Virus record (IMG/VR): IMGVR_UViG_2703718827_000002
Coordinates: 1 to 50,082 of that record
DNA length: 50,082 bases
Strand: one strand, 5' to 3'
DNA from: a virus
Taxonomy: Duplodnaviria > Heunggongvirae > Uroviricota > Caudoviricetes
Shown here in pieces: positions 1 through 50,082 of the stretch; position 1 is the first letter of the stretch, and every line of letters starts with the position of its first letter. The position numbers were made by a program, and so were the translations under genes. The notes beneath the pieces were generated by a model. The model worked only from the letters and a program-made list of their open reading frames with translations. It had not been told where the DNA came from and made no database searches.

Positions 1-99
1 GAATTGCAGCTGCATCGACGACAACCGGAAGATAAGCACCCGGCGCTGCACCACAAAGCATTTCTCCCGCATCAGCGGGTAACGACAGAGGGTAAGTCA

Positions 100-768
100 A
101 TGATTCGTCTTAACAACGAAATTAAAAATCAGCTATGCCATAACCTGCTTCTCGCATCCCCATTGTTTGAGAAAGCGAAAGCTGCGGTTAATGAGAGGGC
201 GAAAATTGTTGAAGAAATTCGACAGGCATTGCTCAAGCAGGAAAACACTAGCGATGAGCAAATAACTAAGGCTCGGGAAGATTTCAAAGATAACTCCTTC
301 ATCAAGATGCAGGTCGGCGCTAAAACTGCAACTTTAAAGGTCATTATTAATGGTGAGTATCACGAATTAGCCAGGAACGGTTTGGATCATCGCTATCGCC
401 ACCGTGGAAAACATATTGGTAAGCACGATCTTGAAAGCGACCTGTTCTTCGGAGCTTCCTTCGCGCCTGTAATTGATTCGGGTTTCGTTCCTGAAAGTTA
501 CAGCACGCTGAAGAAAGTTGGAAAATTACACGACCGACTCACTGAATCGACGGTAACCATCAACGTTCTTTACGATGAAGTTGATGCCTTCCAATTGCAG
601 GTTAAAGGTGCTCTAACCAAAGTCTCAACTGTTAAAAAACTGGCTGAGATGTGGCCTGAGGCAGTGCCATATTTGCCTGAGGTGGAACGCCGTGAAGCGA
701 CCAGCACCGCACTTGCCATTCCCGTTGAAACGCTAAACGCCCTTTGCGGCATACCAAAGAATGAATGA
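100..768 (+). CDS. Hypothetical early-region protein (222 aa)
   Basis: ORF 4..768 begins at TTG; ATG at 100 is preceded by GAGGG RBS; followed by a hairpin terminator; no family recognised. Confidence 0.55.
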   Translation: MIRLNNEIKNQLCHNLLLASPLFEKAKAAVNERAKIVEEIRQALLKQENTSDEQITKAREDFKDNSFIKMQVGAKTATLKVIINGEYHELARNGLDHRYRHRGKHIGKHDLESDLFFGASFAPVIDSGFVPESYSTLKKVGKLHDRLTESTVTINVLYDEVDAFQLQVKGALTKVSTVKKLAEMWPEAVPYLPEVERREATSTALAIPVETLNALCGIPKNE

Positions 769-790
769 CCCGCTCCGGCGGGTTTTTTAT
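769..790 (+). terminator. Rho-independent terminator (CCCGC-TCCG-GCGGG + T6)
   Basis: Perfect 5-bp GC stem, 4-nt loop, followed by TTTTTT immediately after the stop codon at 766-768. Confidence 0.7.
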
Positions 791-929
791 CGGCCATACA
801 TAGGCAGATTTTCGAGTCTGCCCATTTATGACAACCGGCGGCCATCCACCGCCCATTGAAACACTGAATAAATGCGTTGAAGTCTTGTATTAACCGTTCC
901 GTTCGCCGCGATAAGGCCAAGAGGAAATC

Positions 930-1058
930 ATGGTAAACCAGCAGCAGATCAGAGAGGCCCAACGGCTCGCGTCGTTCGCGGTGCTCCATCGCAATGCTCC
1001 GGCGTGGGAAGAAGCAAAACGCCTTTACGCCGTCGCCATCGGGAGGACTCTTCACTGA
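930..1058 (+). CDS. Small hypothetical protein (42 aa)
   Basis: ATG with GAGGAAA RBS; stop TGA overlaps the next ATG (TGATG); below the ORF-track size cutoff. Confidence 0.4.
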   Translation: MVNQQQIREAQRLASFAVLHRNAPAWEEAKRLYAVAIGRTLH

Positions 1059-1255
1059 TGGAAACTTTATTCGCACTCGTCCTGACCGTGGCAATGACCA
1101 ACGGTGATTATCAGGATGTCATTCTCGGCGTTTACGACAGCCAGCAGGAATGCAGCCTGGCAGCTACAGAGCAGAAAGTGTCAGCTGAGTGCTGGCCGGT
1201 AGAAAGCATCATCCGCAACGGCGAGTTCCCGGCGAAATCCATCGCGCAGCAGTAA
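1058..1255 (+). CDS. Small hypothetical protein with hydrophobic N-terminus (65 aa)
   Basis: ATG at 1058 inside track ORF 1004..1255 (GTG start); GGGAGG RBS; translationally coupled to the upstream small ORF. Confidence 0.45.
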   Translation: METLFALVLTVAMTNGDYQDVILGVYDSQQECSLAATEQKVSAECWPVESIIRNGEFPAKSIAQQ

Positions 1256-1325
1256 CCACCCTATTCAACCGATCGGCCTGGCATTACGCGGGCGGGATCT
1301 GCACATCCAAATTTCAGGAGAAACC

Positions 1326-2297
1326 ATGAGCGAAGTAACGGATTTAGTCGTCATTGAGAAACAGAACGCAATGGCGGTATTCACCACCAAAGAGCAGCTC
1401 GACCCTATTATTGAGGCGATCGAGAAAGAAGCTCGCAGCCTGGTACCGGATGTGTCGACCCGCAAAGGCCGCGACGCGATCGCATCCATGGCGCATAAGG
1501 TTGCCCGCTCCAAAACCTATATCGACAACGCCGGCAAGGATCTGGTTGCCGAGCTTAAAGCCCTGCCGAAGCAGATCGACGAAAGCCGCCGCATTGTGCG
1601 TGAGAGGCTGGACGCGCTGAAGGATGAAGTACGGCGCCCACTTACCGAATGGGAAGCCGAGCAGGAACGTATTAAGGCTGAAGAAGCCATGAACGCGATG
1701 CACGCCGAAGCACTGGTGATGAACGAGAGCATCGATTTGCAGCGGGCTATTCAGTTCGAAGCGGACCACGAAATGGCTCTGCTGATGAATAAGGATTTTG
1801 ACCGGGACCGCGAAGAGCAGCGCCGCCTGGCGGAACAGGCTCAACGTGAGCATGAAGAGCGCATTAAGAGTGAAGCGGCAGAGCAAGCCCGACGCGATGC
1901 CGAAGCGAAGCACAAAGCAGAAATTGAAGCCGCAGCGCGCCGTGAAGCTGAAGAGAAAGCGCGTGCAGAGCTGGCGGAACGCCAGCGCATTGAAGCGGAA
2001 CAGCGTGCGACACGCGAGAAGAAGGAAGCAGAAGCCCGGGCGGAAAGAGAAAAAGCTGCGGCAGTGGAAGCTGAGCGCCACAAGGCAAAACAGGCCGAAG
2101 ATGCTCGCCTGGCCGAAGAGAAGCGCCTCGCCGATGAACAGGCAAAGCGCGAAGCTGACGTGAAGCACCGCAAGACGGTCGGCACCAACATCGTTAACGC
2201 GCTCACCAGCCACACCAGCTTAACCCGCGAACAGGCTATCGAAGTGCTCACCGCACTTAAAGACGACCTAATCCCCTGCGCAAAAATTCATTACTGA
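1326..2297 (+). CDS. Coiled-coil phage protein with long Glu/Arg/Ala/Lys-rich region
   Basis: AGGAGA RBS; 323 aa; central charged low-complexity segment; sits upstream of the gam/bet/exo cluster. Confidence 0.6.
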   Translation: MSEVTDLVVIEKQNAMAVFTTKEQLDPIIEAIEKEARSLVPDVSTRKGRDAIASMAHKVARSKTYIDNAGKDLVAELKALPKQIDESRRIVRERLDALKDEVRRPLTEWEAEQERIKAEEAMNAMHAEALVMNESIDLQRAIQFEADHEMALLMNKDFDRDREEQRRLAEQAQREHEERIKSEAAEQARRDAEAKHKAEIEAAARREAEEKARAELAERQRIEAEQRATREKKEAEARAEREKAAAVEAERHKAKQAEDARLAEEKRLADEQAKREADVKHRKTVGTNIVNALTSHTSLTREQAIEVLTALKDDLIPCAKIHY

Positions 2298-2304
2298 GGC
2301 AACC

Positions 2305-2589
2305 ATGAACGCATACCTCACTTACGACCGCATCGAAGATCGGCGCTGGGTTGAGCAGCAGCTCACCGACGAGAAGGAGAAGTGGATCGACGACCGGGCT
2401 CAGAAAATCATCGACATGATGCCAAAAGAGCCGTCCGGCCTCTTCCACTTCACGGTCCCGATTGACTCCAGCCCATACGAAGGACTTCGCAGCGATAAAG
2501 CTGGCGAGGCTTACAACGATTTCATTTCGGCAGTTGCTTACGCCCAAGCGGAATACGACTGGGAACACCGTACCGGCTGCCCGTTTTAA
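2305..2589 (+). CDS. Gam-like protein (possible RecBCD inhibitor), short form
   Basis: N-terminus MNAYLTYDRIEDRRW resembles lambda GamS MNAYYIQDRLEAQSW; lies immediately upstream of bet/exo; C-terminus diverges. Confidence 0.45.
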   Translation: MNAYLTYDRIEDRRWVEQQLTDEKEKWIDDRAQKIIDMMPKEPSGLFHFTVPIDSSPYEGLRSDKAGEAYNDFISAVAYAQAEYDWEHRTGCPF

Positions 2590-2607
2590 TTTTTGAGGGG
2601 ATTAACG

Positions 2608-3453
2608 ATGGCAAACGAATTAACAATCACAGCGACGTCGCTTCAGGAGATAGGCGTCGACGTCTCCACCTGGAGCGCGCTGAAGAACAGCATCTACCCT
2701 GGCGCCAAAGACGAATCGGTAATGATGGCGCTTGATTACTGCCGCGCCCGCCAGTTGGATCCGTTGCTCAAACCTGTCCACCTCGTTCCGATGTACGTCA
2801 AAGACTCGAAAACAGGTAAAGGTGACTGGCGCGACGTGGTCATGCCTGGCATCGGGCTTTACCGCATTCAGGCAGACCGTTCCGGCGATTATGCCGGGGC
2901 TCGCGAGCCTGAGTTCGGGCCAGACACGACGCAGACACTTTCTGGTGTCGAGGTGACCTTCCCTCAGTGGTGCAAATACACCGTCTACAAGCGCATGCCC
3001 AGCGGCGAGATCGTCGAGTTCAGCGCCAAAGAATACTGGATTGAAAACTATGCCACCGCCGGCCGCGACACCACGGCGCCGAATGCAATGTGGAAAAAGC
3101 GCCCATACGGCCAGCTGGCGAAATGCGCAGAAGCCCAGGCGTTGCGTAAGGCATGGCCTGAGATTGGACAGCAGCCTACCGCCGAAGAAATGGAAGGCAA
3201 ATCACTGGACGTTGATATCCGTGACGTCACGCCGCGCAACACCACTGAAGCACTTCCACCAGCAGCAAGCGAAGAAACGCTGCAGGCGATAACCGATCTC
3301 TTAACGACACTGGATAAAGACTGGGAGAAAGACTTCCTCCCTGTGTGCAGAGACATCTTCAAACGGCCAATTCTTGAGGCGTCAGACCTCACTGAAGAAG
3401 AGGCACAGAAAGGGTTCAACTTCCTTCAGAAAAAAGCTAAGGCGGCAGCATGA
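2608..3453 (+). CDS. bet: RecT/Red-beta family single-strand annealing protein (Bet-like)
   Basis: C-terminal region closely matches lambda Bet (recalled); ATG at 2608 with GAGGGG RBS (track start 2593 is TTG); stop overlaps exo. Confidence 0.8.
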
Positions 3454-4130
3454 CACCCGAAATTATCCTGTCCCGGACTGGCATTGACGTAACCACGATC
3501 CAACAGGGCGACGAGGCATGGCACCGGCTGCGTCTCGGCGTCATTACTGCCTCTGAAGTGCATAACGTCATTTCCAAGCCGCGCTCCGGCACCAAATGGA
3601 CGGGCATGAAGATGTCCTACTTCCACACCCTACTCGCCGAGGTATGCACCGGCGTAGCACCAGAGGTTAATGCCAAGGCGTTGGCCTGGGGCAAGCAGTA
3701 CGAGGAAGACGCCCGCACCCTCTTCGAGTTCACCACTGACGTGAAAGTCACGGAGTCTCCGATCCTGTTCCGTGACGAGAGCATGCGCACCGCGTGCTCC
3801 CCTGACGGCCTTTGCAGTAACAATTTCGGCCTTGAGCTGAAATGCCCGTTCACCTCCCGCGACTTTATGAAATTCCGCCTCGGCGGTTTCGAAGCCATTA
3901 AGTCCGAGTACATGGCCCAGGTGCAGTACAGCATGTGGGTGACCGGAAAAGACGCCTGGTTCTTTGCCAACTACGACCCGCGCATGAAGCGCGAAGGTAT
4001 TCACCACGTCGTCGTTGAGCGGGACCCGCAGTACATGACCGATTTCAACGAAATGGTGCCGGAGTTCATTGAGAAGATGGACGAGGCGCTGGCAGAGATC
4101 GGCTTCACGTTCGGGGAACAGTGGAAATGA
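3450..4130 (+). CDS. exo: Lambda-type 5'-3' exonuclease (Red-alpha / YqaJ family)
   Basis: Sequence is near-collinear with recalled lambda Exo (MTPDIILQRTGIDV..., [24 protein letters not shown]). Confidence 0.9.
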
Positions 4131-4555
4131 AACGCACACCCTTTTACCGCCGGCCAGGGCGAACCGGGAAATTCTCCGGCCTCCGTGAGCGTGTTATCTG
4201 GATGATTCAGACGCGCGGCCGCCCGGTAACCGGCAGCGAAATCGCCGAGAAGTTTGGCGTAACGCTCATCGAGTTTAACCGGGTCGCCAACGGCATTACC
4301 CGCGGCACCGGGCAGATAGCGCAGGTCGTTGAGTCGAAAAAGTGGATCAACGAGGACGGCATTTGCGACCGGACATTCGACCTCGTCACGAAGCCTAAGG
4401 TCGTAACACCACAGGGCAAATCACGGCTATTCACCCGGCGCGCCATTGAGCAATCGCAGGAAGGCCGACGGCAGGAGTGCATTGAACGTGCCGCCCGCCG
4501 TAGTCGCCTGATTGCTCAGGGCCTCTACATCGACGAAATGGAGTCAGTGCTATGA
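4127..4555 (+). CDS. Hypothetical phage protein (142 aa)
   Basis: ATG at 4127 overlaps exo stop (ATGA); track ORF 4121..4555 starts at GTG. Confidence 0.5.
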
Positions 4556-4719
4556 AAGCGTGGTCTCTCGAAGAGCTGGCGCTGCTGTGGCGACACACAA
4601 ACGCTGAAGTCGCCGAGATTACTGTCCGCTGCATTGAAGAGGTAGGAGATAAGCGGCTGCAAACCAATATTGAGCGTAATGGCTGGGATGTAAACGATCC
4701 GGAGCGGGAGGCTGCATGA
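4552..4719 (+). CDS. Small hypothetical protein (55 aa)
   Basis: ATGA overlap with upstream stop; uninterrupted ORF; below track cutoff. Confidence 0.35.
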   Translation: MKAWSLEELALLWRHTNAEVAEITVRCIEEVGDKRLQTNIERNGWDVNDPEREAA

Positions 4720-4853
4720 CCGAAGGTATTGATCAGCTTATTTATAACGACGAGTTTCCCGGGATTGCGTACAACAAATTTACCGCCAGTTCTTTGGAAG
4801 GAAAAGTGGAAACCCGATCGGCAGGATGCACAGCAAGGGTTACTGGCGAATAG
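4716..4853 (+). CDS. Small ORF (45 aa), possibly the displaced 5' portion of the HNH gene
   Basis: ATG overlaps upstream stop; ends 28 nt inside the HNH ORF in another frame. Confidence 0.25.
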   Translation: MTEGIDQLIYNDEFPGIAYNKFTASSLEGKVETRSAGCTARVTGE

Positions 4854-5209
4854 CTTGCGGCAAGAAGTGCTATCTCGCCCATCGGCTGGCTTGGTTCTTC
4901 TGTTATGGGGTTTGGCCCAAAGAGATTGACCATATCGACAATAACAAGCTCAACAACTCCATCGGCAACCTACGTGAAGTCACCCACCAACTTAATCAAT
5001 TAAATATGCCACTGCGCAGTAATAACACGAGCGGTGTGAAAGGGGTTAATTGGGATAAGCATCGTAAGCGGTGGCGCGCCAGGGTGATTATTAACGGCAA
5101 GTATTTCACTGCCGGACACTTCAAGGAAATTGCAGATGCCGAGGTGGCAATCAGGGCACTCCGCGAGCAAGTCCATGGAGAATTTGCAAATCATGGGGGC
5201 AAGTCATGA
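4826..5209 (+). CDS. HNH homing endonuclease with AP2-like DNA-binding domain
   Basis: AHRLAW and IDHIDNNKLNNSIGNLR HNH motifs followed by SGVKGVNWDKHRKRWRARVIINGKYF AP2-like segment; upstream in-frame sequence also looks HNH-like. Confidence 0.7.
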   Translation: MHSKGYWRIACGKKCYLAHRLAWFFCYGVWPKEIDHIDNNKLNNSIGNLREVTHQLNQLNMPLRSNNTSGVKGVNWDKHRKRWRARVIINGKYFTAGHFKEIADAEVAIRALREQVHGEFANHGGKS

Positions 5210-5424
5210 CATCTGAAACAGACAACGCCGTACGCGCCGCCTGCCGCCGCTGCACCGAGGAAATCCAGCAGGCCATGCGCAAGAAGCCAAAGCCAAACTG
5301 GAACGAAACGGTGCCTCCAATCATCAACAAGCATCACAAGAAAATTGAATCTCTGGGAGTTAGCCTCCTGGAGTTTGTCGTCAAAACTGGCCGCCTTAAC
5401 GGGCGGTTTGGAGCCGAACAATGA
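5206..5424 (+). CDS. Hypothetical phage protein (72 aa)
   Basis: ATG overlaps HNH stop; GGGGG RBS. Confidence 0.45.
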   Translation: MTSETDNAVRAACRRCTEEIQQAMRKKPKPNWNETVPPIINKHHKKIESLGVSLLEFVVKTGRLNGRFGAEQ

Positions 5425-5515
5425 CAACAAAATTCCCCGGGTCGCTAAGTCGGCCCTTTTTATTGCTGGCGTTCACCTTCAACCGAATTAACCGACAGTT
5501 CCGGGAGCATTGACC

Positions 5516-5734
5516 ATGGACATCATCGACACAGCAGCAGAGATTGAAGAGCTTCAGCGTAACGCTGCCCTTTCCGCTCACCGCCTCAACCGTAACGCCG
5601 TATCAGCTGAGCGTTGTGAAGAATGCGACGAACCAATTTCCGAGCCGCGGCGCTCTGCCGTTCCCGGTTGCCAGACGTGCGCGGATTGCCAATCCGTCAT
5701 CGAGCTGAAGAATAAGCAGAGGGGAATCCAGTGA
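5516..5734 (+). CDS. TraR/DksA-family C4 zinc-finger protein
   Basis: CEECDEPI...CQTCADCQ four-cysteine motif near C-terminus; ATG at 5516 with GGGAG RBS (track start 5510 is TTG). Confidence 0.7.
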   Translation: MDIIDTAAEIEELQRNAALSAHRLNRNAVSAERCEECDEPISEPRRSAVPGCQTCADCQSVIELKNKQRGIQ

Positions 5735-6402
5735 AAGAGCGCGGAATGATTTTTAACGGCGAGATGGTGCGCGCCATCCTCGACGGCCGGAAGACGCAGA
5801 CGCGGCGCATCATGAAAATTCAGCCGTCTGATGGCTTCCACCCAACGCATAACGGTTACGATCTGGATTTAAACGCACACTGGTACACGCCTGGCGTGGT
5901 CGATAAAAACGGATACCTGCAGCCTGCAAAGAAAGATGTGTTTGGCGTTGCAGATGAGAATGAAGGCTACACCTGCCCGTTCGGTGCCGTCGGCGATCGC
6001 ATCTGGGTGCGCGAAACGTGGGCTGAAGCTGGTGCTGGCGCGCCGGACCTGAAACTTTATCGCGCGGATTATCCTGAGCACCTTCCAACTCATTACGAGA
6101 ATGTGCCGCCGGCTGATGAAATACGCTGGACGCCTTCGATTCACATGCCGCGCTGGGCCAGTCGTCTAACTCTGGAGATTACCGGCGTGCGTGTTGAGCG
6201 ACTTAGAGATCTGAGTGAGGACGATGCAAAGTCAGAAGGCATTACGCCGCCTTCCGGCGGGGTTCTTCCCGGATGGGAATATCGCATTAACTTCCGTGAC
6301 CTTTGGATGAGCATCTACGGTGCCGACAACTGGGAAGCTAACCCATGGGTTTGGGTTATCGAATTTAAGGTGGTGCCCAATGTTCAGGATAATCCAGCCT
6401 AA
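5731..6402 (+). CDS. ASCH-domain (PUA-like) protein
   Basis: N-terminal MIFNGEMVRAILDGRKTQTRR and C-terminal PWVWVIEFK resemble the ASCH signature (as in E. coli YqfB); GTG at 5731 overlaps upstream stop with AGAGGGG RBS; ATG at 5746 is an alternative start. Confidence 0.5.
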   Translation: MKERGMIFNGEMVRAILDGRKTQTRRIMKIQPSDGFHPTHNGYDLDLNAHWYTPGVVDKNGYLQPAKKDVFGVADENEGYTCPFGAVGDRIWVRETWAEAGAGAPDLKLYRADYPEHLPTHYENVPPADEIRWTPSIHMPRWASRLTLEITGVRVERLRDLSEDDAKSEGITPPSGGVLPGWEYRINFRDLWMSIYGADNWEANPWVWVIEFKVVPNVQDNPA

Positions 6403-6619
6403 TACCTGGTACGCCGATGATTTCGGCGCGCCATGCAAAATCCTCCGCGCTACCCACGAAGTAATCCACTACATCCGCAACGGCCGCACCTGCATTGCCA
6501 GCATGGGCCGCTTTAATCAGGATTTCGAGCCGCTGACCAAAGCAGAGGCCGAGCGGATCGCTGAAGAAATCGAAACAGCAGAACACCTGAAGAAGCTGCG
6601 TGCCCATCGCGCGGCGTAA
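6380..6619 (+). CDS. Hypothetical phage protein (79 aa)
   Basis: ATG at 6380 with AAGGTGG RBS inside track ORF 6320..6619. Confidence 0.45.
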   Translation: MFRIIQPNTWYADDFGAPCKILRATHEVIHYIRNGRTCIASMGRFNQDFEPLTKAEAERIAEEIETAEHLKKLRAHRAA

Positions 6620-6627
6620 GGAGAACT

Positions 6628-6858
6628 ATGAGCACCATTCAGGACATCCTAAACCAGCTATCAACCCTGGTCACCGAGGCGCACAAAGTGGCGTGCTCAC
6701 TCGATATTGGTGATGAGCGAACCGAGGCTTTCGAGCTATACGAAGCGCTTCGTCGACTTCAGCGGCAGGGCGCCGCCGGAGAGATTCTCTCAGCAACCAA
6801 CCCTCTTCTCGCCTCGCCATATTACGACGAGGACTGGGACGAAGATGGAGACGACTGA
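6628..6858 (+). CDS. Hypothetical acidic protein (76 aa)
   Basis: AAGGAG RBS; Asp/Glu-rich C-terminus. Confidence 0.45.
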   Translation: MSTIQDILNQLSTLVTEAHKVACSLDIGDERTEAFELYEALRRLQRQGAAGEILSATNPLLASPYYDEDWDEDGDD

Positions 6859-6923
6859 CGCAACTGATAGCCAGTTATGAGCTGGCTATTGGGTGCGAAT
6901 GCACTGCCACGTTATCCCCCTTT

Positions 6924-6950
6924 CAGCCCTCCATTGCGAGGGCTTCTTTT
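6924..6950 (+). terminator. Rho-independent terminator
   Basis: AGCCCTC-cattgc-GAGGGCT hairpin followed by TCTTTTT. Confidence 0.6.
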
Positions 6951-6965
6951 TGCCTGGAGACAGCT

Positions 6966-7181
6966 ATGAATGACAGTATCCTGCTTACCAGTGACGTACT
7001 GGCTCGCTATAAGATTTCCCGGAGCACTCTGTATTTCTGGAGCACCCCGGAGCGAATGCCTGCTGGCTTCACCTGCCCTTTCCCCAAACCAACAATCCCC
7101 GGCAACCCAAAACGCTGGAGAGAGTCGGAGATCGTTTCGTGGGAAATGCAGGTCAACGCCTCTAAAGCTGATACCCAATAA
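6966..7181 (+). CDS. AlpA-family excisionase / phage regulatory protein
   Basis: 71 aa; LARYKISRSTLYFW helix-turn-helix typical of AlpA/Xis-like proteins; convergent with and overlapping the 3' end of the integrase. Confidence 0.6.
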   Translation: MNDSILLTSDVLARYKISRSTLYFWSTPERMPAGFTCPFPKPTIPGNPKRWRESEIVSWEMQVNASKADTQ

Positions 7182-8343
7182 TGCTCTGCAGGTGATTCTG
7201 CCAAATACCCAACCACTCGCGCTGGTCATCCATATAGTCGTGCAGGTTGTATCTGGCCATCACCCCACCCATCTGATGACCAAGCAGCTTTTCAATAACA
7301 TGCGGTGGCGCGCCAAGTTCTGACAACCTGGTTGCAACGGTGCGCCTCAGGTCATGCAGAGACCACTGTTTCATGTCTGTCTTTCTGATCACCTGCATGG
7401 AATAGGTCGAGACTAGGGCCTGAGTAGGTGGAATGTCTTCTTTATCTCGGAACTGAGCCGGTGTTAAAACGTGCTTAGTGACCGAACCTCTTTTATGCTC
7501 CTGAAGCAGCCTGATCGCCACTTCAGGCAATGCCCTCCTGATCGTCTTCCCTGTTTTGTAATCCTCAGCCGGTACCGTCCAGGTCTTTTCATTAAAGTTG
7601 TACCAGTCCCAGCGCGATTTCCTTATTTCTGCAGCCCTGCACCCAGTCAGGAGCATGAACCGTATAACAAGTTGCTGTGATGGAGGGAGCGCGAAAAGTG
7701 TATCCCAAACCACTTTGATCTCTTCGTCGGAGAGTCGCCTCTCCTTCATCTTCGCTGCAATACCAACGTCTGATCTGCGCAAGGATTCAAGCGGGTTGTT
7801 TTTAATTACCCCTCGGTTATGGCAGAACCGGAACGCGCGCTTCATTAATGACAGCATCTCACCAGTAATAACCGAACGCCCCATCTCGTCGAACACATCA
7901 AGCCAGTTAGCCTTGAACGTCTGATCAACCATCGCCCTGCCAATGCGCGGGCTAATGTGCTTCTGAAAGCTCCTGGTATTGGCATCGATTTTGATCAGAC
8001 CCTCGGGAATGCAGTAATGCTTTACCCAGTACTCATACGCCTGGTCAACCGTTAGCGCCTCTATCCTTTCTGCTTTCTCAACCAGAACCTTCTGGCGTGG
8101 ATCGTAACCCTCACTCAGCCAGGCGCGAAACTGCTGCCTGCGGTCTCTTGCCTGCGCTAATGAATAGGCTGGGTATTCACCTATACTGAGTTGCACCGGC
8201 TTACCCTGCCAGCGATAACGGTAGAAGAAAGTTACGCCACCAGTTATGCTTAACCTGACATTAAGCCCGTTTGAATCTGAGAGAACTTCCACACTCTCTC
8301 TGCGCTTACCAAGCGCCTTACGAAGTTTTGTATCTGTGAGCAT
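7162..8343 (-). CDS. int: Tyrosine integrase (P4-type)
   Basis: C-terminal catalytic region with HDLRRT...LLGH...Y; N-terminal MLTDTKLRKA typical of P4-like integrases; ATG at 8343 with AGGGG RBS (track start 8352 is GTG). Confidence 0.85.
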   Translation of the reverse strand: MLTDTKLRKALGKRRESVEVLSDSNGLNVRLSITGGVTFFYRYRWQGKPVQLSIGEYPAYSLAQARDRRQQFRAWLSEGYDPRQKVLVEKAERIEALTVDQAYEYWVKHYCIPEGLIKIDANTRSFQKHISPRIGRAMVDQTFKANWLDVFDEMGRSVITGEMLSLMKRAFRFCHNRGVIKNNPLESLRRSDVGIAAKMKERRLSDEEIKVVWDTLFALPPSQQLVIRFMLLTGCRAAEIRKSRWDWYNFNEKTWTVPAEDYKTGKTIRRALPEVAIRLLQEHKRGSVTKHVLTPAQFRDKEDIPPTQALVSTYSMQVIRKTDMKQWSLHDLRRTVATRLSELGAPPHVIEKLLGHQMGGVMARYNLHDYMDDQREWLGIWQNHLQSIIGYQL

Positions 8344-8645
8344 CGTGTACACCCCTGAGCCATGTACTCAGCAGTGTACACAAAACACGTAAATTGCAAC
8401 CATACAAAATAAAACACGTTAAAGAGTTATAAACAATGAAGTGAGTAACGGCGCGGTTTTGGCGGGAATAATTTTAAACGCAATAAAACACGATAAAGCA
8501 GAACTCGTTGAAGTATTATGCCTCAGGAAGATAAATCCTAACCAGACTGCCAGTCCTTCGGGGCTGGCGCTGTATCTCCTCTGTTCTCCTCAGGAAAATC
8601 ATAGTAGCATCGCGCCTGTGATTTTCCTTTTAAGTCGGTTTTACC

Positions 8646-9044
8646 ATGTCTACAACACATAACGTCCCTCAGGGCGATCTTGTTTTACGTACTTTAGCCA
8701 TGCCCGCCGATACCAATGCCAATGGTGACATCTTTGGTGGTTGGTTAATGTCACAAATGGATATTGGCGGCGCTATTCTGGCAAAAGAAATTGCCCACGG
8801 TCGCGTAGTGACTGTGCGGGTTGAAGGAATGACTTTCTTACGGCCGGTTGCGGTCGGCGATGTGGTGTGCTGCTATGCACGCTGTGTCCAGAAAGGGACG
8901 ACATCGGTCAGCATTAATATTGAAGTGTGGGTGAAAAAAGTAGCGTCTGAACCAATTGGGCAACGCTATAAAGCGACAGAAGCATTATTTAAGTATGTCG
9001 CGGTTGATCCTGAAGGAAAACCTCGCGCCTTACCTGTTGAGTAA
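8646..9044 (+). CDS. yciA: Acyl-CoA thioesterase YciA
   Basis: 132-aa product matches recalled E. coli YciA along its length. Confidence 0.85.
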   Translation: MSTTHNVPQGDLVLRTLAMPADTNANGDIFGGWLMSQMDIGGAILAKEIAHGRVVTVRVEGMTFLRPVAVGDVVCCYARCVQKGTTSVSINIEVWVKKVASEPIGQRYKATEALFKYVAVDPEGKPRALPVE

Positions 9045-9047
9045 TAG

Positions 9048-9080
9048 TCAAAAGCCTCCGGTCGGAGGCTTTTGACTTTC
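9048..9080. terminator. Bidirectional terminator between convergent yciA and tonB
   Basis: Long inverted repeat TCAAAAGCCTCCG / CGGAGGCTTTTGA with A/T runs on both sides. Confidence 0.7.
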
Positions 9081-9083
9081 TGC

Positions 9084-9803
9084 TTACTGAATTTCGGTGG
9101 TGCCGTTAATTTTAAACAGGATATTCACCACAATCCCACTGCCTGGCTTACCCGGCTCATAACGCCATCTGCGCATCGCATTTTTCACCTCACGCTCAAA
9201 CATGTTCGCAGGCTTGGCTGAGAGGATTTGTACGTTATCCACGCGACCATCCGGCGTAACGTCAAATTTAACTTTAACCTGCCCTTCAATGCGCAATGCC
9301 TGTGCTCGTGCCGGATACTGCGGCTGATTACGGCTTAATGCGCGTGGTCCTGAAGCCACACTGGTAACCGGCTTGCTGGTTGCAGCCGTTGCTGTACTTG
9401 ATGTCAGGCGTGCCGGTGCCGTATTTTCAAACGGTGATGCCGGACGCGACTCTACGGGTTTGACATCGCGTTTTGGCTGCTCCTGTACCTTTTTCACCGG
9501 CTTCGGTTTTGGCTTAGGTTTCGGCTTCGGCTTTTCAATGACCACCGGTGCTTCTTTTGGCGGTTCGGGGATCGGCTCAGGTTCCGGTTCTGGCTCTACC
9601 ACCGGCTCCGGTGGCGGCTGAACGGCTTGTGGCGGTTCGAGATCAGCAGGCGTAACCATCGTGACAGAAATCGGCTGCGCAGGCGCAGGTAGTTCAATAA
9701 CCTGATGTACCGAGGTATAGAGCAGACCCGCCACAACAGCACCATGAATGCAGACCGAAAGTAACGTCGGCCAGGGGAAGCGGCGAGGTAAATCAAGGGT
9801 CAT
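9084..9803 (-). CDS. tonB: TonB energy-transducing protein
   Basis: MTLDLPRRFPWPTLLSV..., (EP)n and (KP)n repeats, C-terminal domain; 239 aa from ATG at 9803 (track ORF extends upstream to 9854). Confidence 0.9.
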   Translation of the reverse strand: MTLDLPRRFPWPTLLSVCIHGAVVAGLLYTSVHQVIELPAPAQPISVTMVTPADLEPPQAVQPPPEPVVEPEPEPEPIPEPPKEAPVVIEKPKPKPKPKPKPVKKVQEQPKRDVKPVESRPASPFENTAPARLTSSTATAATSKPVTSVASGPRALSRNQPQYPARAQALRIEGQVKVKFDVTPDGRVDNVQILSAKPANMFEREVKNAMRRWRYEPGKPGSGIVVNILFKINGTTEIQ

Positions 9804-10026
9804 TGAAGTCATAATCATTTCAGTAGAAAAACCAGGTCTCGATTTTAAATGCAAATAGCAATCATATTCAATAAGGCAAGACGATCAGGATCAGTGAAAA
9901 TGTCATTTTTGGCGTAATTACCCTTACTTTATGCATGGCCTTAACAAAGACATCATCTTTCCGTTGCAGATCTTCGCCCTTTCAAATAACGTACTTTACA
10001 ACTTTCCCGAACAAGGAGTTGTGCCC

Positions 10027-10323
10027 GTGTTGTATGTTATTTACGCTCAAGACAAAGCTGATAGCCTCGAAAAACGCCTTTCCGTTCGTCCGGCACATTT
10101 AGCACGTTTACAGTTACTGCATGATGAAGGTCGTTTGTTGACAGCTGGTCCAATGCCAGCGGTAGACAGTAACGATCCAGGGGCTGCGGGATTTACTGGC
10201 TCAACCGTTATTGCTGAATTTGAATCGCTGGAAGCAGCTCAGGCCTGGGCCGATGCTGACCCGTACGTAGCGGCAGGAGTCTATGAACACGTTTCAGTGA
10301 AACCATTTAAGAAAGTGTTCTAA
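10027..10323 (+). CDS. yciI: YciI-like protein
   Basis: 98-aa product from GTG start matching the recalled yciI neighbour of tonB; track ORF 9931..10323 extends upstream. Confidence 0.7.
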
Positions 10324-10387
10324 TTTATTAGAAATTTGCACTTAAATCAAAAAGTTACGGACAATTCAACCACCAATCAATAAATTA

Positions 10388-10430
10388 AAGGGCACATTAA
10401 AGTACACAATATTTGTGCCCTTCTCTGTTT
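10388..10430. terminator. Hairpin between yciI and the invertase gene (possible bidirectional terminator)
   Basis: AAGGGCACA ... TGTGCCCTT inverted repeat with T-rich flanks; loop is long, so weaker. Confidence 0.35.
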
Positions 10431-10441
10431 CTTTCCCGTTA

Positions 10442-10990
10442 TCAGCTAGCTGGAAACTTTTTATACAGAGTTGAGAGCCCTACTCCATACGTTTTTGATA
10501 CGCTTTGTCGTGATTCACCGGTTGCCATCCGCTCCCCCATTTCCCGCCATTGCTCATCCGTGAACTTAGGCCTGCGACCACCAACTCGCCCTTTTGCCCT
10601 GGCTACGGCCAGCCCTGCTAAGGTACGTTCGCTATTAAGATCAGATTCATATTGTGCTGCGGAAAGGATGTTACGAAAGTTATAGCGGCCGCTGGCTGTT
10701 TTGAGATCCACGCCATCGGTAATACTGCGGAAGTTGATACCCTTTTCCTGTAACTGCTGGAACATCAACAGCGCATGCAGAACGTTGCGGCCTATCCTGT
10801 CCAGCTTCCAGACCACCAGTTCATCCCCCGGCTGCATAGTGGCGATCAGCCGTTTTAGAACCGGCCGATTCGATTTCCTCCCGCTGGCATGCTCTTCAAA
10901 AATTTTCTCACAACCCGCTGACTTGAGCGCCGTTAGTTGCAATTCAGTGTCCTGGTGGTTTGTTGATACTCGGGCATAACCGTAAATCAT
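10442..10990 (-). CDS. Serine recombinase, Hin/Gin/Pin-type DNA invertase
   Basis: MIYGYARVSTNHQD...VVWKLDRIGR...C-terminal HTH GLSTLYKK; 182 aa; typical resolvase/invertase catalytic domain. Confidence 0.85.
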   Translation of the reverse strand: MIYGYARVSTNHQDTELQLTALKSAGCEKIFEEHASGRKSNRPVLKRLIATMQPGDELVVWKLDRIGRNVLHALLMFQQLQEKGINFRSITDGVDLKTASGRYNFRNILSAAQYESDLNSERTLAGLAVARAKGRVGGRRPKFTDEQWREMGERMATGESRQSVSKTYGVGLSTLYKKFPAS

Positions 10991-11194
10991 GAGTGCTTCT
11001 CCTGTTGTAAAAACAGGAGAAGAGGCGAAATATCACCTGATTCAGAAAAATATTTGAAAGGTTGGTTTGGGAGAAGCGGCAAAACGGGATGTGGGAACAG
11101 GGGAAAATCAGATACCGGATATGGCTTTTTTTGCCAGTGGTGATGGATGGATGAAATTACCCAACGGTAAAATCCTGCAATATGGTCGAGGTGC

Positions 11195-11418
11195 GGTTAC
11201 GCCGCCGAGGTATCGATACAATTGTGTTATGTGGGATCTCGACCAATATCGGTGTTGAATCCACCGCCCGCAATGCCTGGGAACTTGGCTTTAATCTGGT
11301 GATTGCCGAAGACGCCTGTAGTGCCGCCAGCGCCGAGCAACACAATAACAGCATTAATCATATCTACCCGCGCATCGCCCGTGTGCGTAGCGTGGAAGAG
11401 ATCCTTCACGCGTTATGA
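11195..11418 (+). pseudogene. yecD: 3' fragment of isochorismatase-family gene yecD
   Basis: Only the C-terminal ~75 codons ([18 protein letters not shown]...RVRSVEEIL) are present; the upstream in-frame sequence is unrelated; stop overlaps the yecE start. Confidence 0.6.
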
Positions 11419-11520
11419 TTTACATCGGTCTGCCGCAATGGTCGCATCCTAAATGGGTGCGGTTGGGGATCACCAGCCTTGAAGAGTATGCCCGTCACTT
11501 TAACTGCGTGACGCGGGCAT
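11415..11520 (+). pseudogene. yecE: 5' fragment of yecE, truncated at a prophage junction
   Basis: [32 protein letters not shown] matches the recalled YecE N-terminus for about 35 codons, then diverges into AT-rich phage-end sequence. Confidence 0.6.
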
Positions 11521-11638
11521 TTTAAAAATCACTAAAGAACGCCCAAGAGCATGTGTTTTCTTTAGTTTATTCAATGCATTAAAAAATAGTTTCGCATGAA
11601 ATTCGGTAAACTTCATGTGTGCAATAATGTCCCATTCA

Positions 11639-11690
11639 TGCCCCAAAATGCCCCAAAGCAGACATTTTTGCCCCAAGTATGCCCCACAAG
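11639..11690. repeat. Four direct TGCCCCA(A/C)A repeats with helical phasing
   Basis: Copies start at 11639, 11649, 11669 and 11680 (spacings 10, 20, 11 bp), about 120 bp inside the yecE junction. Confidence 0.6.
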
Positions 11691-12012
11691 TCACGTCTTC
11701 AAGTCGTCTATATCCATAGCACACCGAGTTACATTCTTGCATCCGGGGTGTCGACAATACCTACTTTATTGAGTGTGCGAGAATTACCAGGAACCTTTCC
11801 ACAATGTAGTAGTCTAATAGTCGAATCCATCTAACATTAAGAAGCGTTATGATCACTATCCTCTCATTGATATCTTCTGTAATAGTCACTCTATGTATCA
11901 TGGTGTTCGCTACAGTAAAGGTAGGGATTGGTTTGTCTAACAATCCAGACAGAAATGATAATTAACCTCAACCACGTAACCCCACTTCATACTTCACTTA
12001 ACAGTGATGTGC

Positions 12013-12402
12013 TCACATCACCGGGCAATCATCAAACTCTGCATTCCTGGCGTCATTGATGATGTAAGTAAGCACCCCAAATACAGCGGGTGCAGAACTG
12101 TAACCGCCATCATCTACTGGCAGCGCCTCCTTTCTCCCGTTCTCCAGATTAACGAGGTGGGGTTGAGGATGTGTCCGATATCGCTTGATCCTAAATTCTC
12201 CGTCTATCGCGCAGATCAGCAGCGAGCCATCACAGGCTGAAAGTGAGGCATCAACAACAAGCAGCGCCCCCTGAATTATCCCTTCCCTGAAATGTGAACG
12301 CGATGCACGCATGAAATAAGTCGCTGCGGGCTGGCTGATTAACTGCTGATCGAGGGAGATTCGTGTTTCAACATAATCTGCAGCAGGTGAAGGAAAGCCC
12401 AT
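12013..12402 (-). CDS. UmuD'-like protein (HumD-like, lacks the UmuD N-terminal autocleavage segment)
   Basis: Begins MGFPSPAADYVE, matching the UmuD' N-terminus after the Cys24-Gly25 cleavage site; AAGGAG RBS before ATG 12402; no umuC partner in window. Confidence 0.65.
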   Translation of the reverse strand: MGFPSPAADYVETRISLDQQLISQPAATYFMRASRSHFREGIIQGALLVVDASLSACDGSLLICAIDGEFRIKRYRTHPQPHLVNLENGRKEALPVDDGGYSSAPAVFGVLTYIINDARNAEFDDCPVM

Positions 12403-12490
12403 GATCTGCACTCCTTTCACTGTTTTTATATACAGTAGTTTTAATGTGAGTGCAGATCAATGTGGAGACACCTATCAATACCGCCAGGAG

Positions 12491-12784
12491 TTAAAGGGCG
12501 GCGACAAAATACACGGCGGTGCAGGCCAGAACCGGAACGAGCCAGTCCAGCAGGCTGGGCAGATTCCATACGCGCAAGGAGAACCCGCCCCACCACGGCA
12601 TATTGGCCCGTTTTCCGCCGCCGAACTGTGCGATCCAGCGATACTCTGCCTGGGTGTGCTCGCGGGCTATAAACCACATGCAGCCTATCGCGCCGCCAGC
12701 ACCCCACATCCCAGAAACCAGTCCGACAGCGCATTGAAGGGTTACGGCTATGGCAGCGTGTACAAACGGAGAAAAATCAGCCAT
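12491..12784 (-). CDS. Small membrane protein (97 aa)
   Basis: ATG at 12784 overlaps the tailspike stop; hydrophobic segments with Gly/Trp-rich motif. Confidence 0.45.
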   Translation of the reverse strand: MADFSPFVHAAIAVTLQCAVGLVSGMWGAGGAIGCMWFIAREHTQAEYRWIAQFGGGKRANMPWWGGFSLRVWNLPSLLDWLVPVLACTAVYFVAAL

Positions 12785-15113
12785 GGATTGCTCCCTCCAG
12801 CGCCTCAACACGCTTTAACAACCGCGCATAATTGCGGCGCTGAAGCTCCGCCTCAAGCGCGAAGGCTTCTTCATAACGAATACCATATTTAGAACCAGCC
12901 TTCCTCGCGGGTGTGATAACTTCTGAATAAGCAGCACTTCCTGGCTGAACCAGATTCCCGTTAGCATCATAAAGATCTGGCGTTGCTTCATAATGCTGAA
13001 CTACTTCCCCCTGATCTCCCCATTCGTCATAGCAGGCGAATCCGAACTCGAAGGCATCAAGACCATAACGCGCAAATGCCTCAACAGCACGCTGGGCAAC
13101 AATGCCAAAATGCCACCTCGCGTCTTCACCTTTCTCTTCCACCCTGTCCAGAAATTTATATTGGCACCATTTTACTTCCGACCACGCATCCAGCATTGCG
13201 TCAGAAATCTCTAATGGGGAAGTTTTGGAACGTTCATCAGAAGTTACTGTGAAAGCGGTCTGGGTAAATCCACCGGACCATGCAGCGCCCGATACTCCGC
13301 AACTATAGGCGTTCGTTGTGGATGGCCGGATTGTTTTGGTGACCACCTCCCTGAATGTTGACTCCATGATCGCGTCATTTGCCACCCCGTCAGCACCACC
13401 GATAAAACGCAGAACTCCGCTGGCTGTCGTGGTATCCAGACCAGTATGCACACGCAACTGCCTGACCCCAGCCATGCCGGGTCTTGCGAGTTTAATATCT
13501 CCAGTAAGGAATGCGTTATTGTCAGAATCCAGCAACCAGTATTTGGTATTAGTGCCGTTATCAACGATGTCATTAGCCAGGGTCATGCCAATGCGCTGAT
13601 TACCAAATACCTGGTTGTTAACTGCACCGGTCGCTATCACTACACCGCGAGTTAATCCACTTGAAATAGGGTTAGAAATTGTATTATTGGATGCAGATCG
13701 TGTAGCTGACGTATTCCGTCTCAGTCGGGTATGAGTTGCATCTTTTGTGAACCCGGTGAGCAGGACATCATTCGATGAAAGGACGTTTTCATTCGAGCAA
13801 ATATCGAACGCAACGTACGGTTTGCTTTCATCCCCTGGCTTGTTATAGACGATACAGAAGTTATTGGCGATCTTGCAGTGGTTGCTTCCTAATCCTGTTC
13901 CCTCGCCAAGTTCAACCGCTGAAATTGAAGTGTTGAAGTGGTTACCGAGGACGAAAATCATATTCCCGCCGGTATCATGGGAAACGATACCTCGCTGTCC
14001 GGCAATGATATGGTTAAACGCCACCGTGACACCTTCGGCTCCACTTGTAAAATCGAGGAAGTCCAGGAAATCACTTGCGCAGCCGTTCGTGAAATTAATA
14101 TCCCTCGATTGGTTCGTTAATCGTATACAGCAATTGGTTGGTACAGCATCAAGGCCACTCATGGAGCAGTGATCCATAAACACCTGGCTTGCTTTATCCA
14201 GGTGCACACAGCAGTCCCAACCAAAGGCTCCAGTTTCGTCAGTAGCAAAAAGAACGTCCGTAAGTTTCAGCTGTTCGCCGTATTTAGCCGTGTGTGTCCC
14301 GGTAAATTTCAGCGCGGTAGCATTCCGGTTTCCCCTGGTGCGTAAAGACGTATTAACAATCCGCATCGCTTTGCGGGTGCCGGATATCGAGGAGTTATCG
14401 ACAACGATACCGAGCCCTGCTTCGAATATAATCCCTGTCTGGCCCTGCCCTAAGCCAAAGACATCTGAAATAAACGCAGTAAGGGTTATGTTGCTCGCAC
14501 AGGTATACAGACGCGATAATTTTACGCCGACCCCCATGGCTTTTGCTGCACTAAATGCGTCGATGAGAGCCTGGGTATCAGCAGCCGAAATGGTATCCAG
14601 AGCGCCGTACATTTCAGGCGATACGAACGGAGTTTCTTTGTAAACGTTTGACTGCCTGATCCCAACAAGCCCCGCACCACTGGACGCGGCCAGTTCCTGG
14701 CGCAAAGCTGCATCTCCAACGCTGACAAAATGAACAGCATCATTTGCCCAGGATGCTGCGTCATTACCAGTAGTGGTGTACGGGATGCTGGTTGCTGCAG
14801 TTAGTTTCCAGAGCTCATCCTGATAACGAATGAGCTCGTTATAGTCAGTGATTGTCAAAGGTCCATCGGTGTATTCACCAATAACCTTGTACCCCGAACT
14901 TTGAATAAAATTATTAAACCGCTGCTGCTGGTTGAGCAACTGAGCTGAAAACTCTTGCTCCATGCCCCAGAATGTTTTTCGACTTTTACCAAAACGATCC
15001 AACCAAATTAGCTGCGTAATATCGTTTACAGCAAAGTCCATGTTCTGGGCATTATCGAAAAGGTCCTTCGGATCCATGGACCCTATCGGGTTATTCGTGG
15101 CGTATGTGGTCAT
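12777..15113 (-). CDS. Tailspike / side tail fibre with C-terminal intramolecular chaperone (peptidase S74-like) domain
   Basis: C-terminal SDERSKTSPLEISDAMLDAW...HFGIVAQRAVEAF matches the S74 chaperone signature; central region has beta-helix-like repeats; ATG 15113 with GGAG RBS (track start 15128 sits in the terminator). Confidence 0.7.
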   Translation of the reverse strand: MTTYATNNPIGSMDPKDLFDNAQNMDFAVNDITQLIWLDRFGKSRKTFWGMEQEFSAQLLNQQQRFNNFIQSSGYKVIGEYTDGPLTITDYNELIRYQDELWKLTAATSIPYTTTGNDAASWANDAVHFVSVGDAALRQELAASSGAGLVGIRQSNVYKETPFVSPEMYGALDTISAADTQALIDAFSAAKAMGVGVKLSRLYTCASNITLTAFISDVFGLGQGQTGIIFEAGLGIVVDNSSISGTRKAMRIVNTSLRTRGNRNATALKFTGTHTAKYGEQLKLTDVLFATDETGAFGWDCCVHLDKASQVFMDHCSMSGLDAVPTNCCIRLTNQSRDINFTNGCASDFLDFLDFTSGAEGVTVAFNHIIAGQRGIVSHDTGGNMIFVLGNHFNTSISAVELGEGTGLGSNHCKIANNFCIVYNKPGDESKPYVAFDICSNENVLSSNDVLLTGFTKDATHTRLRRNTSATRSASNNTISNPISSGLTRGVVIATGAVNNQVFGNQRIGMTLANDIVDNGTNTKYWLLDSDNNAFLTGDIKLARPGMAGVRQLRVHTGLDTTTASGVLRFIGGADGVANDAIMESTFREVVTKTIRPSTTNAYSCGVSGAAWSGGFTQTAFTVTSDERSKTSPLEISDAMLDAWSEVKWCQYKFLDRVEEKGEDARWHFGIVAQRAVEAFARYGLDAFEFGFACYDEWGDQGEVVQHYEATPDLYDANGNLVQPGSAAYSEVITPARKAGSKYGIRYEEAFALEAELQRRNYARLLKRVEALEGAIHG

Positions 15114-15127
15114 GCTCGCTCCGGGCA

Positions 15128-15150
15128 TAAAAAAACCCGCCGAAGCGGGT
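15128..15150 (-). terminator. Rho-independent terminator between the J-like gene and the tailspike
   Basis: On - strand: CCCGC-TTCG-GCGGG followed by TTTTTTT. Confidence 0.65.
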
Positions 15151-15170
15151 AAGATAATTTTGATTTGCAG

Positions 15171-18100
15171 TTAAGCGACGTTGCCGGGATAGGTAGCGTC
15201 GTCGTAGGCGTACTTTCCTGGGTGGTACTGGATGGCCGTCACCTGGCTGATACCGTCATTGCCCGGAGATATTTCCCCTATCAGTGCGTCGTACGGCACA
15301 CGCACAGACGAGCAGAACAGCAGGCGTGGCGGTTCAATGTACGCGTCATTCATCGCCCACAATTCCGGCTCCAGCGTGGAGCTGTACGGCACCGAGATAG
15401 TGAAGTCGTCAATGCGTGTCGGCACCAGCATGGCTGATGCCCTGCCGTCCTGGTGGCGAATAATCACGCGCGGGCTTTGGAACGACCAGTCCGGTGACTC
15501 GCTGAGCGTCAGCGTGATTTTGCTGCTGTCATACTTCATATCCGTAATCAGGCAGCTCAGCTGCTGACCGCCGGGGATATCGTCGGCCAGCACAATGCGA
15601 TCCATGAACTCATAACAAAGCGCATCCATCTCGGTTGAGGTGGTGTGCTGCAGGCGCTGCAGCTGGTAGCCCAGCAACCGGCGCATGCCGATGCGGTAGG
15701 CGCGGTCTTCATCCAGAACGCCATCCAGCGTGTAGCTCTCAATTTTCAGCGGTGTTGGATTGCCTGGCTGCCGGCACTGCACGGTTTCCTCTGCCCAGGT
15801 GGTGCCGTTGATATAGGTCACGTCCACGCCGTCGTAGTCGTCCTGCGACGGGGCTTTGAAAGCGGTCTGCAGCTCCTCGGTGGTTTCCTGCGGGGTGATC
15901 ATGCCGACCCAGGGTTTAATGCCTTCCCTGCCGGCAGAAGCCAGGCCGTCAGACAGCAGGAAATACCCCATCCCGGCGTTAGTGATTTGCTGCAGTACCT
16001 CGAGTGCTGATTTGCTCTCACCGCTCGCCCAGTCGAACTTCTCACCGCGTGGCGTCCAGTAGGTTTGCTCCAGCGCGTCAATCGCCGCCGTGTCAATCTG
16101 GCTGGTCGTGAACCCCAGTGACTCCAAGACGTGGTAAAGCGCACCACTGATGCTCCGCGCCGTTCTGCCGCCGCTGTAAATCCGGGTTGGCGTGACGCTA
16201 ATCCGGCGATCGGACATGGCCGCCAGGCGGTTCCCTGTCCGCACGGTCAGCGCCATGGTGGTGACGCCATCGTACTTTGTTGGGCGTTTGCTCAGCCTGG
16301 AGCGCAGCGCCTGCCAGAATACCTGGTCGCGAGTGCTGCCCCCTTTAACCGGTTCGGTGCGACGCATCCGGATCTCATACTGCCCGGGTGACACGTTGTA
16401 GCGATGTGTAAACCCAATCTGGTTCTCGGTGCTACGGGAATAGAACGGAGACTGTTGCTGCCAGGTGGTGGTGCCAACCTTGCGATACTGGATCACCAGG
16501 CGTACCGGCATGGAACGCTTATTCCCCTGGTCGGTATAACGCACCAGGCCGCTCTGGAAGTTGATGTTCACCTCGAATGCGTCCAGCGTTTCGCCGTCCG
16601 GGCAGGCCAGGAACGGACCAACCCATTCGTAATCGTCGCTGACACCAGTCACGGTCGCATCCAGCAGCGTACGCTCAGTGAAGCCAGGCCACGATGGATC
16701 TGGAGTCGTGATGGTCTCACCGCCCGGGCCGATGGTGACCGTAAGCCGCTCAACCGTGACCGTCTGGCTGTCCACATCGGTGATACGGAACTGATTGCCA
16801 GACAATCCCAGAGAAAACCGCTGAATGCCCTCCGGCAGTCCGGTGAATGGGGTGCCAGTGGCGCTGTTGTAGGCCAGGGTAATGTGCGCCCTTACCTCCG
16901 CCGTGCCGCCCGTTGATTTCACGCCAGCCGTATTGACCGGCGCGTCGCCGAACACAGCAACGGGTAACGGGCTGTTAGTGATGGAACCGCCAGCGTACGG
17001 GCTGCTGGATTCGACGATTTCCAGCCGCCCGCTGTTATCGCGCGCGACCAGGCCTGAGCCGGAGAGCTGCGAGGTGATCGAGGAAACCAGTCCCGACATG
17101 GTGACGTAATTGGTAACCAGCGATACCGGGTAGGTCGTGCCCTGCCAGCTGATGCTGAACGTCACAGGCGTGCTGCTGAAATCGTAGGTCGTCGGTGCGG
17201 CACTCGCGGTGATGCTGGCGGCGCTACCGCCCACACCCGGCACCGGCGGAACTCCCGGGGCGTAGCTGGCGATCACCAGATCGTAGTCGTTGCCGTTATA
17301 GCTCAGGGACACCGGCATTCCGACCACTGGCGCCAGTTCCTCTACCCCGCCATAAATCACGCTGTAACCGCCGGACGACACGACCGTATAAGAGTTCGGC
17401 GCCAGCACGGTGATCACCGTTCCAACGGTCCACGACGGCGGGATCTCCTCATCGCCAGAAGACGATACGTCAACCAGCGTGATGGAGTTCCCGGACACTA
17501 CCAGCGCATCAGCGATAATACTGACCGTCTCCGGGCCGCTTGAGCCCAGATCCAGCCCGGCGGTACCGGAGCCGGTATTCCCGACCTCTGGTGAGTTGAA
17601 CCAGTTTTCAGTGCGCGTGTCGCCGGAGACCGTGGCGCCTGGTGGGTAGATGGTGTAACGCACGTCGGTGCCGAAGGCGGAGATCGGCGTATTGCCGATC
17701 CGGATATCGGACTGGTTAATCACCATGTCGCCGACACCCACACACAGGAACATGCTGGTTTCCATGCTGGTCTCGTTGACGAACCGGCTCACCGGCTGCA
17801 CCACGTAATCAGGCCAGACGCGATATTTGCCGAAGATTTCCCGAATGGGGTCTCCCAGTTTCGCAGCGTTCGCTTTTGCCGGGTTGAGGTCAATCTGGTC
17901 ACCGCTGGCCGCCTGGGAACCGCCGCCGCCTGCCTGCGACATGGTACTCATCATGTAGATGCTGTATGCAGCAGAGGCGACGGCTACGCTGACGGCAACC
18001 CAGATAGCGATTTCTGCACCGGTACCGTAGGGCACCGGATACATCCTGACGTCGGTTTCTCGTTTGATGACGCACAGTGGCCACTCTGACGCCGGGACGG

Positions 18101-18188
18101 GAAGTCCATTGATTTCAACCGCGACCGGGTGCTGCTGATCCGGTGTCCAGCCCTTCACGTTCTGCGTAAACCAAGCGCTGATGGTCAT
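15171..18188 (-). CDS. Host-specificity protein J-like central tail fibre
   Basis: About 1000 aa, position downstream of K-like gene; Gly/Ser/Thr-rich central region; ATG 18188 avoids overlap with the upstream gene (track start 18332 is GTG). Confidence 0.7.
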   Translation of the reverse strand: MTISAWFTQNVKGWTPDQQHPVAVEINGLPVPASEWPLCVIKRETDVRMYPVPYGTGAEIAIWVAVSVAVASAAYSIYMMSTMSQAGGGGSQAASGDQIDLNPAKANAAKLGDPIREIFGKYRVWPDYVVQPVSRFVNETSMETSMFLCVGVGDMVINQSDIRIGNTPISAFGTDVRYTIYPPGATVSGDTRTENWFNSPEVGNTGSGTAGLDLGSSGPETVSIIADALVVSGNSITLVDVSSSGDEEIPPSWTVGTVITVLAPNSYTVVSSGGYSVIYGGVEELAPVVGMPVSLSYNGNDYDLVIASYAPGVPPVPGVGGSAASITASAAPTTYDFSSTPVTFSISWQGTTYPVSLVTNYVTMSGLVSSITSQLSGSGLVARDNSGRLEIVESSSPYAGGSITNSPLPVAVFGDAPVNTAGVKSTGGTAEVRAHITLAYNSATGTPFTGLPEGIQRFSLGLSGNQFRITDVDSQTVTVERLTVTIGPGGETITTPDPSWPGFTERTLLDATVTGVSDDYEWVGPFLACPDGETLDAFEVNINFQSGLVRYTDQGNKRSMPVRLVIQYRKVGTTTWQQQSPFYSRSTENQIGFTHRYNVSPGQYEIRMRRTEPVKGGSTRDQVFWQALRSRLSKRPTKYDGVTTMALTVRTGNRLAAMSDRRISVTPTRIYSGGRTARSISGALYHVLESLGFTTSQIDTAAIDALEQTYWTPRGEKFDWASGESKSALEVLQQITNAGMGYFLLSDGLASAGREGIKPWVGMITPQETTEELQTAFKAPSQDDYDGVDVTYINGTTWAEETVQCRQPGNPTPLKIESYTLDGVLDEDRAYRIGMRRLLGYQLQRLQHTTSTEMDALCYEFMDRIVLADDIPGGQQLSCLITDMKYDSSKITLTLSESPDWSFQSPRVIIRHQDGRASAMLVPTRIDDFTISVPYSSTLEPELWAMNDAYIEPPRLLFCSSVRVPYDALIGEISPGNDGISQVTAIQYHPGKYAYDDATYPGNVA

Positions 18189-18250
18189 CTTTTCATGTTG
18201 ATGCGTTTCCAGCGGTTCGCCCGGCAACCGGGATGGATAGATTCGGATCG

Positions 18251-18637
18251 TCACTGGTAATACTCCACACGGACAAAGCGGCGCGCAAACCGCGCCAGCG
18301 GCAGAAAAGTTACGTTGGTGCGGGGATTGCACTCTGCGGCACGCAGCTGGCCGTCAATCTCGACCACGATGGCAACGTGTGTCACCACTGAACCGGAATA
18401 ACAGGCGATACCCGCGCCCGGGACCGGTTCACATCGAGCCAGGCCAGCCATCAACCCCCGCGCCTCGCGGTCAAGTCCGTTATCATCCTTCGTGACTCCG
18501 GCGAAATCCGGCCACGGCACCAGGCCAAGATCGCGCCTGATTTCGTTAACGATGCCAAAGCAGTCCAGCGCGGGGTAAGCGCGTCCGCCCTTCTGCCACT
18601 CGACAGAACGGTATTTATCAGGATTGAACATGGTCAT
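18251..18637 (-). CDS. NlpC/P60-family tail assembly protein (gpK-like)
   Basis: DCFGIV catalytic-Cys motif and THVAIVV His motif; position between minor tail genes and J. Confidence 0.6.
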   Translation of the reverse strand: MTMFNPDKYRSVEWQKGGRAYPALDCFGIVNEIRRDLGLVPWPDFAGVTKDDNGLDREARGLMAGLARCEPVPGAGIACYSGSVVTHVAIVVEIDGQLRAAECNPRTNVTFLPLARFARRFVRVEYYQ

Positions 18638-18640
18638 TTC

Positions 18641-19129
18641 CTACTGGAGGTAGCGGAGTCCCGGGAATACAGGCAGCGTGTAGCGATAGCGCGGCCACGC
18701 GGTTTTCAGGATATTCAGGAATCCGGCAGTAATTTGCACCTCGGTCGCCTTCCAGTACCCGTCCTTAATCTGCAGAACGATCGGTGGTGCCGCCGGGTAG
18801 CTAAGGTCGGTCGATATGTACTGCCGCATTACCAGCGTGCCGTTGTTCAGGTTAGCCAGGGCGTTGCGTATCGCAGTGGAAACAATGCCGTCAATGTTGC
18901 TGATGGCGAACTGCAGATCCTGCGTGCCGTCTTTGTTCCTGGCTGGCAGCGCGACGGCCATGGCAGCCGCCTGGAATGTCACTGTCGCCCCCGCCTCTGT
19001 AGCAGCGGTGATATCTTCGAAGTTCTCGACCAGCCAGTAATCCTGCCCACCGACGGTAATCTGCAGCGTATTCAGTAGCGCCTCGCTGCCGCCACTGGCG
19101 TAAAGCCTGTTCAGGGTTGGACTGGTCAT
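18641..19129 (-). CDS. Minor tail protein (gpL-position)
   Basis: Position in tail-tip module; no motif recognised. Confidence 0.5.
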   Translation of the reverse strand: MTSPTLNRLYASGGSEALLNTLQITVGGQDYWLVENFEDITAATEAGATVTFQAAAMAVALPARNKDGTQDLQFAISNIDGIVSTAIRNALANLNNGTLVMRQYISTDLSYPAAPPIVLQIKDGYWKATEVQITAGFLNILKTAWPRYRYTLPVFPGLRYLQ

Positions 19130-19596
19130 GCTTCAGGCCACTCCTTGTTGAGCGCGTAATCGATAATGCTCTGCCCCACGATGAACTCAGGGAAATTACC
19201 CCAGCCAGCTGGCAGGATTGGACGATCCCAAAGCTCCAGTGTTGCCGTGAATTTCCAGAACCCCAACCCGAACAGCACCGGCCCGTCGTAGATATCCTTG
19301 AACCGGCAGACGTAGTCACCAACGCCCATTGGCGTGCGCATGCGCATGTTGAACCATGCTGCGCCGTCCGTAATAACATCCCGATACCACACCTCAAACA
19401 GCTGCGCCTGGGCATCAGTGAACACCCATGAAACACCCGCCTCAGTTGGAACCGAGGTGTATTTGCGGCGCTGCCGCGTGCGGCCGGATGTCATAGTGGA
19501 ACGCTGGAGGGGGCTTACCGGAGTGAATCCATGTCCGGAACGCTGAGGCATTGGCAGGTACTGGTGCGGGAAATCAATGGTGCTGCTGATCCCCAT
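19126..19596 (-). CDS. Minor tail protein (gpM-position)
   Basis: Immediately downstream of the tape measure gene; stop overlaps the next start. Confidence 0.5.
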   Translation of the reverse strand: MGISSTIDFPHQYLPMPQRSGHGFTPVSPLQRSTMTSGRTRQRRKYTSVPTEAGVSWVFTDAQAQLFEVWYRDVITDGAAWFNMRMRTPMGVGDYVCRFKDIYDGPVLFGLGFWKFTATLELWDRPILPAGWGNFPEFIVGQSIIDYALNKEWPEA

Positions 19597-19605
19597 GAGA
19601 ACTCC

Positions 19606-22600
19606 TTATGTGAGGCGTTGACTGGTGTTGAAGTTGTTGGTCAGTGCGTTGGAGAGTTTTCCTTTGCCGCTGGCGACGTCACTGACAGCCATGGCATAGC
19701 CCTGCTGCGCCCCGCGCTTGACTGCGGCCTCGAGCATGGCCAACTGCTGCTCAGTCGGATCCCCGTTAACCTGAATGACCGGGCTGTAACTGAACGCCCC
19801 GCCACCACCGCCCATATCGCGGTTACTGATGACGCGACCGTTATCGCCGGGGATCATGTACTGCTTGCCGGTGCTGGCCTGGTAAATCTCTGGCTTACCT
19901 TTCTCGCCGACCTGATACAGGCCACCGGCTGATACCGGTCCGCCATTGTACCGCGCTCCCGCTATTGAAAGGGCCTGCGCCATGCCAACTGTTGAAGCTA
20001 TTCCCGCCTGTGCCGGCACTGCATTCGCGCCAGCAGTTGCAAGAGATGTCATTGCGGCTGCAGGGGCCATGGAAGCGGCGATTAGCTGCCCTTGCGCAAT
20101 AGCCATTCCAGAAGCGGCGGTCATGCCAGCCTGACCCATAATTACAGACTTCAACCACTCAACCCCCATCTGAACAAAGGAGTTGATGACGCTGTTAAGT
20201 ACCGTCGAGCCTAGCGACCGCATAGCTTCGCTGACAGACATGCTGCCAGTGATTATGCCAGTGAGGGCGTTGGAGGCGTTTCCAGCAAATGAATCAAACG
20301 CCGCGGCAGCTACTTCATATCCTGCATTTTGTTGTCGCCATATCTCCCACTGCGCCGCTATGCGCTGTTGCTCGTACTGAGTGTTAGCGGCATTCATCAG
20401 CTCAAGTCCGCGCTGAGTAATCTGCCCCTTCTGCGATTCAAACTGCTGGATTAGAGCCAACTCCTGCGCGTGCTGGTTAGCCAGCTGTTGGACAGGGTCA
20501 ATCTGCCCCCGAGCTTCCTGCATGGGGCTTACAGTTTGCTGAGCGCGTATCTTAGCCAGATTAACCTGGTGCTGAGCCTCCAGTTGCTCACTGGTCTGAT
20601 TGTACTGCTGCTGAGTGATTTTTTTGGCGGCCAGTGCAGTTTGCAGATCTTTAACATCCTGCTGGTAAGACGCATTCTCTCTGGCTTCAGGGAGCAGTTT
20701 TTCTGCCGCAGCCTGGGCTTTGAGGGCATTAGCCGTATCCCATATTTCTCCACGGTATTTACCGGCAAGAGCAATTTGCTCTTGGGTGGCTCCCTTACCT
20801 AGTGATTGCTGAGCCTGTAATACTGCCTGCTCCCGGCTTAACTCCTGCGTTGAGCCAGCAGCGAGCTCTGATTGCTGGCGCAGATTTTCAAGTTTTTGGT
20901 TTACCGATTCCTGCTGGTTAGCAAGTTTCTTAGCCTCAGATTCCGCTTCCTTGGTGGCCTTTTTGTTATTTTGCTGCGCTTGTTGAGCATCGAATTCAGC
21001 TGCTGCTCTGTCACGAGCAAGGTTAACATCCGCCTCTGATCCACCGAGTTTCCTAATGTCCTGCTCAGCCCTTAATTGCGCTCGCTTCCTGTCATTAAGC
21101 TCGCTCTGAAGTGTTACCTGATCCTGTAGCTTATCCAGATACTCCTGAACATCTTTCGGGCGTTCAATCATGAGGCTGCTGGAGTTGAATTTGTCTTTTG
21201 CCTTGGCCGCAAAATTAATCATATCTCCCAACTTGCTCATCATGCCGGCAGCAATTCCCGCTTCCTGCCCATCCCTGCGCAGCAAATCGATACCTTGCTT
21301 CATCGTTCCGTTTAGCGTAGCGCGGCCAATGTTAATGGCGTTTTGGGTCTGACTCAGTCTGTTCTGGGCCTTCTCCAGCTCAAGGGTAGCTATAGCTAGG
21401 TTATCCTGTGCGCCGCTAAGCGCCTCGGCAGCCTGCCGCCCTCTCGTTGTATTCGTACCCCAGTTTGCAATTTCTCGCTGCTGTCGCTGGACAGCCGATG
21501 TCGCGTCATTGAATTCCTTTTGTGCGTCTGATACCGCGTCACTTAATTCAGGCAGGCTTTGGCTTAGCTTTCCTATCGTTGCCGCCAGCTCTGTATGCGA
21601 CATCGTCTGGAATTTTGAGCTCAGATCGTTAACGCTATCTGCAAGGGCATTAGCGTCATTCCTGGCCTCTTTTGCGCGCTGTGAAAAGTAAAGGATTGCA
21701 CTAGCAGCAAGCATTGCCGCTCCGGCAGGCCCACCAATTAACCCGAGAGCCCTGCTAGCCAGGCTGGCACCAGATGAGAGAGCCATTTGAGCAGCCCTGT
21801 TTGCCGCCAGTGCTCGATTATAATTATCAACCGCACCGGCAGCCGCAACCCTGGCAACGGACAAGCGCTGTTCAGCTGCCGCAGCGTTGGTTTCGCTGAT
21901 AGCAGTAAGGCGCATCATTTCTGCGAGCCTTATCTCATCTAAGGCCCGTTGTTTTGCGACCGCTGCAGCCCTGAGGTCTGCCGCTGCTTTATTCGCGGAA
22001 GCCTGAGCTGCTAATGATTCTTCTGCTGAAAGCATGCGTGATGCGGCAGCTGCTTTGATTTTAGCCGCAGTAGCCATAGTTAAGGCGCCGACATACCGAC
22101 TCCCAAGAATAGCCGCGGCACCAGTCAGCAACGCGCTCAGTCCGCCAATATTCTCACTGATGGTGACCACTGCATCACTAAAAATTGCCGCGCCTGTTTT
22201 AACCGTAGAATTTTCACCGAAGAACTTAGTGATGTTATTGCCAGCAACCTGAAGAGCCTGGCTGATAGTCGTAGTGGTGTTGGCAAATTCAGCACCGATT
22301 AAACTCCCCTGGGAAAGCAGACCGTTAACCACAACATCTGTCGTTAGCTTGCCCTGTGCCGCCATGTTGCGCATCTGGCCGATGCTGACCCCCATAGAGT
22401 CAGCAAGGGCTACGATAAGGCGGTTACCCTGCTCGTTTACAGAGTTGAATTCCTCGCCGCGTAAAGCTCCAGAAGCAAGGCCCTGAGATAGCTGAATAAT
22501 CGCGTTCTCGGCCTCTTGCGCCGTGGCACCTGATACAACGAACCCTTGGTTTATAATTGTGGTTAACTTCGCCAGATCATCTGCGCTGGTCCCGTACTGC

Positions 22601-22980
22601 CTGGTTGCCCTTTCTAGTCTTGCGTAGAGGGATGCCGTTGCATCTAAACTACTGCGAGTTTGCTGAGTAATGTTGAAAACCCGCTCGGTTACATCGGCAA
22701 GTTGTTCTGATGGGCGAATAGAGTTTGATAATTTATTGTTAACAGTAGCCCACGCATCAGCGTATTCAGCCACCTGCTGAACTGACAATGCCGCGGTGAG
22801 CGCAACCGCTACACGTGACAGACTCGACATTGAACGCTCAGTAGTATCAATTGAGCGCGTTGTTTTATCAAAGCCGCGCTCCATCAGATCAAGGCGCTGA
22901 TTAACGCGCTGCTGAGCAGTAAGTAGCCCGCGCACATCCATTTCAATGTCGTAATAAATACCGCCAGCGTTCTCAGCCAT
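19606..22980 (-). CDS. Tail tape measure protein
   Basis: 1124 aa, Ala/Gln-rich coiled-coil-like composition, Gly-rich C-terminal region, position between chaperone and tail tip genes. Confidence 0.85.
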   Translation of the reverse strand: MAENAGGIYYDIEMDVRGLLTAQQRVNQRLDLMERGFDKTTRSIDTTERSMSSLSRVAVALTAALSVQQVAEYADAWATVNNKLSNSIRPSEQLADVTERVFNITQQTRSSLDATASLYARLERATRQYGTSADDLAKLTTIINQGFVVSGATAQEAENAIIQLSQGLASGALRGEEFNSVNEQGNRLIVALADSMGVSIGQMRNMAAQGKLTTDVVVNGLLSQGSLIGAEFANTTTTISQALQVAGNNITKFFGENSTVKTGAAIFSDAVVTISENIGGLSALLTGAAAILGSRYVGALTMATAAKIKAAAASRMLSAEESLAAQASANKAAADLRAAAVAKQRALDEIRLAEMMRLTAISETNAAAAEQRLSVARVAAAGAVDNYNRALAANRAAQMALSSGASLASRALGLIGGPAGAAMLAASAILYFSQRAKEARNDANALADSVNDLSSKFQTMSHTELAATIGKLSQSLPELSDAVSDAQKEFNDATSAVQRQQREIANWGTNTTRGRQAAEALSGAQDNLAIATLELEKAQNRLSQTQNAINIGRATLNGTMKQGIDLLRRDGQEAGIAAGMMSKLGDMINFAAKAKDKFNSSSLMIERPKDVQEYLDKLQDQVTLQSELNDRKRAQLRAEQDIRKLGGSEADVNLARDRAAAEFDAQQAQQNNKKATKEAESEAKKLANQQESVNQKLENLRQQSELAAGSTQELSREQAVLQAQQSLGKGATQEQIALAGKYRGEIWDTANALKAQAAAEKLLPEARENASYQQDVKDLQTALAAKKITQQQYNQTSEQLEAQHQVNLAKIRAQQTVSPMQEARGQIDPVQQLANQHAQELALIQQFESQKGQITQRGLELMNAANTQYEQQRIAAQWEIWRQQNAGYEVAAAAFDSFAGNASNALTGIITGSMSVSEAMRSLGSTVLNSVINSFVQMGVEWLKSVIMGQAGMTAASGMAIAQGQLIAASMAPAAAMTSLATAGANAVPAQAGIASTVGMAQALSIAGARYNGGPVSAGGLYQVGEKGKPEIYQASTGKQYMIPGDNGRVISNRDMGGGGGAFSYSPVIQVNGDPTEQQLAMLEAAVKRGAQQGYAMAVSDVASGKGKLSNALTNNFNTSQRLT

Positions 22981-22995
22981 TTGCTATCTCCGGGC

Positions 22996-23020
22996 AATAA
23001 AAAACCCCGCCGGAGCGAGG
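22996..23020 (-). terminator. Terminator-like hairpin plus T-run immediately upstream of the tape measure start
   Basis: On - strand: CCTCGC-TCCG-GCGGGG (one G-U pair) followed by TTTTTT; same family as the 15128 and 32005 elements. Confidence 0.5.
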
Positions 23021-23039
23021 TCTATAACATGGAACTTGG

Positions 23040-23420
23040 TTAGTTTAGGAGGCCTGATTTAACTTCTGTATTTGAATTATTAAATAAGTAATTATCTACA
23101 ATATCGCCCTTAAACACGATTATAAGCTGCTTCATGTTGGTAGTAGCGCCGTTATCAAATAGTCCATAGATGGGAATAAATGCTTTCCCGCTGACCTGTG
23201 TGTTTGTGAAAACATAGTGCCACTGTTCTTTCCCATCACTGGAGATTGATACCCCAGTTGGATCTCCATATGCAGCCTTAACCTCTTGCTTCGTCGTCTT
23301 TCCTTTGATTATTTTACTCTGAATGCCAATCTGCGTTTCTTGCTCAATCGACTTATTGCCGCCAGAAGCACAACCGGCAAGTACAACCGCTATTGCTGCA
23401 ACCAATAGAACCTTTTTCAT
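23040..23420 (-). CDS. Lipoprotein with BamE (SmpA/OmlA)-like fold signature
   Basis: MKKVLLVAAIAVVLAGC lipobox; KQEVKAAYGDP...EQWHYVF resembles the BamE motif; ATG 23420 with GGGGA RBS (track start 23480). Confidence 0.6.
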   Translation of the reverse strand: MKKVLLVAAIAVVLAGCASGGNKSIEQETQIGIQSKIIKGKTTKQEVKAAYGDPTGVSISSDGKEQWHYVFTNTQVSGKAFIPIYGLFDNGATTNMKQLIIVFKGDIVDNYLFNNSNTEVKSGLLN

Positions 23421-23560
23421 ATCCCTATCCCCATCAGTAAATGATGCGGCAATCGTAGCAGAGGGGAAGCGATACGACAAAGCAACCTGTTCGCTTATCA
23501 GGATGTTCAGCGGTACGATAGCAAGGTAGCCTTGAAGCAGGCATCAACCAAGGAATCATC

Positions 23561-24034
23561 ATGGATAAGTTTGACCGTAAACTTCAGCGAGAAATACTAC
23601 AGGCTTGCGTAGATAGCTATCCAGCCGCACCTCTTCTCGAACAATTTAACCTTACGGAAGTAGCAGAATGTGCAGAAAGCAACATTCAGAAGCTATTAGC
23701 TAACATAAATTACCTGTGCGAACACGGACTAATTAAAAATAACAGCTCCATTATTCTTAAGGACCGCTCCATCCTCACCCGGATCACCGCAACAGCAAAA
23801 GGCATCGACTTCATGCTCAATGATGGTGGTCTATCAGCGATCCTGAACGTCCAGACTATAAAGCTTCATCGTGACTCAGTGGTCGTACTCGAAGACCTGA
23901 TCGCCATTTCAAACATGAACGACGAGCAGAAGGAAAAAGCCAAGTCGACTCTCGGCGAAATGTCGACGGAAGCCATTAAAACCGTGGTGCAAGCCGTGAC
24001 GACTGCAGGGTTATCAAAGCTGCTCGGGCAATGA
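23561..24034 (+). CDS. Hypothetical protein (157 aa), opposite strand to the late operon
   Basis: AAGGAA RBS; divergent from the lipoprotein gene, convergent with the Panacea operon; no family recognised. Confidence 0.5.
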   Translation: MDKFDRKLQREILQACVDSYPAAPLLEQFNLTEVAECAESNIQKLLANINYLCEHGLIKNNSSIILKDRSILTRITATAKGIDFMLNDGGLSAILNVQTIKLHRDSVVVLEDLIAISNMNDEQKEKAKSTLGEMSTEAIKTVVQAVTTAGLSKLLGQ

Positions 24035-24050
24035 AGCAACCCTTCAAAGC

Positions 24051-24078
24051 AAAAAAACCACCAACGGTGGGTTTTTGC
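24051..24078. terminator. Bidirectional rho-independent terminator
   Basis: AAAAAAACCACC-AACG-GTGGGTTTTT between convergent genes. Confidence 0.7.
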
Positions 24079-24531
24079 TTAGGTTCCTGTCAATCCATCA
24101 TCTGGCTCAGGCTGATCAATTAACTGAGCATTGGTGCAGTATCTTTCTTTGAACCTTATCATCTTCGGTTTTGCTTGTTCCGAAATGTCAAAACCAGACA
24201 GAATTCTGTCAAAAACAGCTTCAGCCATATCGTCATGAGTCGTAACTTCGCCAGCTGCGTGTTTTCTTTCTAAATTATCAATGCGCCAAATTACAGCTTC
24301 AGCATAAACGATATAGCTTGGATGTTGGATAAACCTGTGATCACCAGGTTGGAGAACACATGCGTCATCATGCGGCACGCCAGGCTTAATGCTTGACACA
24401 TTAACAACCAATATACAGTAACAGTCGTTAACTGGATAATAAACAGGATCGTTGCATATCACATGAAGATGATTGCATGGCCCACTTGGAGCCAAAACCG
24501 TTCCTTTTCGATAAGGTTGAAATGTGCTCAT
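24079..24531 (-). CDS. Hypothetical protein (150 aa), candidate effector/toxin partner of the Panacea gene
   Basis: ATG overlaps the Panacea stop (ATGA coupling); no family recognised; several Cys/His residues. Confidence 0.5.
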   Translation of the reverse strand: MSTFQPYRKGTVLAPSGPCNHLHVICNDPVYYPVNDCYCILVVNVSSIKPGVPHDDACVLQPGDHRFIQHPSYIVYAEAVIWRIDNLERKHAAGEVTTHDDMAEAVFDRILSGFDISEQAKPKMIRFKERYCTNAQLIDQPEPDDGLTGT

Positions 24532-25100
24532 GACAATTGAGAAGAAAACTCCTTAAGTTCTTGTGACTCACGCATACTCCTAAGTATATTCTCTACTTCT
24601 TCAGGAGTTTTCCCAGCATCGATAAATATTTCACGTACATCTATAAGAGTTCGTGAGCCATGCGGGTCATGCCACTCAGGGCAAACGTTTCTAAGATGAG
24701 TCATATCGCGCAATTCATATCTGTTCATATGCCCATATTGTGCATATATTTCATCCAAAATGCGGATATCTGCCCTGCTCAATTCATCGAAGACTTCATC
24801 AGCGTCCATCTCACGAGGGTCGGTTCGTAAGCAGACGTCATGATGATCGGTTTTTATCAAACGATACCAGTAGTCACCATCAATGTCAGCGCGACCACGA
24901 ATCAGATCCAGTGTAGTTGACATAACCGGACCGTGGGGCATTGAGTAAAGCTTGTCTTCACCCATCATGCGACCATGGCGAATCATTGACTGCCGGTTTG
25001 CCAAGTATAGCAGCTTCATAAGCTTCAGATATGCCATGCGCCCGCCGCGTTTAAGTAGCAGGTAAGCAGCCATCTGAGCCACTTTTTCTTCGCTAAACAT
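24528..25100 (-). CDS. Panacea-domain (DUF4065) protein, PanA/SocA-like antitoxin candidate
   Basis: N-terminal VAQMAAYLLLKRGGRMAYLKLMKLLYLANR...MPHGPV matches the DUF4065 signature; ATG 25100 with GAGG RBS (track start 25112 is TTG); AT-rich upstream region. Confidence 0.6.
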   Translation of the reverse strand: MFSEEKVAQMAAYLLLKRGGRMAYLKLMKLLYLANRQSMIRHGRMMGEDKLYSMPHGPVMSTTLDLIRGRADIDGDYWYRLIKTDHHDVCLRTDPREMDADEVFDELSRADIRILDEIYAQYGHMNRYELRDMTHLRNVCPEWHDPHGSRTLIDVREIFIDAGKTPEEVENILRSMRESQELKEFSSQLS

Positions 25101-25169
25101 ATTGAACCTCAATCACTTACAAAATACAGAACGGAAAATTGATGTATACATATCGTTTTATTGATTCTG

Positions 25170-25198
25170 AGTTTATTACCTCAAGGTCAATCCTTCAA
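25170..25198 (-). promoter_or_regulatory. Candidate sigma70 promoter for the Panacea operon
   Basis: On - strand: TTGAAG, 17-bp spacer, TAAACT, about 70 nt upstream of the ATG, within an AT-rich intergenic region. Confidence 0.3.
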
Positions 25199-25410
25199 CC
25201 TTTGGTTGAATCTAGCGCGTTCAAAATAGCCTTAAATGTCACTCAAAAAAGCACAAAATAGACGTGTACCAGGACACACCTCAAATCATCGCCTCTTGTA
25301 GCGCTTCTGGCTTCGTTTTAGAGGGGGTTAAATCGATCTCACATTTTGTGCGGTATGTGCCATCGATCACGCACAGTATCATTCTGACAATAAAATCACC
25401 CTTGAGTACT

Positions 25411-26109
25411 CTATCTCTCCTGCTCCATCATCGCCTGTCTGCGCTTACGGCGCGTAAAGTAGTCATCAGCTGCGTGATCGTACTCTTCGCGGGTGTACCC
25501 TTTCTGCTCAGGGTACTTAGCGATGAGCATTAGCTGAAACTCGGTCATCGTCAGTTGTCCGGCCTCTTCCTTGCTGATACCGAAGTGGTTCCGCGCTGCG
25601 ATGATGTAATCTGATGCCCGGAATTCAGATGTTGTATCACTGGATTCGTGCCGCTGGAGCTTTCTAATTTTCGCTTTACCGATGATGCCGTGCATCATCA
25701 GACTTTTGGCGACGATCACCATGCTTTCTGGCGGCATGGTGCCCGGGCGCCAGACGAAGCTACGCTTGCGTGATTTCCCGGGCTTCATCCAGCCAACCAG
25801 ATCGCCGATATCATCGTTACAGCACGCCGTAAGCACCGTATGCGCTGCCATGATGGCCTTGCGTGACAGGAGCCCGCTTTGCATAAACCTCAGGACACAA
25901 TCTGGAAAGCGGCTGTACTCATCGCGTATATAGGCCTCAGCTGCACGCTGTGCGAATGGTGTCGTCTCGTCATTGCACAGGTCATAGAACGCCTGAACGA
26001 TTTCAGCCGGATCGCCAATTCGCGACATGGCAAGCAGTGACGGGCGGAAGAAATAATCCCTGTCTCCGGCAGTAATGACGCATTCGCCAAACTCTTTAAC
26101 TGGTGTCAT
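25411..26109 (-). CDS. Putative tail assembly chaperone (G/GT position)
   Basis: Position between major tail and tape measure; N-terminal GDRDYFFRP resembles chaperone motif; single 232-aa ORF with no visible frameshift partner. Confidence 0.45.
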   Translation of the reverse strand: MTPVKEFGECVITAGDRDYFFRPSLLAMSRIGDPAEIVQAFYDLCNDETTPFAQRAAEAYIRDEYSRFPDCVLRFMQSGLLSRKAIMAAHTVLTACCNDDIGDLVGWMKPGKSRKRSFVWRPGTMPPESMVIVAKSLMMHGIIGKAKIRKLQRHESSDTTSEFRASDYIIAARNHFGISKEEAGQLTMTEFQLMLIAKYPEQKGYTREEYDHAADDYFTRRKRRQAMMEQER

Positions 26110-26159
26110 CTTTCCCCCATAAACAAAATCAAGGGCAGAAATCCTGCCCTTTGTTTTGC

Positions 26160-26912
26160 TTATGCTGTAACCGTTACCGTGTGAGTTGCGGTAAATGCGC
26201 CGTCGTCAGTAGTTACAGTGATCACCGCGGTGCCTGCAGTAGCGCCAGAAGGGGCGGATACTGTTACCGTATTACCTGAGAAGGCCACCGTAGCGCGCGC
26301 AGGCACGGAAGACGAAACAGTAAATACCTTGTCGTCCGCATCTGCTGGCGCAATGTTCACAGTGAAGGTTGTGCTTGAACCTGCCGCAATCGTGCTGGTT
26401 GTTGGCGTTACGGTCACGCCTGTAACGGGAATGCCATCATCAGCTTCAGTAATCTGGAAGGTGTTACCGTCAGCCAGTTTGAACTCAAAGCTGTATGTCA
26501 CGATCTCCTTCACACCACCGCCATCACTGGCGCCGGTCGGGACCATGTAGCCAATGTGGTAAAAGTCACCCCAATGGAAGCGCATCCAGACAGCAGGTTG
26601 ACGGCGGGCGCGAACTTCATCAGCGATATATTTCACGAATTGCTGAATGCCGAATTCATCAGTTCGGTCTTTAACTCGCACCTCTCCCTCAATGGAATAG
26701 GTGGGATCAAGACTGGCAATCAGGTTAGAACTGAATCCGCCGTTATCCGCATCTGATGTCAGCGCTTCGGGGCTCATATCCCAGGTTGCCGAAGTCGGCA
26801 GCCCCATAAGCTTCCAGTCCCCTTCTGCCGGAACCTGGTCAGCACATCCATACGCTAGCTCAAGCGTCTTAGCGCGACCGATAAGTTGTTCGTTATTGGA
26901 GCAGCCTTGCAT
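26160..26912 (-). CDS. Major tail protein with C-terminal Ig-like (Big_2-type) domain
   Basis: C-terminal Thr/Val/Ala-rich beta-sandwich-like segment typical of Ig-like decoration on major tail proteins; position. Confidence 0.7.
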   Translation of the reverse strand: MQGCSNNEQLIGRAKTLELAYGCADQVPAEGDWKLMGLPTSATWDMSPEALTSDADNGGFSSNLIASLDPTYSIEGEVRVKDRTDEFGIQQFVKYIADEVRARRQPAVWMRFHWGDFYHIGYMVPTGASDGGGVKEIVTYSFEFKLADGNTFQITEADDGIPVTGVTVTPTTSTIAAGSSTTFTVNIAPADADDKVFTVSSSVPARATVAFSGNTVTVSAPSGATAGTAVITVTTDDGAFTATHTVTVTA

Positions 26913-27325
26913 TGTTGCTTACCTCGCTTCAGATAATAAAAAAGGCCGCTCCAGGCGAACTGCAAACGCCACACCATGCGCCCTTCTGCAGTCATTACCG
27001 GTGATGGGGTTCCGCCAAGGTTGGAGATCTGCCCGATGCAGGTATTCGTCATAGGATTCTGCTTGACGTAGTCGATGATGGCCTGCACATCGGTCTCTGA
27101 TTTCGCGTAGTCGCCAGCAGACTTACCAGTTATGACATCCACCAGGACGTAATAATCAGCGGCCATATCACGATCTACTGCTGTACCGCCGTTGGGCCGG
27201 AATACTATGAATCTCTCCGCCAATTTCCCGGTATCGGTCCATGTCAGCGACTGAACGGTATATCCGGCAGTTAAACCGGCATCAACGAAGATGTTACGAA
27301 CACGCTTATGCATCGGAGGGTTCAC
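26855..27325 (-). CDS. Putative tail completion / terminator protein
   Basis: Position immediately upstream of the major tail gene; GTG start with AGGAG RBS overlapping the upstream stop. Confidence 0.45.
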   Translation of the reverse strand: MNPPMHKRVRNIFVDAGLTAGYTVQSLTWTDTGKLAERFIVFRPNGGTAVDRDMAADYYVLVDVITGKSAGDYAKSETDVQAIIDYVKQNPMTNTCIGQISNLGGTPSPVMTAEGRMVWRLQFAWSGLFYYLKRGKQQCKAAPITNNLSVALRRLS

Positions 27326-27762
27326 AGCGATAGCTCCTTTTTGATTACCGCAGTAATCGCATCACGTTCTTCATCGAATCCCTTCTTAAGGAATTGAGGC
27401 TCGCCATGGGGGTCCCAGTAGTTACCTTTGCCTGTCCCTCCTCCAAATTCGGTGCCTTCTCTGGTTTTACCAAAGTGAGAACGTGGCTGGCCTTTTAACT
27501 TGCCAGGCATATCGTGCACATAAGCAGCGTAATTGGCAGAGTATCCAACCCTTCCTGTAACCCTTGTGCCGTTAACGTTAATTTCCCGGAACTGACTATT
27601 CAGAAGAGTGGATGAGTCGATCGGCGTGTAATACGCTGCTCTGCTGCTGCCTAGTATCAGCGCCGACTGTATAGCACGGACAACCTTGCGCCCCTGAATA
27701 TTGTCTATAATGCGGTTAAGATTGGCTTTTGCCTCTCGCACGCCGCGAACTTTTACGCCCAT
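27322..27762 (-). CDS. HK97 gp10-family head-tail joining protein
   Basis: N-terminal GVKVRGVREAKANLNRI...VVRAIQSALILG pattern resembles the HK97 gp10 family; ATG 27762 with GGGAG RBS. Confidence 0.5.
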   Translation of the reverse strand: MGVKVRGVREAKANLNRIIDNIQGRKVVRAIQSALILGSSRAAYYTPIDSSTLLNSQFREINVNGTRVTGRVGYSANYAAYVHDMPGKLKGQPRSHFGKTREGTEFGGGTGKGNYWDPHGEPQFLKKGFDEERDAITAVIKKELSL

Positions 27763-27764
27763 AC

Positions 27765-28112
27765 TCAAACTCCCGTCAGAATTGCGTAATCATCCGCCAG
27801 GCGCTCGAACGTGTCGGCGTAGCGGATAACCTGCCGCACCTCGTCTGCTCCGGCGACAACCGGATCGGATTCGGTTGACTGGCCAATCAGCAGGTAATCA
27901 CCCGCCGCTGCCAGTGCATACTCAGTCCAAACGGTATTCTTCACGACGATTTCAGATCCGATATTGCCGATGCGCTTTGACAGGCCACCTTCGTAATCAC
28001 AGAGAATCGACTCAGGGGCAGAGAAGCCGAGCGAGTCACCGTATTCATCGTTACCGAGATTGCGCCAGATTGTCGCCGTCGCGGTGTATGACCAATTAGC
28101 GGTTGACGACAT
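27765..28112 (-). CDS. Head-tail joining protein (115 aa)
   Basis: Position; start overlaps upstream stop (TGATG). Confidence 0.45.
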   Translation of the reverse strand: MSSTANWSYTATATIWRNLGNDEYGDSLGFSAPESILCDYEGGLSKRIGNIGSEIVVKNTVWTEYALAAAGDYLLIGQSTESDPVVAGADEVRQVIRYADTFERLADDYAILTGV

Positions 28113-28285
28113 CAGTCATCCCTCCATCGCAGCACAGCGGCGCCAGTCGCCCGGATGCGCGGGCAGTTGATGAACCACTCGCCGTCCGACTTAACGTAAC
28201 CGGTTGTCTCCCGCCCTGTGTCGGTCATCACCCAGACGCGGGTGAATGAGCGCGGCAGGCCGTGCTTAACTGATTTGTACGTCAT
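28112..28285 (-). CDS. Small head-tail module protein (57 aa)
   Basis: Uninterrupted ORF filling the gap, coupled at both ends by TGATG overlaps; below track cutoff. Confidence 0.4.
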   Translation of the reverse strand: MTYKSVKHGLPRSFTRVWVMTDTGRETTGYVKSDGEWFINCPRIRATGAAVLRWRDD

Positions 28286-28665
28286 CAGCAGCCCCCGACC
28301 ACCATGAACAGGCCGACACTATTACCAGCGCTGATCGGTAACTCACCGGTGCATCCGCTGGTATCGAGACGAGCCAACGAGTCGCGCAGCCAGGTAATGC
28401 TGTCGTCACCATATTCAAACGAGCGGGACGCGCCAGACGGCGCACCCTGTGATTTGATGCGGCGCGCACCAGACGACGTAGCCATAAGCGCGGCGGCGTA
28501 CATCAGAATCAGCTTTGCAGTGCACTCGTCATACCCCGCACCATCGAGGCACGGGATAATTTTGTTGACCGCGCAGAGAATTGGATCCAGCAACGCCATG
28601 GGAATGGTGTAACCCAATTCACCGAGGTACGCCTGCACGTCTGCCGCTGTGATTGGGTCAGCCAT
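28285..28665 (-). CDS. Head-tail connector / head completion protein (126 aa)
   Basis: Position downstream of the capsid genes. Confidence 0.45.
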   Translation of the reverse strand: MADPITAADVQAYLGELGYTIPMALLDPILCAVNKIIPCLDGAGYDECTAKLILMYAAALMATSSGARRIKSQGAPSGASRSFEYGDDSITWLRDSLARLDTSGCTGELPISAGNSVGLFMVVGGC

Positions 28666-28667
28666 GG

Positions 28668-29033
28668 TTATTTCGCCTTCTTGGTTGCTTCCGCCAATGC
28701 CGCTTCGGCTTCGTCAGCGCGTTTTGTTTCTGCTGCCAGTGCGTCGGCGTGAGCCTTGTCTTTTGCTTCACCATCGGCGATTAGCTTTTGGTTCTGCTCC
28801 AGCGCGTCGGCGAGTTGCTTTTGCAGGCCAGAAAGGTCTGCCGCCTGCGCGGACGGAGTTGCCACTTCGAAGGTAAGCTTCTCGCCTTTCTTCTTGTCGG
28901 TTTGCTTCGCCTTGCCAGCGCTGATCCAGCGCTCAGCCGTTGCGTCGTCAACATCCACCACCGAACCAACCTCCAGTTTGCGGAGATTGGCACCGGCGTG
29001 CAGGTTACTTGCCACGATTTCTACCAGTGCCAT
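28668..29033 (-). CDS. Head-associated protein with Ala/Lys/Glu-rich C-terminus (121 aa)
   Basis: Position immediately after the major capsid gene. Confidence 0.4.
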   Translation of the reverse strand: MALVEIVASNLHAGANLRKLEVGSVVDVDDATAERWISAGKAKQTDKKKGEKLTFEVATPSAQAADLSGLQKQLADALEQNQKLIADGEAKDKAHADALAAETKRADEAEAALAEATKKAK

Positions 29034-29042
29034 GATTTATCC

Positions 29043-30140
29043 TTAGCTTGATGCGTGAATTACGGAGTATTTGTTGTTGATGTCCTGCTTGACCATCAAC
29101 CCCATTGCACCCCAGGTGCGCCAGATGTAGTCGCTGTTGTACTCAGGACGCGGAGATGCAACGGTACCGATAGCCTGGCCGACGATTGGAGCAATGACAC
29201 CTGCACTCAGTGGAACGATGACGATTTCGTTACCTGACAGTTGGCTGTCTTCTTTAATCGCCGCTACACCGGTCAGCTTCAGGATTTCATCCATGATCGT
29301 TCCGGACTGGAAGTTGTCGGAGAAGTAGCGTTCCAGGTTGGAGATGATTTCGCCGGATACATACCAGGTCTGCTCTGCATACTGGTTGTTTACGCGACGC
29401 ATCTGATCACGAAGCACGATTGCCCCGGCGCGGATGTCCTGAGACGTTGCTGTGCCAGAGGTAAAATCGATGTTCAGGCCTGAAGCGCCAAGGTCGATCT
29501 GCGCTACGCGCTCATCGTCACGCAACCCTTTCCAGGTCAGACCGTCAAACACTGCGAAGTTGCCAGCTTTGTCGCGGAAGCCGTTGAAGATGTAGTCAAC
29601 GTAACGACGCTGAACGTCTTCAACCGAACCACGCTGCGCATCAGCCTGCGACTGCAATGCCTGTGGGCTGTTGAAGATTGGATCACGCCATTCGAACTTA
29701 AAGCCCGAGTCGTGAATAGGTACCATGGTGCCATCGAAGGAATAGCTGCGAGCATCCAGCGCCGCACCAACCTGACCGGACATGGAAGTATGAGCCCAGC
29801 CGCGGCCGCCGGTACGAGCGTAATCGTAACGAGACTGCTCAATTCGCACGGAGCGAGAGAGCGGCATCAGATCGTTCAGCAGGGTGAATTCGGTATTTGG
29901 CTCGAACTGCTGAAGCACAGTTGTGTCGAAAGCGCGATACAGGCGGCGGATATCGTCAACTGCGTTCACCGCGTCGAGATAAGGGGCGTTTTCTGCATCA
30001 CCACGGAACTGAGTGCGCGCCAGAAAATCAGCTGCTGCCTGAGCACTGGCGTTTCGCTCAAGTTCGAGAGCGCGCCATTGCGCCTGGTTTACCGCGAGGT
30101 TACCGGTCTTCTCGCCGATAGACTTGGAGAATACAAACAT
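29043..30140 (-). CDS. Major capsid protein (positional call)
   Basis: 365 aa, strong AGGAG RBS, downstream of protease/scaffold and decoration-like genes. Confidence 0.55.
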   Translation of the reverse strand: MFVFSKSIGEKTGNLAVNQAQWRALELERNASAQAAADFLARTQFRGDAENAPYLDAVNAVDDIRRLYRAFDTTVLQQFEPNTEFTLLNDLMPLSRSVRIEQSRYDYARTGGRGWAHTSMSGQVGAALDARSYSFDGTMVPIHDSGFKFEWRDPIFNSPQALQSQADAQRGSVEDVQRRYVDYIFNGFRDKAGNFAVFDGLTWKGLRDDERVAQIDLGASGLNIDFTSGTATSQDIRAGAIVLRDQMRRVNNQYAEQTWYVSGEIISNLERYFSDNFQSGTIMDEILKLTGVAAIKEDSQLSGNEIVIVPLSAGVIAPIVGQAIGTVASPRPEYNSDYIWRTWGAMGLMVKQDINNKYSVIHASS

Positions 30141-30150
30141 TCAGTGCTCC

Positions 30151-30585
30151 TTATTTGAACACAACGCGAATCAGATCGCCCGCCACCGCAGTGACTGCTT
30201 TATCTTCTTCGACATAAGCGAATACGGCGACATCATCTACAACCGCAGTGATCTGACCGTTGGCTACTGCAACCGGCTGGCCTTTGGTGTAAGTGCCCGC
30301 TGCTGCTCGCACATTTAGGAACATGCCAGGCAGCGGATGAATACCAACAACCAATTCATTGGCTGGGATTGCGTCATCAACACTCAGGCAGCGCAGGTAG
30401 TCTTTGTTTGCCACATACTTGATGGCGGATTCTGCCCCGACCACAGAGGCCGTGAACTTGTCAGCAGTACTGAAGAAGCCAACAGTACCAGGCAGAGTCG
30501 ATGCAGCCGCCCCGCCTTCGCGGTTAAGCAGCGGATTAGGGAACACGCCGCCGGCGTGGATAATATGCTTTCCGTCTTTAGCCAT
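30151..30585 (-). CDS. Head decoration-like protein (144 aa)
   Basis: Size and position between scaffold/protease and capsid gene; GGAG RBS. Confidence 0.45.
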   Translation of the reverse strand: MAKDGKHIIHAGGVFPNPLLNREGGAAASTLPGTVGFFSTADKFTASVVGAESAIKYVANKDYLRCLSVDDAIPANELVVGIHPLPGMFLNVRAAAGTYTKGQPVAVANGQITAVVDDVAVFAYVEEDKAVTAVAGDLIRVVFK

Positions 30586-30588
30586 TTT

Positions 30589-31977
30589 TTACTCCGGCAT
30601 TTCGCTGACTGATTGGGTGTTGGTTGCCTGATGGCGGAATGCACCGTTCAGGCCGAAAGATGTCTGGCACTTGGCGTACATGGCGTCGAGCGCCTTACCG
30701 TCCAGATCCGCGACTTCGTCGTCGCTCATGTTCATCGCCAGCTTCACAGCCGCGCGCTTTTCGCCTTTCTCTTTATCGGCGTTAGCGCTCAGGCTGTTGA
30801 AAACGACGTCCACGCGATCGGCGAGTTTCTGCGCCCACGCTGGCATCTCTTCGTTATTGGCGGCCTGCTCTTTTTTCTTGGGCTTGCCGGTTTCCGGGTC
30901 GATTTCTTCATCGCCTTTTTTCTTGGCGGTGGCTTCTTCGGCCTTCATCTGGTTGTATGCGTCCATCAGCTCGGCGTCGGACTTGCCTTCAGTCGGCTTA
31001 CCAGCGGCTTGCAGCGCATTGATAATCAGTTCTTTCATCGGATCGTTCTCTCCGTTGGTTTTAATCTCGTACTCAGTGGGTTTGCGCACGACTTCTACAG
31101 GTTCGCCGACGAACACGGCCTTGCCGTCATCATCGATGAGGTACTTCTGTTTCAGGTATTTGGTGTCATTGCGGTAGATGAAGCTGTCCGGCCACACCGT
31201 TTCAGGCCAAAGCCACTTATCTTCGGTGTCACCCTCGCGCAGCTTGTCGCTGATAGCGCGGGAGATATCGTCGAAAGAGAAATTAGAGGCATTGGTGAAG
31301 AAGAATTTGGTCTTGTTGAGCAGGCCGTCTCGGGTACAGTCGATGCCATCAGCCAGACGGGCAACTTCAATCTGCTGCTCATCACCTTCAGAGTTAACGA
31401 AGATGCCCACGCCATCCTCCGGCGTACCCGCGCCAGGCTCATCGAGCAGCACCGCCACATGGTCAAACATCATGTTGGTGGCGATCTCGTTGTACTTCTT
31501 GCCCTTCGACTCACCATTGGCGGCGATGCCGGAATACAGCAGACCGGTTGAGATGTGGATCGGGTCGGAGTTGGTACCAGCCAACATCTCATCCAGACGG
31601 TTAATCAGGCGCTTGCCCTTGTCGCTGGATTCGGCGTACTGGCGGTTAACGTACATATCGCCCGTCACTTTCCCGTCTTTGTGGCTGACGTTCTGCAGCC
31701 ATGCCCCGACGTGATACTCATTCACCGCCCGGACATCGCGCGCCGAAACATGCTTGCCGTCCACTTTCGGATGGCCCAGCGGCATCGGGTTGCGCTCGAG
31801 TGTGTTGTAGGCCTTTTCGATTTCGGCTGCCGGGTACAACTTCCGGTTCATCACAATATCGTCCACGACAGGCGTGATGCCGCGAACCACGATATGTGGC
31901 TTGCCGTCGATGGTTTCAGTGGTGATGTTTGAAGCGGAGTTGACGACGGTCAGCACGTTAACGCGGTTGCGTTTCAT
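30589..31977 (-). CDS. Prohead protease / scaffolding protein
   Basis: 462 aa; charged Lys/Glu-rich C-terminal half typical of scaffold domains; position after MuF-like gene. Confidence 0.45.
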   Translation of the reverse strand: MKRNRVNVLTVVNSASNITTETIDGKPHIVVRGITPVVDDIVMNRKLYPAAEIEKAYNTLERNPMPLGHPKVDGKHVSARDVRAVNEYHVGAWLQNVSHKDGKVTGDMYVNRQYAESSDKGKRLINRLDEMLAGTNSDPIHISTGLLYSGIAANGESKGKKYNEIATNMMFDHVAVLLDEPGAGTPEDGVGIFVNSEGDEQQIEVARLADGIDCTRDGLLNKTKFFFTNASNFSFDDISRAISDKLREGDTEDKWLWPETVWPDSFIYRNDTKYLKQKYLIDDDGKAVFVGEPVEVVRKPTEYEIKTNGENDPMKELIINALQAAGKPTEGKSDAELMDAYNQMKAEEATAKKKGDEEIDPETGKPKKKEQAANNEEMPAWAQKLADRVDVVFNSLSANADKEKGEKRAAVKLAMNMSDDEVADLDGKALDAMYAKCQTSFGLNGAFRHQATNTQSVSEMPE

Positions 31978-32004
31978 GCTGGGTCCTCGTTATTGGATAT
32001 CTGG

Positions 32005-32030
32005 CAATAAAAAAGGCCGCCGTAGCGACC
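32005..32030 (-). terminator. Terminator-like hairpin plus T-run after the inserted membrane-protein gene
   Basis: On - strand: GGTCGC-TACG-GCGGCC followed by TTTTTTATTGCC; same family as the 15128 and 22996 elements. Confidence 0.5.
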
Positions 32031-32046
32031 TTCAGGAGCTCTGAGG

Positions 32047-32562
32047 TTATTTAAATTTAAGTTCTTTTTCAGCGTCCAAGACAATGGCATCAATAAGTTG
32101 CTGGGTCGCAATCGTCATATCATTGTATGCCACAAAATCTGGGTAACCCTCTTCGTAAACACTATGATCGGAATCAGCGTCCTGCTTGAAGAAATTATTG
32201 AGCAAATCCCTTGTATTATTGCTTAGAGAGATTGGTGCGAGCACATAAAACCGATGGAGTTGCGCTTTTATTTGATGGAATGTATTCCAATCAACAGACC
32301 CTTTCGGCGGCGGCCTACCATACATACCAGCATTGTATTCAGCCTCGTAAAAATCTGAGGCGTGGGAATAAATTGCTTTGATTTCAAATAATTTATCAAT
32401 TAATTGATTGTACGCAGCATGTTTCTTCTCCCACCATTTTTCTTTGTAAAATCGATTCAGAGCGAAAAATGCAGTAAATCCTGCTGCCACAACCCCAGTG
32501 GTGATTGGAACAACTAGAGATAAAAAGAATGAACCGACTTCTGCCGGAGTTACACTGCTCAT
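32047..32562 (-). CDS. Membrane-anchored hypothetical protein (171 aa), insertion in the head module
   Basis: N-terminal transmembrane helix (FFLSLVVPITTGVVAAGFTAFFAL); visibly AT-rich; AAGGGTGA RBS; own downstream terminator. Confidence 0.55.
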   Translation of the reverse strand: MSSVTPAEVGSFFLSLVVPITTGVVAAGFTAFFALNRFYKEKWWEKKHAAYNQLIDKLFEIKAIYSHASDFYEAEYNAGMYGRPPPKGSVDWNTFHQIKAQLHRFYVLAPISLSNNTRDLLNNFFKQDADSDHSVYEEGYPDFVAYNDMTIATQQLIDAIVLDAEKELKFK

Positions 32563-32601
32563 TGCTCACCCTTAAGCAACTTTATCATTTACATGATGAT
32601 A

Positions 32602-33606
32602 TCACTCCGACTCGGATTTCCAAGCTTTCCTCTCTTTCGCCAGTTTCTCAGCCAGCCCCTCATTGAAGATGCTGCCGTCGTCGTTGAGCAGCACTGGGAT
32701 CTGGCTGCAGTAGCAGTTGTACCGGTTGCCGTTCTCGGCGTAGAAGTCCCGAATCTCTTCGGTGGTGTAGACCTTGCCGTGGCGGCTGGCATGCCAGGTT
32801 CGCGTCGTTGGTTTTAGCGCTGACAACCACAGTAGGCCGGTATTCAGCCCCAGCCGGTCAGCAGCCCAGTCGGTTTCGTTCCATTGTGCCTGCCGCAGTG
32901 CGCCGACCTGCTCAGTCTGAGCGATGGTCTTTGCCTTCGACATCGACACATCGAGGCGCTTGCTGATTACGCTGGCCGTCTCGCGAGGGTTCACCCCGCG
33001 CGCGACCGCATCGGTGATGATGTTGGTCAGGTCGCCGCGGGCTGTATCGCTGATGACCTTCCAGTCACTGAACGTTGTCAGCCTTGCCGCTGCCACCTGA
33101 TTAAGATGACCGGGACTGCTTAAAAGCTGCTGCAGCGTCGTCTGACTGGCATACACCTGCGACTGTTGCGAGAGGTTATTGAATGCCTCAAGCGTGCCGC
33201 GCTGCGCTTCTGCGACGACGTAATCCATCGCCCAGAGATTTTGCTCGCCACCATCCAGTAGGTAATCGTCGAGAATGGCCTGCACCGCTTCCAGCAGGTC
33301 CGCCAGTTCCTGCGCCGACATGTCGTAGATGAACTTGCCGGCGTTTACCTGGTAGAGGCGCATATCCGCGCCGTGGTCATGACAAAGGAAGTGCCAGTTA
33401 TGGCTGTTAACCTCGCGCTCACGCCCGGTAAGGCGCTGGTCGAACAGAGATTTCAGCGCTCGCTTGATGCCGATATATCGCTTCTCGATATCCCGGAACA
33501 TCGCGGTTACCTGCTTTGCCGATAGGGTTGGGTCAACCTTGCTGCGCGGAACTACCGGTGTCCCGACTTTCGTCTTTTGCTCCGGCGTCATCGGAAAGAG
33601 GATCAT
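32602..33606 (-). CDS. Phage head morphogenesis protein (Mu gpF / SPP1 gp7 family)
   Basis: C-terminal LLWLSALKPTTRTWHASRHGKVY signature of the MuF-like domain; position after portal. Confidence 0.7.
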   Translation of the reverse strand: MILFPMTPEQKTKVGTPVVPRSKVDPTLSAKQVTAMFRDIEKRYIGIKRALKSLFDQRLTGREREVNSHNWHFLCHDHGADMRLYQVNAGKFIYDMSAQELADLLEAVQAILDDYLLDGGEQNLWAMDYVVAEAQRGTLEAFNNLSQQSQVYASQTTLQQLLSSPGHLNQVAAARLTTFSDWKVISDTARGDLTNIITDAVARGVNPRETASVISKRLDVSMSKAKTIAQTEQVGALRQAQWNETDWAADRLGLNTGLLWLSALKPTTRTWHASRHGKVYTTEEIRDFYAENGNRYNCYCSQIPVLLNDDGSIFNEGLAEKLAKERKAWKSESE

Positions 33607-35080
33607 CGGTCGTTACCTTTTTATTTGGATCAGGCGGCTTAACATCTTCACGCGGCTCAAGTTCTCCCGCTTCCCTGACCTCGTTCTCATCAACAGCAGG
33701 TGTGCCGTAGGCTTGCTGGGTATCCTTCGCCACCGCAGCCATTTCCTTCATGTTGGCAATCTTCTCTTTCTCGCTTGGAGCGAGTAGATCAGACCAGGTT
33801 AACGTGATTTCGCCAGATTTAGGTGGTTCGATAACCTCCACAGTCCAAAGCCGTTCTATAACTGCACTTGCCCGGTCAGTCTGGAACCCGTTGCGGCGAC
33901 CATTACAGCGCTTGGCAAAGTCGTTTTTGTCCTGATCTGAAGCAAGCCTTCCTGTCTGCTGACCAAACAAGATGGTGAATGGCATCTGGACTGAAGATGA
34001 AAACTGGTTAGCTGACACTGTCCACGTTGGACTCGGATCGGCAGCGGCAACAGAAAGCACTTTAGCCTCTCCGTCCTGCGTCACCAGGGCCGAATCTGTA
34101 CCAGAGTTAAGCTTCTGGATAGCAGCGTTAAGCGCCTCAGCCAGCCCCGAGTAACCAGCCTTCTTGGCATCCTCCATGATTTTGTCAATCTTGGTGTCTT
34201 TCGACATGTTAATGCCGAGCTGCCTGCTGGCGTTTTTCAGGAACCCCTCAGCGCTGCCGCCGGAGGTTTTAGCCATATCCAGCAGGTCGTTATAGCCTGC
34301 ACGCAAGAACGGGATGCCAGCCAGTGAGGATTCATCTTCTGAACCCTCGCAAAAAATAATGATGCGCTCAGGATGAATTTTGATTGAGCGCATAGGACCA
34401 ACAATACTGCCGTTGTCCCCTACAGGTTGCTCCTGAAAATAATAAAACTTCGGCATGGCGTAATCAGGGGACTTCTGATCCTGCTCTAATTCGCCAGGCT
34501 TTACCTGCGATTCCCATGCAGGAATCATCTTCACCAGGCCACGCTCGCGCGAATTACGCATTACGTCACGATTAACTGGCTCAGACCATTCACGACTATC
34601 GGCAAACTGAAGAATTAGGGCTGAGTAGTGACCGACAAGGTTACGTCTATCAGCGTCCTTCACCTTGGCCCAGTATTTCTTCATGAGCTTGGTGACTTTC
34701 TTTTCCCATGGCGTCGACTTTTTAGACTTCTTCGTCTCATCGCCGTCGACGATCACCGGGGTATCAGTCCAGCATGCATCGAGCAACTTATGAACAGCAC
34801 CGAACGCGGCACCGTTGCGCTCATACATGTTGTAGAAGTGGTCAAAGTCGAGGCGCTCAGGATAGCCAAATTCACACCACAGATGATGTCGCTTGGTGTT
34901 GCCTGATTTATTGAAGCCAGCCGCATAAAGCTGTCGAGATCGCGATACCTCGTTGAGGCTATTCACAATCAGCCCAGCGAGGACTTGCATTTCTGTATCG
35001 TTACTCACTGAGTTGTCCTTATGTGAAGAATATCGCCCCTGAACGGCGAGGTGAGTGCAGCACGCGGTAACGGGTAGCAT
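33533..35080 (-). CDS. Portal protein (positional call; start uncertain)
   Basis: About 500 aa between terminase large subunit and MuF-like gene; track start overlaps the terminase 3' end, ATG at 34990 is an alternative. Confidence 0.6.
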   Translation of the reverse strand: MLPVTACCTHLAVQGRYSSHKDNSVSNDTEMQVLAGLIVNSLNEVSRSRQLYAAGFNKSGNTKRHHLWCEFGYPERLDFDHFYNMYERNGAAFGAVHKLLDACWTDTPVIVDGDETKKSKKSTPWEKKVTKLMKKYWAKVKDADRRNLVGHYSALILQFADSREWSEPVNRDVMRNSRERGLVKMIPAWESQVKPGELEQDQKSPDYAMPKFYYFQEQPVGDNGSIVGPMRSIKIHPERIIIFCEGSEDESSLAGIPFLRAGYNDLLDMAKTSGGSAEGFLKNASRQLGINMSKDTKIDKIMEDAKKAGYSGLAEALNAAIQKLNSGTDSALVTQDGEAKVLSVAAADPSPTWTVSANQFSSSVQMPFTILFGQQTGRLASDQDKNDFAKRCNGRRNGFQTDRASAVIERLWTVEVIEPPKSGEITLTWSDLLAPSEKEKIANMKEMAAVAKDTQQAYGTPAVDENEVREAGELEPREDVKPPDPNKKVTTDDPLSDDAGAKDESRDTGSSAQQG

Positions 35081-36581
35081 CCCAGTCGTGGTCTTCCTGC
35101 TGGGTATCTACGTCATCCGGGTTTTTGCTGTCGCGAACCAGCACGGGTATGCGGCTAATCCAGCCACGGCAATGCTCCAACACGTAAAAAGCAGGCTTCT
35201 CAGGAATTCCAGATTCCAGCTTCTTACCCTCAACCACCGCCTCAAGCATGTCGGCGAATACCGAAGCCCCGTTGACTCGAGAGCCTGGCTTCTTATTGGC
35301 CTCAAGCCATTCAACACCCTGATTTTCCATTTTCTGACCGATCGATAACTCATCGTCGCCAGTGTTGAAAATGGCGCTATCAGCTGGGCCAGGAATAACC
35401 TCCGAGCAAATTCCCGGCACAATGTTGAGTTGGCCCTGCGTGACCCCGTCGATTTGAATCTCTTCCGGCTCGTCGACGTCTTCGCCCACAAGCCGCTTGT
35501 CAATCCACGCCACGCCTTTCGCGACGTTGGTGGATGACATGTTCAGGCCTTTGTTCAGCTCGTCAGGCGGGCAGCCGTACCATTCTCCGATCAGGATTAT
35601 CGAACCAGCCGGCGGGCAGAACTGTCGACCATCTGGCAGCTCGGCGGCAGTGCCGTCAGCTTGGGCCCACCAGAGGTTAGAGAACGGCTTCGACTCACCC
35701 CAGTCATGGGAGCGGTCGACGGTCCAACTATCCGGTATGCGGAACGGCTTAATGACGTGCAGCGCTTCATTCCACAGGTGGTCAAATCGTCCGCCACTGG
35801 TCACATCCCAGGAGCCCTCTACCCAGGCCTTGCGTCGGTTAGGGTCTTTGATGGCCATCAGGGTCGCGATGTACTGCGGGTCGAGGTACGGGTTTTCTTT
35901 AAACGAGCCGTGGATTGCCACGCGGGTCAGCGTGATTTCCTCTTCTCGCTCAGTCTGAGGGTTGAATACCATTTGCCGGTCGCGCTGTACGGTTCCGCGC
36001 GGCGCTGGCTCAATGAAGCGCTTCTTCACCCAGGTATGCCCGATGCCAAACGGGTTGGTCGTGCTGAATGTCTCTAGCGGGATTGGCCTCAGTAACTTGC
36101 CATTCTCCAGCGGGTAGTTTTCCGGCCTGAACGATGAACGTCGGCACGAGAACATCATTTCGTAGAATTCCGGGGACTGCTGTTTAGTCAGCTCGTTAAA
36201 GCCGATAAACGGGAATTCCTGCCCGTGGAAATCCCAGTAGTCGTCTGCCTCTTTGCCGAAGCGGAAGAGAAGTTCCTCGCCTGTGGGCCATACCCATCGC
36301 AATTCGCTCGCAGATGACAGATAGCGCGCACCGTCGTTGAATAGGCGAAACATACGCTTCGACTGAGTGATGATGTCGGCAAGGTTCTTATATTCGGTGT
36401 CGAAAATGACGCCGCGCCAGAACGAGCCATAACCCACGCCGACATTACGCCTGAACCTGGCTAACTGCGCAGCTGTCTTGCCCGGTCCGCGAGAGCCCTC
36501 GAACAGGATTTCGTTACACGGGCAGCTCAGCGCCAGGGACTGAGATCCAGGCAGTGGCTTCCATACAGCTTTGTAATTCAT
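35019..36581 (-). CDS. Terminase large subunit
   Basis: N-terminal Walker A (GSRGPGKT), 520 aa, ATGA coupling to the small subunit. Confidence 0.85.
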   Translation of the reverse strand: MNYKAVWKPLPGSQSLALSCPCNEILFEGSRGPGKTAAQLARFRRNVGVGYGSFWRGVIFDTEYKNLADIITQSKRMFRLFNDGARYLSSASELRWVWPTGEELLFRFGKEADDYWDFHGQEFPFIGFNELTKQQSPEFYEMMFSCRRSSFRPENYPLENGKLLRPIPLETFSTTNPFGIGHTWVKKRFIEPAPRGTVQRDRQMVFNPQTEREEEITLTRVAIHGSFKENPYLDPQYIATLMAIKDPNRRKAWVEGSWDVTSGGRFDHLWNEALHVIKPFRIPDSWTVDRSHDWGESKPFSNLWWAQADGTAAELPDGRQFCPPAGSIILIGEWYGCPPDELNKGLNMSSTNVAKGVAWIDKRLVGEDVDEPEEIQIDGVTQGQLNIVPGICSEVIPGPADSAIFNTGDDELSIGQKMENQGVEWLEANKKPGSRVNGASVFADMLEAVVEGKKLESGIPEKPAFYVLEHCRGWISRIPVLVRDSKNPDDVDTQQEDHDWDATRYRVLHSPRRSGAIFFT

Positions 36582-37228
36582 CCACCGAGCACCCCGTCCT
36601 GATGTTTCTGCGCTGCCGCCTCCCAGTCATCCACGTTGTCACTGGTTGGCACCAGCATGACGTTATGGGTGACCTCTTTCGTTTCAGCCTTATTCTCGAT
36701 GCTGTATGCCTCACGCTCGAGGCCGATCAGCGTCTTTAGGCTGTCGCTCAGGTCTTTCATGGATTTAACGCGGGAAGGCAGGCTGATCACTTTCTGATAA
36801 ATTTCATTGAGCCGGTCCCGCCCTTTATCGTCGGGGTCAAACATGATGTCGCCCAACTGCTCGAGCGCGCTTACATCTGCGCACTGCGCACCAAGTTCAT
36901 CGAATAGCGTGTTGGTCAGTTCACGAGCCCGGCGGATGTCTCCCCGGTGCTCCATGCGTACCGTGGCAATTACCTCGGCAGTCGCCTCTATCAGTACGCG
37001 CTCGGTCAAAGTGCTTTCGTTGCGTACCTGTTTGCGTACCTCCTGTTTGCGTACCAGATCATCAGCCTTTTGCTGAATCTTCGCATTGAGGTCACGCGAC
37101 CAGTCGTCACGCTTGGCACGCTTACGGATAGCGCCTTCGCTAATACCGTGCTGTGAAGCAATTTCTCGGAGGGACATCACTCCGGCCCGGTACGCCGTCT
37201 CGATGGCCTCCCAGTCCGGTTTGCTCAT
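36578..37228 (-). CDS. Terminase small subunit
   Basis: N-terminal helix-turn-helix (MSLREIASQHGISEGAIRKRAKRDDW), position upstream of the large subunit. Confidence 0.75.
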   Translation of the reverse strand: MSKPDWEAIETAYRAGVMSLREIASQHGISEGAIRKRAKRDDWSRDLNAKIQQKADDLVRKQEVRKQVRNESTLTERVLIEATAEVIATVRMEHRGDIRRARELTNTLFDELGAQCADVSALEQLGDIMFDPDDKGRDRLNEIYQKVISLPSRVKSMKDLSDSLKTLIGLEREAYSIENKAETKEVTHNVMLVPTSDNVDDWEAAAQKHQDGVLGG

Positions 37229-37231
37229 TCG

Positions 37232-37450
37232 TTACTCCGTTGTTTGTCCTGCTGGCTGTTCGGTCTGCTCTGCCGGTACTGGCGTAAACTGCACGCGCTT
37301 CACATCGGCCGGAGCGAAATAAAGCCACTCGCCCGTCTCTGTCGCCAGCGGCACAAAGCCATTAACCAACTCAGGCTGACGTCGTGACATCTTGCCCGTG
37401 AAGGTTTCGCCTGTTTGAGTGGTTAGCGTGATTTGGTAGATGTCGGACAT
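37232..37450 (-). CDS. Small hypothetical protein (72 aa)
   Basis: ATG 37450 with GAGGG RBS (track start 37462 is GTG). Confidence 0.4.
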   Translation of the reverse strand: MSDIYQITLTTQTGETFTGKMSRRQPELVNGFVPLATETGEWLYFAPADVKRVQFTPVPAEQTEQPAGQTTE

Positions 37451-37527
37451 GAAGACCCTCACAAGCCACTGTTGAAGAAAATGCCATCAGCATGGTGATG
37501 GCATTACAATTCAATAATATGGCTGTA

Positions 37528-38109
37528 TTATTTTGCAGTTTTGTATTCAATAAACCCGTCAAAAATCAGACTATCGATGGTCATCATTTTCGTAAGTTTT
37601 TCCATAACCTCAGGATTTTCTTGCATATCAACAAGCCATCTCCTCACGCCATTAGCTATATCATTACATAACTCAATAACATCTAATTGCAGAACACCAT
37701 TAAAAGCATTCATATGTGCATGAAGGTTTTCTCGCGCAGGGGTCGTTATCTTAAACTTCCTTAGCTTCGTTTCATCAACGCCTTCATGCAAACATGCATT
37801 CCTTAAACTCCAACAGTCTTCTGCAGTGAATGAGACTACGGGTTTTTGCGCCCTTAAGCTTTGCTTTATTCCTTCAGGCATGCTCTGAACCATTGCAGGG
37901 CTGGTGAGACTTAAATAGTCATACATGTTATCAGCGTTATATCTTGGCTTAAGATAGCGATTAAACCAGTCCTTGTACCTCGCGCCATTTCCTTTGATTT
38001 TATCCTCTGTCGCGCCACAGATGTCAGGAAGTGATATTGCTATGAATAAAGCACCAAACCAATTCTTTTTAGACAAGCAATCATCTATTCCACTCAGCAA
38101 CTGTTGCAT
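37528..38109 (-). CDS. Hypothetical protein (193 aa) with R-x4-H motif, insertion between lysis cassette and terminase
   Basis: ATG 38109 with AAGGTG RBS (track start 38190 is GTG overlapping Rz); visibly AT-rich; SLRNACLHEG contains R-x4-H; hairpin terminator downstream. Confidence 0.55.
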   Translation of the reverse strand: MQQLLSGIDDCLSKKNWFGALFIAISLPDICGATEDKIKGNGARYKDWFNRYLKPRYNADNMYDYLSLTSPAMVQSMPEGIKQSLRAQKPVVSFTAEDCWSLRNACLHEGVDETKLRKFKITTPARENLHAHMNAFNGVLQLDVIELCNDIANGVRRWLVDMQENPEVMEKLTKMMTIDSLIFDGFIEYKTAK

Positions 38110-38177
38110 ATATGAGCACCTTATTTTGTTGTAGACAGAGCCTACAATACAACCAGATGCAACTATTAAGAAAACCT

Positions 38178-38639
38178 TTACTTCAAGCACTGAGTGCTTA
38201 GATATTCCTGAAGATAGCCAACCTGCTTCATCACTGTGGCGATTCTTTCTCTGAGGGTGAAATAATCCCGTTCAGCGGAGTCAGTAAGTCGGGGGCCGGA
38301 AGCATCGCCCATGCCGCTGGAGCCGGTCGTTCCGTTCGCGGGACAGTTTGCGTTGAGCTGCAGCCGCTTACGGCCAGCAATGACATCGCTATGCAGACGC
38401 TCAATGGTTTCTTTCGCATCAGCTAGTTCTCCGGTGTATTTGGCATCCAGTGCAGCGACATCACGCTGGCGGGCCTGCATGTCTTTTATGGTGGTGTTAG
38501 CCAGGCTGAGTTTCTCAGTGGCTTTATCGCGCTGGTCTTTATAAGCGATGGCGTTGTCGCGGTAGTGGTTAATCGCCCAGGCCATGGAAACGAGCAGGCA
38601 GATAACGACAGCACAGATGATTGCTGTTAATCGGCTCAT
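38178..38639 (-). CDS. Rz-like inner-membrane spanin
   Basis: N-terminal TM helix, coiled-coil periplasmic domain, ATGA overlap with endolysin stop, embedded Rz1 ORF. Confidence 0.75.
38231..38419 (-). CDS. Rz1-like outer-membrane lipoprotein spanin (embedded in Rz, +1 frame)
   Basis: [20 protein letters not shown] lipoprotein signal, Pro-rich mature peptide, fully nested in Rz. Confidence 0.7.
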
Positions 38640-39130
38640 TTCTGGCCCCACTCGCAAACTTCGCGCTCAATCTCGCGCCGGGTTATCAGTCCCTTCCACT
38701 GCTTGCCACCGGCATACGTCCAGCGTTGCAGTTCTTTGCATGCCCCCGGCACGTCTCCGGCGTTCAGCTTCTTCAGCAGCGTCGAGCTGGCAAAAGCACC
38801 AGAGCCAACGTTATAGGTGAAGGAGTAAAGCGCGGCGCGGGTTGGCTCAGGAATGCGAACCTTGATCAGCGGGTCGATAGCATTTGCCACCTTTCGCAGA
38901 TCGGCCTTCAGCATGTTGTCGCACTCTTTGTCGGTGTATCGGTGACCGCGGCGAATGTCCGCTCCGGTGTGCCCATCGCAAACAGTCCAGACGCCGACCA
39001 CATCCTGATAGGCGTAATAGCGCCGTCCTTCCAGCCCATCGGCATTGCCCAGCATTACTGCAGCAATGGTGATGGCTCCGGATCCGCCAACAATGGCACC
39101 CACCAGCTTATTCCTCAACGTTGGGTTCAT
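38636..39130 (-). CDS. SAR endolysin (GH24 lysozyme)
   Basis: N-terminal Gly/Ala-rich signal-anchor-release helix followed by T4-lysozyme-like core ([16 protein letters not shown]). Confidence 0.8.
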
Positions 39131-39332
39131 CTCGGCTCCTGCTGCGGCGGTTGTCTTCGCGGATCTTGAAATAGAGATTCGTCAGATACGTCAGTACGGC
39201 AATGATGATACCCACCAGCACGCCGATAGCGTTCCACTGCTCGGGGCTGTAGGCATTAAGCATGCCGTTTAGGATGCTCCCGGCTGAAGCGCCATAGGCA
39301 GCACCAGTGGTTATTTTTTCCATGCGATACAT
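39108..39332 (-). CDS. Pinholin (S21-like) with dual start
   Basis: Resembles phage 21 S ([11 protein letters not shown]...[25 protein letters not shown]); Met1 and Met4 give a holin/antiholin dual-start motif. Confidence 0.8.
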
Positions 39333-39433
39333 GCTCTCACCTCGCGTAGTTAGCGGGTGCTGTTCGTGTAGTGGGAAAGGCCGTCAAACACGATAGCTAC
39401 GGGGCATCTGAAAGTGATTGTCTGCGGCCTGAA

Positions 39434-39457
39434 TAAAAAACCCGGCGACAGGCCGGG
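39434..39457 (-). terminator. Rho-independent terminator downstream of the tRNA (tR'-like position)
   Basis: On - strand: CCCGGCC-tgtc-GCCGGG followed by TTTTTT. Confidence 0.6.
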
Positions 39458-39511
39458 AAGATGAGGGTAAGGCAATGTCGGCTCTACGGCCTATCCCAGC
39501 TGGCGGGATTC

Positions 39512-39587
39512 TGGTGCTGATTGACGGAGTTGAACCGCCGACATCCTGCTTACAAGGCAGGCGCTCTACCTACTGAGCTAAATCAGC
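39512..39587 (-). tRNA. tRNA-Thr (anticodon TGT), phage-encoded
   Basis: Hand-folded cloverleaf: 7-bp acceptor stem GCTGATT/AATCAGC, D-arm GCTC/GAGC, anticodon arm CCTGC-CTTGTAA-GCAGG, T-arm GGCGG-TTCAACT-CCGTC, 3' ACCA; differs from recalled host tRNA-Thr. Confidence 0.8.
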
Positions 39588-39679
39588 CAATAAAAAAGCC
39601 CCGCACGATGGCGAGGCTGGTTATTCATTCATGTCACACACAACAATGGCAACATATACGAATTATTCTGCTCATTTGT

Positions 39680-40180
39680 TCATTGAAAAGCAAGCACGTT
39701 GTGAACATTTTTTGCAACTTTGTTCACATTATCGCGGCTGATAAAGGCATTTTGCAGCGGTTGATACAGGCAGAACAGTGCCGCGTTAAGTGTTTCCTTC
39801 ACCTCCCGGCGTATGGTGGATATGCTCGGGTGCTTATACTGATTCCCGCCACGCGTCTTCATCACTCGAGGTTTGCTCACAGCGTGCTGCCAGCTGGCGA
39901 TGCGGATCTCACTGGAGTTGCAGACGTAATAGGCGAAGACAACACGCCAGGCGTTCTCGTCGATATTTTTCAGGTAATGGCGCAGCACTGCGTCAATCAG
40001 CATACCGTCGTCGTCGCTACATACCGGGCGAGATGCCTGCTGCGGTTCGACGGTCGCCATAAACTTGGCAATCATGTTGATCATCGCCTTGTCTATCTTC
40101 CCGGTCTGCGACCATGCACCCCACAACTGGAGCCACTGATCAATCCACTGATGCTGCTCGTTGGTTAATTCCAGTTTCAT
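39680..40180 (-). CDS. Late-gene antiterminator Q
   Basis: LWGAW...SRPVCSDDDGMLID...AYYV motifs typical of Q-family antiterminators; position upstream of the lysis cassette. Confidence 0.7.
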   Translation of the reverse strand: MKLELTNEQHQWIDQWLQLWGAWSQTGKIDKAMINMIAKFMATVEPQQASRPVCSDDDGMLIDAVLRHYLKNIDENAWRVVFAYYVCNSSEIRIASWQHAVSKPRVMKTRGGNQYKHPSISTIRREVKETLNAALFCLYQPLQNAFISRDNVNKVAKNVHNVLAFQ

Positions 40181-40293
40181 GCGGCCTCCTTCTTTGGCTG
40201 GTTGGTTTTGGTCTGGCTGTGCTTTGCTATTGGCGGCAGACTGGCGCGCTTAACGCTTTCGGCCTGGTATCTGGCTATCTGGTCACTGGTCAT
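40177..40293 (-). CDS. Small ORF (38 aa) coupled to Q
   Basis: ATGA/TGATG overlaps with both neighbours; low-information sequence. Confidence 0.25.
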   Translation of the reverse strand: MTSDQIARYQAESVKRASLPPIAKHSQTKTNQPKKEAA

Positions 40294-40505
40294 CAAATCG
40301 CCCTCGGCCTAGTTACGCACACAGAAATTCGGTAATGCTCACCTGCATCAAATACGAATCCTTTTGCGTAAGTGGATAGCCCATCAGATACCGTCTTCCT
40401 TGCTAGCCTGTCAGCCGCGTGTTGTGCCTGCCTCTTGCTCATCCTGATAGCGTTAAAATCGGCGTCCGTCAGCGGGCCACCTATGCCGAAAACTGGCTTT
40501 ATCAT
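40293..40505 (-). CDS. Hypothetical nin-region protein (70 aa)
   Basis: ATG overlaps NinG stop (ATGA). Confidence 0.4.
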   Translation of the reverse strand: MIKPVFGIGGPLTDADFNAIRMSKRQAQHAADRLARKTVSDGLSTYAKGFVFDAGEHYRISVCVTRPRAI

Positions 40506-41134
40506 GCTGCCTCCTGTTGACGGGCGCGGCGCTTCTCCAGCGCGCGGGCTTTACGGGTGAAAATGGATTTGATGCGTTGCAGGTATTGGATGTCGAACCG
40601 GCGGACGGAGTTATCGTTGTTTATCGCCTCAACTTTTTCGGCACCGATGCGCTCGATAAGGCCCTGTTCAAATGCCTTTTGCGCGCCGTCCCGATCCCGG
40701 TTGCAATAGACACACTGGGCAGCGGTATTGTGAAGGTTGAAAGCCAGATGCGCGGCAGCGCCACGGGTGCGATAGTGTCCGCAGTCCATGGTTCCGCCAA
40801 ACTTCTGCTCTGGCAGCCTGCCGCAGCTGATGCACGGCTTACCTGCATCCCTCAGACGGACGTACCGGTTGAATGCCGCCTGCGCTTCCGATCTCCACTG
40901 CGGTTTCGTTTTTAGCGCCACCTTTCTCGCTTTCAGATCCCGGCGTTCCGCGCGCTCTTTCTCTTTGCGCTCCTTGATGCGCTTAGCCGCGGCTTTAACC
41001 TTCTCCTTTTCGCGCTCCTCCATCGCGAGGATTGCGCCGTGCTCCGGACAGCACCAGCGGATCCGGATGTCGTGGAATTTCGGCACGAAGTATTCACCGC
41101 ATACTTTGCACTTACGGCGGGATGGTTTACGCAT
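40502..41134 (-). CDS. ninG: NinG / Rap recombination-associated protein
   Basis: [11 protein letters not shown]...PCISCG...CNRDR zinc-binding motifs and C-terminal similarity to lambda NinG; ATG 41134 with AAGGTGG RBS. Confidence 0.8.
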
Positions 41135-41795
41135 GGGCACCACCTTGAACCTGTACCAGCGTGAGGTTTCCGCAGAACACGGCACCGGTATCGATGTACA
41201 TCTGGTTGGCATACTTCAGGGGCTGGCGCGCTGGGGTGTGTCCGAAGATAAACAGATCAGCACCGGATATCGGCGAGACAATGCCGTCCTGAGCGTCGCT
41301 AACCCGCTCACGATTCCAGATGACCATTTCTTTCGGCACTGGCTTATCAAATTCATATTCGTTGTGCGGGTAGTCAGCGTGACAGATGACTATTTTTCGA
41401 TCGGAGGTAACCAACTCGATGATGAGTGGTAACTCAGCCGCTTTGTGAACCAGAGCCTTAGCCAGCACTTCTTTGTCATAGTCGAGATTGAAGAACCAAC
41501 CGCCACCATTTACCAGCCAGTGATTGACGTTTCCATACTCCGACAGCCCATCAATCATCATCTGCTCATGGTTTCCTCGCACAGCCCGGAGCCAAGGCAT
41601 AGTAATCAACTCCAGGCACTCGACGTTTTCCGCGCCGCGGTCAACAAGGTCTCCAACCGAAATCAGCAAATCACACGCAGGGTCGAACGAAACTTTTTCG
41701 AGCTCATTCATCAGCAGCGTGTAGCACCCATGCAGATCGCCGACGACGAAAATATTGCGCCATTCAGCGCCATTAATGCGTTGATACATGCTCAT
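41127..41795 (-). CDS. Ser/Thr protein phosphatase (lambda PPase / NinI-like)
   Basis: GDLHGC, GDLVDRG, GNHE metallophosphatase motifs; collinear with recalled lambda phosphatase from MSMYQRI. Confidence 0.85.
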
Positions 41796-41962
41796 GCAGA
41801 TTTTCTCCTCGCCGCGAGACGCAGCCATTTCTGATCCACCAGACGGGCGGTGTAGCCCTTCAGTGTCGGGATGTCGGACGGCTTAACCGCAGGCTTACGC
41901 TGGCGGCGCGCAGGAACGCGGAATATTTCGTTTGTGATGATGCGGGAAAGTGGAGTAGACAT
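41792..41962 (-). CDS. Small nin-region protein (56 aa)
   Basis: Uninterrupted ORF coupled to NinB stop and phosphatase start; below track cutoff. Confidence 0.35.
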
Positions 41963-42417
41963 CAGGCCTCCTGCTTATCGCGCAGCTGCTGGTATTCACA
42001 GCTCTGCGGAATGGTCAGGTGGCAGCCGATATTCATCGCCCAGGCTTCGACCTTGCACAGGAAGATGTACATTTCGCCAGTTTCCAGATCAGACGTATGG
42101 CGGAGGGATTGGACGGTGGTGACCTCGCCGGACACGACGTCTACACGGTCTTTGCTTTCGTAGCCGAGATAGGTGTGCTTCATCGCGTCTTTGACCCACT
42201 CAGGCGTAGCGAAGGTCTTGCCGCGGGCGATGAGGTACTCGCTGATTTCCGTGTACCACATGTGGCTGAGCGCGTTCTGTGACAGGCTGCGCTTCTCTCG
42301 CCACGGCTTAACCTGCAGGCGGAAGCACTGCCCGGCATCCAGCAATGGCTGAATCTGCTGGCCGATGGCCGCGAAGTTGCCACGATGGAGTTTGATACCG
42401 TCTACTGGCAGAGTCAT
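41962..42417 (-). CDS. ninB: NinB (Orf) recombination mediator
   Basis: REKRSLSQNALSHMWYTEISE resembles the NinB RSLDQN...W motif; position at start of nin region. Confidence 0.7.
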   Translation of the reverse strand: MTLPVDGIKLHRGNFAAIGQQIQPLLDAGQCFRLQVKPWREKRSLSQNALSHMWYTEISEYLIARGKTFATPEWVKDAMKHTYLGYESKDRVDVVSGEVTTVQSLRHTSDLETGEMYIFLCKVEAWAMNIGCHLTIPQSCEYQQLRDKQEA

Positions 42418-42597
42418 ACGGCCTCCTTAACGGAAACCGCAGAATGCAGAAAATCGCAGGTGCATTTCTGCATCTGTGACAATGTGAGGAGTTCAGATTG
42501 TGGTCGCATTTAAGTCCCCTTAAATGCGCAGAAGTCACCAATGGGTGTTCAGACCATCAGCAAAGAAAGTATGGACGGTTGATTCAACAAAATCAAC

Positions 42598-42623
42598 TGA
42601 AGAGAAAGGCCTCCGGAGAGGCC
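42598..42623 (-). terminator. Rho-independent terminator (tR2-like position upstream of nin region)
   Basis: On - strand: GGCCTC-TCCG-GAGGCC followed by TTTCTCTTC. Confidence 0.55.
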
Positions 42624-42629
42624 AATGAG

Positions 42630-42911
42630 TTAGTCGTCCACGCGTTTAAAGCACTGCGGGCAAACATCATTTCCACCGTGTTCTTCGTATGCGCTTTTAA
42701 CAGCATCAGTCATCTCTTTAAAGCTTTCGAATAGATGACTACCGTTGCTTTTTTTATAAGCTCCGGCTGCGTATTTGTAGATGTCGGACTCTTCTATGCC
42801 CTCATCAACATAAGTGCCCTCATGATGAGGGCACTGCGTTAAAGCGCCAACCCTACCAAGCATCTCCAATGCCCAACACTCTTGTTTCATGCAAAGTTGA
42901 TCGATACTCAT
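42630..42911 (-). CDS. Cys-rich hypothetical protein (93 aa)
   Basis: ATG 42911 with AGGAGG RBS (track start 43004); paired CxxC motifs. Confidence 0.5.
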   Translation of the reverse strand: MSIDQLCMKQECWALEMLGRVGALTQCPHHEGTYVDEGIEESDIYKYAAGAYKKSNGSHLFESFKEMTDAVKSAYEEHGGNDVCPQCFKRVDD

Positions 42912-43177
42912 AACGCCTCCTGTTGGTTTTACATCGCCAAATGAATGTACCACCATGCAAGAGGAAATGAAGCAGTTAAATTGTAAAACATGTGTATATA
43001 TCAATGAGTTAAAATAGTTTGCTATTTTTCTTACAGCCTTGCTGCGTCGAATGGGTTAGGCATGGCGACCTCTACACGAGCTGAAAATATAAGCCGCTAC
43101 AGCCAAATCCTGAATTGCTGTTATTGCCAGCATCCAACCATAAATGCTGTCATTGAAATGCCACGCCAGCGCTGTAA

Positions 43178-43393
43178 TCACGGCTTCACCTCCTTAGCCG
43201 TTTTGACGATTGCAGCGAGGCACTTCTTGCATGGAACCTGCAATGAACCCTGCTCAATGCTCAACAGTGCATGCTGAGCGTCCTGAAACAACCAGTCAGA
43301 AAATTGAGGCTTATGTCCGCACCATGTTTCTGTTTCATGCTTCGCAAGTTTTACGCCGTCACGATAGTCATATTTGATGATGTGATTACTCAC
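43178..43393 (-). CDS. Hypothetical protein (71 aa)
   Basis: ORF with coupled start. Confidence 0.4.
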   Translation of the reverse strand: MSNHIIKYDYRDGVKLAKHETETWCGHKPQFSDWLFQDAQHALLSIEQGSLQVPCKKCLAAIVKTAKEVKP

Positions 43394-43689
43394 GGCTGTA
43401 CCTCCTGCTGCGGTGCTGCAATTAGTTCTAGCGTGAAGCCGTCTTGCTTAAGACTATCAATGTAAGCCGCAGTTCTCCTGCGCTCGCCAGCACATGCCAG
43501 CGTTTCTGGGTCGTAAAACCACACCTTCATTCGGCTATTCCATGCAGAAATTGCTTCAGCCTTATTGCGCTTTAATGGCCCATGAGCACCACATTTGCAG
43601 TGGACGTAGCGCTTCTTTCCCATAATACTGAATGAGTAGCCAATACCAAGCGCTGTCGATTCGCAAAATGGGCAGAGTAGTGGAGTCAT
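43390..43689 (-). CDS. Lar-family restriction alleviation protein
   Basis: LCPFCES...HCKCGAHGP...AISAWNSR zinc-ribbon pattern characteristic of the Lar family. Confidence 0.6.
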   Translation of the reverse strand: MTPLLCPFCESTALGIGYSFSIMGKKRYVHCKCGAHGPLKRNKAEAISAWNSRMKVWFYDPETLACAGERRRTAAYIDSLKQDGFTLELIAAPQQEVQP

Positions 43690-44390
43690 TTATCCTCCTG
43701 CTGAGGTGCTGCTGAAGATGCAAAAATATCAATCAGCGTATCTTCTCCCATGCTATTGCAATGAGCCTGAAGCCTATTGATGATTGCCTGAAGAGCAAAC
43801 TTCGGAACCATATTTTCCTTACCTATCTGCGGGCAGTTTTCGGTACCGAACCAAAATTGCTCGATCTGCAGCAGCAGACCATTTTTGCCTTCAGTTGCAC
43901 TGAATACGCCGAACGCTTCAATGTCGTATGCTTTCGCAATCACAGGAGAGTTGCCATCGGCACCCTGAAGCATGGCGGCGCGGCGCTCCCAGTCAGCTAT
44001 TGCGGCTGAATGTTCCATCGAGTCGTCGCCAAACTCAGCATGTGCGCACTCGTCTGCCGCATTGGCGGCAGTTTTCGCAATCGTCAAGAGATCTGACAGG
44101 AGCGAATCAGATATCGGTGCTGGCGGGGCGGTGTAAAGCGGCTCACATTCCCAGCCTTGCTTTTGCCAGGATGCCAGGACATTTTTTGAATCTGTCAGAA
44201 GGCCGTGATTCTCGTAATAAAGCGATCGCCACGCCACAGGATCCGCTTCGAGAGATGCCAGCGCGATACGAAACACCTCTGCAGTCATGCTGCGAGGCGA
44301 CTGATTGTCATGCGCTGGGTCGGTAAGGAAGCCAGTAATAAACGCCTTCAATTGCTGATTGTGAATATCGCGTTTGTCGATGTTGCTCAT
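43686..44390 (-). CDS. Hypothetical phage protein (234 aa)
   Basis: ATG 44390 with GGAGGA RBS (track start 44405 is TTG). Confidence 0.5.
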   Translation of the reverse strand: MSNIDKRDIHNQQLKAFITGFLTDPAHDNQSPRSMTAEVFRIALASLEADPVAWRSLYYENHGLLTDSKNVLASWQKQGWECEPLYTAPPAPISDSLLSDLLTIAKTAANAADECAHAEFGDDSMEHSAAIADWERRAAMLQGADGNSPVIAKAYDIEAFGVFSATEGKNGLLLQIEQFWFGTENCPQIGKENMVPKFALQAIINRLQAHCNSMGEDTLIDIFASSAAPQQEDK

Positions 44391-45034
44391 TGGGCGGTCC
44401 TCCAACCTTCACATTCAATGTCACTGCAGCCATCGAAATCGTATGGATTTAGCTGCCAGCTAATCTTTCCGCAGCAAGGGCAATTCCAGCGAACCTTACC
44501 GCTGCGTGATTTTTTTCGGTTGTGCTTTTTCAGCCACTCAGGCATGACAAGCCCTGCCGCCTGAACCATGGTGCGTCGGTTAAACTCATTGATGCTGAAC
44601 GTGCGGCGCTTAGCCTTGTCAGCTAAAGCAAAAGGAATCCAGACAATGCCAGGCTCTGCCGTGTTGGCGGATACAAAAACGAATGCCTTACTGAAGTCGT
44701 CAGTTGGAAGGCCTCCATGTTGCAACCAGTACACATCGTTACCGTTCCAACTGCCTTTTTTGTAGGCCACATAGGACTCACAGCCAGGCTCAATAACACT
44801 TTCGGTAGGTATGTACTGACAATCGACATGCCAGACAGCCATGGAATCAACACTGTCAGCGCAAACCGGCTGATCAATCTCTCTACCCAATTCCCAGCTT
44901 CTTTGAGCTTCTTCACGGGTGTACACGTGGGCGCGGTCTATATTGGAGCTATATCCGTTGCCGTTGTGGCAGTGGGATGACGCGTTACTGCCAACCGTTT
45001 CGCGAGTACAAAGCATGTAAAATCTATCGCTCAT
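44387..45034 (-). CDS. Hypothetical protein with C-terminal zinc ribbon (215 aa)
   Basis: WNCPCCGKISW...CSDIECEGW near C-terminus; coupled starts. Confidence 0.5.
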   Translation of the reverse strand: MSDRFYMLCTRETVGSNASSHCHNGNGYSSNIDRAHVYTREEAQRSWELGREIDQPVCADSVDSMAVWHVDCQYIPTESVIEPGCESYVAYKKGSWNGNDVYWLQHGGLPTDDFSKAFVFVSANTAEPGIVWIPFALADKAKRRTFSINEFNRRTMVQAAGLVMPEWLKKHNRKKSRSGKVRWNCPCCGKISWQLNPYDFDGCSDIECEGWRTAQ

Positions 45035-45465
45035 GACTGCACTCCTTTGCGAAGCTCGTCGGCGAAGTTCTCAGCATCTGCGGCCATGCCAGCAGCCTCT
45101 TCAGACATCCTCATGCTTCGGCTACGCAGAGCCTGCTGTCGTTCTCGCTTATGTGCGGCAAACATCTCCACACCCTGCGCCCGCACTTCAGCCAGGAAAG
45201 CGTCGGTGGCTGGGGTTTTGACCTTATTCGCAGCGAACTCAATTTTTTCTTTCGTGTCTCTGCCGATTTCGCTTGAGCCCAACTTTCCGATGAAGCTAAC
45301 GATTTGGTCAGGGAACTGCTTCAGCCCCGCATTCTCCGCAGCCAGCGCAGCGAATGTGGTTTCAAACACGTTAAGCAGAGTCGTAACTTCTGCCGGTGAC
45401 ATGTGCTCACCACATTCTGCATTCACCCTGGCGTTTTTAATCAGATCTTCGTATTTGTTGCTCAT
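45031..45465 (-). CDS. Hypothetical protein (144 aa)
   Basis: ATG 45465 overlapping upstream stop (track ORF extends to 45687). Confidence 0.45.
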   Translation of the reverse strand: MSNKYEDLIKNARVNAECGEHMSPAEVTTLLNVFETTFAALAAENAGLKQFPDQIVSFIGKLGSSEIGRDTKEKIEFAANKVKTPATDAFLAEVRAQGVEMFAAHKRERQQALRSRSMRMSEEAAGMAADAENFADELRKGVQS

Positions 45466-45761
45466 ACCCCTACCCTCCCCCAAACCATCAATACTCGCTT
45501 CATCGCCGCGCTGTTGCGGCACTCCTGAAATATTCCGTTGGTGCAGCTGCGCGCGGTACCATCTTGCTCTTCCGGCGTCGCCAGGCGGTAAGTCACCGTT
45601 CGCCAGACCTTGCTCACGCGCACAATCTTCCTGGCCCGCTCCAGATCGATAGCGTTCTTGGTGATGCAGTTGATGGTCATGACGCACTCTGTGGCCACAT
45701 CCTTCGCAGTGAAGGTCCGGTGCGTTTCGAGATAACGCAGAATTGCCTGTTTGCCTTTCAT
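45462..45761 (-). CDS. Small DNA-binding-like protein (99 aa)
   Basis: Start overlaps helicase stop (TGATG). Confidence 0.45.
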   Translation of the reverse strand: MKGKQAILRYLETHRTFTAKDVATECVMTINCITKNAIDLERARKIVRVSKVWRTVTYRLATPEEQDGTARSCTNGIFQECRNSAAMKRVLMVWGRVGV

Positions 45762-47197
45762 CAGAAGCCCCCTTTCTTTTTCGGCTGCTGCTCGCGCCCG
45801 CGACGTTCTGCGGCGGCGGCCTGCTGGTCTGTGTCGTAAATTGCCCCGTTAATCTGATTGCAATAAACCGTTCCGGTACTGCCGTGGCGGTTGAGTCGCA
45901 GGATTAACTCGGTTTCGCCCGGCGGCACGCTGTCATCGAAAGCACCTTCCCGGTGGATACCAACCCAGTAGTCGCAGTCCTGCTCAATCTGTCCTGTGTC
46001 GCGGGAATCACTCGGCAACGGGCGTTTATTCACTCGCTTCTCCAGTTCGCGGTTGAGCTGAGTCAGCAGCACGACGACGCAGCCAAGCTCTTTGGCCAGG
46101 TTCTTCAACCCTTTGGTGATCATCCCGTAGGCCAGGTCATTACGGTCTGCTTTTTCGGCGGTCATCAGCGTCAGGTAGTCAACCAGAATCATGCCTACGC
46201 AGCCTTTCTCGCGCTTAATTCGACGGCATTCGGTAACGATATGCGCCAGTGACAGGCCAGGAGTGTCGTCGATGTACAGCATGTCGATTTCACTCAGCCG
46301 CCCGGCTGTTGCGATCGCCTTCTTAAAGTCGCCGTCGTAGTCGCCCTGATACTGGTCATCGGCATCATCCGTGGCGGGCATGTAAAAAATGCTCGGGTTA
46401 ATGCCCGACTTCTGACCAACCAGTTTTTCGAGGATCTGGTCGCCTGGCATTTCCAGGCTGAACATCAGCGCCGGCTTTTTCTCACGAACCGCGCAGTTGA
46501 TCGCCATCTGCCCGTACAGGGTTGTTTTGCCCATTTTTGGCCTTGCGCCAATTACGAACAGAGAGCCTTTAACCAGACCTTTCGGCGCCAGCAGCCGGTC
46601 GAGTGACGGGATACCGGTACTCATGCCGCGCTGTTCGCCTGAGGGGTCAAATCGTTTTTCCAGATCTGCTACCCAGTCATCCATAACCTCGCCGAACGAC
46701 CGCAACCCACGACGATTTCCGGTTTTTGAATGATCTGCGAGCTGGGTGAAGATACCCTGAATGGCCTCATACTTCTGCGTAGCGCTCATACCGTTGCGGG
46801 AATACAGCAGCTCAGTAGCTTCGGTCAGACGGTTGATACCGTAGCGCTCCATTGCGGCTTCCCGGACTGATTCTGCGTATGCCACGATGTTTGCTGCGCT
46901 TGGAGTGTTCTTGGCTATCTCCGCCAGGTAAGCAAAGCCACCTACCTGCTCCGCGAGCCCTTTTCCTTCAAGCGCGTCGAACAATGTCAGACCATCGACT
47001 GGCTTGTTGTCGCGGAACATCTGGCGCATCTCGGCAAAGATCAGCTGGTGAGGTCGGCTGTAGAACGACTCAGGCTTGAGCATCGCCAGAACCTTCTGGA
47101 CTCGCTCGCTGTTGTCATCATCCAGCAGCAGGCCACCGATAACGCTCTGCTCCGCTTCGAGGTTTTGTGGCACAGCCATGAATTCAGCGGTCATCAC
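45761..47197 (-). CDS. Replicative DNA helicase (DnaB family)
   Basis: N-terminal DnaB domain (NLEAEQSVIGGLLLD), Walker A GARPKMGKTT, 478 aa. Confidence 0.9.
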   Translation of the reverse strand: MMTAEFMAVPQNLEAEQSVIGGLLLDDDNSERVQKVLAMLKPESFYSRPHQLIFAEMRQMFRDNKPVDGLTLFDALEGKGLAEQVGGFAYLAEIAKNTPSAANIVAYAESVREAAMERYGINRLTEATELLYSRNGMSATQKYEAIQGIFTQLADHSKTGNRRGLRSFGEVMDDWVADLEKRFDPSGEQRGMSTGIPSLDRLLAPKGLVKGSLFVIGARPKMGKTTLYGQMAINCAVREKKPALMFSLEMPGDQILEKLVGQKSGINPSIFYMPATDDADDQYQGDYDGDFKKAIATAGRLSEIDMLYIDDTPGLSLAHIVTECRRIKREKGCVGMILVDYLTLMTAEKADRNDLAYGMITKGLKNLAKELGCVVVLLTQLNRELEKRVNKRPLPSDSRDTGQIEQDCDYWVGIHREGAFDDSVPPGETELILRLNRHGSTGTVYCNQINGAIYDTDQQAAAAERRGREQQPKKKGGF

Positions 47198-48083
47198 GAT
47201 CCCCCTCGCGCACTTCGATGTAGAGCTTTTCGGTCAGGAACTTATCGAATTTCATGCGGCGCCAGGTTTTCCCGGATTTCTGGTCTGGTCGGTCTTCAAG
47301 CATCCAGCGGCAGTTTTGAGCGATATATCGCAGATAGCTTCTGAAACCGTCCATATCCATCGGCTTGCCGTCCAGGTTGCGGGCAATCTTGTTAGCCTTA
47401 CCCCAGAAGGTGCGGATCAGATTGCGTCGCTCATCAGTGAGGCATCTCCATCCCCGGGCTTCAGGCAGTTCGTCTTTCAGGCATTGCCATACTTCATCGC
47501 ATGACAAACGGGACTTTTTCTCTTCAGCGGGGTTCTGGTCATTTGCGACATACTTACTACCTTTAGGTAGTAAGTTATTTAATATATTGTTATCTGTGGA
47601 CACCGGCTGGACATCGGCTGGACACACATCCTCCACAGGCATTGTTATTACTGCGTTTGCGCTGGACACTGGCTGGACATCGGCTGGACAAAAATTTGAC
47701 TGATATTCGTCATATTTGACCACTTTTAGAACAGTAAAACGGTTGTTCGATTTGGTGGTGATCATGCCCAGATTCTGGAATTTACGGAGCAGTGATTTAA
47801 CGCGATCAGCGGTCAAACCCGTTTCCATTGCCAGCGTGTTACGCCCGGTGATGAACTCGCCGCGCTCGCAGATCACATCGCCAACATCAGTCGATACCAG
47901 TGTCTGTTCGTGATTAGCGCGCAGGAGCAGGTGAACCCATAAATGAGCCGCCTCAGCGTCCTTGTAGAACGGCACATCCATAATTTTACGGTGCAGCAAG
48001 GCAAACCCCTTACCGTCATTCGTGCGCGGTTTCTGGAGCCTTCTGGCCTCTCTGGCTTCGGCTAAATTGGATACGTTACCCAC
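47184..48083 (-). CDS. Replication initiator (lambda O-like) with internal origin iterons
   Basis: N-terminal helix-turn-helix region, repeated CPADVQPVS peptide encoded by the iterons; GTG start with AAGGAG RBS. Confidence 0.7.
   Translation of the reverse strand: MGNVSNLAEAREARRLQKPRTNDGKGFALLHRKIMDVPFYKDAEAAHLWVHLLLRANHEQTLVSTDVGDVICERGEFITGRNTLAMETGLTADRVKSLLRKFQNLGMITTKSNNRFTVLKVVKYDEYQSNFCPADVQPVSSANAVITMPVEDVCPADVQPVSTDNNILNNLLPKGSKYVANDQNPAEEKKSRLSCDEVWQCLKDELPEARGWRCLTDERRNLIRTFWGKANKIARNLDGKPMDMDGFRSYLRYIAQNCRWMLEDRPDQKSGKTWRRMKFDKFLTEKLYIEVREGDRDDR
47551..47689. repeat. Origin of replication: TGGACA iterons at 11-bp phasing plus palindrome and AT-rich segment
   Basis: Six TGGACA cores in two clusters (47597-47623 and 47662-47689), perfect palindrome ACTTACTACC-TTT-GGTAGTAAGT at 47551-47574, AT-rich stretch 47575-47593. 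Confidence 0.7.
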
Positions 48084-48315
48084 GGCCACTCTCCTTACGT
48101 TTCAATTCTTCCAGGATGGCGCGCATCTTCTCTGCCACAATCGGGTTAACCGAGCGGATGAAGCGGTCGCGGGCTATGTTTTTATGTACAGCGGTATGGT
48201 AATAGCGTGGATTTTTTGCCATTATTCCTCCTGCAATGAGTGCACACGATTTGCATCTGAAGGCCAGTTCTGTTCGCGCAGACTGGCTTTCGCCATTTTT
48301 GATACTTCCCATCAC
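48076..48315 (-). CDS. Hypothetical protein (79 aa)
   Basis: ORF between the YdaT-like gene and the O-like gene. Confidence 0.45.
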   Translation of the reverse strand: MMGSIKNGESQSARTELAFRCKSCALIAGGIMAKNPRYYHTAVHKNIARDRFIRSVNPIVAEKMRAILEELKRKESGRG

Positions 48316-48854
48316 ATAACCCCCAGCATCGACGTGACCATCGTCATCAGTGGGCCTACCTGCTCCGGCATGAGGCGGAACAGCGAAGCTATACCCTCGC
48401 TTACCTCTTTCAGCTTCTGATGCTCTGGGGCGTCCAAAAGCACGGCCTGTTTAGCTTCAGCACACTCTTTCATCGCAGAAGCGATCAGCGACATCGTGTC
48501 GTTCTGCGGCGCCAGGCGGTTGCGGTACTCCAGCGGCAATACGGACATGATTGCGGGTGTCAGCTGGCGCACGTTCTCGCGGTACTGTTCGGAGTCGAAA
48601 CGGTTATCCAGGAAGCGGAACAGCTTCTGGCGCGCACGGCTGATGTCGTCAGGAAAGCTGATGGCGGTCCCGCCCTGCTCCCGGTATTCGTTGATGATCA
48701 GTGCCGAAACGACGTCCTGATTGTCCAGCGCCGAAGACCATGCCCGGACCGCATCGCGGATCTTTTCGTGGTCAGGCGCCGCCTTAGGTTGAGCGCGGTT
48801 TATCATCGCTCCCGGGTGTATTCCGGTATTGTGTTGATACGCAAGTGAATGCAT
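48312..48854 (-). CDS. YdaT-family protein (CII-position regulator)
   Basis: INEYREQGG and LTPAIMSVLPLEYRNRL resemble the recalled Rac YdaT; position downstream of the cro-like gene. Confidence 0.55.
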   Translation of the reverse strand: MHSLAYQHNTGIHPGAMINRAQPKAAPDHEKIRDAVRAWSSALDNQDVVSALIINEYREQGGTAISFPDDISRARQKLFRFLDNRFDSEQYRENVRQLTPAIMSVLPLEYRNRLAPQNDTMSLIASAMKECAEAKQAVLLDAPEHQKLKEVSEGIASLFRLMPEQVGPLMTMVTSMLGVM

Positions 48855-48871
48855 TGCTTTCCCTTTCGTGG

Positions 48872-49105
48872 TTAGGCCGCAGTATCACGCGGCGATGCGA
48901 ATACCAGGCTTTCTTTTAGGACCGGAGCCTGGCGGTGAAAATTCTTCGTGCCTTTCTCGATAGCAGATGCCATTTCTGGAGATGCCCGGCGATTTCCGTA
49001 GGCGATCTGGTCCAGGTAACCTGGCGTCGTGTTAGCCAACTTTGCGAGCTGCGCCCATTCGTCGGTAGTGGCGGCCTTGCGCCAGCGGTGTAGTTCAGTG
49101 CTCAT
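48872..49105 (-). CDS. Cro-like helix-turn-helix regulator (YdaS family)
   Basis: 77 aa, divergent from cI across the operator region. Confidence 0.65.
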   Translation of the reverse strand: MSTELHRWRKAATTDEWAQLAKLANTTPGYLDQIAYGNRRASPEMASAIEKGTKNFHRQAPVLKESLVFASPRDTAA

Positions 49106-49137
49106 TGGTGTCTCCGGGTGAGTCGTTTGATTTGGAG

Positions 49138-49204
49138 TTTAGCGTTATGCTAAATACTACGCAAGCATCATTTAGCAATTTGCACATTTATCATTTTGCT
49201 AAAA
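49138..49204. promoter_or_regulatory. OR-like operator region in the cI/cro divergent promoter
   Basis: Perfect 17-bp palindrome TTTAGCGTTATGCTAAA (49138-49154) plus two related imperfect sites (49171-49187, 49188-49204). Confidence 0.65.
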
Positions 49205-49221
49205 GCAGTAACAATGCAGGT

Positions 49222-49899
49222 ATGGAAAATAAAGAAATCAGAAAAGCCAACCTGGAAGCGCTGTACGAGAAGCGTCAGCACGAGTCTGGAATGACCAAAG
49301 CGCAGTTTGCCGAGCTCATCGAGACAAGTCCGGCTGCGCTTAGCCAGCTACTGGGACCAAACCCTCATCGCAATATCGGCGATAAGATGGCTCGCAAAAT
49401 TGAAACTGCGCTTGATCTGCCTTTTGGCTGGATGGATGTTTTACACGCCAGTGAAGAACCTTCGAACGTTGCATTTCGAGGACTGAACGAGACAAAAGGA
49501 AGTTATCCTGTAATCAGCTGGGTAAGCGCGGGGCAATGGATGGAAGCTGTAGAACCTTATCACCGAAGAGCGATAGATCGCTGGTATGACACGACTGTTG
49601 ACTGCTCAGAAGATTCATTCTGGCTGGACGTTAAAGGGGATTCTATGACCTCCCCGGCTGGACTGAGCATACCCGAGGGAGCAGCGATACTTGTTGATCC
49701 TGAAGTCGAGCCGCGCAACGGAAAGCTGGTTGTCGCGAAGCTAGAAGGCGATAACGAAGCGACCTTTAAGAAGCTTGTAATCGATGCCGGCAGACGCTTC
49801 CTAAAGCCCCTTAACCCCGCATATCCAATGCTAGAAATTAATGGAAACTGCAAAATCATCGGCGTTGTGGTTGATGCCAAAATACTAAACATCCCATAA
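49222..49899 (+). CDS. CI-type repressor with LexA-like S24 peptidase domain
   Basis: N-terminal HTH, C-terminal GDSM...KLV autocleavage signature; ATG at 49222 downstream of the operators (track start 49105). Confidence 0.85.
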   Translation: MENKEIRKANLEALYEKRQHESGMTKAQFAELIETSPAALSQLLGPNPHRNIGDKMARKIETALDLPFGWMDVLHASEEPSNVAFRGLNETKGSYPVISWVSAGQWMEAVEPYHRRAIDRWYDTTVDCSEDSFWLDVKGDSMTSPAGLSIPEGAAILVDPEVEPRNGKLVVAKLEGDNEATFKKLVIDAGRRFLKPLNPAYPMLEINGNCKIIGVVVDAKILNIP

Positions 49900-49919
49900 C
49901 CTCACGCAAAACCCCTCAA

Positions 49920-49946
49920 GCCCGCCATCGCGCGGGCTTTTTTACG
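49920..49946 (+). terminator. Rho-independent terminator after cI
   Basis: GCCCGC-catc-GCGGGC followed by TTTTTT. Confidence 0.7.
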
Positions 49947-49991
49947 TCCCGAATTCCTTCGCTGTAAATTTTTAATCGCTTATTAATCAAT

Positions 49992-50057
49992 ACGCTAAAT
50001 AAAACCATTCAACAATTTAGCATTTTGCTATTGCGCATAATTTAGCATCACGCTAAA
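49992..50057. promoter_or_regulatory. OL-like operator region
   Basis: Perfect palindrome TTTAGCATCACGCTAAA (50041-50057), related site at 50016-50032, half-site ACGCTAAA at 49992-49999. Confidence 0.6.
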
Positions 50058-50082
50058 TTCACCCCATCGAAACGAAACATCG

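Follow-up and report, generated by a model that had tools for sequence, protein, structure and literature searches.

The segment 47552-47690 of the window (by which we mean the whole analysed stretch of viral DNA, 50,082 nucleotides long) is, with a probability that we estimate at about 0.85, the theta-replication origin of a lambdoid temperate phage, situated in the linker-coding part of the initiator gene. The phage itself is a temperate one of the Klebsiella/Enterobacter type, and the repeats are almost certainly its replication origin. We infer that at this element the initiator binds, the AT-rich run opens, the helicase is recruited and replication starts. The element consists of six short direct repeats (units) grouped in two triplets, of an AT-rich run and of a perfect palindrome (Table 1), and this anatomy is far beyond chance. 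To a specialist it is the expected lambdoid arrangement and comes as no surprise: the layout with an origin inside the initiator gene has already been described, by sequence analysis only, for phages L, Sf6, and HK620.

Table 1. Features of the putative origin, the initiator gene and the helicase gene (positions in the window)
Feature	Position	Strand	Basis
DnaB-type replicative helicase gene	45761..47197	-	Pfam, PHROG 19
O-like replication initiator gene, 301 aa from GTG at 48089	47184..48089	-	ORF list, PHROG 345
N-terminal winged-helix domain, residues 27-130, predicted	47700..48011	-	AlphaFold2, Foldseek
Predicted recognition helix, residues 94-106	47772-47810	-	AlphaFold2
Predicted disordered linker, residues 131-193	47511..47699	-	pLDDT <50
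Helical C-terminal domain, residues 197-295	47205..47501	-	AlphaFold2 pLDDT 76-89
Iteron triplet 1, far from AT run	47663..47690	-	repeat search, family alignment
Triplet 1 sense units TGTCCAGCCGA, TGTCCAGCCAG, TGTCCAGC(GCA)	starts 47690, 47679, 47668	-	
Inter-triplet spacer, sequence free, length fixed, triplet starts 66 nt apart	47625..47662	-	
Iteron triplet 2, adjoining AT run	47597..47624	-	repeat search, family alignment
Triplet 2 sense units TGTCCAGCCGA, TGTCCAGCCGG, TGTCCA(CAGAT)	starts 47624, 47613, 47602	-	
AT-rich run, sense CAGATAACAATATATTAAATA, presumed DNA-unwinding element	47576..47596	.	composition, duplex stability
Perfect 24-bp palindrome ACTTACTACCT TT AGGTAGTAAGT (+ strand)	47552..47575	.	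repeat search

Anatomy of the element

A search of the window located TGGACA on the + strand at 47597, 47608, 47619, 47663, 47674, and 47685. On the sense strand the core of the six units is TGTCCAGCC, and they form two triplets with an 11-bp phase, 66 bp apart. Between the 33-nt blocks 47597-47629 and 47663-47695, which lie 66 nt apart, the identity amounts to 91%, and Tandem Repeats Finder assigned a period of 11 to both of them. These coordinates bear out the six cores in two clusters at 11-bp phasing that had been noticed in the sequence-only reading. The span given there, 47551-47689, does hold the features but ends one base short, as the last core ends at 47690. The palindrome and the AT-rich stretch said to follow the cores are both present, in the other order: in the direction of translation, triplet 1 is succeeded by the spacer, triplet 2, the AT-rich run and, finally, the palindrome.

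Six copies of a single hexamer within 100 bp make up the strongest hexamer cluster of the window; at most four copies were reached in 100 first-order Markov simulations of 50 kb. No second array of the unit was found elsewhere in the 50 kb, where the other matches to it with at most one mismatch are single (13 found vs about 12 expected by chance). The repeat search revealed no inverted repeat within or between the units of one triplet. A 7-bp inverted repeat, CTGTGGA/TCCACAG, bracketing the AT-proximal triplet was taken as chance, since close relatives do not preserve its left arm (they have CTGCGGA, CTGTTGA, or other sequences). A conserved DnaA box is without support: GTGTCCACA, found at the last unit, agrees with TTATCCACA in 7 of 9 positions, but its place is taken by ATTACCACA or TTGTCCATA in other lineages.

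Due to the 11-nt period, the three units of a triplet fall in three reading frames. Read in frame, one triplet is TGT CCA GCC GAT GTC CAG CCA GTG TCC, that is, C P A D V Q P V S, and it is the placement of the units in different frames that makes this peptide not internally repetitive, though its DNA is. CPADVQPVS occurs twice (initiator residues 134-142 and 156-164) because of an in-frame 66-nt (22-codon) DNA duplication, so that the peptide repeat is a by-product, and the earlier suggestion that the origin repeats explain the repeated peptide proved correct.

Only 3 of the 21 bases of the AT-rich run are G/C, and no duplex in the initiator gene is weaker; the GC content of the stretch 47560-47599 is 0.275. 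Together with the palindrome, the run constitutes the second least stable duplex of 25, 40, or 50 bp in the whole 50 kb, at a distance of about 4 SD from the mean. The palindrome is built of two arms of 11 nt each (47552-47562 and 47565-47575) around a 2-nt center. Only three perfect palindromes in the window have arms of 11 nt or more, and 29 of 30 simulations had none. As single-stranded DNA, the palindrome gives a hairpin of -8 kcal/mol (z = -4.1).

The initiator gene and its neighborhood

The initiator gene (299 aa if counted from GTG at 48083, the annotated start in close relatives) matches PHROG 345, "replication initiation O-like," with E 1.9e-68. At the nucleotide level it is 97% identical to gp56 of Enterobacter phage CobraSix and 92.5% identical to gp46 of Klebsiella phage Chronis, annotated as "putative DNA replication protein"; the records of these two closest phages contain no origin annotation. 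The protein is homologous over its full length to the O proteins of HK022, HK620, HK630, and Stx phages, to gp18 of phage L and of the P22-like phages ST160 and ST64T, and to Sf6 gp43 (42-54% identity); in tblastn, the alignments with Sf6, ST160, ST64T, HK630, and Stx phages cover 91-100% of its length. The motifs KYD, NCRWM, and REG..DD are invariant among these relatives. The attribution of the features to an O-like initiator gene, made originally from the letters alone, is upheld by the ORF, the PHROG match and these identities. None of the Pfam families, including any phage O family, matched the initiator at the curated cut-off, and a profile search of PDB sequences with the initiator gave 0 matches at E <= 1. 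A match to Pfam MksE was ignored as sub-threshold (18 bits vs the 27-bit cut-off).

The AlphaFold2 model of the initiator, of moderate quality (mean pLDDT 65) and built on a shallow alignment of database homologues with at least 72% identity, predicts a winged-helix N-domain, a disordered linker coinciding with the origin DNA, and a helical C-domain. In the modeled N-domain (pLDDT about 64-81), helices 83-90 and 94-106 are followed by a beta-hairpin wing at 110-123. The best Foldseek matches of this domain in PDB, which are weak (E >= 9e-3), are all winged-helix DNA-binding domains (CodY, CRP, MarR, and SmtB). The N-domain also shares 28-37% identity with "DnaD-like" or "replication initiation" proteins of staphylococcal, lactobacillal, and Vibrio phages. 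All the repeats, the AT-rich run and the palindrome lie within the linker-coding stretch. The C-terminal domain is the presumed helicase contact; PHROG 24933 matches initiator residues 182-301.

Directly downstream lies the helicase gene, which shares 14 nt with the end of the initiator gene and whose product is recognized by Pfam DnaB_C (E 1e-58), the DnaB N-terminal domain (E 9e-32), and PHROG 19 (E 1e-132). The initiator-helicase gene pair is present in all annotated relatives. The genes follow each other as cI-like repressor, cro-like, cII-like, small ORF, initiator, and helicase. This order puts the element, like its lambda counterpart, in the early rightward operon.

Conservation in related phages

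Among 62 distinct genes of near relatives, the diversity at third codon positions, which is 0.099 in the remainder of the gene, falls to 0.039 in the units, 0.005 in the AT-rich run and 0.008 in the palindrome (Mann-Whitney p = 9e-5), synonymous sites in these three elements being about 3-20 times less variable than elsewhere in the gene. The unit core positions TGTCCAGC are essentially invariant in the same set. In the stretch 47630-47662 of the spacer, by contrast, the diversity at codon positions 1 and 2 reaches 0.137, the remainder of the gene showing 0.008 (Mann-Whitney p = 4e-20). The repeat signal is one of the DNA level, not of the peptide level.

The wider family comprised 172 distinct genes from 247 loci. 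In all of them the first unit starts 27 nt past the K codon of KYD[DE][YF]Q (KYDEYQ in the gene under study), the distance between the triplets is 66 nt in 171 of the 172, and a palindrome follows 18-23 nt past the last core in all but one deletion variant. The length of the AT-rich run varies in the family by 3-6 nt, while that of the inter-triplet spacer is fixed. Natural variants with a 66-nt deletion keep triplet 2, the one proximal to the AT-rich run, and one-triplet lineages persist in Salmonella and Klebsiella, which indicates that the arrangement in two triplets may be dispensable.

Each of 12 N-domain clusters has one unit core, drawn from TGTCCAGCC, TGTCCAACG, GTGCCAACA, TTACCAACA, TTACCAGCA, and TTCCCAACA, and some of these cores recur in several clusters. 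Between lineages, all six units change together. The unit core stays with its N-domain lineage, an association inseparable from shared ancestry and close physical linkage. As to the C-domain, the relatives exhibit 25 combinations of N- and C-domains, with the crossover at the AT-rich run, and the C-domain is exchanged independently of the N-domain.

The palindrome is represented in the family by 19 distinct versions, in which 8 of the 11 pairs are altered on both sides. One-sided (G-T) pairs are absent from all 209 pair cells, every change being a full Watson-Crick swap, and 92% of the cells are paired vs 64% in shuffles and 36-49% in slid controls. In these versions, the symmetry of the palindrome is maintained by compensatory changes; zero G-T pairs and full Watson-Crick swaps fit a symmetry needed on both DNA strands, not a one-strand RNA fold. 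A tie between the palindrome sequence and the C-domain was ruled out by mixed combinations: a single C-domain cluster carries several palindromes, and a single palindrome occurs with several C-domain clusters.

Comparison with known and predicted origins

The element matches the putative origin of phage L gene 18, Sf6 gene 43, and HK620 O. In common with this type, it has six 11-bp units in two triplets 66 nt apart at the same position in the gene, an AT-rich run and then a palindrome, and a DnaB-type helicase gene next to the initiator. The initiator genes of HK630, HK022, ST64T, ST160, and several Stx phages belong to the same group. Phage L gene 18 was reported to contain six imprecise repeats of the 11-bp TGTCCAACGGA, called "likely the origin" (PMC8022706), and in the GenBank record of Sf6 the equivalent region of gene 43 is annotated as a putative rep_origin. 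The differences concern the unit core, which is TGTCCAGCC in our case vs TGTCCAACG in L, Sf6, and ST160, TTACCAGCA in HK630, TTACCAACA in Pantoea phage PA-1, and GTGCCAACA in Klebsiella phage ST101-KPC2phi6.1, as well as the sequence of the palindrome. In the literature on origins of the L/Sf6/HK620 type we found the repeats mentioned, and no description of the palindrome, the fixed spacing or the compensatory changes; nor did we find an experimental report for any origin of this type, the published statements being sequence-based predictions.

Like ori-lambda, the element occupies the central part of the initiator gene, with the DNA-binding N-domain encoded on one side of it and the C-domain on the other, and lies in the early rightward operon, downstream of the cro and cII homologues. 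In gene O, as read from the lambda record, repeats, an AT-rich run and a palindrome follow each other in the direction of translation, as they do here. However, lambda has four iterons of 18-20 bp with internal dyad symmetry, spaced by 20-24 bp and pairing as inverted repeats, each of which is bound by an O dimer, whereas our six 11-bp units are head-to-tail direct repeats without dyad symmetry, arranged as 3+3. That the iteron sequence differs from that of lambda had been remarked earlier. Moreover, the AT-rich run has about 38 bp in lambda vs 21 bp here, and the partner gene encodes a DnaB-type helicase and not a P-type loader; lambda P loads the host DnaB. The parallel with ori-lambda drawn in the sequence-only reading is supported, all of its computationally checkable parts having held up, including the location inside the initiator gene, with qualifications as to the type of unit and the partner gene: in our opinion, the element works like ori-lambda but is not of the lambda type in detail. 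The initiator is probably a remote relative of lambda O, on the strength of one profile match, between lambda O residues 16-169 and PHROG 345 (E 5e-17), which is the sole link between the two N-domains. A direct pairwise homology was sought and not obtained by BLASTP (E 2.4) or hhalign (probability 0.1%, with a shallow 8-sequence profile), and the initiator had no match to lambda's own PHROG 277 at E <= 0.001.

Iteron plasmids resemble our phage in having direct repeats, a winged-helix initiator (predicted in our case), and an adjoining AT-rich region. Their winged-helix Rep monomers sit on direct repeats, and the plasmid iterons are about 17-22 bp long, vs 11 bp here. An origin inside the initiator's own gene is also known in the Gram-positive phage SPP1 (gene 38, "replisome organizer"). 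In P22, genes 18 and 12 form a similar pair of an initiator gene, with repeats inside it, and a phage-encoded DnaB-type helicase gene. Yet P22 is set apart by the published description, which gives gene 18 four repeats, each about 20 bp long, and puts the identity of its protein with that of the L type at only 25% (PMC8022706).

Proposed mechanism and alternative explanations

We suppose that the N-terminal winged-helix domain of the initiator would bind the six 11-bp units with the TGTCCAGCC core. The units would be occupied one per helical turn, with the triplets 66 bp, i.e., six unit lengths, apart; this phasing and distance would, we propose, line up all the bound domains along approximately one face of the DNA. 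The resulting nucleoprotein complex could stress the adjoining AT-rich run and open the duplex, and the C-terminal domain could bring in the phage's own DnaB-type helicase, with no loader of the lambda P type. The palindrome would act by its symmetry rather than its sequence, and may fold into a hairpin or cruciform after unwinding of the region.

Several other explanations have to be weighed against an origin. The repeats could be a by-product of the duplicated linker peptide, with no cis-acting role, considering that the 66-nt duplication is in frame, yielding the two copies of CPADVQPVS, and that duplications are tolerated in a disordered linker such as the one predicted here. We regard this as extremely unlikely. 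The 11-nt sub-repeat is out of frame with itself and cannot stem from peptide repetition; synonymous-site variation is suppressed in the units and not in the rest of the gene; the spacer peptide varies, yet its length is the same to the codon in 171 of 172 genes, the length of the AT-rich run being variable; and the six units change together between lineages. Repeats driven by coding only, lacking DNA-level conservation, had been named in advance as what would speak against an origin; what we found is a period that runs through three frames, and conservation of the DNA in relatives.

It is also conceivable that the units bind the initiator or another protein for the purposes of control (autoregulation, copy-number "handcuffing," or exclusion of related phages), the origin being elsewhere. 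Negative control is among the roles of plasmid iteron arrays. When cloned, the iterons of lambda inhibit the replication of phages with the same replication type (PMC3349717). Nevertheless, right beside the units lie the gene's weakest duplex and a conserved palindrome, an order shared with the proven lambda origin, and the 50 kb contain no other array of the unit, which makes a control site with a distant origin quite unlikely. As for the palindrome, it could be an RNA or transcription element outside the origin, such as an mRNA hairpin, an RNase III site or an antisense terminator: on the + strand (antisense) the hairpin is followed by TATTTAATAT, and it was picked up by a terminator scan. 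The terminator reading was rejected, the scan result being not above chance (1 terminator-like site vs a mean of 1.3 in shuffled sequence). An RNA role of any kind appears unlikely, given a stem with only 4 G-C pairs, the lack of G-T (G-U) among the pair cells of the 19 versions, and the position of the lambda palindrome at the same relative place in its origin.

Assuming that the element is an origin, one may further imagine it as a two-module device, composed of a specificity module (the N-domain and the units) and a palindrome module in which only the shape matters; we consider this view possible, though rather doubtful. In such a device, the 11-bp register of head-to-tail units might favor underwound DNA and help to melt the adjoining AT-rich run. 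The palindrome would be free in sequence and exchanged between lineages, while remaining strictly Watson-Crick symmetric on both strands; its hairpin or cruciform could mark the loading site of the phage helicase, and could be detected by host defenses sensing origin structures, e.g., Lamassu. A palindrome is kept both in the lambda type and in the remotely related initiator type described here. If the two-module view is true, the long-known and poorly explained palindrome of the lambda origin gains a testable role.

Regardless of the modules, a probable origin is now placed for a common group of prophages of Klebsiella, Enterobacter, Citrobacter, Kosakonia, and Salmonella, and experiments on this type of origin could be guided by the constant 66-bp distance between triplets whose spacer is free in sequence, by the compensatory palindrome, and by the natural one-triplet variants. 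The core TGTCCAGCC represents a sixth unit "specificity" in a family where the N-domain and the unit sequence change together, and the series of units is a natural system for learning how winged-helix initiators switch their DNA specificity. A column-by-column test found no N-domain alignment column that partitions the unit classes, and the columns best associated with the unit class are not concentrated in the predicted recognition helix. A two-residue "recognition code," chosen after the fact and therefore kept only as a lead, pairs K98/S99 with TGTCC, K/Y with (G/A)TGCC, and Q/Y with TT(A/C)CC; it holds in 16 of 16 N-domain clusters, and M88, T63, R57, and K113 associate with the unit class more strongly than it does.

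Architecture of the putative origin

The element inside the O-like initiator gene is, judging by its sequence, very probably a phage replication origin (we put this at about 0.85). All of its parts lie within one minus-strand ORF and thus follow one another in the direction of translation as triplet 1 (the three 11-bp units far from the AT-rich run), the spacer, triplet 2, the AT-rich run and the palindrome. The sequence-only reading had noticed six TGGACA cores in two clusters with 11-bp phasing; all their starts were located, and Tandem Repeats Finder gives a period of 11 for each of two 33-nt blocks, which a repeat finder shows to be 91% identical and 66 nt apart. Of the palindrome and AT-rich stretch that it placed, in this order, after the repeats, both are present but the AT-rich run comes first, and the end coordinate given there misses the final base of the last core. 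The unit reads TGTCCAGCC on the sense strand, and the peptide CPADVQPVS, said to be repeated, indeed occurs twice in the initiator (residues 134-142 and 156-164).

Coordinates of the origin elements and neighbouring features, with third-codon-position diversity among close relatives
Feature	Position	Strand	Diversity	Remarks
Initiator ORF	47184-48089	-	0.099 (rest of gene)	301 aa
33-nt repeat blocks	47597-47629, 47663-47695
TGGACA cores	starts 47597, 47608, 47619, 47663, 47674, 47685	+	0.039 (units)
Spacer	47625-47662		0.079	diversity from 47630-47662
AT-rich run	47576-47596		0.005	21 nt, three G/C
Perfect palindrome	47552-47575		0.008	11-nt arms, 2-nt centre
Stretch directly upstream of triplet 1	47696-47735		0-0.024	40 nt, GC about 0.30, codes TVLKVVKYDEYQSNF
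Helicase gene	45761-47197	-		downstream of initiator
Small ORF	48076-48315	-		between cII-like gene and initiator

The repeats and the palindrome exceed chance. Six copies of TGGACA within 100 bp form the top hexamer cluster of the whole 50 kb; when the window was simulated 100 times with a first-order Markov model, the maximum was three in 88 runs and four in 12. Perfect palindromes whose arms reach 11 nt or more, of which the window has three, did not arise in 29 of 30 simulations. The original observation of repeats, AT-rich stretch and palindrome in an O-like gene is confirmed. Elsewhere in the window TGTCCAGCC, searched with at most one mismatch, occurs at chance rate and never in arrays.

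Selection on DNA and properties of the palindrome

The possibility that the repeats are driven by coding only, which the sequence-only reading had named as a refutation, is rejected on several grounds. Successive units are shifted by 11 nt, a number that three does not divide, and each unit of a triplet therefore falls into a different reading frame (TGT CCA GCC GAT GTC CAG CCA GTG TCC), the DNA being repetitive and the peptide not. Third-codon-position diversity, calculated for 62 distinct near relatives of over 90% nucleotide identity, is lower in the units, AT-rich run and palindrome than in the rest of the gene (Mann-Whitney p = 9e-5), and the six units change jointly between lineages. Among close relatives no part of the gene varies more than the spacer, whatever the codon position: diversity at positions 1 and 2 is 0.137 there versus 0.008 elsewhere (p = 4e-20), and within the spacer these positions change more than position 3. 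Its length is fixed in 171 of the 172 family genes, while the AT-rich run differs by 3-6 nt between lineages. With its free sequence and fixed length, the stretch between the triplets looks like a phasing spacer. The 40 nt directly upstream of triplet 1 display near-zero synonymous variation among close relatives and may belong to the origin as well, or just code a strongly conserved peptide.

The palindrome was compared in 19 distinct 28-nt versions with at least 10 different arm sequences, and its symmetry is retained in all of them. Changes are two-sided at 8 of the 11 pairs and never one-sided, G-T pairs occupy 0 of 209 cells, and only the outer CT...AG and the central T.A are invariant. 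Paired cells make up 92%, versus 64% in shuffles and 36-49% with the partner slid by 1-3 columns; centring the alignment on the symmetry axis does bias this comparison towards the structure, yet the palindrome stands in the same codon-aligned place in all genes. Since wobble pairs are absent, a constraint acting on the two strands of the DNA (for a symmetric duplex site, for a cruciform or for a hairpin in either strand) would be a better fit than a hairpin in the mRNA; folded as single-stranded DNA, the palindrome reaches -8 kcal/mol (z = -4.1). Its sequence goes with no particular cluster of the C-domain (the predicted helical part of the initiator), an argument that its shape, not its sequence, is what is recognised. 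As to a terminator, a scan of the antisense strand flags the palindrome, yet not above chance, and this candidate was rejected.

According to nearest-neighbour energies in 25-, 40- and 50-bp windows, the AT-rich run with the palindrome (47547-47596) is the least stable window of the gene at each size. Over all 50 kb it ranks second for low stability, some 4 SD away from the mean. The AT-rich run would act as the unwinding element of the origin. The sole stretch in the 50 kb less stable than it, 23056-23105, covers the end of a short gap after a 1124-aa ORF and the 3' end of ORF 23040-23480.

Conservation and mosaicism among relatives

In a codon alignment of eight diverse initiator homologues, 11-nt units grouped as two triplets recur at one common position in all eight, each phage with its own unit core: TGTCCAACG in ST160 and Sf6, TTACCAGCA in HK630, TTACCAACA in Pantoea phage PA-1, GTGCCAACA in Klebsiella phage ST101-KPC2phi6.1 and TGTCCAGCC in the window. 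A wider set of 247 loci (phage records and IMG/VR) comprised 172 distinct genes, where an unbiased search over offsets and spacings placed the first unit 27 nt past the K codon of KYD[DE][YF]Q in 172 of 172 (a one-base register shift being allowed), the triplets 66 nt apart in 171, and the palindrome 18-23 nt beyond the last core in all except one deletion variant. Pairs of the exact two-unit string, at a distance of 66 bp, recur in Citrobacter, Kosakonia, Izhakiella and several Enterobacter species, and initiator copies at 100% amino-acid identity are present in IMG/VR.

Clustering at 80% gave 12 clusters of the N-domain (the predicted winged-helix part) and 10 of the C-domain, in 25 combinations, with one unit core only per N-domain cluster. 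IMG/VR loci L081-L090 have the window-type N-domain, units and AT-rich run, followed right past ...AATAAC by a different palindrome and C-domain; the reverse mosaic, L080, joins HK630-type units to the palindrome and C-domain of the window. The crossover in L080-L090 lies at the conserved AT-rich run (equivalent to window ~47576). The units, unlike the palindrome, travel with the N-domain; this would fit recognition of the units by the N-domain, but could equally result from close linkage and common descent. Two residues of the predicted recognition helix follow the unit (K98/S99 with TGTCC, K/Y with xTGCC, Q/Y with TTxCC) in 16 of 16 N-domain clusters at 85%, a pattern picked post hoc; in a column-by-column test of the N-domain no column partitions the unit classes and other positions rank above this pattern, which may serve as a lead only.

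Initiator variants of 277 aa (proteins P0002-P0008) lack exactly 22 residues, a natural 66-nt in-frame deletion. At L262 (1895-1970; Salmonella enterica contig AAPTRA010000044.1) a single triplet is directly followed by the AT-rich run and palindrome, and this one-triplet sequence was found on 20 contigs; locus L131 has a similar deletion in the GTGCCAACA lineage. These variants suggest that the AT-proximal triplet alone may suffice. In lambda, the two iterons nearest the AT tract are sufficient in vitro (cited in PMC7466680).

Comparison with lambda and L-type origins

That the element works like the lambda origin, where O is established to bind the iterons and the DNA to unwind at the AT tract (PMC7466680, PMC3349717), is supported. 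In the lambda record, gene O contains four annotated iterons, then an A/T-rich run, then a palindrome of 28 bp whose 12-nt arms are 92% complementary; along the direction of translation the order is the same as here, and to this extent the proposed mirroring of ori-lambda stands. The iteron grammar and the partner protein set the element apart from the strict lambda type: lambda iterons, of 18-20 bp, pair mutually as inverted repeats at 20-24 bp spacing, whereas the units here, correctly said to differ from them, are 11-bp direct repeats lacking dyad symmetry, and the partner is a helicase instead of a P-type loader. The two initiators appear only remotely related: BLASTP against lambda O gives E 2.4 and hhalign no match, and lambda O residues 16-169 match PHROG 345 at 5e-17.

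In every sequence feature considered, the element agrees with the putative origin of phages L, Sf6 and HK620. In gene 18 of phage L, six imprecise 11-bp repeats have been described as the likely origin and contrasted with lambda and P22, whose repeats number four and measure about 20 bp (PMC8022706), and the Sf6 GenBank record has a putative rep_origin over the equivalent region, "reminiscent of the phage lambda origin", referring to HK620. This kind of origin is thus already known, and the unit variant TGTCCAGCC is new. No experimental test of the type was found in the searchable literature; that on Stx-phage O and iterons deals with lambda-type iterons. The records of the closest phages by nucleotide sequence, Enterobacter phage CobraSix (97%) and Klebsiella phage Chronis (92.5%), carry no origin annotation.

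Initiator gene and its surroundings

The initiator matches PHROG 345 "replication initiation O-like" (E 2e-68) and no Pfam family above threshold. Its protein shares 42-54% identity, along the full length, with O of HK630, HK620, HK022 and several Stx phages, as well as with gp18 of the P22-like ST160 and ST64T and with Sf6 gp43. Among the listed matches of 1,674 homologues found, none has a Pfam domain, so that this widespread family appears to be without a Pfam model. Directly downstream is a DnaB-family helicase (Pfam DnaB_C 1e-58; PHROG 19 1e-132); upstream are a small ORF, cII-like and cro-like genes and a divergent S24-peptidase repressor, which is the gene order of the lambdoid early rightward operon.

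AlphaFold2, run on a shallow alignment (homologues of at least 72% identity; mean pLDDT 65), models an N-domain at residues 27-130, with a helix-turn-helix (83-90/94-106) and a beta-hairpin wing (110-123), and a confident helical C-domain at 197-295. Residues 131 to 193, with pLDDT below 50, coincide exactly with the part coded by units, AT-rich run and palindrome, and the origin is accordingly predicted to occupy a linker in which the choice of amino acids is of little importance. Sequence search retrieved no solved relative of the initiator; the top Foldseek matches in PDB are all winged-helix DNA-binding domains (CodY, CRP, MarR, SmtB), with weak E values of at least 9e-3.

Only in its first ~50 codons (47931-48082; query bases 748-899), and not beyond, is the initiator gene 85-86% identical in nucleotides to HK620, HK022, mEp235 and many Stx phages; these codons look like a conserved segment at a boundary of lambdoid mosaics. 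The small ORF hits PHROG 1913, whose label "tail protein" is repeated in RefSeq records. As it occupies the hkaW/orf48 slot of HK620/HK022, a tail function is unlikely and the label is probably a propagated annotation error.

Other repeats in the window

Besides that of the origin, the only perfect palindromes in which each arm has 11 nt or more are 9046-9077 (AGTCAAAAGCCTCCGG TC GG..., then TTTCTGC), which looks like a two-way intrinsic terminator, and 42813-42835 (AGTGCCCTCAT G ATGAGGGCACT). TGCCCCA(A) occurs four times within about 50 bp at 11639-11690 (ATGCCCCAAAATGCCCCAAAGCAGACATTTTTGCCCCAAGTATGCCCCAC) and may be a protein-binding array. Four copies of TGCGTACC are found at 36955-37055, three of them close together as TTGCGTACC (GTTGCGTACCTGTTTGCGTACCTCCTGTTTGCGTACCAG). 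The sole Rfam or ARAGORN match in the window is a tRNA-Thr (anticodon TGT) at 39512-39587 on the minus strand.

Follow-up and report, generated by a model that had tools for sequence, protein, structure and literature searches.

At positions 49138-50057 of the window (the whole stretch of 50,082 nucleotides that was analysed) lies what is very probably the immunity switch of an E. coli prophage of the lambdoid kind, in which a cI-like repressor would act on six operator sites. Judged from its sequence, the switch appears to have a lambdoid set of OR and OL operators that places it in the H-19B family but carries a half-site variant of its own. The sequence features expected of a lambdoid switch were present, namely a repressor gene with helix-turn-helix (HTH) and S24 autocleavage domains divergent from cro, OR sites between the two genes and a second cluster of sites. 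An earlier note on this DNA had read the region as an OR/OL arrangement, and the gene order, the overlap of sites with promoters, the conservation of the sites and their concerted change in related loci were all consistent with that reading.

Proposed operator sites and predicted promoters

A motif search of the window for TTTAGC-N5-GCTAAA recovered both perfect palindromes described in the earlier note, at 49138-49154 (OR1, TTTAGCGTTATGCTAAA) and at 50041-50057 (OL1, TTTAGCATCACGCTAAA). The 'two related sites' that it had placed between cro and cI correspond to OR2 at 49171-49187 (TTTAGCAATTTGCACAT, three mismatches), in which the left half is perfect and the right half degenerate, and OR3 at 49187-49203 (TTTATCATTTTGCTAAA, one mismatch). 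The second cluster downstream of cI was found to comprise, besides the perfect palindrome, OL3 at 49983-49999 (TTAATCAATACGCTAAA, two mismatches) and OL2 at 50016-50032 (TTTAGCATTTTGCTATT, two mismatches). The six sites are confined, as two clusters, to the cro-cI gap (OR) and to the stretch past the cI terminator (OL). OR2 and OR3 have one base in common, and the distances between site centres were 33 and 16 bp in OR and 25 and 33 bp in OL.

Seven matches with two or fewer mismatches were observed in the window, compared with 1.84 expected, and none of 100 shuffles reached this number. Five of the seven fell within the two short non-coding stretches that contain OR and OL; the matches at 44448 (one mismatch) and 22765 (two mismatches) lie within coding sequence and within chance expectation, and were rejected as operators. 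Exact half-sites were similarly concentrated, with eight of the 26 in the window located in its last 983 bases (8.1 per kb, compared with 0.37 per kb elsewhere, a 22-fold difference).

A strict sigma-70 consensus scan of the region identified no promoter. Promoters were assigned from relaxed hexamer matches together with conservation, and PR, PL and PRM each match just 7-8 of the 12 consensus positions. Predicted PR (49136..49164, minus strand) comprises a -35 hexamer TTGCGT (49164-49159), a 17-bp spacer and a -10 hexamer TAAACT (49141-49136), and predicted PL (50031..50059, plus strand) comprises TTGCGC (50031-50036), a 17-bp spacer and TAAATT (50054-50059), with a predicted start near the A at 50066. 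The two cores are near-identical (TTGCGT-17-TAAACT versus TTGCGC-17-TAAATT), and in each of them a perfect palindrome, OR1 or OL1 respectively, fills the spacer and overlaps the -10 hexamer. OL2 overlaps the predicted PL -35 hexamer by 2 bp.

Predicted PRM (49187..49215, plus strand) is weak, and can be read either as TTATCA-16-AACAAT or as TTTATC-17-AACAAT, with the -10 hexamer at 49210-49215; its -35 hexamer is overlapped by OR3. The predicted cI transcript starts at about the A of the ATG at 49222, and the centre of OR2 lies approximately 43 bp upstream of this start. No usable Shine-Dalgarno sequence was present upstream of the cI ATG, and the cI mRNA is probably leaderless, like the cI mRNA of lambda. 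A leaderless repressor mRNA is also known for paaR2 of CP-933P (PMC8630535). Downstream of cI, an intrinsic terminator (49918..49945, plus strand) consists of an 8-bp G+C-rich stem followed by a T run; the hit returned by the terminator scan spanned 49918-49939 (7069-7090 in the E. coli MLI104K1 record) and is kept in the Klebsiella phage KO-TP1.

We propose that cI dimers bind the 17-bp operators with consensus TTTAGC-N5-GCTAAA. Repressor on OR1 and OL1 would shut both PR, which is directed leftward to cro, the CII-like gene and the replication genes, and PL, which is directed rightward to kil-gam-bet-exo. In lambda, where OR2 lies at about -42, cI activates PRM from that site, and OR2 of the window, with its one perfect half-site, would by its position act on PRM in the same way. 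In OR3 a T that weakens the site is conserved; the site also lies over the PRM -35 hexamer, a position from which repressor at high levels would stop cI synthesis. Cro would act on the same OR region, locking in lytic growth. We infer that the repressor binds the six sites, and the same holds for any order of site affinities and for cooperativity or OR-OL looping over the ~900 bp between the clusters. Against this reading, OR2 is a weak match that shares a base with OR3, and the spacings are unlike the 23-24 bp of lambda. Because of the shared base, and because the spacings differ between OR and OL, pairwise cooperativity of the lambda type should not be taken for granted. It is possible but doubtful that the conserved base shared by OR2 and OR3 makes activation and repression of PRM mutually exclusive.

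The repressor gene, the PR operon and their genomic context

The genes flanking OR were divergent, as the earlier note had claimed, with a cro-like gene on the minus strand and a repressor gene with HTH and Peptidase_S24 domains on the plus strand. The repressor gene, cI (49222..49899, plus strand), encodes 225 aa with a lambda-cI-like HTH N-terminal domain and an S24 autocleavage C-terminal domain of the P22 c2/lambda type. Pfam searches assigned Peptidase_S24 (E 2e-29) and HTH_3 to the product, which could be aligned with lambda cI (PDB 3bdn) over residues 10-218 (E 5e-32). The cleavage motifs comprised A103-G104, GDSM at 139 and KK at 183 (the lysine of FKKL), and these residues align to A111-G112, S149 and K192 of lambda. 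The presence of an Ala-Gly site and a Ser/Lys dyad predicts RecA-stimulated self-cleavage, and hence an SOS-inducible prophage. At the DNA level the C-terminal domain, which serves for oligomerization and autocleavage, was ~77 % identical to P22 c2, whereas no DNA match to P22 was found for the N-terminal DNA-binding domain. The repressor gene itself is thus a mosaic joined at the linker, with a C-terminal domain of the P22 c2/lambda type and not of the H-19B type.

In the RefSeq/PGAP annotation the repressor is 250 aa long and starts from an ATG at 49147, inside OR1 (6298 in the E. coli MLI104K1 record). The start MENKEIRK (49222) is conserved down to 50 % identity, and an in-frame stop codon lies within 25 codons upstream of it in 28 of 76 distinct relatives, including H-19B. 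For these two reasons 49222 was taken as the true cI start and the RefSeq start at 49147 as wrong. In the record of Klebsiella phage Chronis the repressor start has been annotated even further upstream.

The cro-like gene (48872..49105, minus strand), the first gene of the PR operon, encodes 77 aa and is preceded by a GGAG Shine-Dalgarno sequence. Its product was 61 % identical to the annotated Cro of H-19B (E 5e-33), matched HTH_3 weakly in Pfam and was assigned to PHROG 35 (transcriptional repressor); matches to PDB structures were insignificant. The second gene (48312..48854, minus strand) encodes a CII-like regulator of the YdaT family, with matches to Pfam YdaT_toxin (PF06254; E 5e-28) and to PHROG 163, 'CII-like transcriptional activator' (E 1e-60), and is only distantly related to YdaT of CP-933P (PDB 8bt1; E 2.8e-4). 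Further leftward lie genes for an O-like protein and a DnaB-type helicase. In other loci the gene following cro belongs to different families. A 79-aa ORF (48076-48315, minus strand) between the YdaT-like and O-like genes matched PHROG 1913, 'tail protein' (E 7e-25), a label that is implausible at that position, and also weakly matched DUF2740.

The published YdaT site is TTGATT-N6-AATCAA (PMC9986795). A search for this motif in OR, in OL and near the cro-ydaT junction found no occurrence, and the short inverted repeats present near that junction were not conserved among loci. Elsewhere in the window, a perfect TTGATTCAACAAAATCAA at 42579-42596 matches the CP-933P YdaT operator consensus TTGATT-N6-AATCAA. 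It sits in a gap of ~210 bp upstream of ninB, just past a terminator-like hairpin, and by our estimate ~0.003 perfect matches would be expected by chance in a sequence the size of the window.

The immunity region was 100 % identical to that of a prophage in E. coli MLI104K1 and was present in 27 of 5426 complete E. coli genomes (~0.5 %). In one record, NZ_LR134247.1 (E. coli NCTC9040), two places matched the immunity region, which may represent two prophages of the same immunity on one chromosome. The MLI104K1 prophage continues rightward from OL with a leader of ~230 nt followed by a TerB-family gene, kil, gam, bet and exo, which form an early-left operon. No recognizable gene for an N-like antiterminator was found in the PL leader region of this prophage, in which the TerB-family gene comes first, at the place where H-19B has N. 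Within the leader (7209-7435 in the MLI104K1 record) lies an ORF of 25 codons that has a strong AGGAGG, and conservation in the closest relatives, KO-TP1 and two Enterobacter loci, covers the first ~48 nt of the leader. A 'hypothetical protein' annotated on the minus strand over the leader (7199-7402 in the same record) is probably spurious and is not conserved in KO-TP1. An Rfam scan of the immunity region and the PL leader returned only sub-threshold chance matches.

Compared with the MLI104K1 prophage, the window was 100 % identical from 48832 to its end, whereas identity fell to ~91 % within the YdaT-like gene and no match was found for the O-like gene or for DnaB, in place of which that prophage has a lambda-type P. 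The immunity module is therefore a mosaic cassette, with a boundary at 48832 and leftward.

Conservation and concerted change of the half-sites

Nine genomes whose repressor N-terminal domains were 50-100 % identical were compared, and scans of viral and metagenome contigs extended the set to 173 loci. In all nine genomes OR3 was located at -35 from the cI ATG and OR1 at -84, or at -83 in two Pantoea loci, and the OL sites were also in register. Across the 173 loci all six sites kept a fixed register with respect to the cI start and the conserved promoter hexamers. KO-TP1, which is 91 % identical, retains all of the sites although its OL spacers have diverged. The promoter hexamers showed in-register conservation in all lineages, both for PR (-35 TTGC.. 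and the -10 hexamer) and for PL (TTGnnn and TAAAnT, H-19B included), and a hexamer xAxxAT at -12..-7 from the cI ATG was seen in every lineage shown.

Sites that were not conserved in phages with the same repressor would have spoken against operators; instead, the half-sites were kept, with entropies close to zero. In 69 distinct OR sequences of the type with G at position 5 of the half-site (G-type), the entropies were 0.0/0.0 for the halves of OR1, 0.0 for the left half of OR2 and 0.05/0.04 for the halves of OR3. The central five bases of the sites had values of 0.25-0.80, the maximum being that of the OR3 centre (0.80), and the spacers and leaders 0.7-1.4. In 90 distinct G-type OL sequences the halves of OL1 gave 0.0/0.0 and its centre 0.61, and the halves of OL2 gave 0.03/0.0. 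For OL3 the right half GCTAAA had an entropy of 0.08 and the left half 0.24, compared with 1.2 in the flanking spacer; the OL spacers overall ranged from 1.0 to 1.2. Departures from the consensus were conserved as well, the right half of OR2 being kept as non-consensus G-N-R-Y-A-T and the left half of OR3 being non-G (TTTATC or TTTACC) in all G-type lineages.

Among 153 loci OL1 lay between 131 and 2228 bp past the cI stop codon, which indicates that OL goes with PL and is not tied to the end of cI. In 25 loci 0.8-2.2 kb separated cI from OL, at the place where lambda has rexAB. In a Biostraticola locus two ORFs, one of 158 aa and one of 310 aa, occupy this stretch (3229-4634).

Among characterized phages the closest resemblance was to H-19B, together with Stx1 phages, BP-4795 and mEp506. 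Its cI N-terminal domain is 51 % identical and starts with MENK(D/E)IRK, the sites lie at -84, -51 and -35 from the cI ATG, three OL sites occur in the same register, and PL has a -35 hexamer TTGCCA and a -10 hexamer TAAAGT. In H-19B, however, most half-sites read TTTATC or TTTACC and GATAAA, and a few read GCTAAA, whereas those of the window are TTTAGC/GCTAAA. The OR sites read TTTACC-N5-GATAAA, TTTATC-N5-GCGTAT and TTTATC-N5-GCTAAA, and OL1 reads TTTATC-N5-GATAAA. The two phages also differ in the C-terminal domain of the repressor, which in H-19B is of a different S24 type, and in gene content, as H-19B has cII and N whereas the phage of the window has a YdaT-type protein and no recognizable N. 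The N-terminal domain of cI, Cro and the geometry of the sites place the module in the H-19B family, and its operator sequence is not that of H-19B itself. Four OR operators have been reported for H-19B in a review (PMC8065619), which cites Shi and Friedman (2001). A candidate for the fourth, TTTATCACACAGAACAA, was read by eye at -102, and its equation with the reported operator is our own suggestion. The counterpart position in the window reads GAGTCGTTTGATTTGGA, this stretch is unconserved (entropy 1.37), and the candidate has no counterpart in the window.

In the Pantoea clade, in which the N-terminal domain is ~50 % identical, the operators had changed together, while all sites kept their positions to within one base. 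Every half-site of the G/C type reads TTTATC/GATAAA in place of TTTAGC/GCTAAA, including both halves of OR1 (TTTATC-N5-GATAAA) and OL1, the left half of OR2 (TTTATC) and the right half of OL3 (GATAAA). OL2, likewise changed in both halves, reads TTTATC-N5-GATATT. Even the degenerate right half of OR2 had changed from GC to GA, and OR3 is fully perfect in this T-type clade. Where the repressor has diverged the sites have changed in concert, and this marks them as sites that a single protein of altered specificity reads.

At position 5 of the half-site the window group has G and the Pantoea group T, while H-19B and locus L144 are mixed. The possibility that residue 39 in helix 3 of the repressor (Ala/Met/Thr versus Gln) sets the choice between G and T was rejected, as TTTAGC operators also occur in two lineages that have Gln39 (the L136 and L143 groups). 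No single residue of the recognition helix explains the switch. Pure G-type and pure T-type repressors were separated only by S36N, L32Q and the loop at 47-49, and these are no more than candidates, with one T clade available for comparison. The recognition helix of Cro (GYLDQ) was unchanged across G-, T- and mixed-type loci, and Cro may read the sites differently from cI. It is a distinctly doubtful extension of this observation that Cro may ignore the base at position 5 and act across phages of the family that are otherwise heteroimmune; if so, a resident prophage of another immunity could have its PRM shut off by Cro.

The best-surviving alternative, which we consider unlikely while taking it seriously, is that OR consists of two units, OR1 and a 33-bp composite (49171-49203) with outer halves TTTAGC and GCTAAA 21 bp apart, which would be bound by a tetramer or occupied in mutually exclusive ways. 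The one-base overlap of OR2 and OR3 would be accounted for, as would the two inner halves, which are non-consensus and conserved as such in every lineage, and the OL spacing, which is unlike that of OR. OR3 taken alone, however, is a near-perfect site that becomes fully perfect in the T-type clade, and H-19B, with the same geometry, is reported to have discrete OR operator sites (PMC8065619, citing Shi and Friedman 2001).

Much less probable is the view that, instead of the cI-like repressor, the operators serve mainly Cro or some other factor, for instance a protein of the host or the CII-like YdaT protein. Lambdoid Cro proteins normally use the operators of cI, and in CP-933P the repressor and the Cro analogue YdaS both protect overlapping repeats with the half-site GTTTAGTAA, which has TTTAG in common with the sites described here (PMC8630535). 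The switch at position 5, however, follows the lineage of the cI N-terminal domain while the Cro helix stays constant; a factor supplied by the host would not vary in step with the phage lineage; and the published YdaT site differs and is absent from OR and OL. That the repeats are conserved merely as parts of promoters (-10 TAAAnT and A/T-rich spacers) without any repressor binding is hardly credible, for although the outer TAAA of OR1 and OL1 lies within the predicted -10 hexamers and the left half of OR3 coincides with the predicted PRM -35, half-sites in spacers or outside hexamers (the inner halves of OR1 and OL1, OL3 and the left half of OR2) are equally invariant, and promoter constraints do not predict the joint change at the same position in Pantoea.

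Relation to other switches and immunity specificity

With operators for the cI-like repressor as the preferred reading, the switch resembles that of lambda in having 17-bp, partly symmetric operators, three per cluster, with O1 over each lytic promoter, in a repressor that could be aligned over residues 10-218, cleavage site and catalytic residues included, and in one site ~43 bp upstream of the predicted start of a cI mRNA that is probably leaderless. It differs from lambda in that the operator sequence is unrelated, the spacing is 33/16 bp (OR) and 25/33 bp (OL) instead of 23-24 bp, OR2 lies clear of the PR -35 hexamer, and OR and OL are ~0.9 kb apart as opposed to 2.4 kb. In addition, rexAB is absent from the window, and other members of the family carry inserts at that position.

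The likeness to P22 c2 is limited to the C-terminal domain of the repressor. With CP-933P and Rac (PaaR2 or RacR, YdaS, YdaT) the window shares a YdaT-family CII analogue as the second PR gene. CP-933P has been reported to have the half-site consensus GTTTAGTAA, a leaderless repressor mRNA and analogues of OL and PL (PMC8630535). The repressor of the window is, however, an S24-type cI and not PaaR2 or RacR, its Cro had no YdaS-family match in Pfam, its YdaT homologue is distant, and the toxin-antitoxin pair is absent.

The earlier note had also held that the sites define the immunity specificity of the prophage. This is plausible, but the half-site alone may not delimit an immunity group, because repressors that are 57-64 % identical in the N-terminal domain share TTTAGC. 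No paper containing the operator strings of the window was found in the searchable literature.

Conceptually the switch adds nothing beyond the lambda paradigm and represents ordinary on/off switch biology. What the analysis provides is a confident map of operators and promoters for an uncharacterized immunity type, one that occurs in prophages of E. coli, Klebsiella, Enterobacter, Citrobacter and related bacteria, and the assignment of this module to the family of H-19B, which lends itself to experiment. The natural series of operators with G, T or a mixture of both at one position, set in a fixed architecture, should be useful for studying how immunity diverges.
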